A DNA stretch of 64,000 nucleotides, taken from Savitreella phatthalungensis. Lineage: Eukaryota. The number at the start of each line of letters is the position of its first letter. Position 1 is the first letter of the stretch. The notes under the pieces are model-generated. The model did no database searches and was not told the origin of the DNA. It was given only the letters and a program-made list of their open reading frames with translations. Of the stretch, positions 1 through 64,000 are shown one piece after another. The translations under genes were made by a program, and so were the position numbers. The stretch is from NCBI GenBank assembly GCA_051599415.1, contig AP039704.1, forward strand, positions 124,001 to 188,000, in the 5' to 3' direction.

Positions 1-111
1 TGTAATCTTCGGGTGAGCTGACTGCGTCAAGGCAAAAAAATTGAACACGAGAGGACACACACCCCTATCGACCACACTGGAGACCTAGGGCGTCACCCTT
101 TGTACGCACAC

Positions 112-1326
112 ATGCTCTCTTCCCGCACTTCACATCGCCTCCACAAGGCATGTCAGGCTGGTCTGGCCGGACGACGATGCTTCCGATCAGCCCCAGCCGC
201 GTGCGATCGCTCGACACCTCCTAAACCAGTGTCGCAGGCTGATGGCGAAGCTCCACCGGCGACGACGCACTTTGGCTTCAAAGACATCCCATCGTCGATG
301 AAGGAGTCGTTGGTGGGTGGTGTATTTTCGTCGGTGGCTTCGTCGTACGATGTGATGAACGATGTGATGTCGTTGGGCGTTCATCGTGTGTGGAAGGATT
401 CGTTTGTGAGACGGTTGTCTCCTGGGCGGCGTGGTGGGTATGCTGGGCAACGTATCCTGGACGTTGCCGGTGGTACAGGTGACATTGCACTCCGACACCT
501 CGACCATGCGACCGACGTACACTTCGACAGCGCGACCGACGTCCACGTGGTCGACATCAACGGCGCGATGCTGACGCAGGGGATGATTCGTGCGCGCGCG
601 ACGCGGTACTACGACGCCTCCGTCGGTCGAGGCAATACCACGCCTGCTCGCACGCCCGAACACCCAGAAAGCGACGGCAGGGTCGGCCCCAGACTCAGAT
701 TTTCTGTGGGCAACGCAGAAGACCTCGACTTTATCGAGGACAACTCGATCGATATCTACACAATCGCCTTCGGCATCCGCAACGTCACACACATAGATCG
801 CGTCCTCAAAGAGGCATACAGGGTCCTCAAACCAGGCGGCGTCTTCTCCTGCTTGGAGTTCTCGAGTGTGAGGCCTGTGAAGCCACTCGTCGGGGAGAGT
901 TTCGAGACTGCGCGCGGTGATGGATATGGGACCAGTCGGTTCTACGGCGGTGAGGGAAGGGATGATGTGGTGAAGGTGGATGGAGCTTGGAATACTGTAC
1001 GGTCTGCTTTCAGCCGCGTGTACGAGGGTTACTCGTTCAGTGTGATTCCCCTGATGGGAGAGCTCGTTGCTGGGGATCGGGCGAGTTACCAGTACCTTGT
1101 CGAGTCGATCGCTAGATTCCCTGACCAGGAACGCTTTGCAGGCATGATTGCAGACGCAGGATTTTCATTCCCAGGCGTACCACTCGGACACCCGATCCCC
1201 TCAGGTTCACTAGAGGGCAAGGCTTATCATAACCTCAGTCTCGGCATCGCAGCCATTCATACAGGTATCAAGCCTGTCGCGACGAACACAGCTCAGGACA
1301 AGAACTCTACATCTGAACATCTGTAA
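112..1326 (+). CDS. COQ5: Mitochondrial ubiquinone biosynthesis C-methyltransferase (UbiE/COQ5 family)
   Basis: Motifs THFGF, VFSSVASSYDVMNDVMSLGVHRVWK, SAM-binding ILDVAGGTGDIA, YTIAFGIRNVTH and SYQYLVESIARFPDQ. Arg-rich N-terminus. First ATG is at 112 (the ORF track starts at TTG 100). Confidence 0.95.
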   Translation: MLSSRTSHRLHKACQAGLAGRRCFRSAPAACDRSTPPKPVSQADGEAPPATTHFGFKDIPSSMKESLVGGVFSSVASSYDVMNDVMSLGVHRVWKDSFVRRLSPGRRGGYAGQRILDVAGGTGDIALRHLDHATDVHFDSATDVHVVDINGAMLTQGMIRARATRYYDASVGRGNTTPARTPEHPESDGRVGPRLRFSVGNAEDLDFIEDNSIDIYTIAFGIRNVTHIDRVLKEAYRVLKPGGVFSCLEFSSVRPVKPLVGESFETARGDGYGTSRFYGGEGRDDVVKVDGAWNTVRSAFSRVYEGYSFSVIPLMGELVAGDRASYQYLVESIARFPDQERFAGMIADAGFSFPGVPLGHPIPSGSLEGKAYHNLSLGIAAIHTGIKPVATNTAQDKNSTSEHL

Positions 1327-1578
1327 TACATCTTATGACGTGGTCCGGTGATGGTAATTGTGATTAGGAATGGGGATTTGATTAAGGCGGAAAGGCCGTG
1401 CGTTGTCGTTAGCAATGGTAGTGGCAGCGAAGTGAAAGTGAAAGTGAAAGCGTTGCATCTAGTGCTGGTCTATAGAGAATGAGTGAAGCCTGAAGTCGTG
1501 CTGTGGCTGTTGTAAGAACCGTACGTTTGTTACGTTAGCGTGAGAAGGGGAGGAGGCGCGTGTTTGGAAGGAGGGTCT

Positions 1579-4500
1579 TCAGAGCTTGAGCTCTTGGAGA
1601 ATCTTGGAAGCGAGAGACTTGTACTGCCATGAGTTGCCTTGGACTCGCTTGAATTGAACACCGTGGAGGGCGAAGAGAGGGACTTTGACGATGAGGATTT
1701 CGAAGCGGAGGCTGCTGGCGGCTGACGCTTCCGCTGACGCGGATGCCGTTGCCGTGGTGACTGCTGAGGTTGTCGAGGACGTGAGCGTATTCGGGTTTGC
1801 GAGGCTGGCAGGTTGAACAGGAGGCGAGAAGGCCGCGATTGATTCACCGACGCCGCCGGCGATGCTGTCTACACTCTCGTCAGCCTCAGGGCCGAGACCG
1901 GCACCACTGAAGGATCGGGAGGCATTAGATACTGCGCGCTGACGAGTAGCTCGGCGGAAGGACAACGCCCTTCGTGCTTTCGAAGGCGTCCGCACGATAC
2001 CGATCGGCGTAGAGGTAGCCGATGCAGAGAGAGGTTGCTGTTGCAGCTCGCCTGTCGGTGTTGCAACGCCGGGAGTAATAGGCGACATGACGTCTTGGAC
2101 AGTCGCGGCAGCAGCCGACAGAGGTTGCGGCTGTTGTTGTTGTTGTTGCTGCTGCTGGATGCTGGGCCGGTGAAGGCAGGTAAAACCACCCTTGATCTCG
2201 CGATGCTGGACACCCAGCCTGTCGAGGACGCGAATAAGATCGGCTTTGATATCCTTGACTGGCTTGGAAGAAGTCGTGCTGACGGAGAACAGACCTTTGA
2301 GACCTGCGCGCTGGACGCCCTCGTCGGTCTCTTCAGAGCTTTCGCCACCGTTCTTCTTCTCGCCTTGCTTGCTGGCTGTTCCTGTCTTTGAAGCTCGGCC
2401 GCCTTCGGAGACGTTGCCTTGTTCTTGTTGCTGCAGTTGCTGCTGGCGACGAGCAGCGCCAATCTCGTTGCCGCGCAGACCTCCCAGGGACTTAGCGCGC
2501 TGGGCGCTCTTGACGAATTGCGATGCTTCCTCGTGCGTGGTCGCGAGCTCCGATGCGCCCTGACGATACGAGCTGCGAGACACGTTGATGGGACGAACAG
2601 ACTTGTGGCCACCCTCTGAGACACTGACGGCGCGAGCAATCTGGACGGTCGCGCCGGTGGCAGCGGTCGCGCTGCTGCTGGAGCCGGACGTCGGCGGTAG
2701 GCGAGCTGTATCGATCGAGAGGTCCCGATCGGCGTCTCGTGATCGCCTGCCAGACAGAGACTTTCGCGGAGTTGCGAGTTCAGGCGTAACAAGGGTGGTG
2801 GCATTGTCAGGCATTGGCTCAGCAGCGGCGGCTCCCTGTCGAGCTGCTTGACGCATCGCAGCCGCAGTCTCTCCCTTGTACTTGCGCGAACTGAGACGGC
2901 GGAACAGCCCTCCAGCACCGGATCGCTTCGGCTCGCTGATGGTGTTGGCGCGACCGATGATGGCACCTGCTGCGGTTGCCATTGCCGTTCCAGCGGCGGC
3001 CTCTGTCGAAGGTTGCAGCTGTTGCTTTTGAGCGGGATTGACGGAGAGCTGCTCCATGGCTTGACGCACTTCCGCTTCGCCGTGAGTGCGAGAGCGTGTG
3101 CGGGAAGATCCCTTTGATGCGCCCGCTGCGGATCCTGGCTCCTTGACTTCGTAGCTTGTGGAGCCCTGATGAGCGACTTCTGGCACAGGAATCACGGGAA
3201 CTTCGACATTTGGTCGCATGAGCGCGTCAGCAATGTCACGTGCGGGCTGCATGCGCTCCCGGTCACGGACTTGCTTCTCGCGCTCCTGCTTCTCCCGAAC
3301 GAGGTAGTAGATCGACAGTAGTGGATGGTATGATCGTGTCGGGTCGATGTAGCGTGAGTCCGGACCGTGGCCGTTGCCAATTGTGGCAGAAGCGGCTGTC
3401 GCCGCAGTATCGCCTCCTGGCATGCTAGCAAGACCGGAAGGTCGCCGACTGCTGAGACCGCCGCGGGCGTTCCAGCCATCGACGGCAGCTTGGTAATCTG
3501 ACGACTGGACGATCTGCTCGAGCTTGAGCTGAATAGCGTCTGCGTTGCCAAAGTCGAAGCCTGTCATGCCTTCGACGACGTTGCGGTCGAGCGGAAGGGT
3601 GATGGGCTCACGTCGGCGGATGTAGCTCTCGACAGGTGCGTCGTATCCTTTGAGCATCCAGGGGTGATTGATGACTTCAGCAATGGTTGCGCGTTGCGTC
3701 GGGTCGACGACAAGCATCCGCGCAATCAAGTGCTTGCACTCTGCCGACAGCCAGGAAGGGTACTCAACGACGCCGCGCTTGATTTTGGCATGGAGAGCGG
3801 GCATGTTCTGGTCGTCAAAGGGGACCTTGCCGCAAACAAGGACGTAGAGCACGATGCCAAATGACCAGACGTCGACCTCTGGGCCTGTGTAGGCGCGCGC
3901 GTTGAGAAGCTCGGGAGCGGCGAAGTATAGGGAGCCGCAGAAGGTGTTGAGCTGTGATCGAGGGGAGAAGAGATTGGAGAGACCAAAATCGATGATCTTG
4001 ATATCACCGAGCTTGGAGATGAGGATGTTCTCGATTTTGAGGTCTCGGTGGACGACGCTGTTATAGTGACAGTAGTCGAGGGCTGAAGCGATTTGACGGG
4101 CAAATTTGCGAGCTCCCTTTTCCTTAAGCTTGCCATGTGAGATGATGTAGTCGAGCATCTGCCCACCATCGACGTACTCGAAGAGCATGTAGAAGTGGTG
4201 TGACATGATCATCATGTCTCGCATGCCACAGATGTATGGGTGGACGAGCAGGGTTCCGATGGCTGCCTCACGGATTGTCCTGATCTCCTTTGACTCGTCC
4301 TGCTCCCGCTTTTTCGTCTCGCTCGCGTCTTCGGGTGGCAGGCCAGCTGCTGCGCGGGTTCGGGGATCACGGATCCTTGGACGTGGGATGATTTTCACGG
4401 CACACTGCTCTCCCGTCGACTGGTGTCGTGCGAGCTTGACCTTGCCCATGGAACCTGCACCGATGGTCTTGTCAAATAGCCACGGTCCGAGGTTTCGTCG

Positions 4501-4797
4501 CTTGACTGGCTGTGGTGTCGCATGTGAGAGGGATGATTGGGCGGCGGAGGTGGACTGAGGGGGTGCTGCTGAGCCATCGTTATCGTAGTGATGAGCGGTA
4601 CGCTTTGTGGGCGACGGTGGTGGAGGCACGTGACTGGCTTCGAGATGTCTGGGTGCAGCTGAGACAGACGCTGTTGCAGACACTACGCCTGGTCCTGACA
4701 CTGTTCTTCCAGATCCCCTCGATCCTGGCACTGGCTGGCCCAAGTGATGTGGATCTCGAGGTGAGGAAGTGGGAATGGCTAGTGTTGGGGATGCCAT
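1579..4797 (-). CDS. KIN1: Kin1/Kin2 (MARK/Par-1) serine/threonine kinase with C-terminal KA1 domain
   Basis: Kinase motifs GAGSMGKVK, HRDLKIEN, DFG, TFCGSLYFAAPE. Kin1-type KGLFSVSTTS and KA1 terminus LRFEILIVKVPLFALHGVQFKRVQGNSWQYK. Confidence 0.95.
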   Translation of the reverse strand: MASPTLAIPTSSPRDPHHLGQPVPGSRGSGRTVSGPGVVSATASVSAAPRHLEASHVPPPPSPTKRTAHHYDNDGSAAPPQSTSAAQSSLSHATPQPVKRRNLGPWLFDKTIGAGSMGKVKLARHQSTGEQCAVKIIPRPRIRDPRTRAAAGLPPEDASETKKREQDESKEIRTIREAAIGTLLVHPYICGMRDMMIMSHHFYMLFEYVDGGQMLDYIISHGKLKEKGARKFARQIASALDYCHYNSVVHRDLKIENILISKLGDIKIIDFGLSNLFSPRSQLNTFCGSLYFAAPELLNARAYTGPEVDVWSFGIVLYVLVCGKVPFDDQNMPALHAKIKRGVVEYPSWLSAECKHLIARMLVVDPTQRATIAEVINHPWMLKGYDAPVESYIRRREPITLPLDRNVVEGMTGFDFGNADAIQLKLEQIVQSSDYQAAVDGWNARGGLSSRRPSGLASMPGGDTAATAASATIGNGHGPDSRYIDPTRSYHPLLSIYYLVREKQEREKQVRDRERMQPARDIADALMRPNVEVPVIPVPEVAHQGSTSYEVKEPGSAAGASKGSSRTRSRTHGEAEVRQAMEQLSVNPAQKQQLQPSTEAAAGTAMATAAGAIIGRANTISEPKRSGAGGLFRRLSSRKYKGETAAAMRQAARQGAAAAEPMPDNATTLVTPELATPRKSLSGRRSRDADRDLSIDTARLPPTSGSSSSATAATGATVQIARAVSVSEGGHKSVRPINVSRSSYRQGASELATTHEEASQFVKSAQRAKSLGGLRGNEIGAARRQQQLQQQEQGNVSEGGRASKTGTASKQGEKKNGGESSEETDEGVQRAGLKGLFSVSTTSSKPVKDIKADLIRVLDRLGVQHREIKGGFTCLHRPSIQQQQQQQQQPQPLSAAAATVQDVMSPITPGVATPTGELQQQPLSASATSTPIGIVRTPSKARRALSFRRATRQRAVSNASRSFSGAGLGPEADESVDSIAGGVGESIAAFSPPVQPASLANPNTLTSSTTSAVTTATASASAEASAASSLRFEILIVKVPLFALHGVQFKRVQGNSWQYKSLASKILQELKL

Positions 4798-5658
4798 GAT
4801 GTATGTAATGGGTGAGGTGGATTAGAAGAGCTAATCCTCACAGAAGAGAGAGTGTGGAAAGGAGACGGATCCTGTCGATTGGCCTACAGGATCGCCAAAG
4901 CGCAACGAATGCGAATTGATTCTGTGGAGTGGAGAGTGCGTCAAGATGATGGAGTGAGAATGATGCGTTTGCGTGGATGGCTTGCGATGATCTGTGAGCA
5001 GATTGATGAAGGGGAAGGAAAGCGCTATGAGTTGCCTGTCACTTTGACGTGATGATCTGCAACGGGCACTAGGCGGGTAGATGACTTAGCAAAGTCTTAC
5101 AGGATTTAGAAGCGTATGTCAGATGGCTAGGAGAGTGCGCTCTCTACTGACTTTTCTACTGCGTAGTGTAGTGTAGTGTAGTGTATCCTTGTATGGATGT
5201 GTGTATGTAGGTATGTAGGTAAGTTTGTTGAGCAAGGGCGTACAGGCGTATGAGTGTTTGTGCGCGTGCGTGCTTGCGTGCGTGCGTGCGTTTAAATTTG
5301 TGCGCGTACGTGTAGAAGGGGACAAATTAGGAAAAAATGGAATGATTTTGGATGGATTTTAAAGGGTAATATCAGATATTAAATCATTTGCGTCATTCCT
5401 TTCTTTATTTTTTCCCCATCGAACTATTGAATGCTTAGATGAGTGATTATTTATCCATTGTATTGTGTATAAGGTTCTGCTGGAATTGCTATAAATAGAC
5501 TTCACCAGCCAACCTTCACGCCATACTCCCTTTTCCATTCATCCATCCTCTTGCTCATGGGCTGTCTTCGAGTTCTGGTCTGATGCTATTGTTTTGGATG
5601 AGCGCATCTATTCTGTTGTGCTGTGTTGTGCTGCTGTGGCTTCTCCTGTGTTTCTGTC

Positions 5659-8253
5659 TCATGTGAGGTAATGACCTACGAGGGAGAGTTCCTTGACGTA
5701 GATTGCCAGTTTGCCGCTTCTTTGCATAGGCTCGCTTAGCTTTCCTGCAACTAGGACTGCGAGTTCCATGGCTGCTGGGATATCCCTGCCTTCCTGCGCT
5801 GCTAGGATGCCATGCAGCCTGAGGACTGCTTCTGGAACGTATAGGGTCCTGATCCTGTGGAGTTCGTCTGTCACTGGGTCTTCCGGTGACAGGTCTAGTT
5901 TCGATGGATCTGCATAGTCAGACTCGAGCACTTTCGACAACGAAGCAACAGCGTCAGCGCGTAGTCTGGCGACGTCCGATTTCCACTGCCGTAGACCGAT
6001 CGGGTCACGCCGTCCTCCTACTACACCTCCACCGGTAACACTGCCAGAGCCAGACACGTGCTGCTGCTGTTCTTCGGGGCGACGGCGGATGACCGCTTTC
6101 CAGGCCTCGTACCTCGCGAACGCACGAGCCACGCCACAGTGCCCGACGTATTCGATCGCCTGACGAATTCGATCCGCAGAATCCTCTCCTTCAAGATCGT
6201 CTCCTTCTGCGACTTCTTCCTCCTCGGATGATCCGCCAATCGCCCAACTTGACGGCACGACCGAGAGATCTGGCATGGCGCCCTCGAGCTGCTTGGCTGC
6301 GTTGACCCTGCCTGCTAGCAGCAGCCTGCGAAACAGTGCATTGCCTAGCGTGAGCGTCTGCGGTGTGAGACCATCGTCTAGCTTGAGCCAGCCTGTGGCA
6401 TTGATGGCCCTGGCTTCATAATCTGTCATTGCTGTATCCGCCTGTGCGAAGGTGATGGTGGGTGCATCTGCGCCTGCATCTGCGCCTGCATTTGTGGGGA
6501 CGACGTTCTCCAGCGTTTCTTGGAAGATTGTCTCGACGGTTCGTAGGATGAGTATCCTGGTGTCAAGACCATTGTCGCGTGCTGCGCGCAGGTACGCCTT
6601 TCGATCTTCGAGTTCTTCAACGGTTGCGAGGAATCGAGACATGGACTCCATGGCGAGATCTGTCGGGAGCTCTGCGGCATAGATCGCCACCGCCGACCCG
6701 TATCCGGCGCTCGTCATCAGGTCAATGTACGCCTGGACGACAGCCGATGTGGCTTCTACTGGAACGCCGACGCCCATCTGTCGGAGGGCGAGGGCAAGGT
6801 GAGTGACGACTCGGAGGACGTTGGGATCCGCAGCGATTGTCGCTTGCCCGCCGTTCCGGATTGAGAGCAGTTGGTTGTGCATATCGACCAGGAGTGCATC
6901 GAGACCGTCAGTGATGATTCGCGCCTGAATCACGCGCATCGGCGAGCGTGCCTCGAGTGCGAGGGCGTCGTCCCCGTCGTCTGCATGCATGAGCGAGTCG
7001 AGTACTTGGGCCGTCGATGGTCCTTCGAGTGGCGGCGCAGGGAAGCCTGCGATGTCTGAGACACGTTCGTGCTCCTTCATGAACAGTTCGAGCCTCCGCT
7101 GGGTTGCTGCATTCAAATGTGCCCACAGATGATCTTCCCAGGAGGTACATGCCGGTCGGACGGCATCGACGTCACCGCACAGCGCGCCGTACACAGCCCG
7201 TTCGTGCAAGTCGATGGATGTCTCCTTGGCTAGCGCATAGCACATCCGCCGCCAGAGCGCTTTTCGAGGATTGCCCTCAATCCTGCCACCATCCATCTCA
7301 TCTTCGCCGTTTTCTGCAAAAGAGACATCCCTGCGCGGGTCACTGTGCTCGACAAAGCCCTGCATACTCGCTGCTCGCCAGTGGTCGCCCGATGCTCGAC
7401 ACAGTTCTGCTGCTTCTGCGAACTCGCCCGCGCGGATGTGGCTGAAGAGTGCTCTTAGCATCACGCGCTCGTAATCGAGATCGCGGTCGTCGAGCCGCTT
7501 GCCCTGGCGGACTGGTGCATCCGGGTCTAACTCCGAGACCGTGTTGGCGTTCAGATCACCTGAACCTAGACCCTTGTCGAATGTTCGACCTCGAGTCTTT
7601 ATGCTCTCGCGCGTGTACAGCCAGCGATTACCTCTGAGCTCGCCGTCGAGCGGGATGGAAGCAGCACCGTCGCGCAGCCAGTCGAGGACGAGCCTGGCTT
7701 CTGCTGCAGACGAATCTGTCTCGTAGAGCAGTCTTTCGAGCGCACGGTTTGAGATCCTGTCGATATCGACTGCTAGATCTGCAGCCGATGGCACTTGCCG
7801 TGTCCGCTCGAGGTAGAGTCGTTGGACGAGGTCCCAAGTTCGGCATTCCAGCTGCCATGCACGAGCTTCTCCAGAATCAGCCTCACCAGCGTCCGCCAGC
7901 GCTTCCACCCGCTCGCTGCCGATCGAGTAGAACTGGGCCAGCAAGCCATTCTCGCCAAACAGCTCACCACCTCTACCCGCACGCAGCGCTTCTGCATATT
8001 CCTCAATCTCATTCCCGAGCTCGTATTCGACTGCAAGAGCGTCTTCATCGATGCCCAGACCATTCGGCTCGCCCGTTTTGACCTTGACAGCGGCTACTGG
8101 CACGTTGACATCACGTATGCCTGTATTAGAGCGCGTCTGGGACTGAGACATCGAACTGTGGTCGTCGTCATTATCAAGATCGATGATGTCTGTAGCGCCA
8201 GAGACAGATCTACCAAAGACCTGTCTTAGCTTTGACGGCGGCAGTGTAGACAT
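5659..8253 (-). CDS. NUP84: Nuclear pore Y-complex nucleoporin Nup84/Nup107
   Basis: Nup107-family motifs WQLECRTWDL, ELDPDAPVRQ, WRAASMQG, LWRRMC, ERAVYGALCGD, SWEDHLWA, RTLYVPE. Confidence 0.92.
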   Translation of the reverse strand: MSTLPPSKLRQVFGRSVSGATDIIDLDNDDDHSSMSQSQTRSNTGIRDVNVPVAAVKVKTGEPNGLGIDEDALAVEYELGNEIEEYAEALRAGRGGELFGENGLLAQFYSIGSERVEALADAGEADSGEARAWQLECRTWDLVQRLYLERTRQVPSAADLAVDIDRISNRALERLLYETDSSAAEARLVLDWLRDGAASIPLDGELRGNRWLYTRESIKTRGRTFDKGLGSGDLNANTVSELDPDAPVRQGKRLDDRDLDYERVMLRALFSHIRAGEFAEAAELCRASGDHWRAASMQGFVEHSDPRRDVSFAENGEDEMDGGRIEGNPRKALWRRMCYALAKETSIDLHERAVYGALCGDVDAVRPACTSWEDHLWAHLNAATQRRLELFMKEHERVSDIAGFPAPPLEGPSTAQVLDSLMHADDGDDALALEARSPMRVIQARIITDGLDALLVDMHNQLLSIRNGGQATIAADPNVLRVVTHLALALRQMGVGVPVEATSAVVQAYIDLMTSAGYGSAVAIYAAELPTDLAMESMSRFLATVEELEDRKAYLRAARDNGLDTRILILRTVETIFQETLENVVPTNAGADAGADAPTITFAQADTAMTDYEARAINATGWLKLDDGLTPQTLTLGNALFRRLLLAGRVNAAKQLEGAMPDLSVVPSSWAIGGSSEEEEVAEGDDLEGEDSADRIRQAIEYVGHCGVARAFARYEAWKAVIRRRPEEQQQHVSGSGSVTGGGVVGGRRDPIGLRQWKSDVARLRADAVASLSKVLESDYADPSKLDLSPEDPVTDELHRIRTLYVPEAVLRLHGILAAQEGRDIPAAMELAVLVAGKLSEPMQRSGKLAIYVKELSLVGHYLT

Positions 8254-8700
8254 GATTTATAAAGTCATTGAGAAGGTATGTATAGATTGTCTTAGACCCT
8301 TTGAAGGTCAGCTGCGTTGTGTGGTGGGTATAAAGGATGTGGACGTCCTTTGTGTCCCCTTAGGAATGAGTGCTGTGTGGATGTTGTCGCGTTTGTGCAT
8401 TCATCCTTATCCACATGTGCATATCCATGTGCACGAGAAATCAGATCAATGAGCCGCCGTCAGTGTAGTACAAAAATAGGACGACGCCTGTGACGCAACC
8501 GACCGAGCACAATCCTCAACCCTACCCGGTAAACTCATCTACAGCATCAGCATCAGCAGTTGAAGGCAGTCAAAGTCACTCATTCATACACCAACTTCAT
8601 CACTGAGGAACTCTTCATTCAGTAGTGACCACATTCTATCCTTCCTACACGGGGGCATACTCATTGCTTTACACGTTCCGTCGTCCTTCTAGCTACATCG

Positions 8701-9924
8701 ATGTCACTACCGGTGCTGATCGCTGTGCCGCCGAGCTCAGGCGAGTCTACGGGTGATAGAGCATACGATTCGCTGCGAGGTTTGGTGAGTGGGACGTCCG
8801 GTGGGAACGGTCTTGGTGGGGCGACGCGGTTTCGGATTCCCGTTGATCAGCTGAAGGTCGGTACGCTCGATGGGCTAATGCAGAGTGCTGAGGAGCTTGG
8901 TAAGCTTGATACGCAGGCTGAAGGATGGGTGTACAAGATTTCGGAGGTGTTGAAAGGTGTTGTGCAGGGTGATGCTGGAAAGCTGGCTGAGCAGCAGCGG
9001 ATTGACGGCAGCAAGACGCCCCACACATACATTGCCGAGTTCACATGGTCGTCGATCAAATACCGTGCCGATCGGCCGCTCGCACAGCTGATGGAGACGA
9101 TGTCGCGCGAAGGTGCGACGCTGGAGTCTGACGTGCGGGCAAAGTATGCACAGTACAACGCGACACGGTCACAGCTTCAGGCGTACACGCGCCGTGCACA
9201 GGGTAACCTGTCTACCAGGCACCTGGGCGAAGTCGTGAGGCGCGAACACGTCGTCCAGGGAAGCGAGTACCTGGAGACCCGGTTCTTCGCCGTGCCAGCA
9301 CAGCGTACCAAGGAGTGGGAGAACGGGTACGAATCCCTGTCGAAGATGGTGGTCCCACGATCGAGCACCAAGATCTCTGCCGACTCGGAGTACGCACTTT
9401 ACAGTGTCGTCTTGTTCAAGAAGTTCGCATCGGAGTTCGCTGACCGCGCAAGAGACCGCAAGTTCATCCCGCGCGACTTCACGTATGATGCAGAGGAAGC
9501 ACGCAAGGCTAGACAGCAGTACGAGACGGCACAGCAGGATGAGAAGCGGCAGTGGGGCGAAGTGCTCCGACTGTGTTCCGCCTCGTTCAGTGATGCGTTT
9601 GTGTTGTGGATCCACGTCAAGGCACTGCGGACGTTTGTCGAGGCAGTCCTGAGGTACGGCCTGCCGCCCAACTTTGCAGCAGCCGTCATCACACCGGCAA
9701 AGGGCAAAGACAAGCAGCTGTCAAAGGCGCTCGCGCAGAAGTACGAGTATCTTGCAGATCGTACCTTCCAGGCAGCCGGCATGGAGTCCAGCAAGCAGAA
9801 GAAGAAAGTTCAAGGTGGGCAGGAAGGTCTGGAAGAGTCTGTCAATGCAGTCGAGTCTGGATTCGGTCTTGATGGCGACTACGTTCCGTACGTGGCCTTT
9901 CCTATCAACTGGCCCGTCGCATAG
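8701..9924 (+). CDS. VMA5: V-type ATPase V1 subunit C
   Basis: LKVGTLD, FTWSSIKY, GNLSTR, SEYLET, MVVPRSS, WIHVKALRTFVEAVLRYGLPPNF, YVPYV. Confidence 0.95.
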   Translation: MSLPVLIAVPPSSGESTGDRAYDSLRGLVSGTSGGNGLGGATRFRIPVDQLKVGTLDGLMQSAEELGKLDTQAEGWVYKISEVLKGVVQGDAGKLAEQQRIDGSKTPHTYIAEFTWSSIKYRADRPLAQLMETMSREGATLESDVRAKYAQYNATRSQLQAYTRRAQGNLSTRHLGEVVRREHVVQGSEYLETRFFAVPAQRTKEWENGYESLSKMVVPRSSTKISADSEYALYSVVLFKKFASEFADRARDRKFIPRDFTYDAEEARKARQQYETAQQDEKRQWGEVLRLCSASFSDAFVLWIHVKALRTFVEAVLRYGLPPNFAAAVITPAKGKDKQLSKALAQKYEYLADRTFQAAGMESSKQKKKVQGGQEGLEESVNAVESGFGLDGDYVPYVAFPINWPVA

Positions 9925-10138
9925 AGAGTGGTCCAAGACAGGTAGCGCAAAAAAGACTGTCTCAGATGTGAGAGGTGGAGGTGATTGGGTGGAGGTCATG
10001 AAATTTCAAATTCATAAGGCTAGTTACTATATGTGACTTTGCTCGTGTCCGTCGTCATATCATCAAAAAGGCCATCGATCGTGCTCAGAGCACAGGCACT
10101 GCCTTGCTTCTTCCCACTGATCTACCGGCTCATGCATA

Positions 10139-11200
10139 TCATCCAACCTGTGACAGCAGGTACTCGTACAACGTCCAGGTGAAGGCTGAGCTGACTGATT
10201 TGCGAGCGACCCTGATACCTACGCCATCCAAGAGAGCTCTTGGTCCCTGATCTCTGATGACGAGCAATGCGCAGTGGAAGAAGTTCCTGTAGAGATCCGG
10301 TCTGAGCTGTAGTCTTGTACGGAGGACGTCGAATGGGTTTGTGAGTAGTGTGGCGATTGTGCCTGCTGTGAGGCCTGAGACGAAGTTGACTGCTGTGGCT
10401 GTGGCTGTCGGGATTGGGCCGAGCTGATCTGCTGTGAGAGATTTGGAGAGATGTTGTTTGCACCACTCGTATGCGCCGACGTAGAGTCCTGCATGTGGGG
10501 CGTCCCTCATGGCTGTCGCGCCTGCGCCCTTGAAGAATCCCCTGAGGCCGTGGGTGGCGTGGATGTCGCGCGTGGCGGAGATCAGCGACTTGTAGTCGTA
10601 GAAACTCGACTCATACCTCACCTTGACCACCGTCACGGGCATCATGACAAATCCGACCAGTGCCCTTGCTGCCGCACCTGTCAGCAGATTCGCTTGTCCG
10701 CTCAACGTCGGCAGTCGGGAAGTGCTTGTGTTGCTGCTGCTGCTGCTGCTGCCTCCCGCGCCGTGCTCACCTGCACGGGACAGCGCCTGGCGCATCTCAT
10801 TCAGCGTGAAGAAGTAGAGGCCTGAGCCGACAGAGGATCTAAAGACTGACGGCAGTGTGCCTCGCCACAGCCTGAGGACGTTACGCTGGGATCCAGTGCC
10901 GACGAGGTCGCGAAAGACAACGACCAAACTACCGTGCCGGCCCTGCTGTAGCCGTGTCTTGACCACATCGAATGGCTGCAGAGCCGCCGAGGAGAGCAGG
11001 CCGCCAAAGGAGCCTGCAAATAGATGACGCTGCCCGCCAGCGGACGACTTTCTTGCGAGCTGCGTCGGCGATGTGGCAGTTGTACCGACCAGGACTTCAG
11101 CTGCAGGGCTCACTGGCGAGACCGTGATGGGAGTGGTTGCGGCGGAGGCTCGTAGACCTGTAGGAGCTGCATGTCTCTCTGAGTCCGCGTGATCCAGCAT
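10139..11200 (-). CDS. HEM25: Mitochondrial glycine carrier (SLC25A38/Hem25)
   Basis: Three carrier repeats (QPFDVVKTRLQ, MPVTVVKVRYE, NPFDVLRTRLQ) plus LWRGTLPS and RDAP, typical of the SLC25A38 subfamily. Confidence 0.88.
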   Translation of the reverse strand: MLDHADSERHAAPTGLRASAATTPITVSPVSPAAEVLVGTTATSPTQLARKSSAGGQRHLFAGSFGGLLSSAALQPFDVVKTRLQQGRHGSLVVVFRDLVGTGSQRNVLRLWRGTLPSVFRSSVGSGLYFFTLNEMRQALSRAGEHGAGGSSSSSSNTSTSRLPTLSGQANLLTGAAARALVGFVMMPVTVVKVRYESSFYDYKSLISATRDIHATHGLRGFFKGAGATAMRDAPHAGLYVGAYEWCKQHLSKSLTADQLGPIPTATATAVNFVSGLTAGTIATLLTNPFDVLRTRLQLRPDLYRNFFHCALLVIRDQGPRALLDGVGIRVARKSVSSAFTWTLYEYLLSQVG

Positions 11201-11726
11201 GCGGAGACGGAGGTGAACTAGCTCTTACACTAGACCGTAATGCTCATCTGAACAATGCGTGAAGGAGAAGAGAGAGAGAGAGAGAGAGATATACGAGCTC
11301 TGGGTTTGTATGATGAGATAAAGATGGAGGAGTGAGTAGGTGTGCTGGTGGATGGTTTGATAGGTAGATAGAAGATCTATTGGTAGATATTGGAGCTCCA
11401 CTGACAAAGACGTTGCACCGGATGTCGCCTGTTTCCCGTGCAAAAGAATCTGAATCTGCATTTCATGCATCCAATTTAATTACCGTGACCAAATCGTGCA
11501 TCGATCTAATCAATCGATCGATGGATGCACTGATCGTAAAATTCCATCTGTGTGGATCACATGCGCAGAGACACATATGCGCATGCATGTGCACGTGCAC
11601 GGACTGCTGGATGCATATAGACAAATGAGATTGATCTGCCCACCTTCAGGCACTCTCCCTTTCAACCACTCCATATACACTCGCTCAAGAGAGGGCTCTT
11701 TGGTTCTCACCTGAGCGTGAACGGTC

Positions 11727-12542
11727 ATGGGCAAGGCGGCAGTGCTCGTGATGGGGCCTGCGGGGTCAGGCAAGTCGACGTTCTGTGGTGCACTGATGAC
11801 GCACATCCGGAATATTGGTCGACGAGCGTACTTGGTCAACATGGATCCTGCCGCTTCCGAGTTTGAGTTCACGCCCACGATCGACATTCGCGACCTGATA
11901 TCGCTTGGCGATGTGATGGAGGAATTGGATTACGGGCCTAACGGCGGACTCGTATATTGCTTTGAGTTTCTCATGGACAACCTCGACTGGTTCGAGGAGG
12001 AGCTAGGTGACTTTGACGACGACTATCTGATCATCGACATGCCAGGTCAGATCGAGCTTTACACGCACATTCCCGTGCTTCCAAAACTGGCGCGCTGGCT
12101 GCAGGACATTCACGGATTCCGGATCTGTGCAGCGTATCTGCTAGAGTCGCCCTTCATCATCGACAAGGCCAAGTTCTTCGCTGGCGTGATGTCTGCAATG
12201 TCGTGCATGGTCTCGATCGAGGTAGCCCACGTCAACATTCTGTCCAAGATGGACTTGATCAAGGATCAGGTGCGGACGGCAGAATTGCGGAGGTTTCTGG
12301 ATCCAGACCCGCTCATGGTGCTCGAGGATGCACAGGCACAAACGAATCCTAAATTTCATGACCTCAACACTGCTGTCGTCCGTCTCATCCAGGACTTCAA
12401 CATGGTATCGTTCCTCCAGCTGGAAGCGAGAGACGAAGAATCCGTCGCGAGAATTCTCAGCTACATCGACGATTGTACACAGTGGTTGGAAGACCAGGAG
12501 CCTAAAATGAAGGACGAGGAAGAAGTGGGTGACGACGAATAA
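11727..12542 (+). CDS. GPN3: GPN-loop GTPase 3
   Basis: P-loop GPAGSGKST, VNMDPAA, YGPNGGL (GPN loop), DMPGQIELYTH, NILSKMDL. Confidence 0.92.
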   Translation: MGKAAVLVMGPAGSGKSTFCGALMTHIRNIGRRAYLVNMDPAASEFEFTPTIDIRDLISLGDVMEELDYGPNGGLVYCFEFLMDNLDWFEEELGDFDDDYLIIDMPGQIELYTHIPVLPKLARWLQDIHGFRICAAYLLESPFIIDKAKFFAGVMSAMSCMVSIEVAHVNILSKMDLIKDQVRTAELRRFLDPDPLMVLEDAQAQTNPKFHDLNTAVVRLIQDFNMVSFLQLEARDEESVARILSYIDDCTQWLEDQEPKMKDEEEVGDDE

Positions 12543-14920
12543 CGGAGCAGTTTTGGAGTGACGAGACACGAATACACAGTCCTTGTATTGATGTTTGGAC
12601 CGCCAATCGACCTACCCGACCTCGAGGCATCAATGGAAATCGCTGGTATGGGGCTTTGAGAGATTTCACACGAGCATTCGGAGGGATTACCGCACACGCG
12701 ACTGGATCGTTCCACCTGCGCAGCTTGTGCAGGATCTGTCTCCTGCAGATTCTGAGGTGGATCATGTGCCCTCGCGTAGAGTCAATCGCGAGAGGACTAC
12801 AAGTTCGGGTTGAATACGGTCTATTTTGACCGCCATGATCGTTTCCGGTGGACAACAGCAACCAATGCACGCAGACGTAGATCGGTCGATCAAATCTAAA
12901 GTGATCACTTGTCTGAATGACAAGTGGCAATGGCGAGCTTTCGAGGCTCACCGATGCACGTCTCTGTGTCCCTCGAGTCTATTGCACGTACATTTCTGGT
13001 TCAAGTCAGTGGTATGCACGCCACCGGATCGATCGTCTGGCTATGAGAAGACATGGATGTTTTGGAGTTGATGCCGTTGGCGACTCGAGGTCAAACAGGT
13101 TGAAGTCACAGTTGAGTTTGGCTTTCCACCGACTTCAAGTTTTTCCAGTGCACGTTTGAGCCTACTGGCGCGTATGCCAACCGTTTGAATCTGTGTCGGA
13201 GGTGCCGATCAGAAGAGACAGCGGAGGACACAGCGTCTGGGTCGGATATGGTCGAATCGATTGTTGCAACACCGGGTCGAATTCTACATCAAACATATGC
13301 TATTTTTATCAAACATATGCTTTTTTTTAATACGGAGGCGCAGCTGCTCCACCGCAGCCCGCCTGGAGCAGTATGTGAATTGAATATCGACCGATCATTG
13401 GGAGCACGCGACAAACACGTTCAAGCACTGTATGCTTCTCATATCCACTTTCTAGAGTCAATCTGGTGAAGAGAATCACAACGATGGGGGAGATTTCCAC
13501 TGCGCAGATTTACCCGCAGATTTACGCGCACATGGATATACGAGCTTCCAACGGGATTCTTTGATCTGCGCGGGATTAACCGCAGTTCCATCTAAAGTAT
13601 CTTCAATCTATGACAAGTCTAAACTTTTGACTCAGCCCCCGTTTCAGGCTGAGTTCGATCGCCAATATCTTAGCCCTGCGGGATTGAAAAAGTTGATAAA
13701 CAAAGCAAGCAGATCTGTGTGAGAATGGATAGTCGAGAGGCTTATTTGAAGACGGAGTGCAATTTGCTTGGGATCGATAGAAGGTGGATGAGCGGGAATG
13801 CTTCTCACTTGCTATTTTCCTTTGCTCTTCCAGAACCACTTTCAAACTCTCGATGGCTTGGCAAATTCTCCAATTGACCTCTCCCTGTTCAATTCACAGG
13901 TCGTTGCTCCTGCTTCTGCGCTATCACTGCTGAAATCTTATTTTAAACTTGGTCTTTTGGAGGCTGAGCATCATCGTCGTCATCATCCTCATCCACATCG
14001 TCTTCATCCATCACAGATCTCCTCCAGCCGATTTACATCAGCCTCTCCAAAAGGGCGTCGACCGATTTGTTTGGCTGATTCTTCCAAAGTCACGTCAAAG
14101 TCAGCACAAAGTCAGGTCAAATCCAAGTCAAGTTCAAAGTCAAGTCGACCTTCGTAGTTGTCTGCGGCTGCAGACTCACTCTCAGATCATCCACACACTC
14201 TCTGTCTCTCTCATCCTCTCTCTCATTCTCTCTCATTCTCTCTCAGTCTCCCTCAGTCTCTCTCTCTCTCTGTCAACACTTGACTGTAGTTATCCTTACA
14301 GGGGAAAAGAGCGAGGACGTAACACTCTCTCTGGAAAGTGGAGCTCCCCTAAAGCCTTGGAATTGTATCAAGCAGCACTCACTGACGTCCACCTAACAAT
14401 CCATCCATCTATTTTCCGTTGTGTTGGTTTGGACAGAGGAAAGGTGGTTGACAGGTATACAAAGTAACACACACGCATCATGCTCGTCCATGTCTAGAGG
14501 CTGAGGTCAAGATCAGACGTGATCACCCTCACTCCATCCAAAGCCGCTTCTCTTCACAAGGCGCAGCACAAAAGCAACCTCACAAACCCTTCCCGGTTCC
14601 CGTTCATCCGACACGCGGGACTCTGTAGAAGCTCCACCGGAGATCCCGATCAAGCGTAGTCATTCACCTCTTGCTTGCACACCATTCTTGGAGAGTCTCT
14701 CTCGCTCCGACTTGCCAAACTACTTGCCTTGGCATCGATCCTCCGAACCCGGTAGACGTAGACTCATCCTCACAGGGACCTACGCATACGCATACACACT
14801 GGGACACGCGCATCCGCTCCTGCGCATCACTTGCCAGACTTCCCTCCTCCACTTTCTCTCTCTCCTTCCTCCTCTTACACAGGCCACCCTATAAATCCAT
14901 TCCAGCCTCCACTCGACACA

Positions 14921-17900
14921 ATGTCGAGACCGCGCATCAACCTAGACACATCAAATCTAGACCCTCGACAAGACATCGAGCCCTCAACCATTCACACTTC
15001 CTCGGGATCGCGCACCGGCAACAGGAGTACGAACGGTCACGGGAACATCAGTAACCACCCAGCGTCAGACGATATTCGCCCTGCGCAACCTTTGATGAGC
15101 TCCGTCACAAGTGGCGGCGAAGGATCTACGATGGTCGGCCAAGCTGACGCAAATCAAAGTGGCAAAGCAAATTATTTGAGTGTGCCAGGCGTGCGTGAGC
15201 GCGCATCTTCGACAGATTCATCTGCATGGTCCTCTGACGATGTTCACGTAGCACGTGCAGAGAAGGATGATGCAGAGCTCGATGCCCGCCGGATACTCGA
15301 AGAAGGCGAGGATGCATCGCCCTCAGACTCACATTTCGCCTTCACGAACAAGCAGTTGCAGGCGCTTGTGGATCCGAAAAACATCGAGCTTCTTCGGCAG
15401 ATGGGAGGTTTGCGTGGTTTAGCAAAAGGTCTTCAGAGTGATCTCAATGCCGGACTTTCATGGGATGAGACAATCTTGCCGCTCAAGGTCTCTCGAGAGG
15501 AGGCACTCGCATACGCTAAGGAGGCTGACACCGTGGATACCTCGAACGAGAAAGGCGGATCGAATGGTGACGATCGCCGGATAGTCATGACTCCTCAGAC
15601 GCCATCTCAGCAGCAAATGCTCTCAAAACGGCCGACCACGGGTCTGCGCAAGACACTCACGATGCGCAGCACTATGCGCCAGGACGAAAACAAGATGGTC
15701 GACCGTCAGGGTTACTTTGGCCGGAATGTGCTGCCTGCTCGTAAGACCAAGAACATCTTCCAGCTGATGTGGATCGCCCTGCAGGACAAGGTGCTCATCC
15801 TTCTGTCTATCGCAGCAGTCATCTCTTTGGCCCTTGGACTCTACGAAACGTTTGGTACACCCGAGGAGATCGTCGATGGCAGACCTGTGCCCCACGTCGA
15901 ATGGGTCGAAGGTGTGGCCATCATTGTCGCCATCCTCATCGTCACCGTCGTCGGCTCAGCAAACGACTTTCAGAAGGAACGTCAGTTCGCAAAGCTGAAC
16001 AAGAAGAAAGAGGACCGCAAAGTGACGATTGTACGGAGCGGCAAGACCGCGCGCATGTCAGTCTTCGATGTTCAGGTCGGCGATGTGATGAAATTCGAGC
16101 CAGGAGACGTGCTTCCCGTCGACGGAGTCCTCATTCAAGGACACAATGTCCGTTGCGACGAGTCTGCCGCAACAGGAGAATCCGACACGCTGAAGAAGAT
16201 GCCCGGTGACGAGGCTCTCCAGCTTGTCGACCCGGGTCAAGCCTTTGACAAGAAAGCTGATCCTTTCATGCTTTCTGGCGGCAAGGTGGTCGAAGGTGTA
16301 GGCTCGTTCCTTGTGACCTCAGTCGGTACCTCTTCCTTCAACGGCAAGACCATGATGGCTCTCCAGACCGAGGCCGAAGACACACCGCTCCAGGCCAAGC
16401 TCAACAACATCGCCACCATCATCGCCAAGCTCGGCGGTGCTGCAGCTCTCCTCCTCTTCGTCGTCACCTTCATTGAGTATCTCGTCCGTCTTCGCCACAA
16501 CGATGGCACGGCTTCGCAAAAAGGTCAGCAATTCTTGAATCTGCTCATCATTGCCATCACCGTCGTCGTCGTCGCCGTGCCCGAAGGTCTGCCACTGGCG
16601 GTCACGCTCGCACTCGCATTCGCAACAACGCGAATGGTCAAGGACAACTGTCTGGTGCGTATTCTGAAGTCCTGCGAGACGATGGGTGTTGCTACCACCA
16701 TTTGCTCTGACAAGACTGGTACGCTAACGCAGAATCGGATGACTGTCGTCGCTGGAACACTCAGTGTCAGCCAACGCTTCGCTCAGTCGCCCGAAGAGGC
16801 TGCCGCCGACCAGGCTCAGCGTGAAGTCGACCAGCCTGCTCCGAAACGTGCCGACACAGAGGAGATGCACGAGGAAACGAAGCAAATCACATCGTCCCTG
16901 GGACGCGCTCGCAATACCACTCGATTCGTGACGAAGCTCTCCGGCGCAGTCAAGGACATCCTGCTCGACAGCATCTCCCTCAACTCGACGGCTTTTGAGG
17001 GTGTTGACGAACATGGAAAGGACGGGTTCGTTGGCTCGAAAACAGAGACTGCCTTACTCGAGTTTGCACGGATACACCTTGGTATGGGCCCTGTCGCCAC
17101 CTTACGCGCCAATAAGCCCGTTGTCCACATGATCCCGTTCTCATCCGAGAAGAAATGTATGGGATGCGTCATCAAGCAGGCTGACGGCTCTTTCAGGCTG
17201 TTTACAAAGGGTGCTTCCGAGATTGTTTTGTCTTACTGCTCTCGCGTGCTTCAGGATCCTTTCATCGACGAGGCCAAGCCCATCACCCAGCCCATCTCTT
17301 CGCACGATCGCGAAAAGATGGGGGCAACGATCGACGAATACGCCGACCAGTCTCTTCGTACGATCGGTCTCGTGTACCGCGACTTCCCAAGCTGGCCACC
17401 GACTCAGGGCACAGAGCTGGACAAGCTGTTTGAGGACATGACCATGATCGGTATCGTCGGTATCATGGACCCACTTCGACCCGGTGTCAAGGACGCCGTC
17501 CAGACATGCAAGGAGGCCGGTGTTTTTGTCCGCATGGTCACCGGCGACAACGTCGTCACGGCGCGTGCGATCGCTCGCGAGTGCGGCATCTATACAGAGG
17601 GCGGCATCGTCATGGAGGGTCCAGTCTTCCGGAAGCTCTCGCCTGGCGAGATGGACCAGATTATTCCTAGACTCCAAGTACTTGCGCGCTCGTCTCCCGA
17701 GGACAAGCAAATTCTGGTCAAGCGATTGAAGCGTAACGGAGAGACTGTCGCAGTCACAGGAGACGGCACGAATGACGGTCCTGCACTCAAGATGGCCGAC
17801 GTGGGTTTCTCTATGGGTATCGCAGGCACAGAGGTCGCCAAGGAAGCCTCTGCTATCATTCTCATGGACGACAACTTCAGCTCGATCATCAAGGCCATGG

Positions 17901-19189
17901 CCTGGGGTCGTGCGGTTAACAACGCCGTCAAGAAGTTCCTCCAGTTCCAAATCACCGTCAATATCACCGCCGTTTTGCTCACCTTCATCTCGGCTGTTTC
18001 TGGCACAGATGAGACGTCTGTTCTCACAGCCGTCCAGCTTCTCTGGGTCAATTTGATCATGGACACGCTCGCAGCACTCGCTCTCGCAACTGACCCACCC
18101 GGCCCATCGCTGCTGAAGGTCAAGCCTGCTCGCAAGTCTGACAATCTGATCACATTCGACATGTGGAAGATGATCATCGGGCAGAGCATCTACCAGTTGA
18201 CCGTTACTCTAATCCTCTACTATGTCGGCGCCGATATCTTCGACTGGGACCTCTCAACAAACCAGGGTATGGTCGAACGCCAGACTGTCGTCTTCAACAC
18301 CTTTGTCTGGTGTCAGATCTTCAACCAGCTGAACAATCGTCGTCTCGACAACAAGTTGAACGTGTTTGAGGGCATCCTGCGCAACTACTTCTACATCATC
18401 ATTAACCTGGTCATGATTGGTGGTCAGGTCCTCATCATCTTCGTCGGCGGCCGCGCCTTCAGTGTCACGCGGATCAAAGGCGACGACTGGGCCGTTTCGA
18501 TCATCGTCGGTGCCATCTCGATTCCAATTGCCATCATCATTCGTCTGATCCCCAACAGCATCATCAGGATCTTTGTGCCCCGATTCATACTCGAGTACGA
18601 CAGCCGGAAGGTGGTCGAGATCTCGGACGAATCGCGCGCAGAGTGGAATCCGGCAATCAACCAGGTCCGTGACGAGCTTGCATTTATTCGCTACTTCCGC
18701 TCATCCCGCAGGATTGGTGACATTGGCAGACAGAAGAAATCAACAGACAAATACTTCCACGGCGACCGCGAGCGTTACCGCAAGGCTCGACAGGGTAGTG
18801 TGGCGGCAGCAATCATGATGCCTTCCTTTGTGGCTTCCTCGACTGCAGGCTTCGGTCCGCCGTCACCGTCACCTTCGTCAACTGGTCGACCTTCGTTCAA
18901 CGATGCTGCACGACGAGGATCCAGCAACGGGTCACAGTCTCAGGGTTCTCCCACGCGCACCGGTGCAGGTGAGAAGCTGCAATCTGAGCATCTCACACCC
19001 TTGCCTGCCACACAGTCTGCGCGTGCAGTAACAGCAGCACCACAGCCGACCTTCACAACCACCGTCTACCCTAGCAACGACACAGTGACACCACCAACAA
19101 GTACAAATCCCGCGACCGTTGCCGCAGTCGCACGCAACGCTGACCCCGGCCGTGCAACAGCAGCTGACCAAGCGGATCATCTAGTCTAG
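14921..19189 (+). CDS. PMC1: Vacuolar/PMCA-type P2B Ca2+-transporting ATPase
   Basis: TGES, VVAVPEGLPLAVT, phosphorylation site CSDKTGT, MVTGDN, GDGTNDGPAL, QLLWVNLIMDT. First ATG at 14921. Confidence 0.95.
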   Translation: MSRPRINLDTSNLDPRQDIEPSTIHTSSGSRTGNRSTNGHGNISNHPASDDIRPAQPLMSSVTSGGEGSTMVGQADANQSGKANYLSVPGVRERASSTDSSAWSSDDVHVARAEKDDAELDARRILEEGEDASPSDSHFAFTNKQLQALVDPKNIELLRQMGGLRGLAKGLQSDLNAGLSWDETILPLKVSREEALAYAKEADTVDTSNEKGGSNGDDRRIVMTPQTPSQQQMLSKRPTTGLRKTLTMRSTMRQDENKMVDRQGYFGRNVLPARKTKNIFQLMWIALQDKVLILLSIAAVISLALGLYETFGTPEEIVDGRPVPHVEWVEGVAIIVAILIVTVVGSANDFQKERQFAKLNKKKEDRKVTIVRSGKTARMSVFDVQVGDVMKFEPGDVLPVDGVLIQGHNVRCDESAATGESDTLKKMPGDEALQLVDPGQAFDKKADPFMLSGGKVVEGVGSFLVTSVGTSSFNGKTMMALQTEAEDTPLQAKLNNIATIIAKLGGAAALLLFVVTFIEYLVRLRHNDGTASQKGQQFLNLLIIAITVVVVAVPEGLPLAVTLALAFATTRMVKDNCLVRILKSCETMGVATTICSDKTGTLTQNRMTVVAGTLSVSQRFAQSPEEAAADQAQREVDQPAPKRADTEEMHEETKQITSSLGRARNTTRFVTKLSGAVKDILLDSISLNSTAFEGVDEHGKDGFVGSKTETALLEFARIHLGMGPVATLRANKPVVHMIPFSSEKKCMGCVIKQADGSFRLFTKGASEIVLSYCSRVLQDPFIDEAKPITQPISSHDREKMGATIDEYADQSLRTIGLVYRDFPSWPPTQGTELDKLFEDMTMIGIVGIMDPLRPGVKDAVQTCKEAGVFVRMVTGDNVVTARAIARECGIYTEGGIVMEGPVFRKLSPGEMDQIIPRLQVLARSSPEDKQILVKRLKRNGETVAVTGDGTNDGPALKMADVGFSMGIAGTEVAKEASAIILMDDNFSSIIKAMAWGRAVNNAVKKFLQFQITVNITAVLLTFISAVSGTDETSVLTAVQLLWVNLIMDTLAALALATDPPGPSLLKVKPARKSDNLITFDMWKMIIGQSIYQLTVTLILYYVGADIFDWDLSTNQGMVERQTVVFNTFVWCQIFNQLNNRRLDNKLNVFEGILRNYFYIIINLVMIGGQVLIIFVGGRAFSVTRIKGDDWAVSIIVGAISIPIAIIIRLIPNSIIRIFVPRFILEYDSRKVVEISDESRAEWNPAINQVRDELAFIRYFRSSRRIGDIGRQKKSTDKYFHGDRERYRKARQGSVAAAIMMPSFVASSTAGFGPPSPSPSSTGRPSFNDAARRGSSNGSQSQGSPTRTGAGEKLQSEHLTPLPATQSARAVTAAPQPTFTTTVYPSNDTVTPPTSTNPATVAAVARNADPGRATAADQADHLV

Positions 19190-19587
19190 GATTTGGTGGG
19201 AGAGTAGAACAGTGCATAGGATCATGGCTTGATCATTCCTCTTGTACAAATCAGCATTCATTGATTGCCTCATCATCTGTCGTTTCCGTAGCATACGCAC
19301 ATGTTGACTGTGATGGTCACCCTTCCTGCACTGGTGGCCTGTTCCCAACAAATCCATATGCACATGACTTTGAAAATTGGTCCTCAAAATAAGCCACGGT
19401 ATAAACATGCCGTCTATTGCCTTGAGCTGCCAGTCAAAGTAAACCCGAGGCAGGAAGAAGGATATCCAGGCGCAGCACTCATCTGGCGTCAACACACCTC
19501 TCACTACAGCTTTACTCAGTCTATATCAAGCTCTATCGTCAGTATTTCTCCCTACAGATACGTAAGCGAACGAGAGACTACGCACGA

Positions 19588-20478
19588 ATGGCTACCAGGA
19601 CGGTGATGGTGCAGACTCTGACGAGCGCTCGGGGTCATCTCCCGAAACGGATACCTCCATCGTTGCGGGGTCTGCGGACAACACCCTGTGCTCGATCACG
19701 ACCTGTAGAGCCGCCGATATCGCCCGAGAGCACAGTACGGGGTGACGGTGGACGTGGACGGGTACGTCGTGCTGGCTTAGCGATCGTGAAGTACGGGTTG
19801 GTGGGCGGGCTGGCTGGGTACATTGGGTTCTCGCTATCTCGGCAGCTTGTTCACCCTCTCCCGACGCCTGCCGTCCGGGACCTGCCAAGGGCGGAAGTAG
19901 ACGCCCATGTGGCCGAGATCGAGCAACTCATCAACACACACCCGACCGTGCAAGCACTCCGTACACGCCAAGATCTCCACGAGTCAAGACCACACCTCCG
20001 AATCCACCCGTCAGACAAGCCACACAACCTGACGGCCGGCACGCTGGCCGGTCCGGGCAAGATCACGGTGGCGCCGTACGTGTGGGGGGATCGGGAGGGC
20101 AAGGAGCTGTATGTGGTTGCGCATTTGGGGAGGGATCTGTGTGGACACGATGGGATCGTGCATGGGGGTCTGCTTGCGACGTTTCTGGACGAAGGGCTTG
20201 CGCGGTGCTGCTTCAGGGCGCTACCAAACAAGATCGGCGTCACAGCCAACCTCACAATCGACTACCGCAAACCCACACGCGCACACCAGCTCGTCCTCAT
20301 GACCGCCCACACCACCTCCGTCCAAGGCAGGAAGGCCTACGTCGAGGGAAAACTACAGACGATGCCTAGAAACGCGTGGGAGCAGCAAGTCACGCTCGTC
20401 GAGGCCACTGCACTGTTCGTCGAGCCCAGGTACGCCAAGATGATGCGACGCGTCGTCAGACAGGAGTACCTCGAGTAA
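19588..20478 (+). CDS. Hotdog-fold (PaaI/THEM4-like, Fmp10-like) thioesterase, probably mitochondrial
   Basis: HLGRDLCGHDGIVHGGLLATFLDE catalytic motif, GVTANLTIDYRKPT, EATALFVEP. Arg-rich presequence followed by one hydrophobic segment. Confidence 0.85.
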   Translation: MATRTVMVQTLTSARGHLPKRIPPSLRGLRTTPCARSRPVEPPISPESTVRGDGGRGRVRRAGLAIVKYGLVGGLAGYIGFSLSRQLVHPLPTPAVRDLPRAEVDAHVAEIEQLINTHPTVQALRTRQDLHESRPHLRIHPSDKPHNLTAGTLAGPGKITVAPYVWGDREGKELYVVAHLGRDLCGHDGIVHGGLLATFLDEGLARCCFRALPNKIGVTANLTIDYRKPTRAHQLVLMTAHTTSVQGRKAYVEGKLQTMPRNAWEQQVTLVEATALFVEPRYAKMMRRVVRQEYLE

Positions 20479-20576
20479 GAACCCGTTTTCGATTGGTCAT
20501 AATTTCATGTACAGTATACTCTAGATATCTCCATAAATTCCCTGATCCACATGGTCTAACAACAAACCTACCACCC

Positions 20577-21551
20577 ATGATGCTCCCCTGTCGTCCGTAC
20601 CAGCCCGTGATTCGGGGTATGCGCCGGTACCACGACTTTGCGAGGACGACGCGGAAGGTGTGCTGCATCGGTCGTAACTACACCGCCCACATTGCCGAGC
20701 TCAACAACCAAACCCCGTCAACCCCGTTCTTCTTCCTCAAACCACCGTCCTCGATCGTCCAGCCCCCATCACCCTCAGGCACCTCGCTCACTCCACCACT
20801 CACGGGAAACGAACCCTCCTCACAACTCGACCCGTCCAACAGAGCCTTTCTCCAGCTGCCGAAGGGCGTCGAGTCGCACCACGAGGTCGAGTTGGGTGTG
20901 GTGATTGGGAAGGAATTGCGTGAGCTGGTGAGAGGGAAGAGGAGGATGCCGACCGGGAAGGATCGGGAGGATGGTGAGCGGTGGAAGGCGTACTTGGAGG
21001 ACCCCGGTGTGAGGGAGGCGTATGGGGCGGTCGCAGGGTATTTCACGGGGATCGACATGACAGGAAGGAATTTGCAGGAGCGGGTGAAGAAGGCAGGGTT
21101 GCCGTGGACAACACCAAAGGGGTTCGACTCGTACCTGCCGGCCTCGCACTACGTGCCGAAGGAGAAGGAGCTAAGGGAGGAGGTGGTGGTGGCAGGCGGG
21201 AGGAAGGTGAGGAATGTAGGCGAGGCGGTGCAGTATGGGTTGGTCGAGGTGTTCCTGTCGCTTTCAGGGGAAGGCGTCAGACAGAGGGATCGGACGGATC
21301 TGATGGTTTATGATTTGCCGAGGATCTTGAGTCACATCTCGTCAATCATGACGTTGTATCCGGGAGATGTAGTCCTCACGGGCACGCCAAAGGGAGTATC
21401 CAGGTGCAAGGACGGTCAGGTGATGGCCGCAGAGATGAGGGTTGTCAAGTGGGATAGAGAGGACACGTCTCCGGGAGAGGTCATCACCAACTCTCGCGTC
21501 GTCGTCGATTGCGTCGATCGAAAGGGTGGCTTCAACTTTACGGCCGAGTAG
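20577..21551 (+). CDS. Fumarylacetoacetate-hydrolase family protein (FAHD1/Fmp41-like acylpyruvase / oxaloacetate decarboxylase)
   Basis: KVCCIGRNYTAH, PFFFLKP, HHEVELGVVIG, IDMTGRNLQ, GLPW..KGFD, MTLYPGDVVLTGTPKGV. First in-frame ATG at 20577. Confidence 0.88.
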   Translation: MMLPCRPYQPVIRGMRRYHDFARTTRKVCCIGRNYTAHIAELNNQTPSTPFFFLKPPSSIVQPPSPSGTSLTPPLTGNEPSSQLDPSNRAFLQLPKGVESHHEVELGVVIGKELRELVRGKRRMPTGKDREDGERWKAYLEDPGVREAYGAVAGYFTGIDMTGRNLQERVKKAGLPWTTPKGFDSYLPASHYVPKEKELREEVVVAGGRKVRNVGEAVQYGLVEVFLSLSGEGVRQRDRTDLMVYDLPRILSHISSIMTLYPGDVVLTGTPKGVSRCKDGQVMAAEMRVVKWDREDTSPGEVITNSRVVVDCVDRKGGFNFTAE

Positions 21552-21801
21552 AGGATAGAGGGACACTGCACGTGTATGCTATGCTTGCTCGAAAGACGAC
21601 AGAAGACAGTAGTATAAGAATGGATTGTCACAAAAGCAAGAGACGCATGAGAGTTGTAGTAAGAGGAAGTGGTGGTGATGAGGTGATGTTCTGGTGGATG
21701 TCCGATGGAAAGAGTTGGTGGTTTGATGGGGAAAGGAGGAAGAGGGAATAAGAGAGGATATGCCTGCCTGTTTTACCTTTTTCTATTTTCTTTTTACCCC
21801 T

Positions 21802-23271
21802 TTAGACCTCCTCCTCCTCGGCGTACTCCTCGTCCATGTCGTCCGTCGACGCCTCCTGGTACTGCTGGTACTCGGAAACGAGGTCGTGCATGTTGGATTC
21901 TGCCTCGGTGAATTCCATCTCGTCCATGCCCTCGGACGTGTACCAGTGGAGGAAGGCCTTTCTGCGGAACATGGCGGTGAACTGGTCGCCCACTCGCTTG
22001 AACAGCTCCTGGATCGAGGTCGAGTTGCCGATGAAGGTCGAGGACATCTTGAGACCGCGCGGTGGGATGGAGCAAAGTGCCATCTGGACGTTGTTGGGGA
22101 TCCATTCGACAAAGTATGACGAGTTCTTGGTCTGGACGCTCCGCATCTGCTCCTCAACCTCCTTCATCGACACCGCTCCACGGAAGTAGGCGGCAACGGT
22201 GAGGTAGCGACCGTGACGTGGATCGGCTGCGGCCATCATGTTCTTTGCGTCGAACATCTGCTGAGTCAACTCTGGCACGCTCAGGTTGCGGAATGAGTGG
22301 GCGCCGCGGGAGGTGAGCGGGGCAAAGCCGACCATGAAGAAGTGGAGACGTGGGAAGGGGACCATGTTGACTGCGAGCTTGCGCAGGTCGGAGTTGAGCT
22401 GTCCGGGGAATCGGAGGCAGGTGGTGATGCCAGACATGACGGCTGAGACGAGGTGGTTGAGGTCACCGTAGGAAGGTGCGTTGAGCTTGAGGGTGCGCAT
22501 GCAGATGTCGTATAGAGCCTCGTTGTCGATACAGAACGTCTGGTCGGAGTTCTCGACGAGCTGGTGGACGGAGAGGGTTGCGTTGTAAGGCTCGACCACT
22601 GTGTCGGAGACCTTGGGTGACGGCAGGACGGAGAAGGTAGCCATCATCCGGTCAGGGTACTCCTCACGGATCTTGGAGATGAGGAGGGTGCCCATACCGG
22701 CTCCTGTGCCACCACCGAGGGAGTGGGTGATCTGGAAGCCCTGGAGACAGTCACAGCCTTCTGCCTCGCGACGGACGACCTCGAGCACAGAGTCGACGAG
22801 CTCTGCGCCCTCGGTGTAGTGTCCCTTTGCCCAGTTGTTTCCAGCGCCGGACTGTCCGAAGACAAAGTTGTCTGGGCGGAAGAGGTTGCCGAAAGGTCCA
22901 GCGCGGACTGCGTCCATTGTTCCTGGTTCGAGGTCGACGAGGACTGCGCGAGGGACGTACTTGCCTGCAGCGGCCTATTGATAAAAGAGAGTCAGTCTCT
23001 AGATGATGATGTGGAGATAAGGGAATTCTCTGGTAGAGCTTACCTCGTTGAAGTAGACGTTCATGCGCTCCAGCTGGACATCGGAAGTGCCCTGGTAGAC
23101 ACCTGATCCATCGAGACCGTGCTCTCCGGAGATCTGAGACCAGAAGGCTGCACCGATCTGGTTACCGCACTCTGTGAGGGAGAAAGGTCAGTATTGAGGG
23201 AGACGGAGATGATTGATGAGAGGGGAGAAAGGAGACGTACGTCCTGTCTGAAGGTGAACAATTTCCCGCAT
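21802..23271 (-). CDS. TUB2: Beta-tubulin, 443 aa, 3 exons (23271-23241, 23171-23044, 22974-21802)
   Basis: Splicing out two 69-nt introns (23240-23172 GTACGT..CTGAC..CAG; 23043-22975 GTAAGC..CTGAC..TAG) gives [17 protein letters not shown]...[32 protein letters not shown] motif and acidic tail present. Confidence 0.98.
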
Positions 23272-23410
23272 GGTGGTGTATTAGAGTGTTTGATGAGCGT
23301 CGTGCTTGAGAGGTTGAAGACCCGTAGATGATCCTTTCGACGGATTGAAAGGAATGTGAAGTGATGAAGGGGTTAAGGTTGTAAGGTTGGAGGAGGGGGA
23401 TGTTGGCTCC

Positions 23411-23437
23411 TTGTTGTTGTTGTTGTTGTTGTTGTTG
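23411..23437. repeat. (TTG)9 microsatellite in the beta-tubulin 5' region; (GT)n tracts follow at about 23685-23740
   Basis: Read directly from the sequence. Confidence 0.9.
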
Positions 23438-24386
23438 TTTTTCCTGGAGGAAAGGTAGGTGGATTGGAAAGGGGGTTTGGTGATGGCCTGATGAATGGGA
23501 TGTTTTGGTGGTGATTGTGTGTATGTGAGTGTGAGTATGAGTGTATGGACTGAGGTTGGCGCGTAGAGGTGAAGGTTGGAAAGAGGTAGAGAGGATGAGG
23601 AGGAGGAGGAGGAGTGACCTGGAGTGTGTACACAGAGAGAGAGGAGACCTGGGAGTAGAGGAGGGTGTAGTGACCGTGGTGTTGGTGTGTGCGTGTGTGT
23701 GTGCGAGTGTACGTGTGTGTGTGTGTGTGTGTAAGTGTGTGTAAGTGCGTAGAGAGATCGAGAGAAAGTGAGAGTGAAAGAGAGAAAGTGGTTAAAGCAG
23801 AATAGAATTTTAGTAAATAAATGAATTTGGCTCTGGCTAGGGTGAATACTCATATTTTCGTGTTCGGGGGTTGAATCCAATTTGACCTGATCTAGATTGG
23901 AAACGCGCGAAACTCGAAAATAGTCTAATCACCAGCTCTCTGTAGCTCTAATATACTTAATTGACGTGGAATTTAAGTAAGAAGAATATTGTTTAAGCAA
24001 GAATCAAAACAAATCAATGGGGTAATCCACGTGGACGCAGATCTTTTGCATCCAGCTTCAATTGCACGTGCACACCAACAACTTTGTTCCATCTTACATC
24101 TCTGTTCTGGTTCAGCATTCCATGTCCTAGGTCGTCTCATCCCTGTGGAATCGATGGCCATGGACGCTTGGGTGATGACACTGTGGAGGATATCAGAAGA
24201 AAGACATCGAGCTAAATGCTATATTTGATGACTGACTCTCTCATCTACTTGCTCGCTCTCTCATTCACTCGTTCACTCTCTCACTTTCTCGTTCACTCAC
24301 TCGCTCTCTTTTGCTCTCTTCACTCTTTCTGCATAGGTGTTTGTGTGTATAGGTATGAGGAAAAGGGGTAGCTCTGGGTCCAATCA

Positions 24387-25757
24387 TTACCACGATCTTG
24401 AAAGCAGAATCTGAACCGTATTGAGCGCTTCATACCTCACATCTGCATCCGAGTGACCCATTAATTCCATCACCTTGCTCTTTGCTCCCAGTTTCTGTAC
24501 CGAGGTTCTCCCTTCTGGGTTCGCTTTGACGAACTGACCGATATCATTCGCTGCAATGGCGAGCGTGATGTTGGTTGTGCTGGATGGAGACTTTGACGAT
24601 TTCGATGTTGATGAATTGTCAGACGGTCCTCCATTCTGCCCGTTGCTAGTACTGCTGAGGCTGGTGCTGCCTCCGGCGGTGGCCATGAGTCTCGCAAGCT
24701 GCTTCAGCACCTTGTTGTCATTCTCCTCGAGTTTCTTTGCATTCTCCTGCCAGAAGGTGGAATCTCTGTGTACTGGCGAGGTCCAGGTGAGCTTGCCGCT
24801 CTCGATTTCTGATACGTACTGGTCAAACGTTGTCAGCTCCTTCTGCTGCCTCTCCAACGCCTCCTTCAGCGTCTCGAGATCCTGCTGGATATCCAGGTCG
24901 TTCCACCGCCGATTCGTCAGCGTCTCTATCGGCTGCTGCAAATCCATCATCTTCCGCAGATTGTCCCGGGACAGATTCCCCAGGATCGACAATGCCACCC
25001 GCGTGATCTTCTCCTTTGTCGACGTCCTCAACACCTGATCTAGCACGGAGATGAGCGAGAGCGAGTCGTCCAGCTGCTTCGCAATCTCTCTATCAAACGA
25101 CAACAACCAGACGACGAGCAACGTGTTGTAACGCAGCTGGATGGATTCACGCGCCAGCATTGTCTTTAGAAGTGTCTTGTTCTCTCCATGTGACCAGAAG
25201 GCTTTGCGAGAGGCTGAGGTCCTGAGAACAGAGGAGAGTGCTTGTGCTGCGAGATTCTGGAGGTCTTCGTTGGCGTCGTGGATGCCTGCGATCTTGCGAC
25301 AGTAGTCCTGGATCTTGTGGATCGCATCCTCGGTTGCGCCGTTATCACCGTCTCCGGTCCCGGCAATCAGCAGCTGCACACGCAGCGACAACAGTGCAAC
25401 CGTCTCGTCCTCAGAGTCCCCCATCAGCCGCGTCAGCGCATCCCACGGTTGCTCACCACGCAATGCACTGGCAAATCCGTCATTCTCACCGTTGCTCAGC
25501 AGATCGGCAGCAAGCACGAGCACATACTGCTGGATATCCACTCTCTTGACACGTTCTAATATGTCCCTGATTAATCGAGCCCAGGCTGTCACATCCTCCA
25601 CCTGCCGCTTCTTCGAGCGGTCAATCGACTTGATGTTCCGCAGCTCGTCGTCAGTGATGAGACCTGCGCGCGCATACCCTTCCCACGGAATAGGTCGGGC
25701 CCGCACATTGTCTGCGAGAGCGTCCAGGTAGGGAGAGATCAAGCTGCCCGAGGACAT
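24387..25757 (-). CDS. VMA13: V-type ATPase V1 subunit H
   Basis: VRARPIPWEGYARAGLIT, IQLRYNTLLVVWLLSF, KEKITRV, LTTFDQYVSEIESGKLTWTSPVH..FWQENA, AIAANDIG, VRYEAL. Confidence 0.95.
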   Translation of the reverse strand: MSSGSLISPYLDALADNVRARPIPWEGYARAGLITDDELRNIKSIDRSKKRQVEDVTAWARLIRDILERVKRVDIQQYVLVLAADLLSNGENDGFASALRGEQPWDALTRLMGDSEDETVALLSLRVQLLIAGTGDGDNGATEDAIHKIQDYCRKIAGIHDANEDLQNLAAQALSSVLRTSASRKAFWSHGENKTLLKTMLARESIQLRYNTLLVVWLLSFDREIAKQLDDSLSLISVLDQVLRTSTKEKITRVALSILGNLSRDNLRKMMDLQQPIETLTNRRWNDLDIQQDLETLKEALERQQKELTTFDQYVSEIESGKLTWTSPVHRDSTFWQENAKKLEENDNKVLKQLARLMATAGGSTSLSSTSNGQNGGPSDNSSTSKSSKSPSSTTNITLAIAANDIGQFVKANPEGRTSVQKLGAKSKVMELMGHSDADVRYEALNTVQILLSRSW

Positions 25758-26422
25758 TGCCTGACGAGGGATAGAGAAGGATGAAGTTCGGGGGAGGATA
25801 TGGAGAAGGGAAAGCTCAGCGAGAGAAAAGAGAAAGAGACAGATAGAGAGAGAGGTGCTGGTCAGCGGTCAAACAGAAGGAAGAGCTTGAGGAAGCGCTT
25901 GATTGTGTGGTGAATGGTGTATATCTGAGAGCAGAACCCAGGTGGGCGTTCGAGCTGATTTCTTCCTCTTTCTCTCTCTTTCTATATGATCTACCTCAGA
26001 TGAGTCTGCAGATGGTATACACTGCGCTGGATCGATGTGCTGCGCTGGATCGATAGGCTGTGCTGTACTGTGCTGTACCGTGTGTTGCTGCGCCTGAGAG
26101 GCTAGCCTAGTGCCCCGTCGTCATCGAACGTAACCCGATGCACGAGATAGAAAGCATCAAGGACAGCCAGCATCATGCATGCACCTAAGGACATTATTGA
26201 ATCCTCAGCCAGCTACTATCCAGAATCAATAGATGTCGAATTCACATTTCCAGGTGAACGCTATACAGCTCAAGTAGATAGAATTCAGCCAGACATCACA
26301 CCTCACCCTTCAACTCACCCTTCAACAGCTTGAATCACAACTCAGCCTTCGATAGCTTGAATCGCCTTGAATCACCCCCTCAAAGATCCCCCTACTTATA
26401 CCTTGGATTTGGCAAATTCACG

Positions 26423-26539
26423 GCGACCGTCGTCTAGTGGTTAGGACACTCGCTTGTGGGGCGCAGATTTCAAAGCTTTTCAGGCTGAATTCTGTGCAAG
26501 AAACCGCGAGCAACGCTCGTTCGATTCGGGCCGGCCGCA
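26423..26539 (+). tRNA. tRNA-His(GTG) with a 45-nt intron (26460-26504)
   Basis: Acceptor GCGACCG/CGGCCGC+A. D arm GTCT-AGTGGTTA-GGAC. Anticodon stem CTCGC/GCGAG with TT-GTG-G and the intron at canonical 37/38. T arm GCTCG-TTCGATT-CGGGC. Oligo-T follows. Confidence 0.92.
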
Positions 26540-26543
26540 CGGC

Positions 26544-26561
26544 TTTCTTTTTTTTATTTTT
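26544..26561 (+). terminator. RNA polymerase III terminator (T runs)
   Basis: TTTCTTTTTTTTATTTTT immediately 3' of the tRNA. Confidence 0.8.
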
Positions 26562-27050
26562 CTCTTTTCTCTTTCCCTCGCCAAATTCCTTTTTTCTTTT
26601 TTTGGATCTCCGATTTATGCTGTACTCGCCACTTCCATTCCAAACACGGCATGGTCTCCCGGCATAGTCTTCCAGTGTCGCTCGGGCGCTCTTTTTGAGC
26701 TATTCATCCCCGAGAGTGCATAGACTATCTCGTGCTTGGTCGTATCAGAGCCAATCGAGATGCTGTGGGCGCACTTTTGAGTGGCGCATTGGGGTCAGCG
26801 CGACCCGTCAATTGCGTTGATCCGCATACGATAGATGTATCCATGCTCATCTATACAAAACATGCCTTGTACCACGTCGGAGTTCCGTGTGCTGCTTCTG
26901 TGGTTGCCTTGTTGACGAGTTGACGAGATAAACACACACGACAAGCTCCATCCATATACACTCACATACTCACAAACTCACGCACGCAATACACCATCTT
27001 CATCGGCGTCGAATTCTCATCTCCACTGATTCACTCCCTCCTGATTCACC

Positions 27051-27890
27051 ATGAGTGTCAACCGAGCCTTCATGGCAATCCTACGGCCATTGAGCCCGCA
27101 CAAGCCAAATCCATCTAATAATCCTGTCTCTGCCTCGGGAAGCACGCCACAATCCTACAGCGCTCCTCCAAAATCCCCAACGAAGAAATCGTCTTGGCGG
27201 CCACGATCACCATTTAAGTATCTTTGCACCATCCCAGACTCCGCTTCGATGCTCAGCGAGACCACGACTGGTGGCGATGCCCATGATGCACCACCACCAC
27301 ATCAGACACTCACCAAATCGTCTGTGTCGTCGACAAGTTCGAGACCGTCGACTCGTCCGCTGAGCATGTCATCGTCCCCACGTCGTCGTACAAATGGTGG
27401 AGGATCTGGCGTGTGGGAGAAACTAGAGCGAGTGTACTTCAGCTCGCCTGACGAGCAGGATGTGTTCAAGCAGCTACGAAGCACCACAGACGGTCCTGTG
27501 CCGTTCGATATCCTGCTCGAATTCATCGACCTTGACATGAAGCTCAGCGACCACCTCGAGCTTGACCCTTTCACTTTCGATGTCTGGTGGGTGAGACTTG
27601 TCGAAGATGCGGTGGCCCTCGCTGCACCTCCACAAACCAGTCACAGTAGCATTACTGGGGCGAGAGGAGTTCAGCTGGATCGCAGGCGTACACACAAGAG
27701 GCCTAGCTGGCATATGCCCGGCGGTGCCTCTGCCATATCAACAATCCGACCTGTCTACGCAGCACTCCCAGTCGCCTCCTCGAAGCCAATTCTCCTCAGA
27801 CGCCAGTACCTCTCACGCAACAGGCCACTGCCTGACCTGTGCGAAGCAGAGGACTTGTTTGAGCGACAACTGAGAACACCGATCGAGTAA
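27051..27890 (+). CDS. Hypothetical protein (279 aa), S/P-rich N-terminus with a small predicted helical core
   Basis: ATG in CACCATG context after a CA/CT-rich leader like neighbouring genes. Fills an otherwise empty interval. No family recognised. Confidence 0.6.
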   Translation: MSVNRAFMAILRPLSPHKPNPSNNPVSASGSTPQSYSAPPKSPTKKSSWRPRSPFKYLCTIPDSASMLSETTTGGDAHDAPPPHQTLTKSSVSSTSSRPSTRPLSMSSSPRRRTNGGGSGVWEKLERVYFSSPDEQDVFKQLRSTTDGPVPFDILLEFIDLDMKLSDHLELDPFTFDVWWVRLVEDAVALAAPPQTSHSSITGARGVQLDRRRTHKRPSWHMPGGASAISTIRPVYAALPVASSKPILLRRQYLSRNRPLPDLCEAEDLFERQLRTPIE

Positions 27891-28237
27891 TGACATCTCC
27901 TTAGAATATCATCCTCAGTTGCCACCGCCAATCTTGTGCATCTCGTCTATGCCTACCTCGCAACCACCCATTTGCACGTGCTGTTATTGTCAAGGACAAG
28001 CCAGATCTGAGCAGATGCACAAACAGCCAAACACTTGGAAGATCGATCAAATTATTATCCAAACCAAGTAATTCTCAACTGTTCCTTCTACGTGCCTGAA
28101 GATACACATGCACTCGAGCACTACTGTCTACAGCATTGAGGCAGAAACTTTAGACTAGCTTGAGCGGCTTTCTAGTCGAGCTAGGTGTGGCTTTTTGGAT
28201 ATAGGAGCGTTGCTTGTTGGCTACAGGAGCGCCGCTC

Positions 28238-31147
28238 ATGTCCTCGCATGATAAGCGTGCAGAACGCCGGCGGCACGGTAAGAACAAAGCTGACAAGAGA
28301 GAGTCAACACAACGGCATGATCTTCTCAAGGAGATTGAAGCCTTGGGTGGAGATGCTGAGGATCTAGTCCTGATCGAAGGAGTAGATTCGGACGAAGAGA
28401 ATGTTCCGGATGCTTCAGCAGCAACTGGCAAAGCAGTAAAAACATCTCAAAAGCCAGCCGGACTCGGCAAAGAGCTACGGAAATTCGCTCAGGGACTTGG
28501 CTTCGGGACTGGCAACAAGTCCTTTATCGATGAGCAGACAGTGGACGACGATGACGATGACGATGAGGATGGAAATGAGTCCGACATAAAGGAAGAAGAA
28601 GTGAAAATTGAGACCAAGAAGAAATCCGTTGCAGAAGTCAAGATGAATGGCAAAGCTGCCGCGGCTGCACAAGACGACGACGCTGACTTCAAAATCCACA
28701 CGAAACGATCACAAAACGGCCTCTTGATCGAGGCCGGTACACAATGGCACGAAGTCGAGCTCGATGTCCTGCCTGAGTCTGGCGAGACACCGCCGTTCGT
28801 CATCGAGCGGTTGCACACAAAGGCTATAGAACTGCTCGAGCGCGAAAATGAGACGTACGCTAAGGTTCAGCGCTCGACATCACGACAGTTCCTGAGCACG
28901 ATTATGAAGTCAGGAACATTGCCTGATCGGATCAGTGCTCTCACGCTAGTCGTGACAGAGTCACCGATCCACGCCATAAAGACATTAGAGACCTTGCTCA
29001 GCATGTGCCGGAAGAAGTCGAGAAACGAGGCAGTGTCCACGATCGCTGCTGTCAAGGATCTCATGCAGGGCACACTCTTGCCAGATCGCAAGCTCATCCC
29101 ATTCAAAGAGCGCACATCCCACTCGAAAGCCTCTGATCGTCATTTGATCATCTGGGCATTCGAAGACATGCTCAAGTCGCTGTACTTTGACTTGCTTGGC
29201 GTCATCGAAGGGCTGAGCATCGATCCACTGCCTTTTCCGCGCAATCACATGGTCCGTTACGTTTACGATCTGCTTAAAGACAAGCCTGAACAGGAGGCCA
29301 ACCTTCTTCGACTGCTGGTCAACAAGCTAGGAGACAAGGATTCGAAGATTGCTTCAAAGGCATCCCACTTCATCCTTCAGCTTCAGCAAGCCCATCCGAT
29401 GATGAAAGCCATCATTGTGCGTGAGGTTGAGTCTTTCCTGTTCCGCCCACAAACCACATCGACTGCACAGTACTATTCCGTCATCACGCTCAACCAGACA
29501 ATCTTATCTATGAAGGAGCAGGACGTTGCAAATCAACTCGTCGAAATCTATTTCACCTTCTTCAGCAAGCTGGCAAAGGCGCCGGCGCAAGAGACCGTGG
29601 CACCCATTGACACACGGACCAATCGAAAGGGCAAGAAAGCGGCGGCAAAGGCCGTGCAGACACAGACAGAGGACGATGCGCAGGCTTCCAAGATGCTCTC
29701 GGCTGTGCTGACAGGCATCAATCGTGCATTCCCCTTTTCCGCTTTGGACAAGTCAGTGTTTGCAAAGCACCTCGATGCGCTATACCGCATCACGCATGAC
29801 GCCAACCTGAACACCGCCATCCAGGCGCTCATACTTCTGAATCAGGTGGCACAGTCTGACAAGACTACAGCCGACCGATTCTATCGCACACTTTATGACT
29901 CGCTATTCGACAATCGCCTCATCACGTCATCGAAGCAGGCGCTCTACCTCAACACCTTCGTCAAAGCACTGAAAAACGATACAGATGCAGCGAGGGTGAA
30001 GGCATTCGCGAAGCGCCTGGTTCAGAGCATGACTCTACATCAACCGAGCTTCATCTGTGCTGCATTCTATCTCCTAGGCGAAGTCGAAACGGTGCACAGC
30101 CTGCGAGGACTACTTACAGGAGAAGTCGCTGATGGGGACGAAGAGGTCAAGGAAGAGGATTCTAAGCCCACGGTATATGACCCGAGGCAGCGGGATCCGC
30201 GCTTCGCCCGAGCTGCAGGCTTCTACGAGCTTTCACCCTTCCTTCGACACTATCACCCTGCCGTTTGCATGTTCGCAGAAGCTTTCATGCAGCGAAAGAA
30301 GATGCCCGGAAAGCCGGATCTATCGCTCCACACACTCTCCCACTTCCTCGACCGCTTTGTTTACAGGAATGCAAAGACAAAGGCAACCGACCGCGGTGGC
30401 TCGATCATGCAGCCGCAGCAGGTGTCTGGCGCACAAGGTCGGGAAATGGTCCTCAACCTTGGCAAGGCAGCCAACAGGCCACCTGTCAACAGCGACTGGT
30501 TCCTAAAGCAGCGTGAGCGAGACGTCGCGCCAGAGGACGTCTTCTTCTACAAGTACTTCCAGGACAGAAGTCGGGTCAACCCGCAGGCCGGCAAGAACAA
30601 CAAGAAGAAAGGCGTCACTGCGGACGGAGAGTTGGACGAGGACGACGTCTGGCAAGCACTCGTCAACAGTCGGCCGGAAGTCGAAGCTCCGTCAGACGAC
30701 GACGACGATGACGATTCCGAACTCGACGCCATGGCAGAAGCCATGGAAGACGAAAGCGACCTCGAGCTACCTGACGAGGAAGGTGACGAGGCACTTGTCA
30801 TGGACGATGATGATGACGAGGTCGACTCGGCGGACGACGACGAAGGGGACGAGGTGGACTCAGAGGAAGATGTCGAGGACGAGGAAGAGGTCGAAGAGGC
30901 AGATGATGACTCTGTCGAGTTGGTGGAGGATCCTGACTTTGACCTCGGCGAAGACGAGGACGATCTTCTGCCGACTGACAGTGAAGAAGAAGACCAAGTC
31001 GCAGAACCTCCTGCAGCAGGTCAGAAACGCAAGCACTCCGCCGACCCTGACGACAAAGCCAATGCCGACAACAAGGCAAAGGCAAAACGGAAGCAGCGAG
31101 CACCAGCGTTCGCATCAGCCGACGACTACGCTCACTTGCTTGACTAG
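28238..31147 (+). CDS. MAK21: 60S ribosome biogenesis factor Mak21/Noc1 (CBF/CEBPZ family)
   Basis: SGTLPDRISALTL, KPEQEANLLRLLVNKLGD, LTGINRAFPF, DRFYRTLY, YDPRQRDPRFA, HYHPAV, HTLSHFLDRFVYRN, acidic tail, FASADDY end. Confidence 0.95.
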   Translation: MSSHDKRAERRRHGKNKADKRESTQRHDLLKEIEALGGDAEDLVLIEGVDSDEENVPDASAATGKAVKTSQKPAGLGKELRKFAQGLGFGTGNKSFIDEQTVDDDDDDDEDGNESDIKEEEVKIETKKKSVAEVKMNGKAAAAAQDDDADFKIHTKRSQNGLLIEAGTQWHEVELDVLPESGETPPFVIERLHTKAIELLERENETYAKVQRSTSRQFLSTIMKSGTLPDRISALTLVVTESPIHAIKTLETLLSMCRKKSRNEAVSTIAAVKDLMQGTLLPDRKLIPFKERTSHSKASDRHLIIWAFEDMLKSLYFDLLGVIEGLSIDPLPFPRNHMVRYVYDLLKDKPEQEANLLRLLVNKLGDKDSKIASKASHFILQLQQAHPMMKAIIVREVESFLFRPQTTSTAQYYSVITLNQTILSMKEQDVANQLVEIYFTFFSKLAKAPAQETVAPIDTRTNRKGKKAAAKAVQTQTEDDAQASKMLSAVLTGINRAFPFSALDKSVFAKHLDALYRITHDANLNTAIQALILLNQVAQSDKTTADRFYRTLYDSLFDNRLITSSKQALYLNTFVKALKNDTDAARVKAFAKRLVQSMTLHQPSFICAAFYLLGEVETVHSLRGLLTGEVADGDEEVKEEDSKPTVYDPRQRDPRFARAAGFYELSPFLRHYHPAVCMFAEAFMQRKKMPGKPDLSLHTLSHFLDRFVYRNAKTKATDRGGSIMQPQQVSGAQGREMVLNLGKAANRPPVNSDWFLKQRERDVAPEDVFFYKYFQDRSRVNPQAGKNNKKKGVTADGELDEDDVWQALVNSRPEVEAPSDDDDDDDSELDAMAEAMEDESDLELPDEEGDEALVMDDDDDEVDSADDDEGDEVDSEEDVEDEEEVEEADDDSVELVEDPDFDLGEDEDDLLPTDSEEEDQVAEPPAAGQKRKHSADPDDKANADNKAKAKRKQRAPAFASADDYAHLLD

Positions 31148-31538
31148 CTCACACCACCTCGATTCATCGACCCAGCATAGCTCAATCAGCGTTATCCCAT
31201 GTACTTCTATCTACAGACCTTTACAAGAAACGCTTGTGATGATCGTGACCCTGACCAGGGGCTGCCTTGACGCCACGTACTGTGTGCATATTTACAGTGG
31301 CTGCGTAATACGTGATAAATTTAGAAGCATAAGCACATGTAGACAGATCAGCACGTACGTAGGAGGATAAGTGTTGGTGCACAACAGCACGCCTCACGTA
31401 GACAACATCACAAACATCCGTCCTCTACATCCTCAACTTCAATCATTCGTACCTGCTAGCGTCTCAAAGCTTAGACTCGGAAGCGCCGGTACCACTCTTT
31501 GCTGATATGACGTGAGCATTCATAAAAGACGTACAGCC

Positions 31539-34500
31539 ATGTCTAACGGCAAGCGCTCGTCCTCAATCGAGCTCAAAAGCCTAGCGAGTCCTGTCTCCAG
31601 TGACATCACAAACAGCAGTGGCAGTAGCGAGGGCATCCCGTCACGACCCGCGAACTCTGGTCAACCTCCTCCCAATGTCATCGTCACGAGCTATGACGAG
31701 CGAGGCAGATCGCCATCTCCCCTAGGTGTCAGCCGTAGACCGGCGATGACTTCCTCCAGTGCATTCGATGTCGATACAGCTTATCGTCCAGGACGCGATC
31801 CGGACGAGAACGACTCGCTTGCAGATTCCCAAAAGGGCCTGATCCGTCAAAAAGGGAAAGGTGAGGCATGGTGGATTCACTCACCTCAGGCGAAGCGGCC
31901 GAGCAGGCTCACCACGACCGGTACCGTCGTCGGGCGCAGCATGTCACTTGCAGTCAATGATGCTACCTCGCGTATCGTCAGACTCTCTCCGCAGCTTGGC
32001 TCTGCTCCACGTCCCTTCTCCCCACAGCGCCGCAACAGCAGAACGAGCGCGACCGAGTCCGTATCCGACAGCGTTCCTCATCGGGACACCGCAGTACAGC
32101 GCTTTGCCATTCATGTCATGACGACGAGGTGGTTCGAGCCCGTCATCCTGCTCGTCATCCTCCTCCACGGCATCGTCCTAACGATCGACGCATCAGTCAA
32201 TGTCTATGATCGCGCAACGTACCAGTCCTGGACAGACTGGATGTTGATTGGCATCTTCGTAGTGTACACGCTGGAGATGGCGCTACGTATCATGAGCTCT
32301 GGCCTTGTTGGTCCGCGGAAGCTGGGACAGGGCCAGAGGCTGCCGTACCTGCGGCGTTCCTGGCAGAGACTCGACTTTATCTGCATCGTCAGCTTCTGGA
32401 TCCACGTTGCGCTCGATCTCGGCCGCTTCGAGGATGAGCACCATATCTACATCTTCCGTGCGCTTTCGACCCTGCGCGTCCTCCGCCTCCTCAACGTCAC
32501 GAGAGGAATGGCCAGCACGATGCAGGCCTTGAAGATAGCTGCACCGCTCTTAGGCAACGTCGCTTTTTTCGTCGGTTTCTTCGGCATCTTCGCCGGCATC
32601 ATTGGTACTCAAGCCTTCCGAGGCTCCCTGCGTCGTCAATGCGTTTACAGCGATCTTGCCACCGGCACAAATTACACACAAGACTTGCAGTTCTGCGGCG
32701 GACACTGGCTTAATGGCAACAAGACAGGCTATCTCGAGGCCGATTGGACCCCGTCAGGTTTCTCACCGAAAGGATACATCTGCCCAGAGCAGTCGTACTG
32801 CATTTCCGACGCTAACCCGTATAACGGCACTGTCCACTTTGACAACCTCGCCAACAGCCTCGAGCTCGTCTTTGTGATTCTGTCGGCTAATGGCTTCACC
32901 AACATCATGTACTGGACCATGGATTCTGACTATTTCGTCGCCTCACTGTACTTCATTGCATGGACAGTCATTCTGACCTGGTGGTTGACAGCGCTCGTCA
33001 TTGCTGTTGTCACGAACTCTCTGCAGGTGGTGCGTGACGAGCAGCAGCGTATCCGAGAAGAAGAGAAGCTCAAGAATGGCGAACGCAGGTCAGATTCATA
33101 CGAATTAACGGCCAGGCCACGTTGGCTTGACAAGTGGCGCAAGACATCCTGGGTCTGGCTGCTCCTGATCGCTGCAGATCTCTTCACACAGGCCTTCAAG
33201 CGAGCCGATATGACGACCGACGTCCTCGAGCGCTTCGAGCTTGCAGAGACAATCTTTACGGGCATATTCGTTGTCGAGATCACCGGTCGCTTCTTCGCAT
33301 GGCATCCGCAGTACCGCCGCTTCTTCACCTCTGCGGCCAATAACGTCGACCTCGGTCTAGCCGTCATCACAGCCATCATTCAGCTGCCACATATTCGGCA
33401 CTCTGCAGCCTATCGATGGCTAACGCTCTTCCAGGTCCTCCGTTCCTACCGCGTCATCTTAGCAGTGCCCTTCACCGGAGAGCTGATTCGCCGAGTGTTC
33501 AACCAAGGCCGCAGCATAGTCAACCTTACCCTCTTCGTCTTTGCAACCACTTGGACAGCCACCCTATTCTCCACACAGCTCATCCGTGGCGATGCGCCTT
33601 CACAGGTCTATGGCGAAGACATGAACATCACCTTCAAGAGCTTCTATAACGCCTTCCTTGGCATGTACCAAATTCTGTCAACCGAGAACTGGACAGACCT
33701 TCTCTTCGGCATGACTGGTGCTCAAGGTCAATTCGGCCAAGCTTGGTCAAGTGCGGTCCTTTTTGTCGTCTGGTTCGCCTTCTCCGCGCTCGTCATCATG
33801 AGCATGTTCATCGCCGTCCTCCAAGATACCTTCGACATCTCTGAAGGTGCAAAGCGCAGAGAACAGGTGCGAACGTATCTACTCAGATGCCTGCCACAGA
33901 TATCAGCTGGTGAGCCCATCTCACTCACCTTGCTCTCACTCCTGCGCACGCGTCGAGGCAAGGCAAAGTCCCGAAGGCGACCTGACGAAGGCAGCATCAT
34001 GCCAGACCAGCAGCTCGTACAGGACTTCCTCAAGACTGAGGTGACATCGCTCGAGACCAGGCAGGATTTCTCCTTCCAGCCGACCTTTCACCGTGCATTC
34101 GAGCGCGCCTGGGACGCCGTTCTCGTTGCCACCGGACTCGAGCGCTTCAAGCATCGGTTTCAATTCAATCGCAGCTTCCCAGGCGCCATGATCATGACTT
34201 CTGCCACATTCTCGTCCTTCGATCAGGACAAGCTCGCCGATAACGTGGCAGAAGCTCACCGGAAGCACGAGCAGCGCAGGAGGGACTTCATTCGCAAAAA
34301 TCCGCGCTTCGATACAGCCTTCTGGATCTTCAAGCCGGGAAACATCGTACGATCGATATGTCAACGGGTCGTTCATCCAGCCTACGGCATCCGCAGCGCT
34401 CCCAACATCCCAGCCGCCAGTCTTGCCAGCTGGACATTCGCTGTGCTGATGTACGCGGCCACGCTTGGCGTCGTCGTTCTCGCATGTGTCGTTACACCGC

Positions 34501-36953
34501 TATACCAGCGTGGATACGCGGAACTGTATCAGCTCCGTGATCTTCCGTGGTTTGTCTACTGCGACATTGCTTTCACACTGGTATTCACGCTCGAGTTCGC
34601 CGTTAAGGCGGTGGCAGATGGCTTTCTCATGACGCCAAACGCGTATCTCAAGAACGTCTGGAATCGAATCGACGCGCTGGTCCTCGTCGCATTCTGGGTC
34701 ACCCTCGCGAGCGATCTCACCAATAAGCACGATGCATCTCGAGTGTTCCGAGCGATCAAAGCCCTCAGAGCTCTTCGCCTTGTCAACATATCCAACGCGA
34801 CGAAGAATACTTTCCATGATATCTTCATCTCAGGCTTCTGGAACATTGCAGCTGCAGCTATCGTCTCTGTGATCTTGCTTCTCCCCTTCGCCTTGTGGGG
34901 GCTAAATATGTTCGCAGGCTATCTCTTCACTTGCAACGATGATGGAGTAAGCACAATGTTTCAGTGCTTCGGAGAGTATGCGTCAGCACCGTCCAACTGG
35001 GATGTCTGGGCACCTCGCGCCTGGGAAAATCCATTTGGATACGACTTTGACTCGTTCGGCAGCTCGTTGCTCGTTCTTTTCGAAATTGTCTCACAGGAAG
35101 GCTGGACTGACCTCCTTTTCACGAGCATGAGCATCACGACGTACGACGGTTCTCTCGAGATGGGCGCATCGCCAGCCAATGGACTCTTCTTTGTCGCCTT
35201 CAACTTCCTCGGCGCCGTCTTTGTCCTCACACTCTTCATCGCTGTCATCATCCAAAATTTTGCCGAGCGCTCCGGCACAGCCTATCTCACGATCGAGCAG
35301 CGGTCCTGGTACGAGATGAAATCGCTTCTGAAGCAGATCCGTCCAAGCAGAAGATCAGCCGACACGCCAACCTCGCCACTCGAGCGATGGGCCTATTTCG
35401 CCGTCAAGAAGCATTCACGCTGGAACAAACTCGTCTTTGGTACCCACATCGCCCATGCGCTGCTTCTCGCCACAGAACATTATCCATCGTCCTGGCAATT
35501 CGAGCTTGTGCGCAACATATGCTTCATCATCTTCCTTGTGATCTTCATGGTGAATCTGGCAATCCGTCGCATCGCGTTGAGGTCTCGTCTATTCTGGTCT
35601 TCCTGGTGGAATGTCTACAACCTCGCGATCACCATCATGGCCTTCGCCGCCACGCTTACCGTCCTCAATACGGACGATCCAACTGCGATCATCGTTCAAA
35701 AGGTCTTCTTGGTCCTAACGTGCATGAATCTCATCACCATGGTAGACTCACTCGACCAGTTGTTCAAGATGGCCATCGCTTCCTTACCAGACCTCGTCAG
35801 TATCTTCGCTACCTGGCTGGTGCTCTTCATTGCCTTCGCTATCGCCATGAATCAGATTTTCGGTCTCACCAAGATCGGCGACAACGGCTCACACAACCTC
35901 AACTTCCGGACCGTTTCAAAGTCACTCATCTCACTTTTCCGGATGACAAACGGCGAGAATTGGAACTCGCTCATGCACGACTTTGCAGTCGAACCACCCT
36001 ACTGCACTGTCTCGACGGACTTCCTCCAGAGCGACTGTGGATCCAGGGCGTGGGCGTATTTTCTCTTCATCGCATGGAACGTTCTTTCCATGTACATCTT
36101 CGTGAATGTGGTTCTAACGGTCGTGTTCCACCACTTCTCATTCGTCTATCAGCGTACAGGCGGGATGGCAAATCTGTCCCGGGATGAGATTCGTGGTTTC
36201 AAGCGAGCGTGGGCCAAGTACGATGATGGAAGCGGCAAGATCGACCGCGCCGATATGCCTCGCTTCTTACATGCTCTCGATGGCGCATTCGAGGCGAAGA
36301 TCTATCCGACCGAAGTATCAGTTCCAGCGTTGCTGGACGCATGCTGTGGTGGCAAGCAGCACTGGGTTGGCACGCGCGACCAGATCGAGACCTTGAATCG
36401 GATCGTCTCGGAGTCACTCGACATCCCACTAATCCGAAGGCGCAGAAAACTATTTGACGACATGTTCCTGGAGCTCGATCTCCCGCACATCACCTTCACC
36501 CAAGCACTCCTCACTGTTGCCCGAGTCCTCTACGTCGACACCAACAGAGGTCTCTCTCTCAAGGAATTCGTCGAGCAGCGAGCAACAGAGAGCGAATTAA
36601 AGCGCAGGCGCGCAGGACACGCCATTGCGATGTGGCTATCAACTCGGATCAGGCGTCGATCGATCCGACTGAGGCATTCGCAGCGCCAATCAGCATCCGC
36701 ATCGCAGCATCCCAACAGATTGACATCGCTCACAATCCCCGAGCATACAAGAGCGACAAGCTCCGGGTCCGACTCAAAGGACGCGGTCTCACCCTCACAA
36801 GTATCACCATTCTCCTTCACTTCCGACCGAGATCTCGAGGTCATCAACAACATTGTTGACGAAGTAGACCGAACACGGCCGAGCATCTCCGAAGAGGCAG
36901 AGCTAGATCTCCTCGGAGGAACCCATTGGGAGTCTGCACTCCGGCCTAAATGA
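31539..36953 (+). CDS. CCH1: Four-repeat voltage-gated-like Ca2+ channel alpha subunit Cch1
   Basis: Four 6-TM repeats. S4 segments RALSTLRVLRLL and RAIKALRALRL. Pore loops SANGFT, STENWT, SQEGWT, NGENWN give the N/E/E/E filter typical of fungal Cch1. GTAYLT linker. Confidence 0.95.
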   Translation: MSNGKRSSSIELKSLASPVSSDITNSSGSSEGIPSRPANSGQPPPNVIVTSYDERGRSPSPLGVSRRPAMTSSSAFDVDTAYRPGRDPDENDSLADSQKGLIRQKGKGEAWWIHSPQAKRPSRLTTTGTVVGRSMSLAVNDATSRIVRLSPQLGSAPRPFSPQRRNSRTSATESVSDSVPHRDTAVQRFAIHVMTTRWFEPVILLVILLHGIVLTIDASVNVYDRATYQSWTDWMLIGIFVVYTLEMALRIMSSGLVGPRKLGQGQRLPYLRRSWQRLDFICIVSFWIHVALDLGRFEDEHHIYIFRALSTLRVLRLLNVTRGMASTMQALKIAAPLLGNVAFFVGFFGIFAGIIGTQAFRGSLRRQCVYSDLATGTNYTQDLQFCGGHWLNGNKTGYLEADWTPSGFSPKGYICPEQSYCISDANPYNGTVHFDNLANSLELVFVILSANGFTNIMYWTMDSDYFVASLYFIAWTVILTWWLTALVIAVVTNSLQVVRDEQQRIREEEKLKNGERRSDSYELTARPRWLDKWRKTSWVWLLLIAADLFTQAFKRADMTTDVLERFELAETIFTGIFVVEITGRFFAWHPQYRRFFTSAANNVDLGLAVITAIIQLPHIRHSAAYRWLTLFQVLRSYRVILAVPFTGELIRRVFNQGRSIVNLTLFVFATTWTATLFSTQLIRGDAPSQVYGEDMNITFKSFYNAFLGMYQILSTENWTDLLFGMTGAQGQFGQAWSSAVLFVVWFAFSALVIMSMFIAVLQDTFDISEGAKRREQVRTYLLRCLPQISAGEPISLTLLSLLRTRRGKAKSRRRPDEGSIMPDQQLVQDFLKTEVTSLETRQDFSFQPTFHRAFERAWDAVLVATGLERFKHRFQFNRSFPGAMIMTSATFSSFDQDKLADNVAEAHRKHEQRRRDFIRKNPRFDTAFWIFKPGNIVRSICQRVVHPAYGIRSAPNIPAASLASWTFAVLMYAATLGVVVLACVVTPLYQRGYAELYQLRDLPWFVYCDIAFTLVFTLEFAVKAVADGFLMTPNAYLKNVWNRIDALVLVAFWVTLASDLTNKHDASRVFRAIKALRALRLVNISNATKNTFHDIFISGFWNIAAAAIVSVILLLPFALWGLNMFAGYLFTCNDDGVSTMFQCFGEYASAPSNWDVWAPRAWENPFGYDFDSFGSSLLVLFEIVSQEGWTDLLFTSMSITTYDGSLEMGASPANGLFFVAFNFLGAVFVLTLFIAVIIQNFAERSGTAYLTIEQRSWYEMKSLLKQIRPSRRSADTPTSPLERWAYFAVKKHSRWNKLVFGTHIAHALLLATEHYPSSWQFELVRNICFIIFLVIFMVNLAIRRIALRSRLFWSSWWNVYNLAITIMAFAATLTVLNTDDPTAIIVQKVFLVLTCMNLITMVDSLDQLFKMAIASLPDLVSIFATWLVLFIAFAIAMNQIFGLTKIGDNGSHNLNFRTVSKSLISLFRMTNGENWNSLMHDFAVEPPYCTVSTDFLQSDCGSRAWAYFLFIAWNVLSMYIFVNVVLTVVFHHFSFVYQRTGGMANLSRDEIRGFKRAWAKYDDGSGKIDRADMPRFLHALDGAFEAKIYPTEVSVPALLDACCGGKQHWVGTRDQIETLNRIVSESLDIPLIRRRRKLFDDMFLELDLPHITFTQALLTVARVLYVDTNRGLSLKEFVEQRATESELKRRRAGHAIAMWLSTRIRRRSIRLRHSQRQSASASQHPNRLTSLTIPEHTRATSSGSDSKDAVSPSQVSPFSFTSDRDLEVINNIVDEVDRTRPSISEEAELDLLGGTHWESALRPK

Positions 36954-37385
36954 TATGGCCCGCACAAGAGCTGGCCAAGATTCGACTATAGATCCGGCTG
37001 AAGCTCCAGCCTCTATGACTTATGACCTTAGACATGACTACAAATCCATCGTGACCGATCATCGAGCACGCGTGCGTGCCAACGATGTCCTTGCGATTGA
37101 CTCTACAAGCCAGCTAGCTGCAGGAAGATCGATTGTAATTTACCATCGATCGTCCAGCTGTGTATACGCGCACATGCGTGCGTACGTACGTATACGCATT
37201 TAAAGACATAAATGCACGTAAATGACAAGTCATCAGTCTAGACATCAAGGTAGGTAGCAGCCAGGATATCAAGGTCCTGTAAGCACGTCAGCTCAAAGAG
37301 TAGCGACGAACCGCCTACCTTATCTAGACTCCAGCCAGTCATGTAGCCTCTCGCAGCAGCAGCAACCGTCTCTTCAACCTTCAGC

Positions 37386-40300
37386 ATGCTCAAGTTCCAC
37401 CACGCTTACTTGAGCGACGACCTCGCTCGCTTCACTGACCTCGTCGCTCGTTCAAAGGCTGAGTCAGATCATCGTCCAGCGCAAGGCTCATACAAGGCGC
37501 CCGTCTCCTCCAAGCTCAAAGGCAAACGGGATATCAACCTGCAAGATTCACTAGGCCGCACGGTCTTACACCACATCGCGAGCGATGGACGTATCGACTT
37601 CCTCGAAGCCATCCTCGATCACCCAGCTCTCGACGTCGCTCAGCCTGACAGGGAGTCTGGCTGGTCAGCCGTCCATCGTGCGCTATACAACGGACGCGTC
37701 GAGGTTGTGCGCATTCTGCTGACACGGCTGCCTTCTCCGCTGGCGAGGGAGCTGCTGGAGCAGAAGGATGCCGAAGGCAACACGCCATTCGATGTCTACA
37801 ATGCGACTGTGTCTGGCGTCAACCCGCCCCGGCACGACGTCACAGTCGGCGGCACGGATTTCTTTTCTTTCGGCTCCAACGCCAACCACACCTTGGGCTT
37901 CTCAGACGCAGACGATCGTGCGTTCCCTGAGCGCGTTATGCTCAGACGGCCCGTGCTCCAGCACGAAAAGATCTCCAAATTCAGGCCACAGCGCATCCTG
38001 GACGTCGTTATGGCAAAATATCACACACTAGTCCTCACCGATGACTCGTCCGATAACCTGTACGCCTGCGGCTTCGCCAATGCAGGAAGACTCGGCTTTG
38101 AAGGGTCTACGCAATTCACCCTTCGCCCGATCAAGGGCGTCTCCGGCAGGGCCGTCGCCATGGCAGCTGCACAAGATCACTCCCTGGCAGTCACAGAGTC
38201 CGGGGAGCTTTACGCCTGGGGTGCAAACAAGCATGGGCAGCTCGGCTACGAGATCGACACCGCCGCGGGCTACTCTGCCACGCCACGCAAGGTCGTCAAG
38301 CTCGCTAAAGAGCCAGTGATTGGTGTCGCCGTCTCGCCAATCCACTCTGTCGCGTTCACAGACACATCTCTCTGGACCTGGGGATTGAACGAAGGTCAGC
38401 TCGGTTACGAGATTGCGCAAAGCGTTGGTGCTGTCACGTCGATTCCGCGCAAAGTGACGTCGCTCTCGAGTCCCGTCAAGCAAGCGACAGCCACTCGGCA
38501 TGCGACGATCTGTCTGCTAGAAGGTGCAGAGGTTCTCGTCTTTACAAGCTACGGCTATTTCAGACTCGCACTCCAATTCGACCGCTTCTCCTCCCAGTAC
38601 TCCGTCTTCCGGCCGCGAAAGGCGTATGAGCCCGCGCGCGTCGTCAAGGTCGTCTCCGGCGGAGGTGCAACAAGATCCACCATCGCCGTGCTCACTAACC
38701 ACGGCGACGTCTTTTCCTTCGTCCTCGACGACTCCACTCGCGACACAAAGCCGTCGCTGGTCGCAAAACAAGTCAAGCTCGGTCGCGTTTGGTCACTGCG
38801 CAAGAAACATCTCGCTGTCAGGGATCTCGATGTCGGGCAGGAGGGCGACATTGCTATGTGCACAGAATCCGGAAGCGTGTTCCTGCGGCAGAAGCGGACG
38901 AGCAAGCAGCCTGGTGGCGGCATATCAGGCGGCGCAGGCGGCAGTGGAAACAATCGAATAGACGGGCTTGGACCAGCCAAGGACTACAGAATTACCCAGA
39001 TCTCCCGCATCACGCGCATCACAGCCGTTCGAGCGAGCGAGACCGGCGCATTCGGCCTCATCCGCGACGACGTTGATCCACTTCAAATCAAACTCACAGC
39101 GACCACACTAGCAGAAGATCTCCTCTGCGTCCTACCGTACGCAGGCATCATCATCGACGAGGACGATCAAGATGAAGCTGTCACAGTCCATTCCGATGAC
39201 AGCGAGACCGAAGAGGCCGCCGACGATCGTTCCACAGTCAAGACGCCAGCTCACTTTACACGTGCTCTGGACATGCTCAAGTCGCCAACATTCGAAGACG
39301 ACTGGGAAGTCGACCAGGAAGGTCATGACCTCGTTTTCTCCGTGGCCGGCAAGCTCGTTCCAGCCCACCAGGCGATCTGTTGTGCCAGGAGTTCGGTGCT
39401 CAGGGCGCTCTTGTTAGACGGCCAAGAGGTCGCAGGTCTCAAGCTCGAAGTGATTTCAGATCCGCCGTCAATAGCAGTCGAGGACATGGATTTGCGCAGC
39501 TTCATCGTCGTACTTCACTGGATCTATACAGACCTCGTCCTCCAAACATGGTCCGCCTCGACACACCGTCAACCACAAGCCCTCCAGATTGTACAAGCCA
39601 ATGTCAAGCGCCTGTCTCTCCTCCTCGGTCTCAAGCCTCTTTCAAAAGCCATGTCAGCGGCATACCTCGTCCGTCCGCGACCCAGTCTCCCGCAAGATAT
39701 CGCAGCCTTGCTCCGCGACACCAGGCTACTCGAGTTGGCAGATATGCAGCTGGCGCTAGCCGATGGCGAGACCAGACACTGTCATTCGGCCATTGTTGCC
39801 TCTAGATCGGAGTTCTTCTCTGCCATGTTTGAGGGCGCTTGGGTGGAAGCTCGTCGCTCGGATGACGCCATCGGACAGGTCACCATCAACGTTCGTCACA
39901 TCGATGCTGCAACGATGGATCTCGTGCTTGATCATATCTATGGCGACGCGGACATCTCGGTCTTTGACGAACTCGATGTGCCGGAAGTGGAGGATCTGCT
40001 AGAGATTGTGCTGAAGGTGCTAGCGGTCGCCACGGAGCTCATGTTACCGCGCCTGAGGGAAGCCTGTCAAGCGATGCTGCGTGACAAGATGCATCGGAAG
40101 AATCTGGCTGTCATGCTGCATGAAGCAGATGTCTACTCATGCGAGCAGTTGAAGGAGGCCTGTCTGGACTACGCCGCTCGCAACCTCGACCTCCTCATCC
40201 AAAACAACTTGCTCACAAACCAACAAATCTCATCACAGCTCATGCACGACCTCGAGCTCGACATTATCCGGAAACAAATTAAGCGGCTGCCTCTTACCAA

Positions 40301-41542
40301 ATCAGGCAGACTCTTGGGAGAGCTCATCCAACGGCATCCATCAATCCTCGAGGAAACAGAAACTCAAAGGAAGCAGTACCTTGCGAGTCTACTCGCACCT
40401 CCGGCCCCTGCTGGGCCAGGACGCACGGATACGCCGGCCAATGACGAACTACAAAGCTTCCGACGACGGCAATCACGAACAACGCCCTCGGCATCGCCAG
40501 CGCTTGTCGCAGCGAGAATTTCAGGGAGCGCCGTCGCTACAGATGACAGTGCAGCCATTTTCAGCATGGACGACTACGACTTACGCCAGGACGAACCGTT
40601 CACCCTCGTGCAGGGTTCCAGGCGAGGATCCAACCGTCCAAGTCCAGTCGTCAGAGCCGTCAGATCGCCAGACCCTCAAGTCTCCTTCTCGCCTTTGCCA
40701 GCCACGCGTTCCTCTCCGGCGCAGCATCAGCAAACGCCAGGCAGTGCATCAGCTTCGCGGTACGGCTCTCAGGGAAACAGCCACCATCGCGGCAGTTTCA
40801 GTGGCAATATGCATAACGAGACGCCGGCCGCCAAGCAGACCACGCGTGGATGGTCGACGCCAGCGCAGACGCCGCAAGTCGTGGACCTGCGTGCTTTCAT
40901 GACGCAACATCAGCAGCAGCAGCAACACGCCATTCCGCGAGCTGGTACAACCCCATCTGCCTCGGCTTCAGCATCGCAAGCCTCAGGTCTGACGAAGTCT
41001 ATTCACAATGCGCGTCCGTCACAGAAAGAGCGGAAGGCTTCTGCAGCTCACGACTTTTTGTTCTCTGAGCACCAACAAGTTGACAATGCAAGTCCAGCTT
41101 CTCGTCCGAGTACGAGTGCTGGAGGAGGTAGTCCATGGACTGCGGTGAGTGCAAGTCCAGCAGCCTCCCTACAGAGCATCATCGCTGCACAGACAACACC
41201 ATCGGCAGCAGCTAAACCAGCAGTCTCAAGACCGATTGTCACACCAACGCGATCAACTGCTCACAGCAATGGCCGACCTGGACCATCGAGCATGCCTCGG
41301 CAACCACCTGCCTCGATGTCACTCGGTGGTGGCAGTGCTCATGTAAGCGCGAGCCCGATTGCGTCCCTGGGAAAGCAGTCGCTCGCTGACATCATCGCGC
41401 AGGAGACGACTGCGAAATCGCAGCTGCAAGCATACACGGCCAAGCGGTCGATGCTCGAGATCCAGCAAGAGGAAGAATTCGAGCGCTGGTTTGCAGCAGA
41501 AAGCGCGAGAATCAAAAAGGACGAAGCAATGGCCAAAAGTCT

Positions 41543-41577
<35 letters not shown>

Positions 41578-41867
41578 CTGCCAAACAGCAGCAAGCAGGT
41601 AAAGGCAAAGGCAAAGCTGCGCGAAGCAAGAGTAAGACTACCCCGGAAAAGAAGCCTCCTCAGGCTCACGGCAAGGCCGGTGGCAAGCAACCCCAGGCAC
41701 CAAAGCGAGCAAGCAGTCAAGGTCAAATCCAGAGCCAGAATCAGACTCAACCGACGCAATCAACACCAGAAACAGCAACAAGAGCAACAGCAACAGCAAC
41801 AGCAGTGCAGCCGTTGATGGTGCCGCGTACACTGCGACCTGAAGCTCCAGGCTTCACTCCCAAGTGA
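37386..41867 (+). CDS. Ankyrin-RCC1-BTB/POZ protein (S. pombe Btb1 / metazoan IBTK-like Cul3 adaptor)
   Basis: Ankyrin repeats (DSLGRTVLH, DRESGWSAVHRALYNG, DAEGNTPFD), RCC1 repeats (FGSNANHTLG, WGANKHGQLG, WGLNEGQLG), two BTB domains (AHQAICCARS, CHSAIVASRSEFF), C-terminal SMLEIQQEEEFERWF. Confidence 0.88.
41544..41576 (+). repeat. Perfect (CAG)11 encoding polyQ in the BTB protein
   Basis: Read directly from the sequence. Confidence 0.95.
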
Positions 41868-43087
41868 TGATTGTCCTGGTGAACAACTCCAAGGAAAGAG
41901 TATGAGACTGGACACATCCCATGTCAGATAGTATAGAGATCTAGATACACCGCTTCTTGATTGTGACCTCAGTTTTGCAAACCTGTTTCATATTGTGTTT
42001 CATATTGTGTTTCAAGATTAAACTGTCGAACGCCACTCGCAGTAGACAGTCGAACGTACACCTTGCTCCTCATCTGCCTTACATTCACGAGCGTGTACAA
42101 GTTCATGCAACCGCTTTCCTACAACAAAGCATCACCGACCATCTGCGGTGGCGGATGAGCAGTTCTGCACACAGTTCGCAGTTCGTCAACCGAGCATGTG
42201 CATCGATGGCACTGCACTATAGCCTGCCTCCCATTCGTGATTAAGGAGTATTGTGTATTCACTCACGGCGAATCCATCATCGCTTCTACGATAGAGGCTG
42301 TGTCTACAGCTCACTCTTTAAGTCGGAGCGCTGTGTGTGTTCATTATCTGTGTTCATACCTCTTCACCCAGACTGGCTTGAACGCACGTGACTGCAATAG
42401 ACAGTAGAGTCAGTTCCGTCACAGATGTTGCCATGATGAATGTGACGAACAGTTCAATGACCTGTGCTTATCAACGTGAACATTGGAGTTCCGATATAGC
42501 AGCTCTACGCGACACCATGACTACCCTTGAGCGCAAGGCTGCTGCTGTGAATGATAGATAGCTCTATCGTCAAACCCGTGCTACCCAGTCTAGTCCCTCA
42601 CTGTCCTCTGACTTGCCCAGACTCGTGCATCCGTTTGACATTTCCCCGCTTTGAAATTCGGATTAAATTCTCGAGCAACGAGAGTAATGAAAGGTATCGA
42701 AAGTTGTGAAAGGTAGAATTAATCGATTCTGTGGTTGGAACCGCCTCGGGCCGGTCAGGGCTTCTAAAATCACGGGTTTACGGCCAAAGTCGGTTAAACT
42801 CTTTATCCTCCTCCAAATAAGTTTCCGGAGATAATGTATGCACACACCTGCACTCGCAATTATCTGTCTACAGCAGCTGTGTATCGATTGACACACACAC
42901 ATGCACACCTACAACCACACACACACACACACAGCACATACACTCACACCTACCGAGCCGCCAACCCACTACACACTCACACGCACACTCACACTCTCCC
43001 CCTACCAACATCCATCCCTGCTCCTGCACAAGTCTCGTTCAGGATTTGATCACTCTCTGTGACATTCTATTACCATCACTTATAGCC

Positions 43088-43801
43088 ATGGAGACTCTTG
43101 CATACTCCCCACTGGTCTCACACATCCTCAAATACACCTCAACCACAGTCGGACGTGACAAAATCTACCGCGCAGTCCAGTACTGGTCAAGATTCTATGC
43201 ATGGTACCTCCTCAGGAAGGGTAAGACACCAGATGTCATCGCACCATGGGCAGCGCTCAAGTCCCACCTCGCACTCTCCCGTAAGCTGATGCGTGTCGGC
43301 AAGAACGTCGAGCACCTCAAGGCTGCATCCCTCCTCATCCAGGAGGCCGGAAAGACCGACCCAATTCTGCGGGCGCTCGGCATCGGACGTCAGCTCGGAT
43401 ATGCAGGATACCTCACCTACGACGTCGCCAACTGGGCACACGGCTCCAAGTTCGTCACGCTGAAGAACAACAAGGAGATCTCAAAGATCGCCGCCCGATT
43501 CTGGTTCACCGGTTTGTCTTGCAACATCGCCGCCGGACTGTACAAGATCTACGTCAACAGACAGCAGCAGCAGGCGATCGCCTCCCGCGCACACACGGAC
43601 GAGAAGAACGTCCAGACCAAGAAGCTGGAGAAGGACCTCTGGGCAGCACAAAAGCAGCTCCTCCAGGACTGCCTCGACATCTGCAACCCAGGAACCTCCA
43701 TCGGACTCTTCAACTTTGACGACGGATTCATCGGTCTCGCCGGTCTCGGCAGCTCTTTCCTCGGCATCGCATCCCAGTGGAAGAAGACTGCTCCAGCCTA
43801 G
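43088..43801 (+). CDS. PEX11: Peroxisomal proliferation protein Pex11
   Basis: TTVGRDKIYRAVQYWSRF, LSRKLMRVGKNVEH, GRQLGYAGYL, QLLQDCLD, DDGFIGLAG, QWKKT. ATG at 43088. Confidence 0.93.
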   Translation: METLAYSPLVSHILKYTSTTVGRDKIYRAVQYWSRFYAWYLLRKGKTPDVIAPWAALKSHLALSRKLMRVGKNVEHLKAASLLIQEAGKTDPILRALGIGRQLGYAGYLTYDVANWAHGSKFVTLKNNKEISKIAARFWFTGLSCNIAAGLYKIYVNRQQQQAIASRAHTDEKNVQTKKLEKDLWAAQKQLLQDCLDICNPGTSIGLFNFDDGFIGLAGLGSSFLGIASQWKKTAPA

Positions 43802-44395
43802 AATTTTCCTTCGTCACATCCCTTTCTTCCCAGCCGACATTCATTCTTCCTTTCTTTCTCGATCCCTCTGTACCCTGGCTTATTACATCAGTCACCATTC
43901 CTTCTTATCAAAACAACCCCCGGCGACACCTGACTTCTCTTCGCTGACTTACACAGTGACAGACCTGTGTCATCACGTCCTCGTTCTCCTTGTTGCTAAC
44001 CTGCCCTGTTCCGACAGCATCTGCTCAGTCACTCAATCATTGCTGCATATTGCTGCACATTCACGTGTCATTGTTTCAGGTGATTGGAAAAACATGTGTG
44101 CGGCGGCAATGCCATCTGACATACGTTCACATGCATAGACGCCTGCTCACTCATCTGCCCACAGAGTGGAAGGACACGCGTGCAAGTATACACATACCTG
44201 CGACGTGTTCAGTCACATCCAGGTGTCGGTCTCTCTATCATTTGCTTGTTTGATTACAGCGCCTACCCAAGTCTCTCATCAGCCGTCAAATTTCGTGACA
44301 CTCCTGGTCTCGTGTGTGTTTAGAGTGATCGGCGTCTCAGAAGAATCACTGAAGAGAATTCCAACGGGAAACTTCAAGTGACCTCACTCCCACCC

Positions 44396-46720
44396 ATGTC
44401 AGACGCTAGCGCTACTGCCACAGACGCTTCTGTCGCTCCACCAGGGGAAGAATTTTTGACTGGAGCTCTCGATCCAGAAAAGGAGACTCAACAGGAAGAA
44501 TCACCACTCGGAGACATGACAGCCGCTGCAATCAATCGCAGTACTCCAAGCGCAGCAACCGACTCTGATCGGCCTGGCGGCACACCTGTCGGCAGTAGCC
44601 TGCGCAAGCGATCTGGCGGTAGTGTGTTTGACCGGCTAGCTTCAACGCCGACGTTGTCGAATCTCGCTAGGGGCCATGTATCAGAGTTTACGCCGACTAG
44701 CTCGCGGGGTCTTGGCTCAGGGACTGCGATTGGCTCACGTAGACAGACTAGTACAGCCACCACGGGACGGAACAACGGTATAGGGACACTAGGGAAAGCG
44801 ACGACGATCACACTCCTGGCGTCGTCATCAGCGCGATCGTCACCAGCCTCGCCAGCAAGAACAAACGTCCTAGGCGTCATGACCCCACCGCCGCGCAGGC
44901 CACCAGGAGTTAGAGGTATCGCCGTACCCACAGGCAATGTCAATACCCCAGCTGCGAGAGACCTCCAGCACCAGCAACAGCTCGCAGACATGAAGAACCA
45001 AGTCAACAGCCTCGTCCGAGATCTCGAGCAGGCACACAAAAACACGGCTGATGCGCAGACCGCAAGAGATCAGTTGCAGGCGCAGCTGAACGAAGCGACG
45101 ATCGCACGTGACGCCGTAGTGGCGGAGCTAGAAGCGTCGCAGGCCAAATTGCGTGAGGCCGAGACGAAAGTAGGCGAGGTTGAAGCTCGTGAGGTGTCGC
45201 TGTCGGCAGATCATCATGCAGAGCTAGCGCGTCTCCAGGCTTTAATCTTGGACGCCCAACATCTCCGCGATGCACTCAACAAGAGTCTCTCAGACAAAAT
45301 CGCACTCCACAATCAAGTCGTCTCTCGGAAAGCCGAGCTGGAAGCGGACCTCGTCAAACGTCAACGAGCATTGAGCGAGTTGGCTGGAATATCAGCAGAG
45401 CTCTTGACAAGCCTGAGTGGCAATACCGTGCCAAGTGTGTCCGTTGAAGACGGCGAGTGCGGTCAACTCATTGCGCAGCTTCGCGAGGCGATCGACCAGA
45501 GTAGCGCGATCGAGAGAGAGCGTGAGGAATTTGCATCGACGATCGGTGTGCTCAAGTCAGCTCACGCGGAAGAGATCCGACGGACAAGTGAACAACATGC
45601 TCGAGATCTCGACAATGCCAAGCGCTCATCGACCGCGTTGCAAGATGAAGTGTCGAGAATCTTGGAGGACGCGTCAAGACATGCAGAACGCGCTCAGCAG
45701 CTCGACAAGCAGCTCGTCAGCGCTCAAGCCAAGCACACCGAGTACGATCAAATGCTAAAGGACTTACAGGAGAGATTCCAATCCCTGGAGACAGCTAAGA
45801 AGGAAGGCGAGTCTGCGGCAGCACGAGAGGTACAACAAGCGCAAAGCGCTGCTGCGGAACTTCGTGATTCACATAGCGCGATTCAGAAGGAGTTGGAGGC
45901 GCTTCGAGAGCAGATTGAGATAGAGGCTGCAGCACGTGATGCAGCTGGTGATGAGTCGCAGAAGAAGCTCGATTCACTGGAGCGAGCAATCGCAGATGAG
46001 AAGACGGCAAAGACACAATCACAGGAGAGTCTAGCTGAATTGACTAAACGGTTGACCGACTCTGAACGTCGAGAAAGGGAGCTGCTCGAAACGCATGCCA
46101 CTCGACAAGCCTCGCTTCAGAGAGAGCTCGACGATGCAGTCACTTGCCTGCTCCAACAAGACGCAACGCACGAGCAGCGCGTTCGAGAACTAGAGAGCGC
46201 AAACGCAGCAGCCAAAGAAGCTCAAGCAGCAGCAGAGCAACGCGCACTCGATATGCTCGAGCGTGTTCAGCAAGTCGACGAAGTCCAACACAAGTACGAT
46301 GCCCTATTTGCCGAATTGCAGCTTTTCAAGTCTCAAAGCACACACAGTGAGGGCTCTGATGCCGTCAAACATGACAAACAGCAGCAGCAGCATGACGAGG
46401 CAGAAGAGACGTTTGTGACGGCAGATCACCCGGGCACCAGCTTACTTGCAGAGCATGATCACTCGAGTATCAACAACGTCACTCCACCGATCGATGCAAG
46501 CACTCCGCCCAAACCCACAATCCCACACCCAGTCGAACCATTGCTTGTCCCCGAAGCATCGAATAACCAAGGCGTCTCGGGATTCTCGACACCGTCCCCC
46601 TTGCCATCACCCATCAAGCACGATCAAGAGAGCACAAAGAGTCAGAAAGAGCAGTCATCATCAGGAACACCGAGTAGCCAGGATGACAAGGCAAGTCAGA
46701 AGGATCATGATGAGAAGTAG
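44396..46720 (+). CDS. Long coiled-coil protein of unknown function (774 aa)
   Basis: Basic S/T/P/R-rich N-terminus, roughly 450 aa of heptad-rich E/Q/A/L sequence, and a P/S-rich tail. No family recognised. Confidence 0.75.
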   Translation: MSDASATATDASVAPPGEEFLTGALDPEKETQQEESPLGDMTAAAINRSTPSAATDSDRPGGTPVGSSLRKRSGGSVFDRLASTPTLSNLARGHVSEFTPTSSRGLGSGTAIGSRRQTSTATTGRNNGIGTLGKATTITLLASSSARSSPASPARTNVLGVMTPPPRRPPGVRGIAVPTGNVNTPAARDLQHQQQLADMKNQVNSLVRDLEQAHKNTADAQTARDQLQAQLNEATIARDAVVAELEASQAKLREAETKVGEVEAREVSLSADHHAELARLQALILDAQHLRDALNKSLSDKIALHNQVVSRKAELEADLVKRQRALSELAGISAELLTSLSGNTVPSVSVEDGECGQLIAQLREAIDQSSAIEREREEFASTIGVLKSAHAEEIRRTSEQHARDLDNAKRSSTALQDEVSRILEDASRHAERAQQLDKQLVSAQAKHTEYDQMLKDLQERFQSLETAKKEGESAAAREVQQAQSAAAELRDSHSAIQKELEALREQIEIEAAARDAAGDESQKKLDSLERAIADEKTAKTQSQESLAELTKRLTDSERRERELLETHATRQASLQRELDDAVTCLLQQDATHEQRVRELESANAAAKEAQAAAEQRALDMLERVQQVDEVQHKYDALFAELQLFKSQSTHSEGSDAVKHDKQQQQHDEAEETFVTADHPGTSLLAEHDHSSINNVTPPIDASTPPKPTIPHPVEPLLVPEASNNQGVSGFSTPSPLPSPIKHDQESTKSQKEQSSSGTPSSQDDKASQKDHDEK

Positions 46721-47009
46721 TTGTCCCAGTCAGCCACTCCGGTCACTCAGACAGACAGTTATAGTCGGTCGTGCATCTTTTTTTTTATCTTCATTCAGAA
46801 TTTCCAGAGTGATGATGGCTGGCACAAAATGAAAGTTGACCTGTCACACACAACATATATACGCTTATCCTGTCTCGCTCGGCCTGTGGGGAATCCCACG
46901 ACGTCACTAACACCTTCACTCTCGCCAGTCAAGGGGGGCAAGAGTACCGCATCTGCTGTATGGTCCGGTGACAAGCTATCTCGCGTGGGGTATTGGCATC
47001 AGGATCGAG

Positions 47010-47930
47010 ATGGGGATACAGGGCAGAGAGGTGCTCGAGGTGATCGATGGGCTTCTGCCTGGGTCACTGCGACTGTGGGTGATCGGTCTGACGTCCCTGC
47101 TGGCGTACTACATCAACTCGCTGTTTGTGGTGCGTCAGACTACGGTCGTACCAAAGGGGAAAGGGTTCCTCCTCGTCATCGCACATCCGGACGACGAATG
47201 CATGTTCTTCTCACCAGCCATCACAGGTCTCCTGGCAGGCGGCAACACAGTCGGCGTCCTGTGTCTGAGCACGGGCGACTACGATGGCCTAGGCGCCATC
47301 CGGCCGAAGGAGTTGTTGGGAAGCTGTCAGACGCTCGGCTGCAAACCGAGCGAGGTCGCCTGCATGGATAACCCACACCTCAAGGACGACTTCAAAAAAC
47401 CCTGGCAGGCAAACCACGTCGCAGACCAAATCCGTGACTACCTCATACAACGAACCCAAGAAAACAGACCCAATATCGACGCCTTCATCACATTCGACCA
47501 GCACGGTGTATCACAACATCCAAACCACTGCTCGCTCCTGGACGGCGTGCGGCAGTATGCTAGTGGACAGAGGAGCCGGAGCTCCGGTGGGAAGGGGAAG
47601 CTGAATGCGAAGGTGGAGGTGGGCAGTGGAAAGGTGATGCCTGTGTGGAAGCTGCTGACGATCTCGCGGTGGAGGAAGTTTATAGGGATCTTTGACGCCG
47701 CAGTGACCGTCATCCTAGTCACCATCAGAGTCGCCTCCCTCCGCAACTCACAACTACCCAAGGGCATCGACAAGCGAGACAAATTCATGTGCTTCATGGC
47801 AGATCCAATCCAGGCAATCACCGGACAGAGAGCTATGACCAAGCACGCTACACAGATGGTCTGGTTCAGGTGGTTCTGGATCATCATCGGTAGGTACATG
47901 TACATCAACGAGCTCGAGCAAGTGTTCTAG
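47010..47930 (+). CDS. GPI12: GlcNAc-PI de-N-acetylase (PIG-L)
   Basis: N-terminal TM anchor, LLVIAHPDDECMFFSP, CLSTG, ITFDQHGVSQHPNH, AMTKHATQMVWFRWF, RYMYINEL. Confidence 0.93.
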   Translation: MGIQGREVLEVIDGLLPGSLRLWVIGLTSLLAYYINSLFVVRQTTVVPKGKGFLLVIAHPDDECMFFSPAITGLLAGGNTVGVLCLSTGDYDGLGAIRPKELLGSCQTLGCKPSEVACMDNPHLKDDFKKPWQANHVADQIRDYLIQRTQENRPNIDAFITFDQHGVSQHPNHCSLLDGVRQYASGQRSRSSGGKGKLNAKVEVGSGKVMPVWKLLTISRWRKFIGIFDAAVTVILVTIRVASLRNSQLPKGIDKRDKFMCFMADPIQAITGQRAMTKHATQMVWFRWFWIIIGRYMYINELEQVF

Positions 47931-48305
47931 GTATGGAAGCTAGCGTGACCGAATGTAAAGCAATCGATGATCGAACTCGATGACTGACTGTCCGAGTGAA
48001 TGGCTGACTGACTGACTTGACTTGAGTGACATTCGTCTCTGTTGTCTGTGACTGGGTGGTTGTACATCGTTGTAGGCTGTGCTGTGCTGTGCTGTGCTGT
48101 GGTGTGGTGAACGGTGTGACTCCACCTGAATCGGCAAATGTCACAAATTAAACTCAATTCAGATCAACCCATCTCACAACACTATACTGTACTACCTACC
48201 ACACACGTACCACTACAACACTCTCTCTCTCTTTCTTCAAAGCAACACTCTCATCTTCTACCTCCTTCTTCTCCTTCGTCATCTGAGTCCTAACCATCTT
48301 CTACA

Positions 48306-48883
48306 ATGTCCTTCACCGTCACTCGCTCACTCTTGAACCGCAGCATTCCAACAATCGCTCGTTCCACAGTCATCAAGTCTTCACCTTCCACCCGCGCTTT
48401 CACAGCCGCCTCATTCCGTCTCGCAAGTAAGTCCTCACTCTGCCCACTCTCCATTCGCCCACTAGAGCACCGAATTGACGCTTCTCTCCTCTAGCCCGCA
48501 AGGCATACACGCCCCAACACGAGTGGATCTCCGTAGACCTGGACACGCGGGTCGGTACAGTCGGTGTGACAGAGTACGCTCAGAAGCAGCTTGGTGATGT
48601 CGTCTACTGCGAGGTTGTCGAGGTCGGAACTGCTGTCGAGCGAGGTGAGTCTCTCGGTGCGGTGGAGAGCGTCAAGTCAGCCTCAGACATCTACGCACCT
48701 GTCTCTGGAGAACTGATCGAGATGAACCCGGCACTCGCAGACAAGCCATCCACCATCAACAAGGCGGCAGAAGGCGAAGGCTGGCTCGCAAAGATCAAGT
48801 GCAACGAAGACGTCACCGACGAACTAGACCAGCTCCTCGACGCTGACGCCTACGCAAGCCACTGTCAGGGAGAGGAGCACTAA
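48306..48883 (+). CDS. GCV3: Glycine cleavage system H protein, 169 aa, 2 exons (48306-48426, 48495-48883)
   Basis: A 68-nt intron 48427-48494 (GTAAGT..TTGAC..TAG) joins a mitochondrial presequence to YTPQHEWI..VGVTEYAQKQLGDVVY. Lipoyl-Lys motif VESVKSASD. Confidence 0.95.
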
Positions 48884-49209
48884 ATGTCCACTCACACATC
48901 ACACATCATACACCTCACAGCCTTTCTCCATTCACAGAATAGTAACGCCAATGCCATTTCCAACCCATGACATCCAGACGACGCCGTGACCTTGATCTAC
49001 TGAGCGTCGGGCGTATTGCTTGACCTTGTGCATTCGATCTAGCTGTGGTTTGTGGTACGGTGACCGGCAGTTTTGTGGAGAAGGCCTCTGACGACACACA
49101 TTCACATTGAACACAAATCCCACGATTGACCCCGTCTCTTATCCTGTAGGCGGATCACGACGCGCTATGCGTACTTAGGCTCTTGCACTGAGACATCGCT
49201 CCTAAAGCA

Positions 49210-51453
49210 ATGTCTTGGAGCCTGCTTACACGCGCAGAAGGCTTCCTAGATCGAGTCCTAGATGACGGTGGGACACCCGATCCGACTGCGGCTGCAGCGT
49301 CGACCTCTGCCTCAGCGTCCCCCGTCAAGCCCCGCGGCAGCAGCGAGGCCGCCCGTCCGAGCACACGGACAGATGCCGGTACAGCTAACGGGCCGGTCAG
49401 ACTGTCCCTGGCAGAACGGCTTGCACGCGCGACAGCCGTAAAGACCTCCAGCACCGTGTCATCCACAAGTCGGCCTGCCTCTCCTGCAGTACCTATACCA
49501 GCACCGGCGCCTCCACCGGTAGCTTCGACGTCTACTGTAACACCTGAGCTGACGGAACTCCAGCGGTCAGCGGTCTTCCCATGCAACATGCCTCACGTCC
49601 TTCCCGACCAGAGCCAGATACATAACGAACCTCTTCCTGCTCCGTCCACTCCTCCGCCAGCGCACGCAGGCACAATACCACGGGACACTACACCGCCCGA
49701 TGCTGCAGGGACAATCGCACAGCTACAGGCAGACCTACAAGCGTGTGAGAAGCGACGTGTGGACGAGCTTCACACAGCTGCAGAGCGGATCTCTTCACTC
49801 GAAGGCAAGCTATCGTACTACACTGCAGCGAAAGAGGCTGACGCTCGATTGGCCTCGATCTCCGGATCGGTTGATGGGGTGCGTGCTGAATTGGAAGGGC
49901 GGATTGCAGGGCTGGTGCGTGAGGGTGAGGCGCTGGCGAAGCGTGAAGGTGAGGCGCTGGAGGCTGCGCGGAAGCATAAGGCGCGGTGTGGTGAGCTGGA
50001 GTCGCTGATTGGGGCGTCGCTGAAAGCTGTGGAGAAGTCCGAGGGGACGCAGTCGCAGCTGAAGAAGGAGCTTGCCGCCGCAAGAGAAGCACGGACAGCA
50101 GCCGAGCGCAAGGCCAGGCAACTCGAACGCATCGAGTCACACGCCCAAGACCTCACCAAGTCAAAAGCAGATCTCCAAGGAAAACTCACCGAAGCAGAAC
50201 GCAAACTCAGAGACACAGCGCGCTCAGCATCCCAGGCAACCTCCCTCGCCACACAGCTAGACACACACAAGGACAGACTTGCGAAGCTAGAGGCCCGTGT
50301 ACAGGAACTGCTCTCGGACGCAAAGGCGACTGCTGAGGAGAATGCTTTGGAGCTGTCTGCGGTTCAGGCGAAGCTGGACCGGGCTGTTGAGCGGGGTGCT
50401 CAGGCTGATCGTGAGCACGCGGTCGAGGTCGGTCGGTTGGAAAGCCAGCTCGAGAGTGTTCGAGCTCGACTTGAGGACTCGTCCACTGGGTCTGACGCTC
50501 AGGGCACCACTCGCCTCCTCCGCCAGATCGAGACCCTCCAGCACGACCACGCCGCCTCAGCAGCCAACCTGCAGCTGATCGAGCGCGCTCTCGAACGCCG
50601 AGCCATCGACGCAGAAACCGACCGCGACCGTCTGACCGCCATCGAAGAATCCCTGCGAAAGCGCGTGCGCGAGGACGCAAAGCGTCTAGCAAACCTAGAC
50701 GAAGCCCTAGCACATCAGACCACCCTCACCGACACCGCTGGTCGCGAGTTAGCAGACCTGCGTGAGCAATTAGCGACTGCAGTAGCGGGGGCCGATGGCG
50801 CACGGCAGGCGCTCGCTGACGCGACGGCTGCATGGGAGACTGAACGACGCGAGCGCGCTGCTGCTGCTGCTGCTGCGGTTGTAAGCCGTGAGGATGTGTC
50901 TGTGGGTTCGCCAAAGGTGTCGTCACCGGCGGCAGGTTACTTCGGCTTCGTTCACCGCAGACCACCAAGGCAATCACGACACCCATCCACCTCCCCATCC
51001 TTCATTTCCTCTGCCGACGACGACAACGACGACGATAATTTCTCAGAAGGTACACGCACACAGGTCAACCACCGTCACTCAAGGAGGCCCTCACTCGCCT
51101 CACCTTCAGCAGTCGCAGTCGGAGAGGTCGGGTCTGGGAATGTAGGCTTGCTGGAGAGGCTTGCAGGCCAGGTGAGGCGGTTGGAAGGTGAGTTGCTGCT
51201 GGAGCGAGAGGAGAAGGTTAGGGTGTGTGGTCAGAGGGATGATGCGAGGGCGATGCTGGTGGAGATGGATGGGTTGAGGAAGCAGGCAGACAAGGTCGAT
51301 CAGCTTGAAGGGGAGATGAAAAAGTTGCAGGAGAGATTCGAGAAGACCTTGGAGTTGCTAGGACAGCAAACAGAGGAAAACGATCAACTCAAAGAGGATA
51401 TCAGCGACATGAAGCAAGCATACAGACTCGATATGGACAAAAGATTTACTTAA
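49210..51453 (+). CDS. SGM1: Golgin Sgm1/TMF1 (TATA-element modulatory factor family)
   Basis: N-terminal MSW..AEGFLDRVL, GLVREGEALAK, LLRQIETLQ, and the C-terminal TMF domain LLERLAGQVRRLEGE...LELLGQQTEENDQLKEDISDMK. Confidence 0.82.
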   Translation: MSWSLLTRAEGFLDRVLDDGGTPDPTAAAASTSASASPVKPRGSSEAARPSTRTDAGTANGPVRLSLAERLARATAVKTSSTVSSTSRPASPAVPIPAPAPPPVASTSTVTPELTELQRSAVFPCNMPHVLPDQSQIHNEPLPAPSTPPPAHAGTIPRDTTPPDAAGTIAQLQADLQACEKRRVDELHTAAERISSLEGKLSYYTAAKEADARLASISGSVDGVRAELEGRIAGLVREGEALAKREGEALEAARKHKARCGELESLIGASLKAVEKSEGTQSQLKKELAAAREARTAAERKARQLERIESHAQDLTKSKADLQGKLTEAERKLRDTARSASQATSLATQLDTHKDRLAKLEARVQELLSDAKATAEENALELSAVQAKLDRAVERGAQADREHAVEVGRLESQLESVRARLEDSSTGSDAQGTTRLLRQIETLQHDHAASAANLQLIERALERRAIDAETDRDRLTAIEESLRKRVREDAKRLANLDEALAHQTTLTDTAGRELADLREQLATAVAGADGARQALADATAAWETERRERAAAAAAAVVSREDVSVGSPKVSSPAAGYFGFVHRRPPRQSRHPSTSPSFISSADDDNDDDNFSEGTRTQVNHRHSRRPSLASPSAVAVGEVGSGNVGLLERLAGQVRRLEGELLLEREEKVRVCGQRDDARAMLVEMDGLRKQADKVDQLEGEMKKLQERFEKTLELLGQQTEENDQLKEDISDMKQAYRLDMDKRFT

Positions 51454-51475
51454 TCGGGCATCGTCCTCCCGCAAC

Positions 51476-53425
51476 CTACAACTTTGCCGATAAAGACATC
51501 GACTCCGACTTTCGTAGCTTCTCTAGTTGCCTTAGCACGTTACGCCGGATCTTGCCACTCACAGTTTTTGGTAGTCTCTGGACAATCTCGATCTCGCGCG
51601 GGTACTTGTAAGGTGCTGCAGTCCTCTTGACGTGTGCTTGGAGTTCTTGAGTGAGTGCTTTGAGTTTGGCTTGGTCTAGGACGTTGTGGATGGCTTTGAA
51701 GTCTGATAGATCTGCTTCTGCTTCTGCTGCGATGAGTGCCTGTGATCTTGGTTTCGGGGCTGGCTGGAGGAGGGTGGTGGTGGTGGAAGGGGACGAGAGG
51801 AGGGAATGCCAGACTGCAGGGGTGACGACGATGAAGGCCTTGACGACCAAGTCGCGCTCGCGGTCAGGCGAGCCGACAGCAGCAGACTCAACCACAGCAG
51901 CGTGCTCACGAAGCGCAGACTCAACCTCAAATGGACCGATCCGGTACCCGGCACTGTTGATAACATCGTCATCGCGACCGACGAACCAAAGGTAGCCCTG
52001 TTGGTCGAGCGTCGCTCGATCGCCCGTTGGGTAGTACGATCTTGATGACCAGCTTTGTTGCGGATCTGGGGTGAGCGGCTGGGGTGGTGGGTGGGTGGGG
52101 TCCGGTATGATCGTGGAGGGCGGGATGGACGGGGTGGTGCGTGTCGGGCGCTGGAGTGAATCGGTGGAGGGATCCCAGTAACCGAGGAATATGAAGTGGT
52201 CTGACTGGGTGGTGACACCGGTGGCACGATCGGTTTCGGAAGTGACGATGGCGAGATCACCCTCTGAGACGCCATCAGGAGGTAGCTCGTTGCCGTCAGC
52301 GTCAATGACGGCTAGCGTGATGCCGGGCATCGCTTGACCCATCGACCCAGGTCGTACGGTGACGTTAGTCGAGTTGGCACAGACGCAGATCGTTTCCGTC
52401 TGACCGAAAGCGTCACGAATCGTCAATCCCGTTGCCTTTCGCCATAGATCGATGACACTGGCATTGAGCGGCTCGCCCGCGCCACAGCAGTGAACGAGCG
52501 CTTTTGGAGGGAGGGAGGCGAGCTGTGTGAGAGCGGTCGCTGTGCAGAGCTGGCGGTAGACTGTCGGCGCTGCGCAGAGGGTGGTGATTGGATATGTGTG
52601 GAGGGTTTTCAGGGTATCGGAAACACTGAAAGGACCGCGGAGGTCTTGGACGAAGAGCGCCGCACCATTCGTCCACGCTCCGCAGACAGACCAGCCGGCC
52701 TTTGCCCAGCCTTGCTCGCTCATATTCCAATAGATCTTGCCTGGGCACAGATCGAGCCAGTGCTTGCCTGTGAGGGAGTGACCAAGCGCGTAAGAGACCT
52801 GGGAGTGGAGGACTGCTTTTGGGTTGCCTGTCGTGCCGGAGGTGAAGTAAAGGAGGGCTGGGTCTGACGCACGCGTCTGGACGCCTTTGAATGACGCAGA
52901 TCTGGCCGCAGCGGCCGATATGAGAGTGCTGTAGTCAAGTCTGCCGTGACCGTGTTGAGAAGCATCTGCAGACATGTCTTCTGGATCCCGGATGCAGATG
53001 CGCTTCAGGTTGGACAAGGTGGACGCCTCGGGGTCGGCTGCGATCGCGCGTTCGAGCTTCGAGAGAGCGTCGTGGTCTGCAAAGATGTGGGTCGCTCTGG
53101 CCTTGCGAACGCGATACAGGAGATCTTTGCCGACGAGGAGGGTGGTGCATGGTGCTGGAATCGCTCCCAGGCGTGAGAGCGCAGTGAAGACGATCCACCA
53201 CTCAGCCCAGCGCGGAAGCACCATGATGACAACGTCTCCTCGCCGTACTCCGGCCTCTTTCAGGGCAGTAGCAGCCACGATTGAAGCCTTGGCAATGTCT
53301 GCAAATGTATGCCGGGAGACGGTTCCCCCGCTGGAGACGTGCATGAGCGCGAGCCGAGAGACATCCTGCGCCGCTTGCTTATCGACAACATCGACAGCGA
53401 AGTTGTAGTACTCTGGCGGGGTCAT
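51476..53425 (-). CDS. Medium-chain acyl-CoA synthetase (ACSM-like AMP-binding enzyme) with PTS1
   Basis: YNFAVDV, YFTSGTTGNPK, GWAK, AGEPLN, FGQTET, TGDR, GRDDDVINSAGYRIGPFEVES, YKYPREIE, LPKTVSGKIRR. Ends in -AKL. First ATG at 53425; frame open to TTG 53569. Confidence 0.9.
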   Translation of the reverse strand: MTPPEYYNFAVDVVDKQAAQDVSRLALMHVSSGGTVSRHTFADIAKASIVAATALKEAGVRRGDVVIMVLPRWAEWWIVFTALSRLGAIPAPCTTLLVGKDLLYRVRKARATHIFADHDALSKLERAIAADPEASTLSNLKRICIRDPEDMSADASQHGHGRLDYSTLISAAAARSASFKGVQTRASDPALLYFTSGTTGNPKAVLHSQVSYALGHSLTGKHWLDLCPGKIYWNMSEQGWAKAGWSVCGAWTNGAALFVQDLRGPFSVSDTLKTLHTYPITTLCAAPTVYRQLCTATALTQLASLPPKALVHCCGAGEPLNASVIDLWRKATGLTIRDAFGQTETICVCANSTNVTVRPGSMGQAMPGITLAVIDADGNELPPDGVSEGDLAIVTSETDRATGVTTQSDHFIFLGYWDPSTDSLQRPTRTTPSIPPSTIIPDPTHPPPQPLTPDPQQSWSSRSYYPTGDRATLDQQGYLWFVGRDDDVINSAGYRIGPFEVESALREHAAVVESAAVGSPDRERDLVVKAFIVVTPAVWHSLLSSPSTTTTLLQPAPKPRSQALIAAEAEADLSDFKAIHNVLDQAKLKALTQELQAHVKRTAAPYKYPREIEIVQRLPKTVSGKIRRNVLRQLEKLRKSESMSLSAKL

Positions 53426-53653
53426 CACGGGGATCTCGTGAGTATCTCTAGGTGAGTGATGAGGGCGTGTCTGAAGACTTCGTCGTCTGACGCGATCTAT
53501 TCGCTTTGTTCTCCACACGGATCCCGGAATCTGGGGTAGTGCGAATCTGGCCGCGGTGAAATTTGACAATCTATCACGGACAGGGTACTGTCAATGAATC
53601 GGCATTTCCGAAGTGTAGAGGAGGATGATAATGGCGGGTCCAGTCCTACGACG

Positions 53654-55159
53654 CTAGTACCGACGACGTTCTAATGAAGGCGTCCATTGGAGGGGATGGG
53701 TTTGCTCTGTGGCAGCGTCGTCTATGCGGTAGATTTTGATGGTTTTGTCTGCGTGTGCTGTGATGAGTCTAACGCCTGCGTTGTCGAAGGTGGCCGCAAA
53801 GATGCCTGCTTCGGAGTCGAGCGAGCCTGGCTGGAGTGTGGGTGGGAGACGTTGATACCTGTGTCCGGTGCGCCAGTCGTACAGCTGGAGGGTGCCATCG
53901 TCACAGCCAGCCATGCACACACCGTCCTGGTTGATGGCGAGCGTGTTGACGATGGAGTCTGGCGGGTCGAAGGATTCGAGTAGATCGGCTTCGGGCAGTT
54001 TCCAGGCGCGGATGCCGTCTGCAGAGCCTGAAGCGAAGGTGAACTCACGCGGATGGAGTGCAAGCGCACGTACACCTTTCTTGTGGTGCGTCAGGGTCGC
54101 CTGCGACTTGCCCGCCGCCAGGTCCCACAACCGTACGTGAGAGTCCATGCTGCCGGTGATGACCTGCGGGTCGGCTTCCTGACACTTGACTGCAGACACT
54201 GTTGCCCTGTGGCCAGATAGGGTGATAACGTTCTGCCGAGTACGCATGTCCCAGACTCTGCCAACGCCGTCACGGCCGCCCGTCACGAGTACATCGAGCT
54301 GCGGGTGCAGACTGAGTGCGTAGACACCCGACAGGTGACCATGGTAATGCCGAACGACTTTGTTGGTCTCGAGGTCCCAGCACTTGACCTGTTTATCCTC
54401 GCCTGCGCTGAAGAGATAAGGGTGCCGATGACTGGCCTCGAGCGCGCGAACGCTCGAGATGTGGCCTGTCAGCGAGAGCTTCAGTGTTCCGGACGCTAGA
54501 TCCCAGATCTTGATCGTCCTGTCACCGGACCCTGTGGCGAACCACCGGTTATCCGGATCGACCGTGATACTGCGTACCCAGCCGAGGTGGCCTGAGATGA
54601 CACGCATCAGCTTCCAGGGTGGGTGCCACGCTGGTCTGCGCTGCTCAAGCAGAGCACGCCGTGCGACTGTGATGGTGCCTGTGGGTTGGCCTGCGACGGT
54701 CAAGGCGGCCGCATCGCTCTTCCGTACTGGTGCTTCACCCGTGAATGCATCTGTTTGGGTGCTGCTCGTCGTCGTCAGTGCCTGAGCGTTCGATGTCAGA
54801 GTGAGCGCAGTCGAGTTCGTTGCTTGTGCGACGGTGGCACGTGCGAGGCTTGTTAACTCGTCAAGTACATCTCTGGTCCGAGAATCGATCAGGCTGGAAG
54901 TCTCGCGATCCGCCTGATCGCGTGTCCGCTTCTTGCCGAGCTTTGCTTGAACCGATGCGTGAAGAGGGCTGTCTACAACAGGTGCGTACTCCGGTGCATG
55001 AAGCCGCGCGGCTAGTCCTGTTCTCAAAGCTTTCCGCTCCAGATCTGCGATCGTCTCGATATTGAGACCTGCAGGGACTTCAACCCTCGGCGCCGGTGCG
55101 TCATCACCACAACCTGCATGGGTGTACCGCAGACCGAACAGCTGCTCTGCCGTGGCCAT
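53654..55159 (-). CDS. PRP46: Pre-mRNA splicing factor Prp46/PLRG1 (WD40)
   Basis: [69 protein letters not shown]. Confidence 0.96.
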
Positions 55160-55317
55160 GGACGCCTAGGAGGCCTGCAACCTGTTCTGATTTTTATGAT
55201 TTCTGTATGATGTATGTGCGCACGTCTGTGGAACTTTTTGCCGTATCATTTTGGCCTGACGCATTTAAGCAAGCAAGTCAAAGGTCAACGGACTGGGATC
55301 GTCAGGAAAGCCCAGGG

Positions 55318-55830
55318 ATGTCGTCCTCACGAGAGGATCCTACGGGACAAGAGGTCGATCTGACGACGTTGTCAGTACAACAGCTGCAGGAGCTTCGTCG
55401 GCAGCTTGAGTCTGAGCTTGAGCATTTGAGCGGTAGTTTCGGGCAACTTCGTGGTGCGCGCGGCAAGTATCAGGCCGCTGTGAAAGCACTCGGACAGTCT
55501 TTCCCGAAGGCTGTGGCGGGAGGGAATAAGGGTGATGATACAGCTGTGCCGGCGAAGAAGGAGTTGCTGGTACCGCTGACTTCGTCGCTGTATGTGCCAG
55601 CAACAAGCAGTCACAAGAAGAATCCATCTGTGTTGGTGGATGTCGGCACAGGTTATCATATTCGAATGACGCCAGAGAAGGCGACCGAGTACTACAATGG
55701 CAAAGTCGTTGGACTGGATGTCAACTTGCAAGAATTGGAGCGCGTAGTGAATCTGAAGGCTGGCGATGTCCAGGCAGTGTCGGAGGTGATGACGGAGAAG
55801 ATTCGTGCAAGTCAAGCAGCAAGCGCATAG
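55318..55830 (+). CDS. GIM5: Prefoldin subunit 5 (alpha type)
   Basis: VDLTTLSVQQLQELRRQLESELEHL, LLVPLTSSLYVP, VLVDVGTGY. ATG at 55318. Confidence 0.9.
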   Translation: MSSSREDPTGQEVDLTTLSVQQLQELRRQLESELEHLSGSFGQLRGARGKYQAAVKALGQSFPKAVAGGNKGDDTAVPAKKELLVPLTSSLYVPATSSHKKNPSVLVDVGTGYHIRMTPEKATEYYNGKVVGLDVNLQELERVVNLKAGDVQAVSEVMTEKIRASQAASA

Positions 55831-56287
55831 ACGACTACCGACGGATCACGTACAACGTTATACGACATGTAGATAGGAACGATAGCAATACATCGGCGTT
55901 AGCATGAGACAGATAAAAACAAAGACAGATAAAGCAAAGGTGTTGTTGCGAGATTATGGGTATGGTAGGAGAGTTGGGATCTGTTATTTGAGTATGTACG
56001 TAAGAGCGCTGTGCAACACTGGCACCCGCTGAATTCGAGCGGCGCTGCCTCTTCTTCGGGCTGAAGACAGCCGGTAAAACAATAGCTTCATGGTCTGATG
56101 TGGTCTGGTCGATATGGAGTCGCTTCTCTTATCATCCTCACTTTTCATCTTGGCGTGCTCTCGGCAGGACAGAAGTCTTTCCGAAAGCCACATTTTGTGT
56201 TGTCATTATCTGGGTCATCTCGTTTCGTCTTTGGAAGGCTCGGCGGTGCATCTAATTGGGCACAGGCTGGGTCATCGTGTGGTTGCG

Positions 56288-58057
56288 TCACTTCGGGCAG
56301 AACATGGCGAATGCCTGCTGTTGTGCCTCAAGCTCGAGCTTTTCAGTCGCACGCTCGGCGTGCTTCTGAAGAAGTTGGTCGAGCCACATACTCTTCTGCT
56401 GAAGTCGTTCCTGCGGTGAAAGAGCCTTGAGTTGAGCACGGTGCTCGGAGCATGCAGCACGCTGTTGCATATCCGAACACAAGTCATCGAGATCGAAGCT
56501 CTCGAACTTGGGGTGCGACGAGATCTTGGTCATCATGTGGCCGCACATCGAATGCTTCTCTTCTGGGTCTTCATACACTTCGATGAGCTCTGGTAGTCCC
56601 TTTGAGCGACGCTCGAAATTCAATCGAGCAGCATCCTCTTCCCATCGATCGAAATTCTGCATCAGGTGGCGCACGTGGGCCTGCTTGCCGGGCTCATTGT
56701 CCATGTTGGCAAGCATGTCCATAGCTGTCGAGAAATGCGAAGGTGACGAGTCATCTGTCGACGACTTGCGCAGGGTAGGCGGAGCAGAGGAGCTGCTGCT
56801 ATCGTTGGCACGCTCAATGGCACGCTGGAATTGTGTGAATCCAGTGGGGGACATGGCATCGAGGCCGTACTCTGCTACTTCGGGCACGGACTCGAGCGGC
56901 GCAAACATGTCGCTCTGGTCCAGGTTTGATGGTTCACGGTACTGAAGGAATCCAGGCGTGGTTGGTAGGGTGCTTTGCAGGAAAGGATCATCGAAAACGA
57001 GCGGATCGGCAGCGGGCTGGAATTGGTCGACTGCATTTTTCAAGCCGACGAAATCCTTGCAACTGTGGGCCGGAGGAGGTCCAGAGGCAAAGGCGGCGCT
57101 TGCTCTGAGGATGATCTCCTCGGGCGATTCTGAGTGCTGCTGCTGCTGCTGCTTGCCCAGACCTGCTTGTGAGACAGTGTTTGTATTGAAGAACGGCAAG
57201 GAGGCAGCGTTGAAATCTGTCTCATAGGCACTGAGTGGCGATGCAGTGGAGGAGCCGGAATGCAGTGACGGGCAGGAGGAATTGGAAGATCCCTGTTGTG
57301 CCAGATTCGGTCGGTCATGGCTACTTACTGTTGAGTCTGAACGGCGACCGCCGAGTGTAGCTGTAGCTGTGGAATATCCGCTGTCTGAATTCCGATGGAC
57401 AGAGCCACGAGAGCCTTGTCTCTGTGATTGCTGCTGTCCGAATGGCGAGGAGCCGGAGGTGGACGAAGGGAAAGAGTCGCTGGGTGACGGCAATTCGAAG
57501 GTAAAATCGCGCGCGATAGGAGGTGGTGCAAAATCCTGTGAAGTACCCGAAGCGGCGGTCTGAACGGCGTGCATGCGCTGAGTCATGGCGGAAAGTTTGC
57601 GCTTCAGCAGCTCATTCTCAGTGAGTTGGGATTCTGAGCGCTGCTCGAGCTCGGCGATCCGAGTCTCGAGTGCTTTGACGTGAGCCTCTTTTCGCTCACG
57701 AAAGGCGCGCTGAGCTTGCCTGTTCTGTGCCTTGCGCTTCGTGGTGGGCTCGTCGACGATTGGCTTCCTACCTGGCTTCTTGCGCTCAGAAATGTTTGAC
57801 GAGGATCCGACCATGTCGCCTTCATGCTTCTTCGCAGCTGGCTCGTCCTCGGAGCTGTAGGTCGCTAGAGAGTGCTTGTCAACAGATTGCTGGAATTGTG
57901 CGACATCAAGGGAGTAGAGGTCGTCAGCATGGTTGTTTGGACCATGCGTGAGTGTGGAGGGGAGCGCCATGAGATCAAGGTCGCTCTGGTTGAGTGGATT
58001 GAGTTCTGGCGAAGGAACAAAGTCGTGGTGCTTACGCTCTAAACACGGATTCGACAT
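56288..58057 (-). CDS. AP-1-like bZIP transcription factor (Yap1/Pap1 family)
   Basis: RKKPGRKP..KRKAQNRQAQRAFRERKE basic region (NxxAQxxFR) with leucine zipper. C-terminal cysteine-rich domain C..ISSHPKF..DLDDLCSDM..AACSE. Confidence 0.88.
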   Translation of the reverse strand: MSNPCLERKHHDFVPSPELNPLNQSDLDLMALPSTLTHGPNNHADDLYSLDVAQFQQSVDKHSLATYSSEDEPAAKKHEGDMVGSSSNISERKKPGRKPIVDEPTTKRKAQNRQAQRAFRERKEAHVKALETRIAELEQRSESQLTENELLKRKLSAMTQRMHAVQTAASGTSQDFAPPPIARDFTFELPSPSDSFPSSTSGSSPFGQQQSQRQGSRGSVHRNSDSGYSTATATLGGRRSDSTVSSHDRPNLAQQGSSNSSCPSLHSGSSTASPLSAYETDFNAASLPFFNTNTVSQAGLGKQQQQQHSESPEEIILRASAAFASGPPPAHSCKDFVGLKNAVDQFQPAADPLVFDDPFLQSTLPTTPGFLQYREPSNLDQSDMFAPLESVPEVAEYGLDAMSPTGFTQFQRAIERANDSSSSSAPPTLRKSSTDDSSPSHFSTAMDMLANMDNEPGKQAHVRHLMQNFDRWEEDAARLNFERRSKGLPELIEVYEDPEEKHSMCGHMMTKISSHPKFESFDLDDLCSDMQQRAACSEHRAQLKALSPQERLQQKSMWLDQLLQKHAERATEKLELEAQQQAFAMFCPK

Positions 58058-61044
58058 GGTATTTAGAGGATTGTCGTGCGCAGGAGTGACAGGAAGGAAT
58101 GATCTGTTCAGACCGAATGAACTTTGACTGCGCTTACAATCGCGCGGTGAAGATGAACGCCCGAGAGGTCCGACGTCCGGAGAATCGTGAAGTGAGAAGC
58201 GCGCTTCTGAATGAAGGTCGCTAGAATCTGAGAATTGAACTGGTATAAGACTTGTCAGGGCGACTATGCGTCCAAGTCAGCCTGAAGCTTCTGAATGGAT
58301 GTGGTAGATGTGTCGTGATGCGTTTGTGAAGTGAGTCGAGTTGGGAGTGACGTGACTCTGACCCTTACCGTTGTACTGTCAGTGGGTGATGGTGGTCTTG
58401 TCAGGCTGTTAGTGAGAAAGAGAGTGAGAGAGAGAGAGGTTAAATGATTGAGTGTATGAGTCTGAATTAGATTGGAGTGGAGTTTAGTTTAGTTTAGTTT
58501 AGTAGCTGCAGTAAGTATATTATAGAGTAGGAAGGGATGATGATCTCGAATGTTCAGGTGACTGACTGAATTGTGAATTGTGAAAGTGGATGTGGATCTG
58601 GATGTGGATGTGAATATCAGAGTGAATGTGATCAGGCTGGACAGTTGGATTTGTAATGCGTCAAAAGTGTGAATTGTGAGTGTATTCAGATAAGTCGCTG
58701 GAATTTCAAGTCGGCAGGTGAGTGATTAGAGTGGATTGAATGATTGAGGCAGGAGAGATTTGGAACAGTCAGAAACTTCCATCACCCAATCAACCACTTG
58801 AATCAATTAGGCGATTGAACAATTTCGAATCTGGCGTTACTGAAAAGATATTCAAATACGAGCGAGTGAACTGCGCACTGATCGATGAACCTTCAACCTA
58901 CACCACCCAATCTGTCTCGCTTGGGTCCACAAGGTGTAAAGAGAAGGATCAGCAAGATTGCAACAGTGGTGTCGTATCGTCATGCATCGAGTCTTGTCCA
59001 CGCGTGTCCCGTTGTGTTGCAGGATAACGACAGGTTCAGGATGTCAGATCAGCAAACTTGAGTCTGAGTATATGGAAATGCGTGTGCAGGAGCCCTCATT
59101 CAAGGCCGCAAAGTCACAGCCTCACCACATGACACAGAAGCTTCTCTGCCGAATTTACACCCGCACCAGATTGTGCGTCCCGCCGATAAACAAATGTGCG
59201 CACATACGGGATCTTCTCAGCACATTCGCCTGAGCTTAAAGCTAAATGTCTATGTCTATAAATCTGATTAGTCCCTGGCTTGGTCTAGTTGGAGCAATGC
59301 ACCAGAACATTTCCATCGTCCTATCTGTATGACCACTCCGGTCAATAGATCTTCAATCGTGAAGTACAACGCTGGTGGAGAAGTAGAGCTGCACGCGAAT
59401 GATCACAAAAGGTATTTAGACGCATGGTAATCTGCAGTATGAGCCAATTATATTCACTTCCGAATGTCATCCACCCGTTTTCCCGCTCCTGCAAAAAGCA
59501 TACTATGTGAGTAGCCTGCCTGTTTCAGGGTCAGATCCATTTCTACGGTATCAGTGGGAGCTGCATGTGGCAGCCTTCAAAGATCATGGTTGGTCTTCAA
59601 CAGAACCATCACAAGATCTCAAATCAATGGGGCGCTTCGCCCACCAACCAGCCTGGATAGAAACTGGCATGTCAATCAATCATTAATTCCCCGCAAGACC
59701 GCGTTTTATGCCCTTGGGCGCCATCATCAACTGGATCAATGCTCCAGCTCCACCCACACGTTGCAGTCCGCTCAATCGGTCATTGTCCACTTACAGTACC
59801 ACCGATCCCACACACACTACAATCGACTGCTGAAGAAGTGTGGTCGGCGAATTAGCAGGAAAAAGAATGAATACGATAACCAAGATTAAATTGTGATGAG
59901 CGCTGATCGAGGTTACATTTCACCTTTATGCACCATGCAGCCAATGGAGAAGCTTAAATCGGGTAGCACTATCGACGTATGCGGGCAGATCTGCGATCTC
60001 TTGCGATAGCAATCACATGGTGTGGCAACCGCCCACGTACGCGAGCACTTGCTCACATGCCAAACAAACGCTGTGATGAACTTGCAAAGCTCCTTCCGTG
60101 AGCTCTACAGTCCATCCACTGATCCCCTGCGTAAGCTCAAGATCATTCTGGGCCCAGAACGCTTTATCTCCTCATGCACGCTCTCTCCTCACATTCAAAG
60201 TCCCAGAAATTGGATAATTATGAAGATAAGCTTCTTTAGGACATTTGTCCAGCCCAACTAGGTACTCGTTAATCGTCAAACAGACTCATCTTCGATCATG
60301 ATACAGTGCAGCTGTCTGATGAATGCATGGTCTTTCTCTTCGGCGTCCACCTCACCGTGTACGCACATGTGTCCGTTTCAGACCCGTCCGTAAGCGCCAC
60401 ACAAGCCGTTTAAAATCGTGGCGAAGTCCATATTCTATCAACCAACACGTGCTCGGAATTTGTCACAGCTTGGGGAAGACCTGATACAGCGCCGATGAAT
60501 TAGCGCCCGTGCAATTAGCGGCCGACATGGCGGAGTAGCTTCCACCACACTCTCTCATACGCCTAAGGGAAATTACAATCATCAGACGATATCAGACCAA
60601 GCACTCAGACTCACGTCCGCTGACCAAGAATTGCTAAGTCGCCTTTCACTGCATCGCGTCTACTATCGGCCAGCAGCCTACCGCGAGCACTTGACACATT
60701 GGCTGTGTCAGAGGATTTCAAGTTGCTCGAGCTTGTTGACATTCGTTGTCGAGCTAAGTACGGTATCAACAATTTCAAAAGTACGGCACTTTCCTAACTC
60801 AAGAAGGCCACTGAAGCATCTATCGACACCGCAGCCTTATCGAAACACTGTTCCATCTATCTGCTTAGACAAGTGCTCGTCATACCATCGTCTTTCTCAT
60901 CACCGCTCCCGAACAAAAGATTACACACTCGGTCGAGATCTCTAGGCTGATTCACGTTCGATCAGTATTTTTTTTTTGGTTTGCTCGTCATAATTTCCGA
61001 TTAAAGCAGGACTTGATCAATAGAAGCGAGCTTTCAGGAGAAAA

Positions 61045-62304
61045 ATGTTACTCAACGGCAGACTTGCAAGAGCAGGAGCTCTATCATCAAAAAGGACACG
61101 AGCCGGTCTATTGCCATTGTTGGGGTCGAGGATGCGCAATACAGAGCCTCGGTACAGTAATGGTCTGCCACTGCCGTCGAGCAGCGGAATCCGCGGACTT
61201 GCATCCCTCAGCAGTGCCAACCTCTCCGTTACGCCCACAGACACGCCAAAGCCGAAGCAGGACAAGTCGAAGCTTGTGTTTGGTCACACGTTTACGGACC
61301 ACATGCTGGCGGTCGAGTGGACAGCTCAGGAGGGCTGGGCACCCCCACAGATCACAAAGTACCAGAATCTGTCACTCGATCCAGCCACCTGCGTCTTCCA
61401 CTACGGTTTCGAGTGCTTCGAGGGCATGAAGGCGTACAAGGACGCTGCTGGCAAGGTCAGGTTATTCCGACCTGACATGAATGCAGCCCGATTGTCCCGG
61501 TCGGGTTTGCGGATCGCCCTGCCTGACTTTGACCAGGGTGAGCTGATCAAGCTGATCGGGGAGTACACAAAGGTGGAGCAGGACTGGATTCCAGAAGGCA
61601 AGGGATTCTCCCTGTACCTGCGTCCGACGCTGATCGGCACACAGAAGACACTCGGTATCGGTCCTGTGGGTTCGGCCTTGCTGTTTGTCATCGCATCACC
61701 CGTCGGACCTTACTACCCTCGCGGGTTCAAGGCGATCTCGTTGTGGGCGACGAGCGACCAGGTGCGTGCTTGGAAGGGCGGTTTCGGTGACGCGAAGCTG
61801 GGAGCCAACTACGCGCCATGCGTGACTGCCCAGACCCGCGTCGCCGCTCTCGGATACGAGCAGAATTTGTGGCTGAACGGTCCAGAGCACTACGTCGGCG
61901 AGGTCGGCACGTCCAACTTGTTCGTCGCATGGGTGAACGAGGCTGGGGAGAAGGAGTTGATCACTGCGCCACTCGACGGCACGATTCTACCTGGCGTCAC
62001 ACGTGACTCGATCCTAGCACTCGCGAGAGAACGGCTGCCGGAGTTCAAGGTGACTGAGCAGCTGTTCACCATGCCGGAAGTCGTCAAGGCATCACAGGAA
62101 GGAAGACTTCTGGAGATGTTTGGCGCAGGCACAGCAGTCGTCTGCGCACCCGTCAAGCGCGTCCACTACAACGGCAGCGACATCGATGTACCTCTCCAAG
62201 ACGGCAAGGAGGCAGGACCGATCGCAGAGAAGATGGTCAACTGGATCACAGGCATTCAGTACGGTGAAGAGGACGGTCACCCATGGTCTGTCGTGGTATC
62301 ATAA
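61045..62304 (+). CDS. BAT1: Mitochondrial branched-chain amino acid aminotransferase
   Basis: LVFGHTFTDHML, FHYGFECFEGMKAY, LFRPDMN, SLYLRPT, PLP lysine in GDAKLGANY, EVGTSN, ILPGVTRDS, EMFGAGTA. Arg-rich presequence. Confidence 0.95.
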   Translation: MLLNGRLARAGALSSKRTRAGLLPLLGSRMRNTEPRYSNGLPLPSSSGIRGLASLSSANLSVTPTDTPKPKQDKSKLVFGHTFTDHMLAVEWTAQEGWAPPQITKYQNLSLDPATCVFHYGFECFEGMKAYKDAAGKVRLFRPDMNAARLSRSGLRIALPDFDQGELIKLIGEYTKVEQDWIPEGKGFSLYLRPTLIGTQKTLGIGPVGSALLFVIASPVGPYYPRGFKAISLWATSDQVRAWKGGFGDAKLGANYAPCVTAQTRVAALGYEQNLWLNGPEHYVGEVGTSNLFVAWVNEAGEKELITAPLDGTILPGVTRDSILALARERLPEFKVTEQLFTMPEVVKASQEGRLLEMFGAGTAVVCAPVKRVHYNGSDIDVPLQDGKEAGPIAEKMVNWITGIQYGEEDGHPWSVVVS

Positions 62305-62805
62305 GGGCATGTCTCTGACAGAATCAACACGTGAAGATCTAGATTGGACGTGATTCAGGTGTGACGTTCAAGCATCAATGCATATCTGACACCTTTGTCT
62401 ATTGTCTACCGGTAGATTGTCTTGTCTTGTGGCATTCACGTGTGTCTATTGTCAATGTACTCACTTGAGTGATGAGTTTGTTGAATCCTCCTAAACCCTG
62501 TATACGTATATACGTACTGTGTTAAGTGAGTCTGCTGCTGGTGAGAACAGTGTGGATCGAGGATTCTATTCATAGTAACTGTATTTGGAATGAGCACCCT
62601 GTGGCAGCCAATCAAAATACTCTCCATTCAATCAATCCTCATTCATCCAACTCCATACAATTCCATCAAATACAGGTTCAAATCCAGCAATAGAATTGTC
62701 TCATATGTGCAGAAGGTGAGAAGATCATTTTCCCCCTCTCCTATTCTATCCAGTCTCCTTGAGGAGTCCAACGCTTCCGCATGTATCTGAGACACGGCAA
62801 ACCCC

Positions 62806-62960
62806 TCTCTCTCTCTCTCTCTCTCTGTCTCTCACTCTCGCTTTCTCTTCTTCTTAAATCGCCTGCCCGCACAGTCTTCAGAATCTACACACACAGACAC
62901 ACATACACACAAACCAACGTACATACACACATACACACAGACAGAACAGACAGAACAGGC
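62806..62960. repeat. (CT)n followed by CA-rich simple repeats
   Basis: Same CT/CA pattern precedes the starts of PMC1, PEX11 and GCV3, so this may be the promoter or leader of a + strand gene beyond the window end. Confidence 0.6.
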
Positions 62961-64000
62961 TGACAGCTCTCAAGCCCTCTACAGTTATCCATGAGCTACA
63001 TCCACCTGCTGTAGCTACATACGCCTCTCCCCCTTTTCCCTTTTCCCTTCTACCGCCAATAACCTTCCGGTCATGGAAGGGAGTTGCAGAGGATGTGCGT
63101 CAATCACTCAAGATGAGGAGCAACATGGCTTTCACCGGACAAGTCATTGTCTGAGTGGGTGAGCGGGTGAGTGAGTGAGTGAGTGAGTGAACTTTTGTAG
63201 ATGAGGTCAGCTTCTTTGAACATCGTCTTACAGACGTGACGCGACATACACAGGACGCGCGCTCAACAACACAAGGACTTCTTGTCCTCGGAAGACACCA
63301 GAAGATTAACTTAAAAAAAAGGACCTCTGTACTGTACGGTATAACGATACAACGGTCTGATTCCAAATTAGGAAGATATTCAACATCCATAAAACACCTC
63401 CTTTGCTCTAAAGAGATCAAAGGAGTCAACAGCCGTTACCGCTCAACAGCAAGAGCCAGAAGAGCACAGACCTCCTTTAACACAAAAAAGATCCTAGTTC
63501 TGCAGAGTGCCACTCCTTCAGGAGACTTGTCGATGAACCATCATGTCACAGACTGAAGCTCTGACAGCGGAGACGGTCACCGTCACCGGCCCTTACAACA
63601 TACCTTGCTCGCCCGTGCCCGAGCTCGACAACGCATCCACCACCTCAGCCTCGTCGCCCGCCACATCGACGTGCTCGCCGACGCGAGGCACACACACGCG
63701 CTCAGACACGCCCCATCACCTTGACACACGCCTCTTCTCTCAAACGGAGACACCTGGCAGGCTACCCGACAAGGTCCGCGTGGCAGAATCTCCGACACAA
63801 TACATTCGCGCTGCGCTCAAATCTGCACAAGACGCATACCACGACCATCACTTAAGCGGCGCTAAGCTCGATACTGCCTTGAACCAAATCCCACGACGCA
63901 GACTCGTCCGCTCCTTCACCACCGTTTCTTCTTTCCCGTCTGCGCACAAGTCGCTTTCAGACCTCGGACCACAGAGGCCAGCATCCGCGTCCCGGAGATC

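What the first reader, a model, noticed from the sequence alone, without database searches (positions are those of the whole stretch)
19588..21551. Block-wise G/T versus C/A oscillation written into synonymous codon positions
Seen: the sequence flips between G/T-rich and C/A-rich blocks of about 100-250 nt inside the CDSs. Within the conserved thioesterase domain, 20101-20160 has 42/60 G+T and 17/20 third positions G/T. Just 60 nt later, 20221-20280 has 14/60 G+T and 1/20 third positions G/T. Protein constraint therefore does not explain it. It also shapes amino acids: a P/S/T-rich insert lies in a C block and an R/G/E-rich insert in a G block of the FAH protein. A GT-block/CA-block pair is symmetric under reverse complement. 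Known: Schizosaccharomyces species have dyad-symmetric nucleosomal base-composition signatures. Inference: this may be an unusually strong chromatin-positioning code, a position-dependent strand-asymmetric mutation process, or selection for long fold-back RNA.
Basis: partly seen in the sequence, partly recalled or inferred. Interest (0 to 1): 0.72.

Follow-up and report, generated by a model that had tools for sequence, protein, structure and literature searches.

The report
Alternating G/T and C/A gene blocks
In this leaf-yeast-type fungus, over a quarter of the genes sampled carry alternating ~190-base stretches where one DNA strand is rich in G and T and then in C and A; these stretches gather just past the ends of strongly used neighbouring genes, which points to a local mutation bias strong enough to change proteins.

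Summary
Third-position G+T blocks exceed synonymous shuffles 4.8-fold in the thioesterase and 2.7-fold in the FAHD1-like gene. In 864 kb of this Taphrinomycetes-like genome, 83 of 293 ORFs show it. Blocks average ~190 nt, alternate, are compositional mirror images on either strand, and affect all codon families. There is no 150-165 nt period and no extra RNA fold-back, so a nucleosome code and hairpin selection are not supported. New here: amplitude is highest within ~1.5 kb past the 3' end of strongly codon-biased neighbours (convergent pairs, rho 0.46, n=118; 0.48 without this window). The finding lies between two such genes, a Ca-ATPase and beta-tubulin. Compositionally it matches bacterial GRINS skews, but the genes are single-copy, so it fails the GRINS definition. 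Best reading: a strand-polar mutation/repair footprint in the read-through zone of strong genes. The molecular step and the cause of alternation are inferred, expression is only a codon-bias proxy, and no other fungal genome could be compared.

The parts
19588..20478 (+). Thioesterase gene (PF03061; fungal mitochondrial PaaI-like family), single copy, four alternating blocks
   Evidence: only a 36% paralogue in the genome
19777..19866 (.). G/T block, third positions 21/30 G/T
19900..20025 (.). C/A block, third positions 11/42 G/T
20047..20202 (.). G/T block in the conserved domain, 42/52 G/T
20218..20364 (.). C/A block in the conserved domain, 10/49 G/T (no T at third positions)
20577..21551 (+). 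FAHD1/Fmp41-like gene (PF01557), single copy, with lineage inserts; converges on beta-tubulin across 250 nt
20685..20855 (.). C/A block, 13/57 G/T; holds the P/S/T-rich insert (about 20772-20843)
20880..21053 (.). G/T block, 46/58 G/T; holds the R/G/E-rich insert (about 20928-21011)
21150..21338 (.). G/T blocks, 28/36 and 16/22 G/T; hold a third insert
21802..23271 (-). Beta-tubulin, third-ranked in codon bias among the 293 ORFs; its 3' end points into the finding; itself flat (z 0.6)
14921..19189 (+). P-type cation (Ca-type) ATPase, upper third of codon bias (0.17; cut 0.044); its 3' end lies 398 nt before the thioesterase; itself flat (z -0.1)

Best explanation
The blocks are the long-term footprint of a strand-polar mutation/repair bias, not a selected code. 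It acts in the 1.5-2 kb past the 3' end of strongly transcribed genes, above all between tightly packed convergent genes, the zone where read-through polymerase, torsional stress and cohesin gather in other yeasts. In patches of ~190 nt one strand loses C and A and gains G and T; the next patch does so on the other strand. SHOWN: strand-independent mirror composition, all codon families, preferred block length with alternation, dependence on the neighbour's codon bias and distance, spill-over into amino acids. INFERRED: that codon bias stands for transcription; that the process is mutation rather than weak selection. SPECULATIVE (about 0.25): the patches are recurrent single-stranded exposures (R-loop or stalled-polymerase bubbles) where C deaminates to T, or goes through an abasic site to G, and A goes to G; a G-rich, locally unstructured patch then re-forms the exposure in the same place and polarity. 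Why neighbouring patches flip is unexplained.
For: 4-fold sites in extreme C/A context A.30 C.50 G.11 T.10, in extreme G/T context A.11 C.16 G.44 T.29, G+C constant at 0.60. 132 G/T blocks on coding strands and 129 reverse-complemented C/A blocks have the same composition. Both switch types equally common (96 vs 78; null 18 and 18). Convergent pairs: last-600-nt amplitude vs partner codon bias rho 0.46 (118 gene sides, permutation p 0.0005), 0.45 with the partner's 5' part only (n=90), partial 0.39 given own bias and GC3; 0.48 without this window (n=110), controls G+C 0.06 and purine 0.15; an independent non-coding proxy, the partner's promoter C-skew, gives 0.40 (n=104) against 0.14 for the gene's own. 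Amplitude falls from 2.4 to 1.2 over ~1.7 kb next to high-bias partners. Joint fit: raised past 3' ends of high-bias genes on either strand (1.33 [0.73,1.92]; 1.16 [0.47,1.75]), not at promoters (0.06; -0.38). The most codon-biased genes resist (4 of 30 vs 27 of 67). Slopes are larger at 4-fold than at context-matched 2-fold sites (+0.21+-0.07), as expected of a mutation flux with transversions and not of base-level selection. Block polarity seems not shared with the nearest relative. Of three paralogues at 64-65% identity only the one in a convergent pair with a high-bias partner is skewed.
Against: No mutation, polymorphism or expression data. The positional model explains only 8% of tile variance. 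Within pairs the weaker gene is the more skewed in only 30 of 59 (rho 0.26, p 0.048); own and partner bias correlate (0.36) and skew tracks locus GC (rho 0.50), so a regional factor contributes; the partial correlation drops to 0.30 when partner GC3 is also held. Simple R-loop polarity is contradicted: leaders of high-bias genes are C-rich on the non-template strand (C 35%, G 16%), both block types rise together (4.6 to 15.3% and 5.2 to 12.5%), and same-strand neighbours act too. Codon positions 1-2 shift by about 40% of the 4-fold shift, large for mutation alone. Intergenic DNA shows no trough. One of four matched 2-fold/4-fold contrasts has the opposite sign.
Confidence: 0.5

Rival explanations
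1. Selection at DNA/RNA level: polar, locally unstructured patches are kept because they pause or terminate read-through polymerase from strong neighbours, or help nucleases or helicases track the RNA.
For: Same geography. Local RNA structure (span up to 60 nt) is weaker than in synonymous shuffles on both strands (z +2.2 and +1.8 in 20 strong segments; -0.3 and -0.4 in 14 weak ones). Large effect at codon positions 1-2. Human genes in dense regions carry terminal GC skew with R-loops (PMC3787257, passages).
Against: Natural terminator DNA here is not G/T-rich. No polarity preference and no fixed phase beyond the last ~150 nt. No motif at switches beyond weak 5-mer excesses. G4-like motifs do not exceed composition (33 vs 37.4+-5.1). 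4-fold slopes exceed 2-fold slopes. Sense-strand blocks would also hit the gene's own transcript.
Confidence: 0.2
2. Recombination-linked bias: repeated allelic or sister repair synthesis or gene conversion at cohesin/axis sites writes the skew, as proposed for GRINS in repeated genes.
For: GRINS-identical composition and amino-acid shifts. [quoted passage not shown] Skew rises with GC3 (0.37) and locus GC (0.50).
Against: The same paper reports Spo11 cuts depleted at axis sites. Resection around a break would give one switch type only (inference); both are equal. The local G+C gain does not track amplitude (rho 0.01, n=81). A gene with 70-78% internal repeats is only weakly skewed (z 2.3).
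Confidence: 0.15
3. Nucleosome-positioning code or dyad-phased signature.
For: Block length (medians 183 and 195 nt, CV ~0.4) is near one nucleosome repeat; neighbours are actively anti-aligned; dyad-symmetric signatures exist in fission yeasts (PMC4422121).
Against: Known signatures repeat once per nucleosome along all ORFs; here the cycle is ~400-450 nt with no 150-165 nt power, is patchy, and G+C and WW are flat across switches.
Confidence: 0.08
4. Selection for long fold-back mRNA between G/T and C/A blocks.
For: Predicted pairs shift to long range (0.45 vs 0.34 spanning >100 nt).
Against: No gain in total folding energy: z +0.9 and +0.5 against dinucleotide shuffles; -0.10+-0.41 against global and -0.49+-0.36 against block-preserving synonymous shuffles, weak controls -0.28 and -0.43. 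The alternation runs across convergent junctions between different mRNAs.
Confidence: 0.03

Closest known systems
[quoted passage not shown] 2021, PMC8256042)
   Same: Intense, positively correlated GC and TA skews that flip abruptly within coding DNA, both signs on one strand, strongest at third positions; Gly/Val/Cys/Trp up in G/T parts and Pro/Thr/His/Gln up in C/A parts; origin unknown.
   Different: No duplication: single-copy housekeeping genes of a fungus; a preferred ~190-nt block length; tied to neighbours' 3' ends. The paper mentions single-copy skewed regions in PKS clusters, and GRINS in amoeba and choanoflagellate PKSs, only briefly.
Opposite GC skews at 5' and 3' gene ends in unicellular fungi (McLean and Tirosh 2011, PMC3315797); TSS C-skew (Fujimori 2005, PMC555766)
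   Same: Transcription-linked skew at 4-fold sites that alters amino-acid use; the promoter C-skew exists here and scales with codon bias (rho 0.55).
   Different: Those are single gradients fixed to gene ends with flat AT skew; here T/A swings with G/C, both polarities alternate, and strong genes lean C/A, not G, in their last 200 nt.
Nucleosomal signatures of Schizosaccharomyces (Quintales 2015, PMC4422121; Gonzalez 2016, PMC5088595)
   Same: Reverse-complement-symmetric base asymmetry that reaches codons and amino acids.
   Different: One cycle per ~150-bp nucleosome, along all ORFs, shown as averages over thousands of nucleosomes; here ~450-nt cycles visible by eye in a subset of genes.
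Terminal GC skew and R-loops of closely spaced human genes (Ginno 2013, PMC3787257)
   Same: Skew at 3' ends of tightly packed genes.
   Different: Co-oriented G skew of one sign, mostly tandem genes; here both signs inside the neighbour's coding sequence.

Membership tests
GRINS | [quoted passage not shown] | tested here: met
   Thioesterase 0.194/0.226; whole interval 0.264/0.163; FAH alone fails (0.356/0.129). 24 of 47 genes with z>5 pass, 6 of 165 weak genes.
GRINS | Correlated, abruptly flipping GC and TA skews, strongest at third positions, with G/V/C/W versus P/T/H/Q shifts | tested here: met
   r 0.86 in the thioesterase, median 0.51 in 47 strong genes, -0.05 in weak ones, 0.04 in FAH; amino-acid shifts.
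GRINS | Region duplicated (>500 bp, >80% identity) | tested here: not met
   Only the self match in the genome; best 150-nt identity elsewhere in the window 50%; proteins single copy apart from a 36% paralogue.
GRINS | Gene conversion acting on the skewed region | not testable with these tools
   No paralogous copy to convert with; allelic conversion needs population or tetrad data.
Fission-yeast nucleosomal signature | Period equal to the nucleosome repeat (~150-165 bp) | tested here: not met
   Relative power 0.98 at 163 nt and 1.08 at 150 nt against 6.9 at 450 nt (26 long strong genes); no peak in raw DNA.
Fission-yeast nucleosomal signature | Phase locked to nucleosome dyads | not testable with these tools
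   No MNase run listed.
McLean-Tirosh gene-end GC skew | C-biased 5' end to G-biased 3' end on the coding strand, AT skew flat | tested here: not met
   Strong genes lean G/T in the first ~480 nt and C/A in the last ~200 nt; T/A slope 0.24 beside G/C 0.52.
Terminal GC skew / R-loop terminators | Located at 3' ends of closely spaced genes | tested here: met
   59 of 160 convergent vs 18 of 102 tandem genes have z>3; last 600 vs first 600 nt 1.91 vs 1.13 in 65 convergent genes.
Terminal GC skew / R-loop terminators | G-rich on the non-template strand of the terminating gene | tested here: not met
   Both polarities rise together with partner bias; net signed skew near zero beyond the last 150 nt.
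Terminal GC skew / R-loop terminators | R-loops form there | not testable with these tools
   Needs DRIP or footprinting.

The most novel reading that the evidence does not exclude
GRINS-type skew is not a property of repeats but a self-organising mutational pattern: in the stress zone past strong genes' 3' ends, DNA breaks up into ~190-nt domains of alternating strand polarity that reinforce themselves, relocate between species, and push substitutions into otherwise invariant protein sites, so that a neighbour's transcription rewrites a gene's codons and amino acids.
Probability: 0.3. Interest if true: 0.85.

Novelty: new variant of a known kind. Interest (0 to 1): 0.66.

Why it matters
The origin of the intense, flipping G/T versus C/A skews in GRINS is stated to be unknown. 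Here the same skew appears without repeats, in about 28% of sampled single-copy genes of a compact fungal genome, with a positional rule that can be tested: strength and distance of the neighbour's 3' end. That separates skew formation from paralogue conversion and turns it into a measurable mutation-spectrum or chromatin experiment. It also means codon bias, dN/dS and amino-acid composition in this lineage carry a neighbour-dependent bias that phylogenetic models ignore.

Tried and rejected
Fold-back RNA: no gain. Nucleosome period and GC/WW/CpG modulation at switches: none. One-polarity dipoles, as a break, origin, promoter or terminator would give: both polarities equal. Phase lock to stop, junction midpoint or partner stop: only the last ~150 nt. 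Codon-context artefact: signal survives. Motif at switches and G4 excess: none beyond composition. GU-rich terminator mimicry: natural 3' DNA is not G/T-rich. CpG-methylation decay: CpG ratio 1.02-1.04, though TG/CA is the most shifted context. Local G+C gain as driver: does not track amplitude. Comparison with other fungi failed: the metagenome scan gave 2 short distant loci of 80 candidates and the genome has no relatives in the held set. Runs: no RNA holder listed; the two good DNA holders are one sample that may be the source; no read data were obtained, so polymorphism is untested. Earlier-findings look-ups by place and two of three by words returned nothing relevant.

Full report
Setting. 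The window lies in a 12.7-Mb, 27-contig, intron-poor fungal genome. The best named homologues of both proteins are Protomyces, and for FAH also Taphrina, so the organism is Taphrinomycetes-like; I did not identify it further. The interval holds a thioesterase (19588-20478) and a FAHD1/Fmp41-like gene (20577-21551), preceded by a P-type ATPase on the same strand and faced by beta-tubulin on the other.

1. Observation. The counts are exact. With amino acid and first two bases fixed, block variance of third-position G+T is 4.84 times the shuffled mean in the thioesterase and 2.72 times in FAH; fixing the next base as well leaves 3.9 and 2.2. In FAH the all-position signal is mostly G versus C.

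2. What it is. I sampled 80 scattered 10-kb stretches plus the window, 864 kb or about 7% of the genome, and took all 293 ATG-to-stop ORFs of at least 200 codons (no intron models; short, split and edge-cut genes are missing). 83 of 293 have z>3 for G+T versus A+C, against 14 for G+C and 22 for purines; 165 are flat at z<1.5. The stricter null gives 87 of 293. Using neighbouring codons to define the state, all 21 codon boxes shift the same way (some within error); 4-fold sites go from A.30 C.50 G.11 T.10 to A.11 C.16 G.44 T.29 at constant G+C. G/T blocks on coding strands and reverse-complemented C/A blocks match in composition, and the alternation continues across 21 convergent junctions. So it is a property of the DNA strand, not of the mRNA. 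Blocks have medians of 195 and 183 nt (88 and 85 blocks). The autocorrelation of 59 genes with z>4 has a trough near 190-210 nt and almost no second peak; of three simulated processes only alternating blocks of preferred length reproduce it (the simulation did not mimic the selection of genes). Power peaks near 450 nt and is absent at 150-163 nt. The two switch types are equally common.

3. Where it occurs. Amplitude decays from a gene's own stop (1.66 to 1.06) and from convergent junctions (2.0 to 1.16), not from the start. 59 of 160 convergent, 18 of 102 tandem and 6 of 31 unclassified genes are strong. Seeing FAH face tubulin, I predicted that the partner's expression would matter and tested it with a self-consistent codon-bias index. 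In 59 convergent pairs (118 sides) amplitude in the last 600 nt follows the partner's bias (rho 0.46, permutation p 0.0005) more than the gene's own (0.30); it holds with the partner's 5' part only, after partialling (0.39; 0.30 with partner GC3 too), without this window (0.48), not for G+C or purine variance, and with the partner's promoter C-skew as a second proxy (0.40 vs own 0.14). Next to high-bias partners amplitude is ~2.4 for 600 nt and ~1.2 by 1.7 kb, and both block types rise. A joint fit over 2852 tiles refines this: the zone is downstream of a high-bias gene's 3' end in either orientation, not near promoters. Against: R2 is 0.08, the within-pair test is weak (30 of 59 signs; 20 of 29 in the larger-gap half), simple tandem and divergent correlations were 0.22, -0.10 and 0.27 (not significant, n 46-47), and regional GC covaries. 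The finding sits between the 3' ends of two high-bias genes, which fits its strength, although the thioesterase, farther from tubulin, is the stronger. In budding yeast this zone holds positive supercoils and cohesin (PMC8360656, passages) and Red1, which gathers downstream of the stronger gene of a convergent pair (PMC4530585, passages).

4. Effect on proteins. In G/T states Gly, Glu, Cys, Trp, Val rise and His, Thr, Pro, Ile, Gln, Asn fall. Against homologue consensus, the two proteins' substitutions lean with the blocks: 11:2 towards G/T in G/T blocks, 9:12 in C/A blocks (p 0.03 pooled; neither gene alone significant; 34 of 57 substitutions were informative and inside blocks). The nearest relative shows 6:7 and 13:5 at the same columns (p 0.26), so polarity does not look shared.

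5. Mechanism. Fold-back selection fails; local structure is in fact weaker on both strands, which follows from composition. A nucleosome code of the known kind fails on period and coverage. Mutation is favoured over selection by strand symmetry, the lack of motif or phase, resistance of the top codon-bias decile (4 of 30 vs 27 of 67), and steeper slopes at 4-fold than at matched 2-fold sites (+0.21+-0.07; bootstrap 0.08-0.33; three of four contrasts positive). G and T gain with C and A loss is what damage to an exposed single strand gives (C to T, C to G through abasic sites, A to G; recalled knowledge), so I commit to recurrent single-strand exposure with sequence feedback as the likeliest step. 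But leaders of high-bias genes here are C-rich on the non-template strand, and there is no net polarity relative to read-through, so which strand is exposed, and why neighbours flip, is open. Overall 0.5 for a transcription-linked mutation/repair footprint, about 0.25 for the R-loop/feedback detail.

6. Known systems. The skew half of the GRINS definition is met and the amino-acid shifts are the same, but duplication is not. It works like the GRINS skew and is not a GRINS. It differs from the gene-end gradient of McLean and Tirosh and from fission-yeast nucleosomal signatures as listed. A note on another fungus (e1-7559115) describes ~1-kb C-to-G domains at gene ends, possibly related, not checked here.

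7. Novelty. Nine answered paper searches (listings only) showed no report of alternating keto-skew blocks in fungal single-copy genes or of a dependence on the neighbour's 3' end; the library lacks most subscription papers. I could not test other fungal genomes, so this may be commoner than it looks. Papers seen: PMC8256042 passages and parts 2 and 4 of 5; PMC3315797 and PMC4422121 abstract and parts 1-2 of 4; PMC3787257, PMC8360656, PMC4530585, PMC555766 passages; PMC5088595 abstract and opening. No supplement was read; the GRINS supplement (third-position skews, single-copy regions) may bear on how far this is already described.

8. Verdict. Real, genome-wide, strand-polar, with a new positional rule and an inferred mechanism. 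New variant of a known kind; interest 0.66.

Noticed in passing
window 49800-52300: Strongest packet of the window (z 18): about four cycles of 360-480 nt across a convergent junction with a 22-nt gap between a TMF1-like and an AMP-binding gene.
   Followed up: partly
window 47940-48883: Intron-containing glycine-cleavage H gene (PF01597) missed by the long-ORF list; a G/T stretch then a C/A stretch precede it, like back-to-back leaders; the PIG-L gene before it is strongly skewed (z 13.7) without an opposing neighbour.
   Followed up: partly
window 23280-23810: About 500 nt upstream of beta-tubulin are C/A-rich on its sense strand, with CA and CAA runs.
   Followed up: partly
L084:829-2355 and L085:1-2796: Two C5 DNA methylases; 508-aa and 2085-aa frames. 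RID-like and Dnmt5-like labels are recalled from motif and length, not from a call. CpG is not depleted in coding DNA.
   Followed up: partly
G000 C4, C6, C13, C17: Piwi-domain gene, RNase H and uracil-DNA glycosylase family genes are present, so the bias is not explained by their loss.
   Followed up: no
window 20577-21551; P0002, P0122: The FAHD1-like protein has ~80 aa of inserts shared with one unnamed relative whose FAH and thioesterase both come from a 15,282-nt contig; there the second insert is P/A-rich rather than R/G/E-rich.
   Followed up: partly
window 20215-20217: Arg replaces a Pro kept in all 10 aligned relatives, at the right edge of a G/T block.
   Followed up: no
P0006; window 11727-12542: The Taphrina deformans FAH hit is annotated fused to a GPN-loop GTPase; a GPN gene lies 8 kb upstream here, so the fusion may be a gene-model error on conserved synteny.
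   Followed up: no
L036:2673-6521: 1282-aa secreted-looking protein with long internal repeats at 64-78% DNA identity; only weakly skewed (z 2.3).
   Followed up: no
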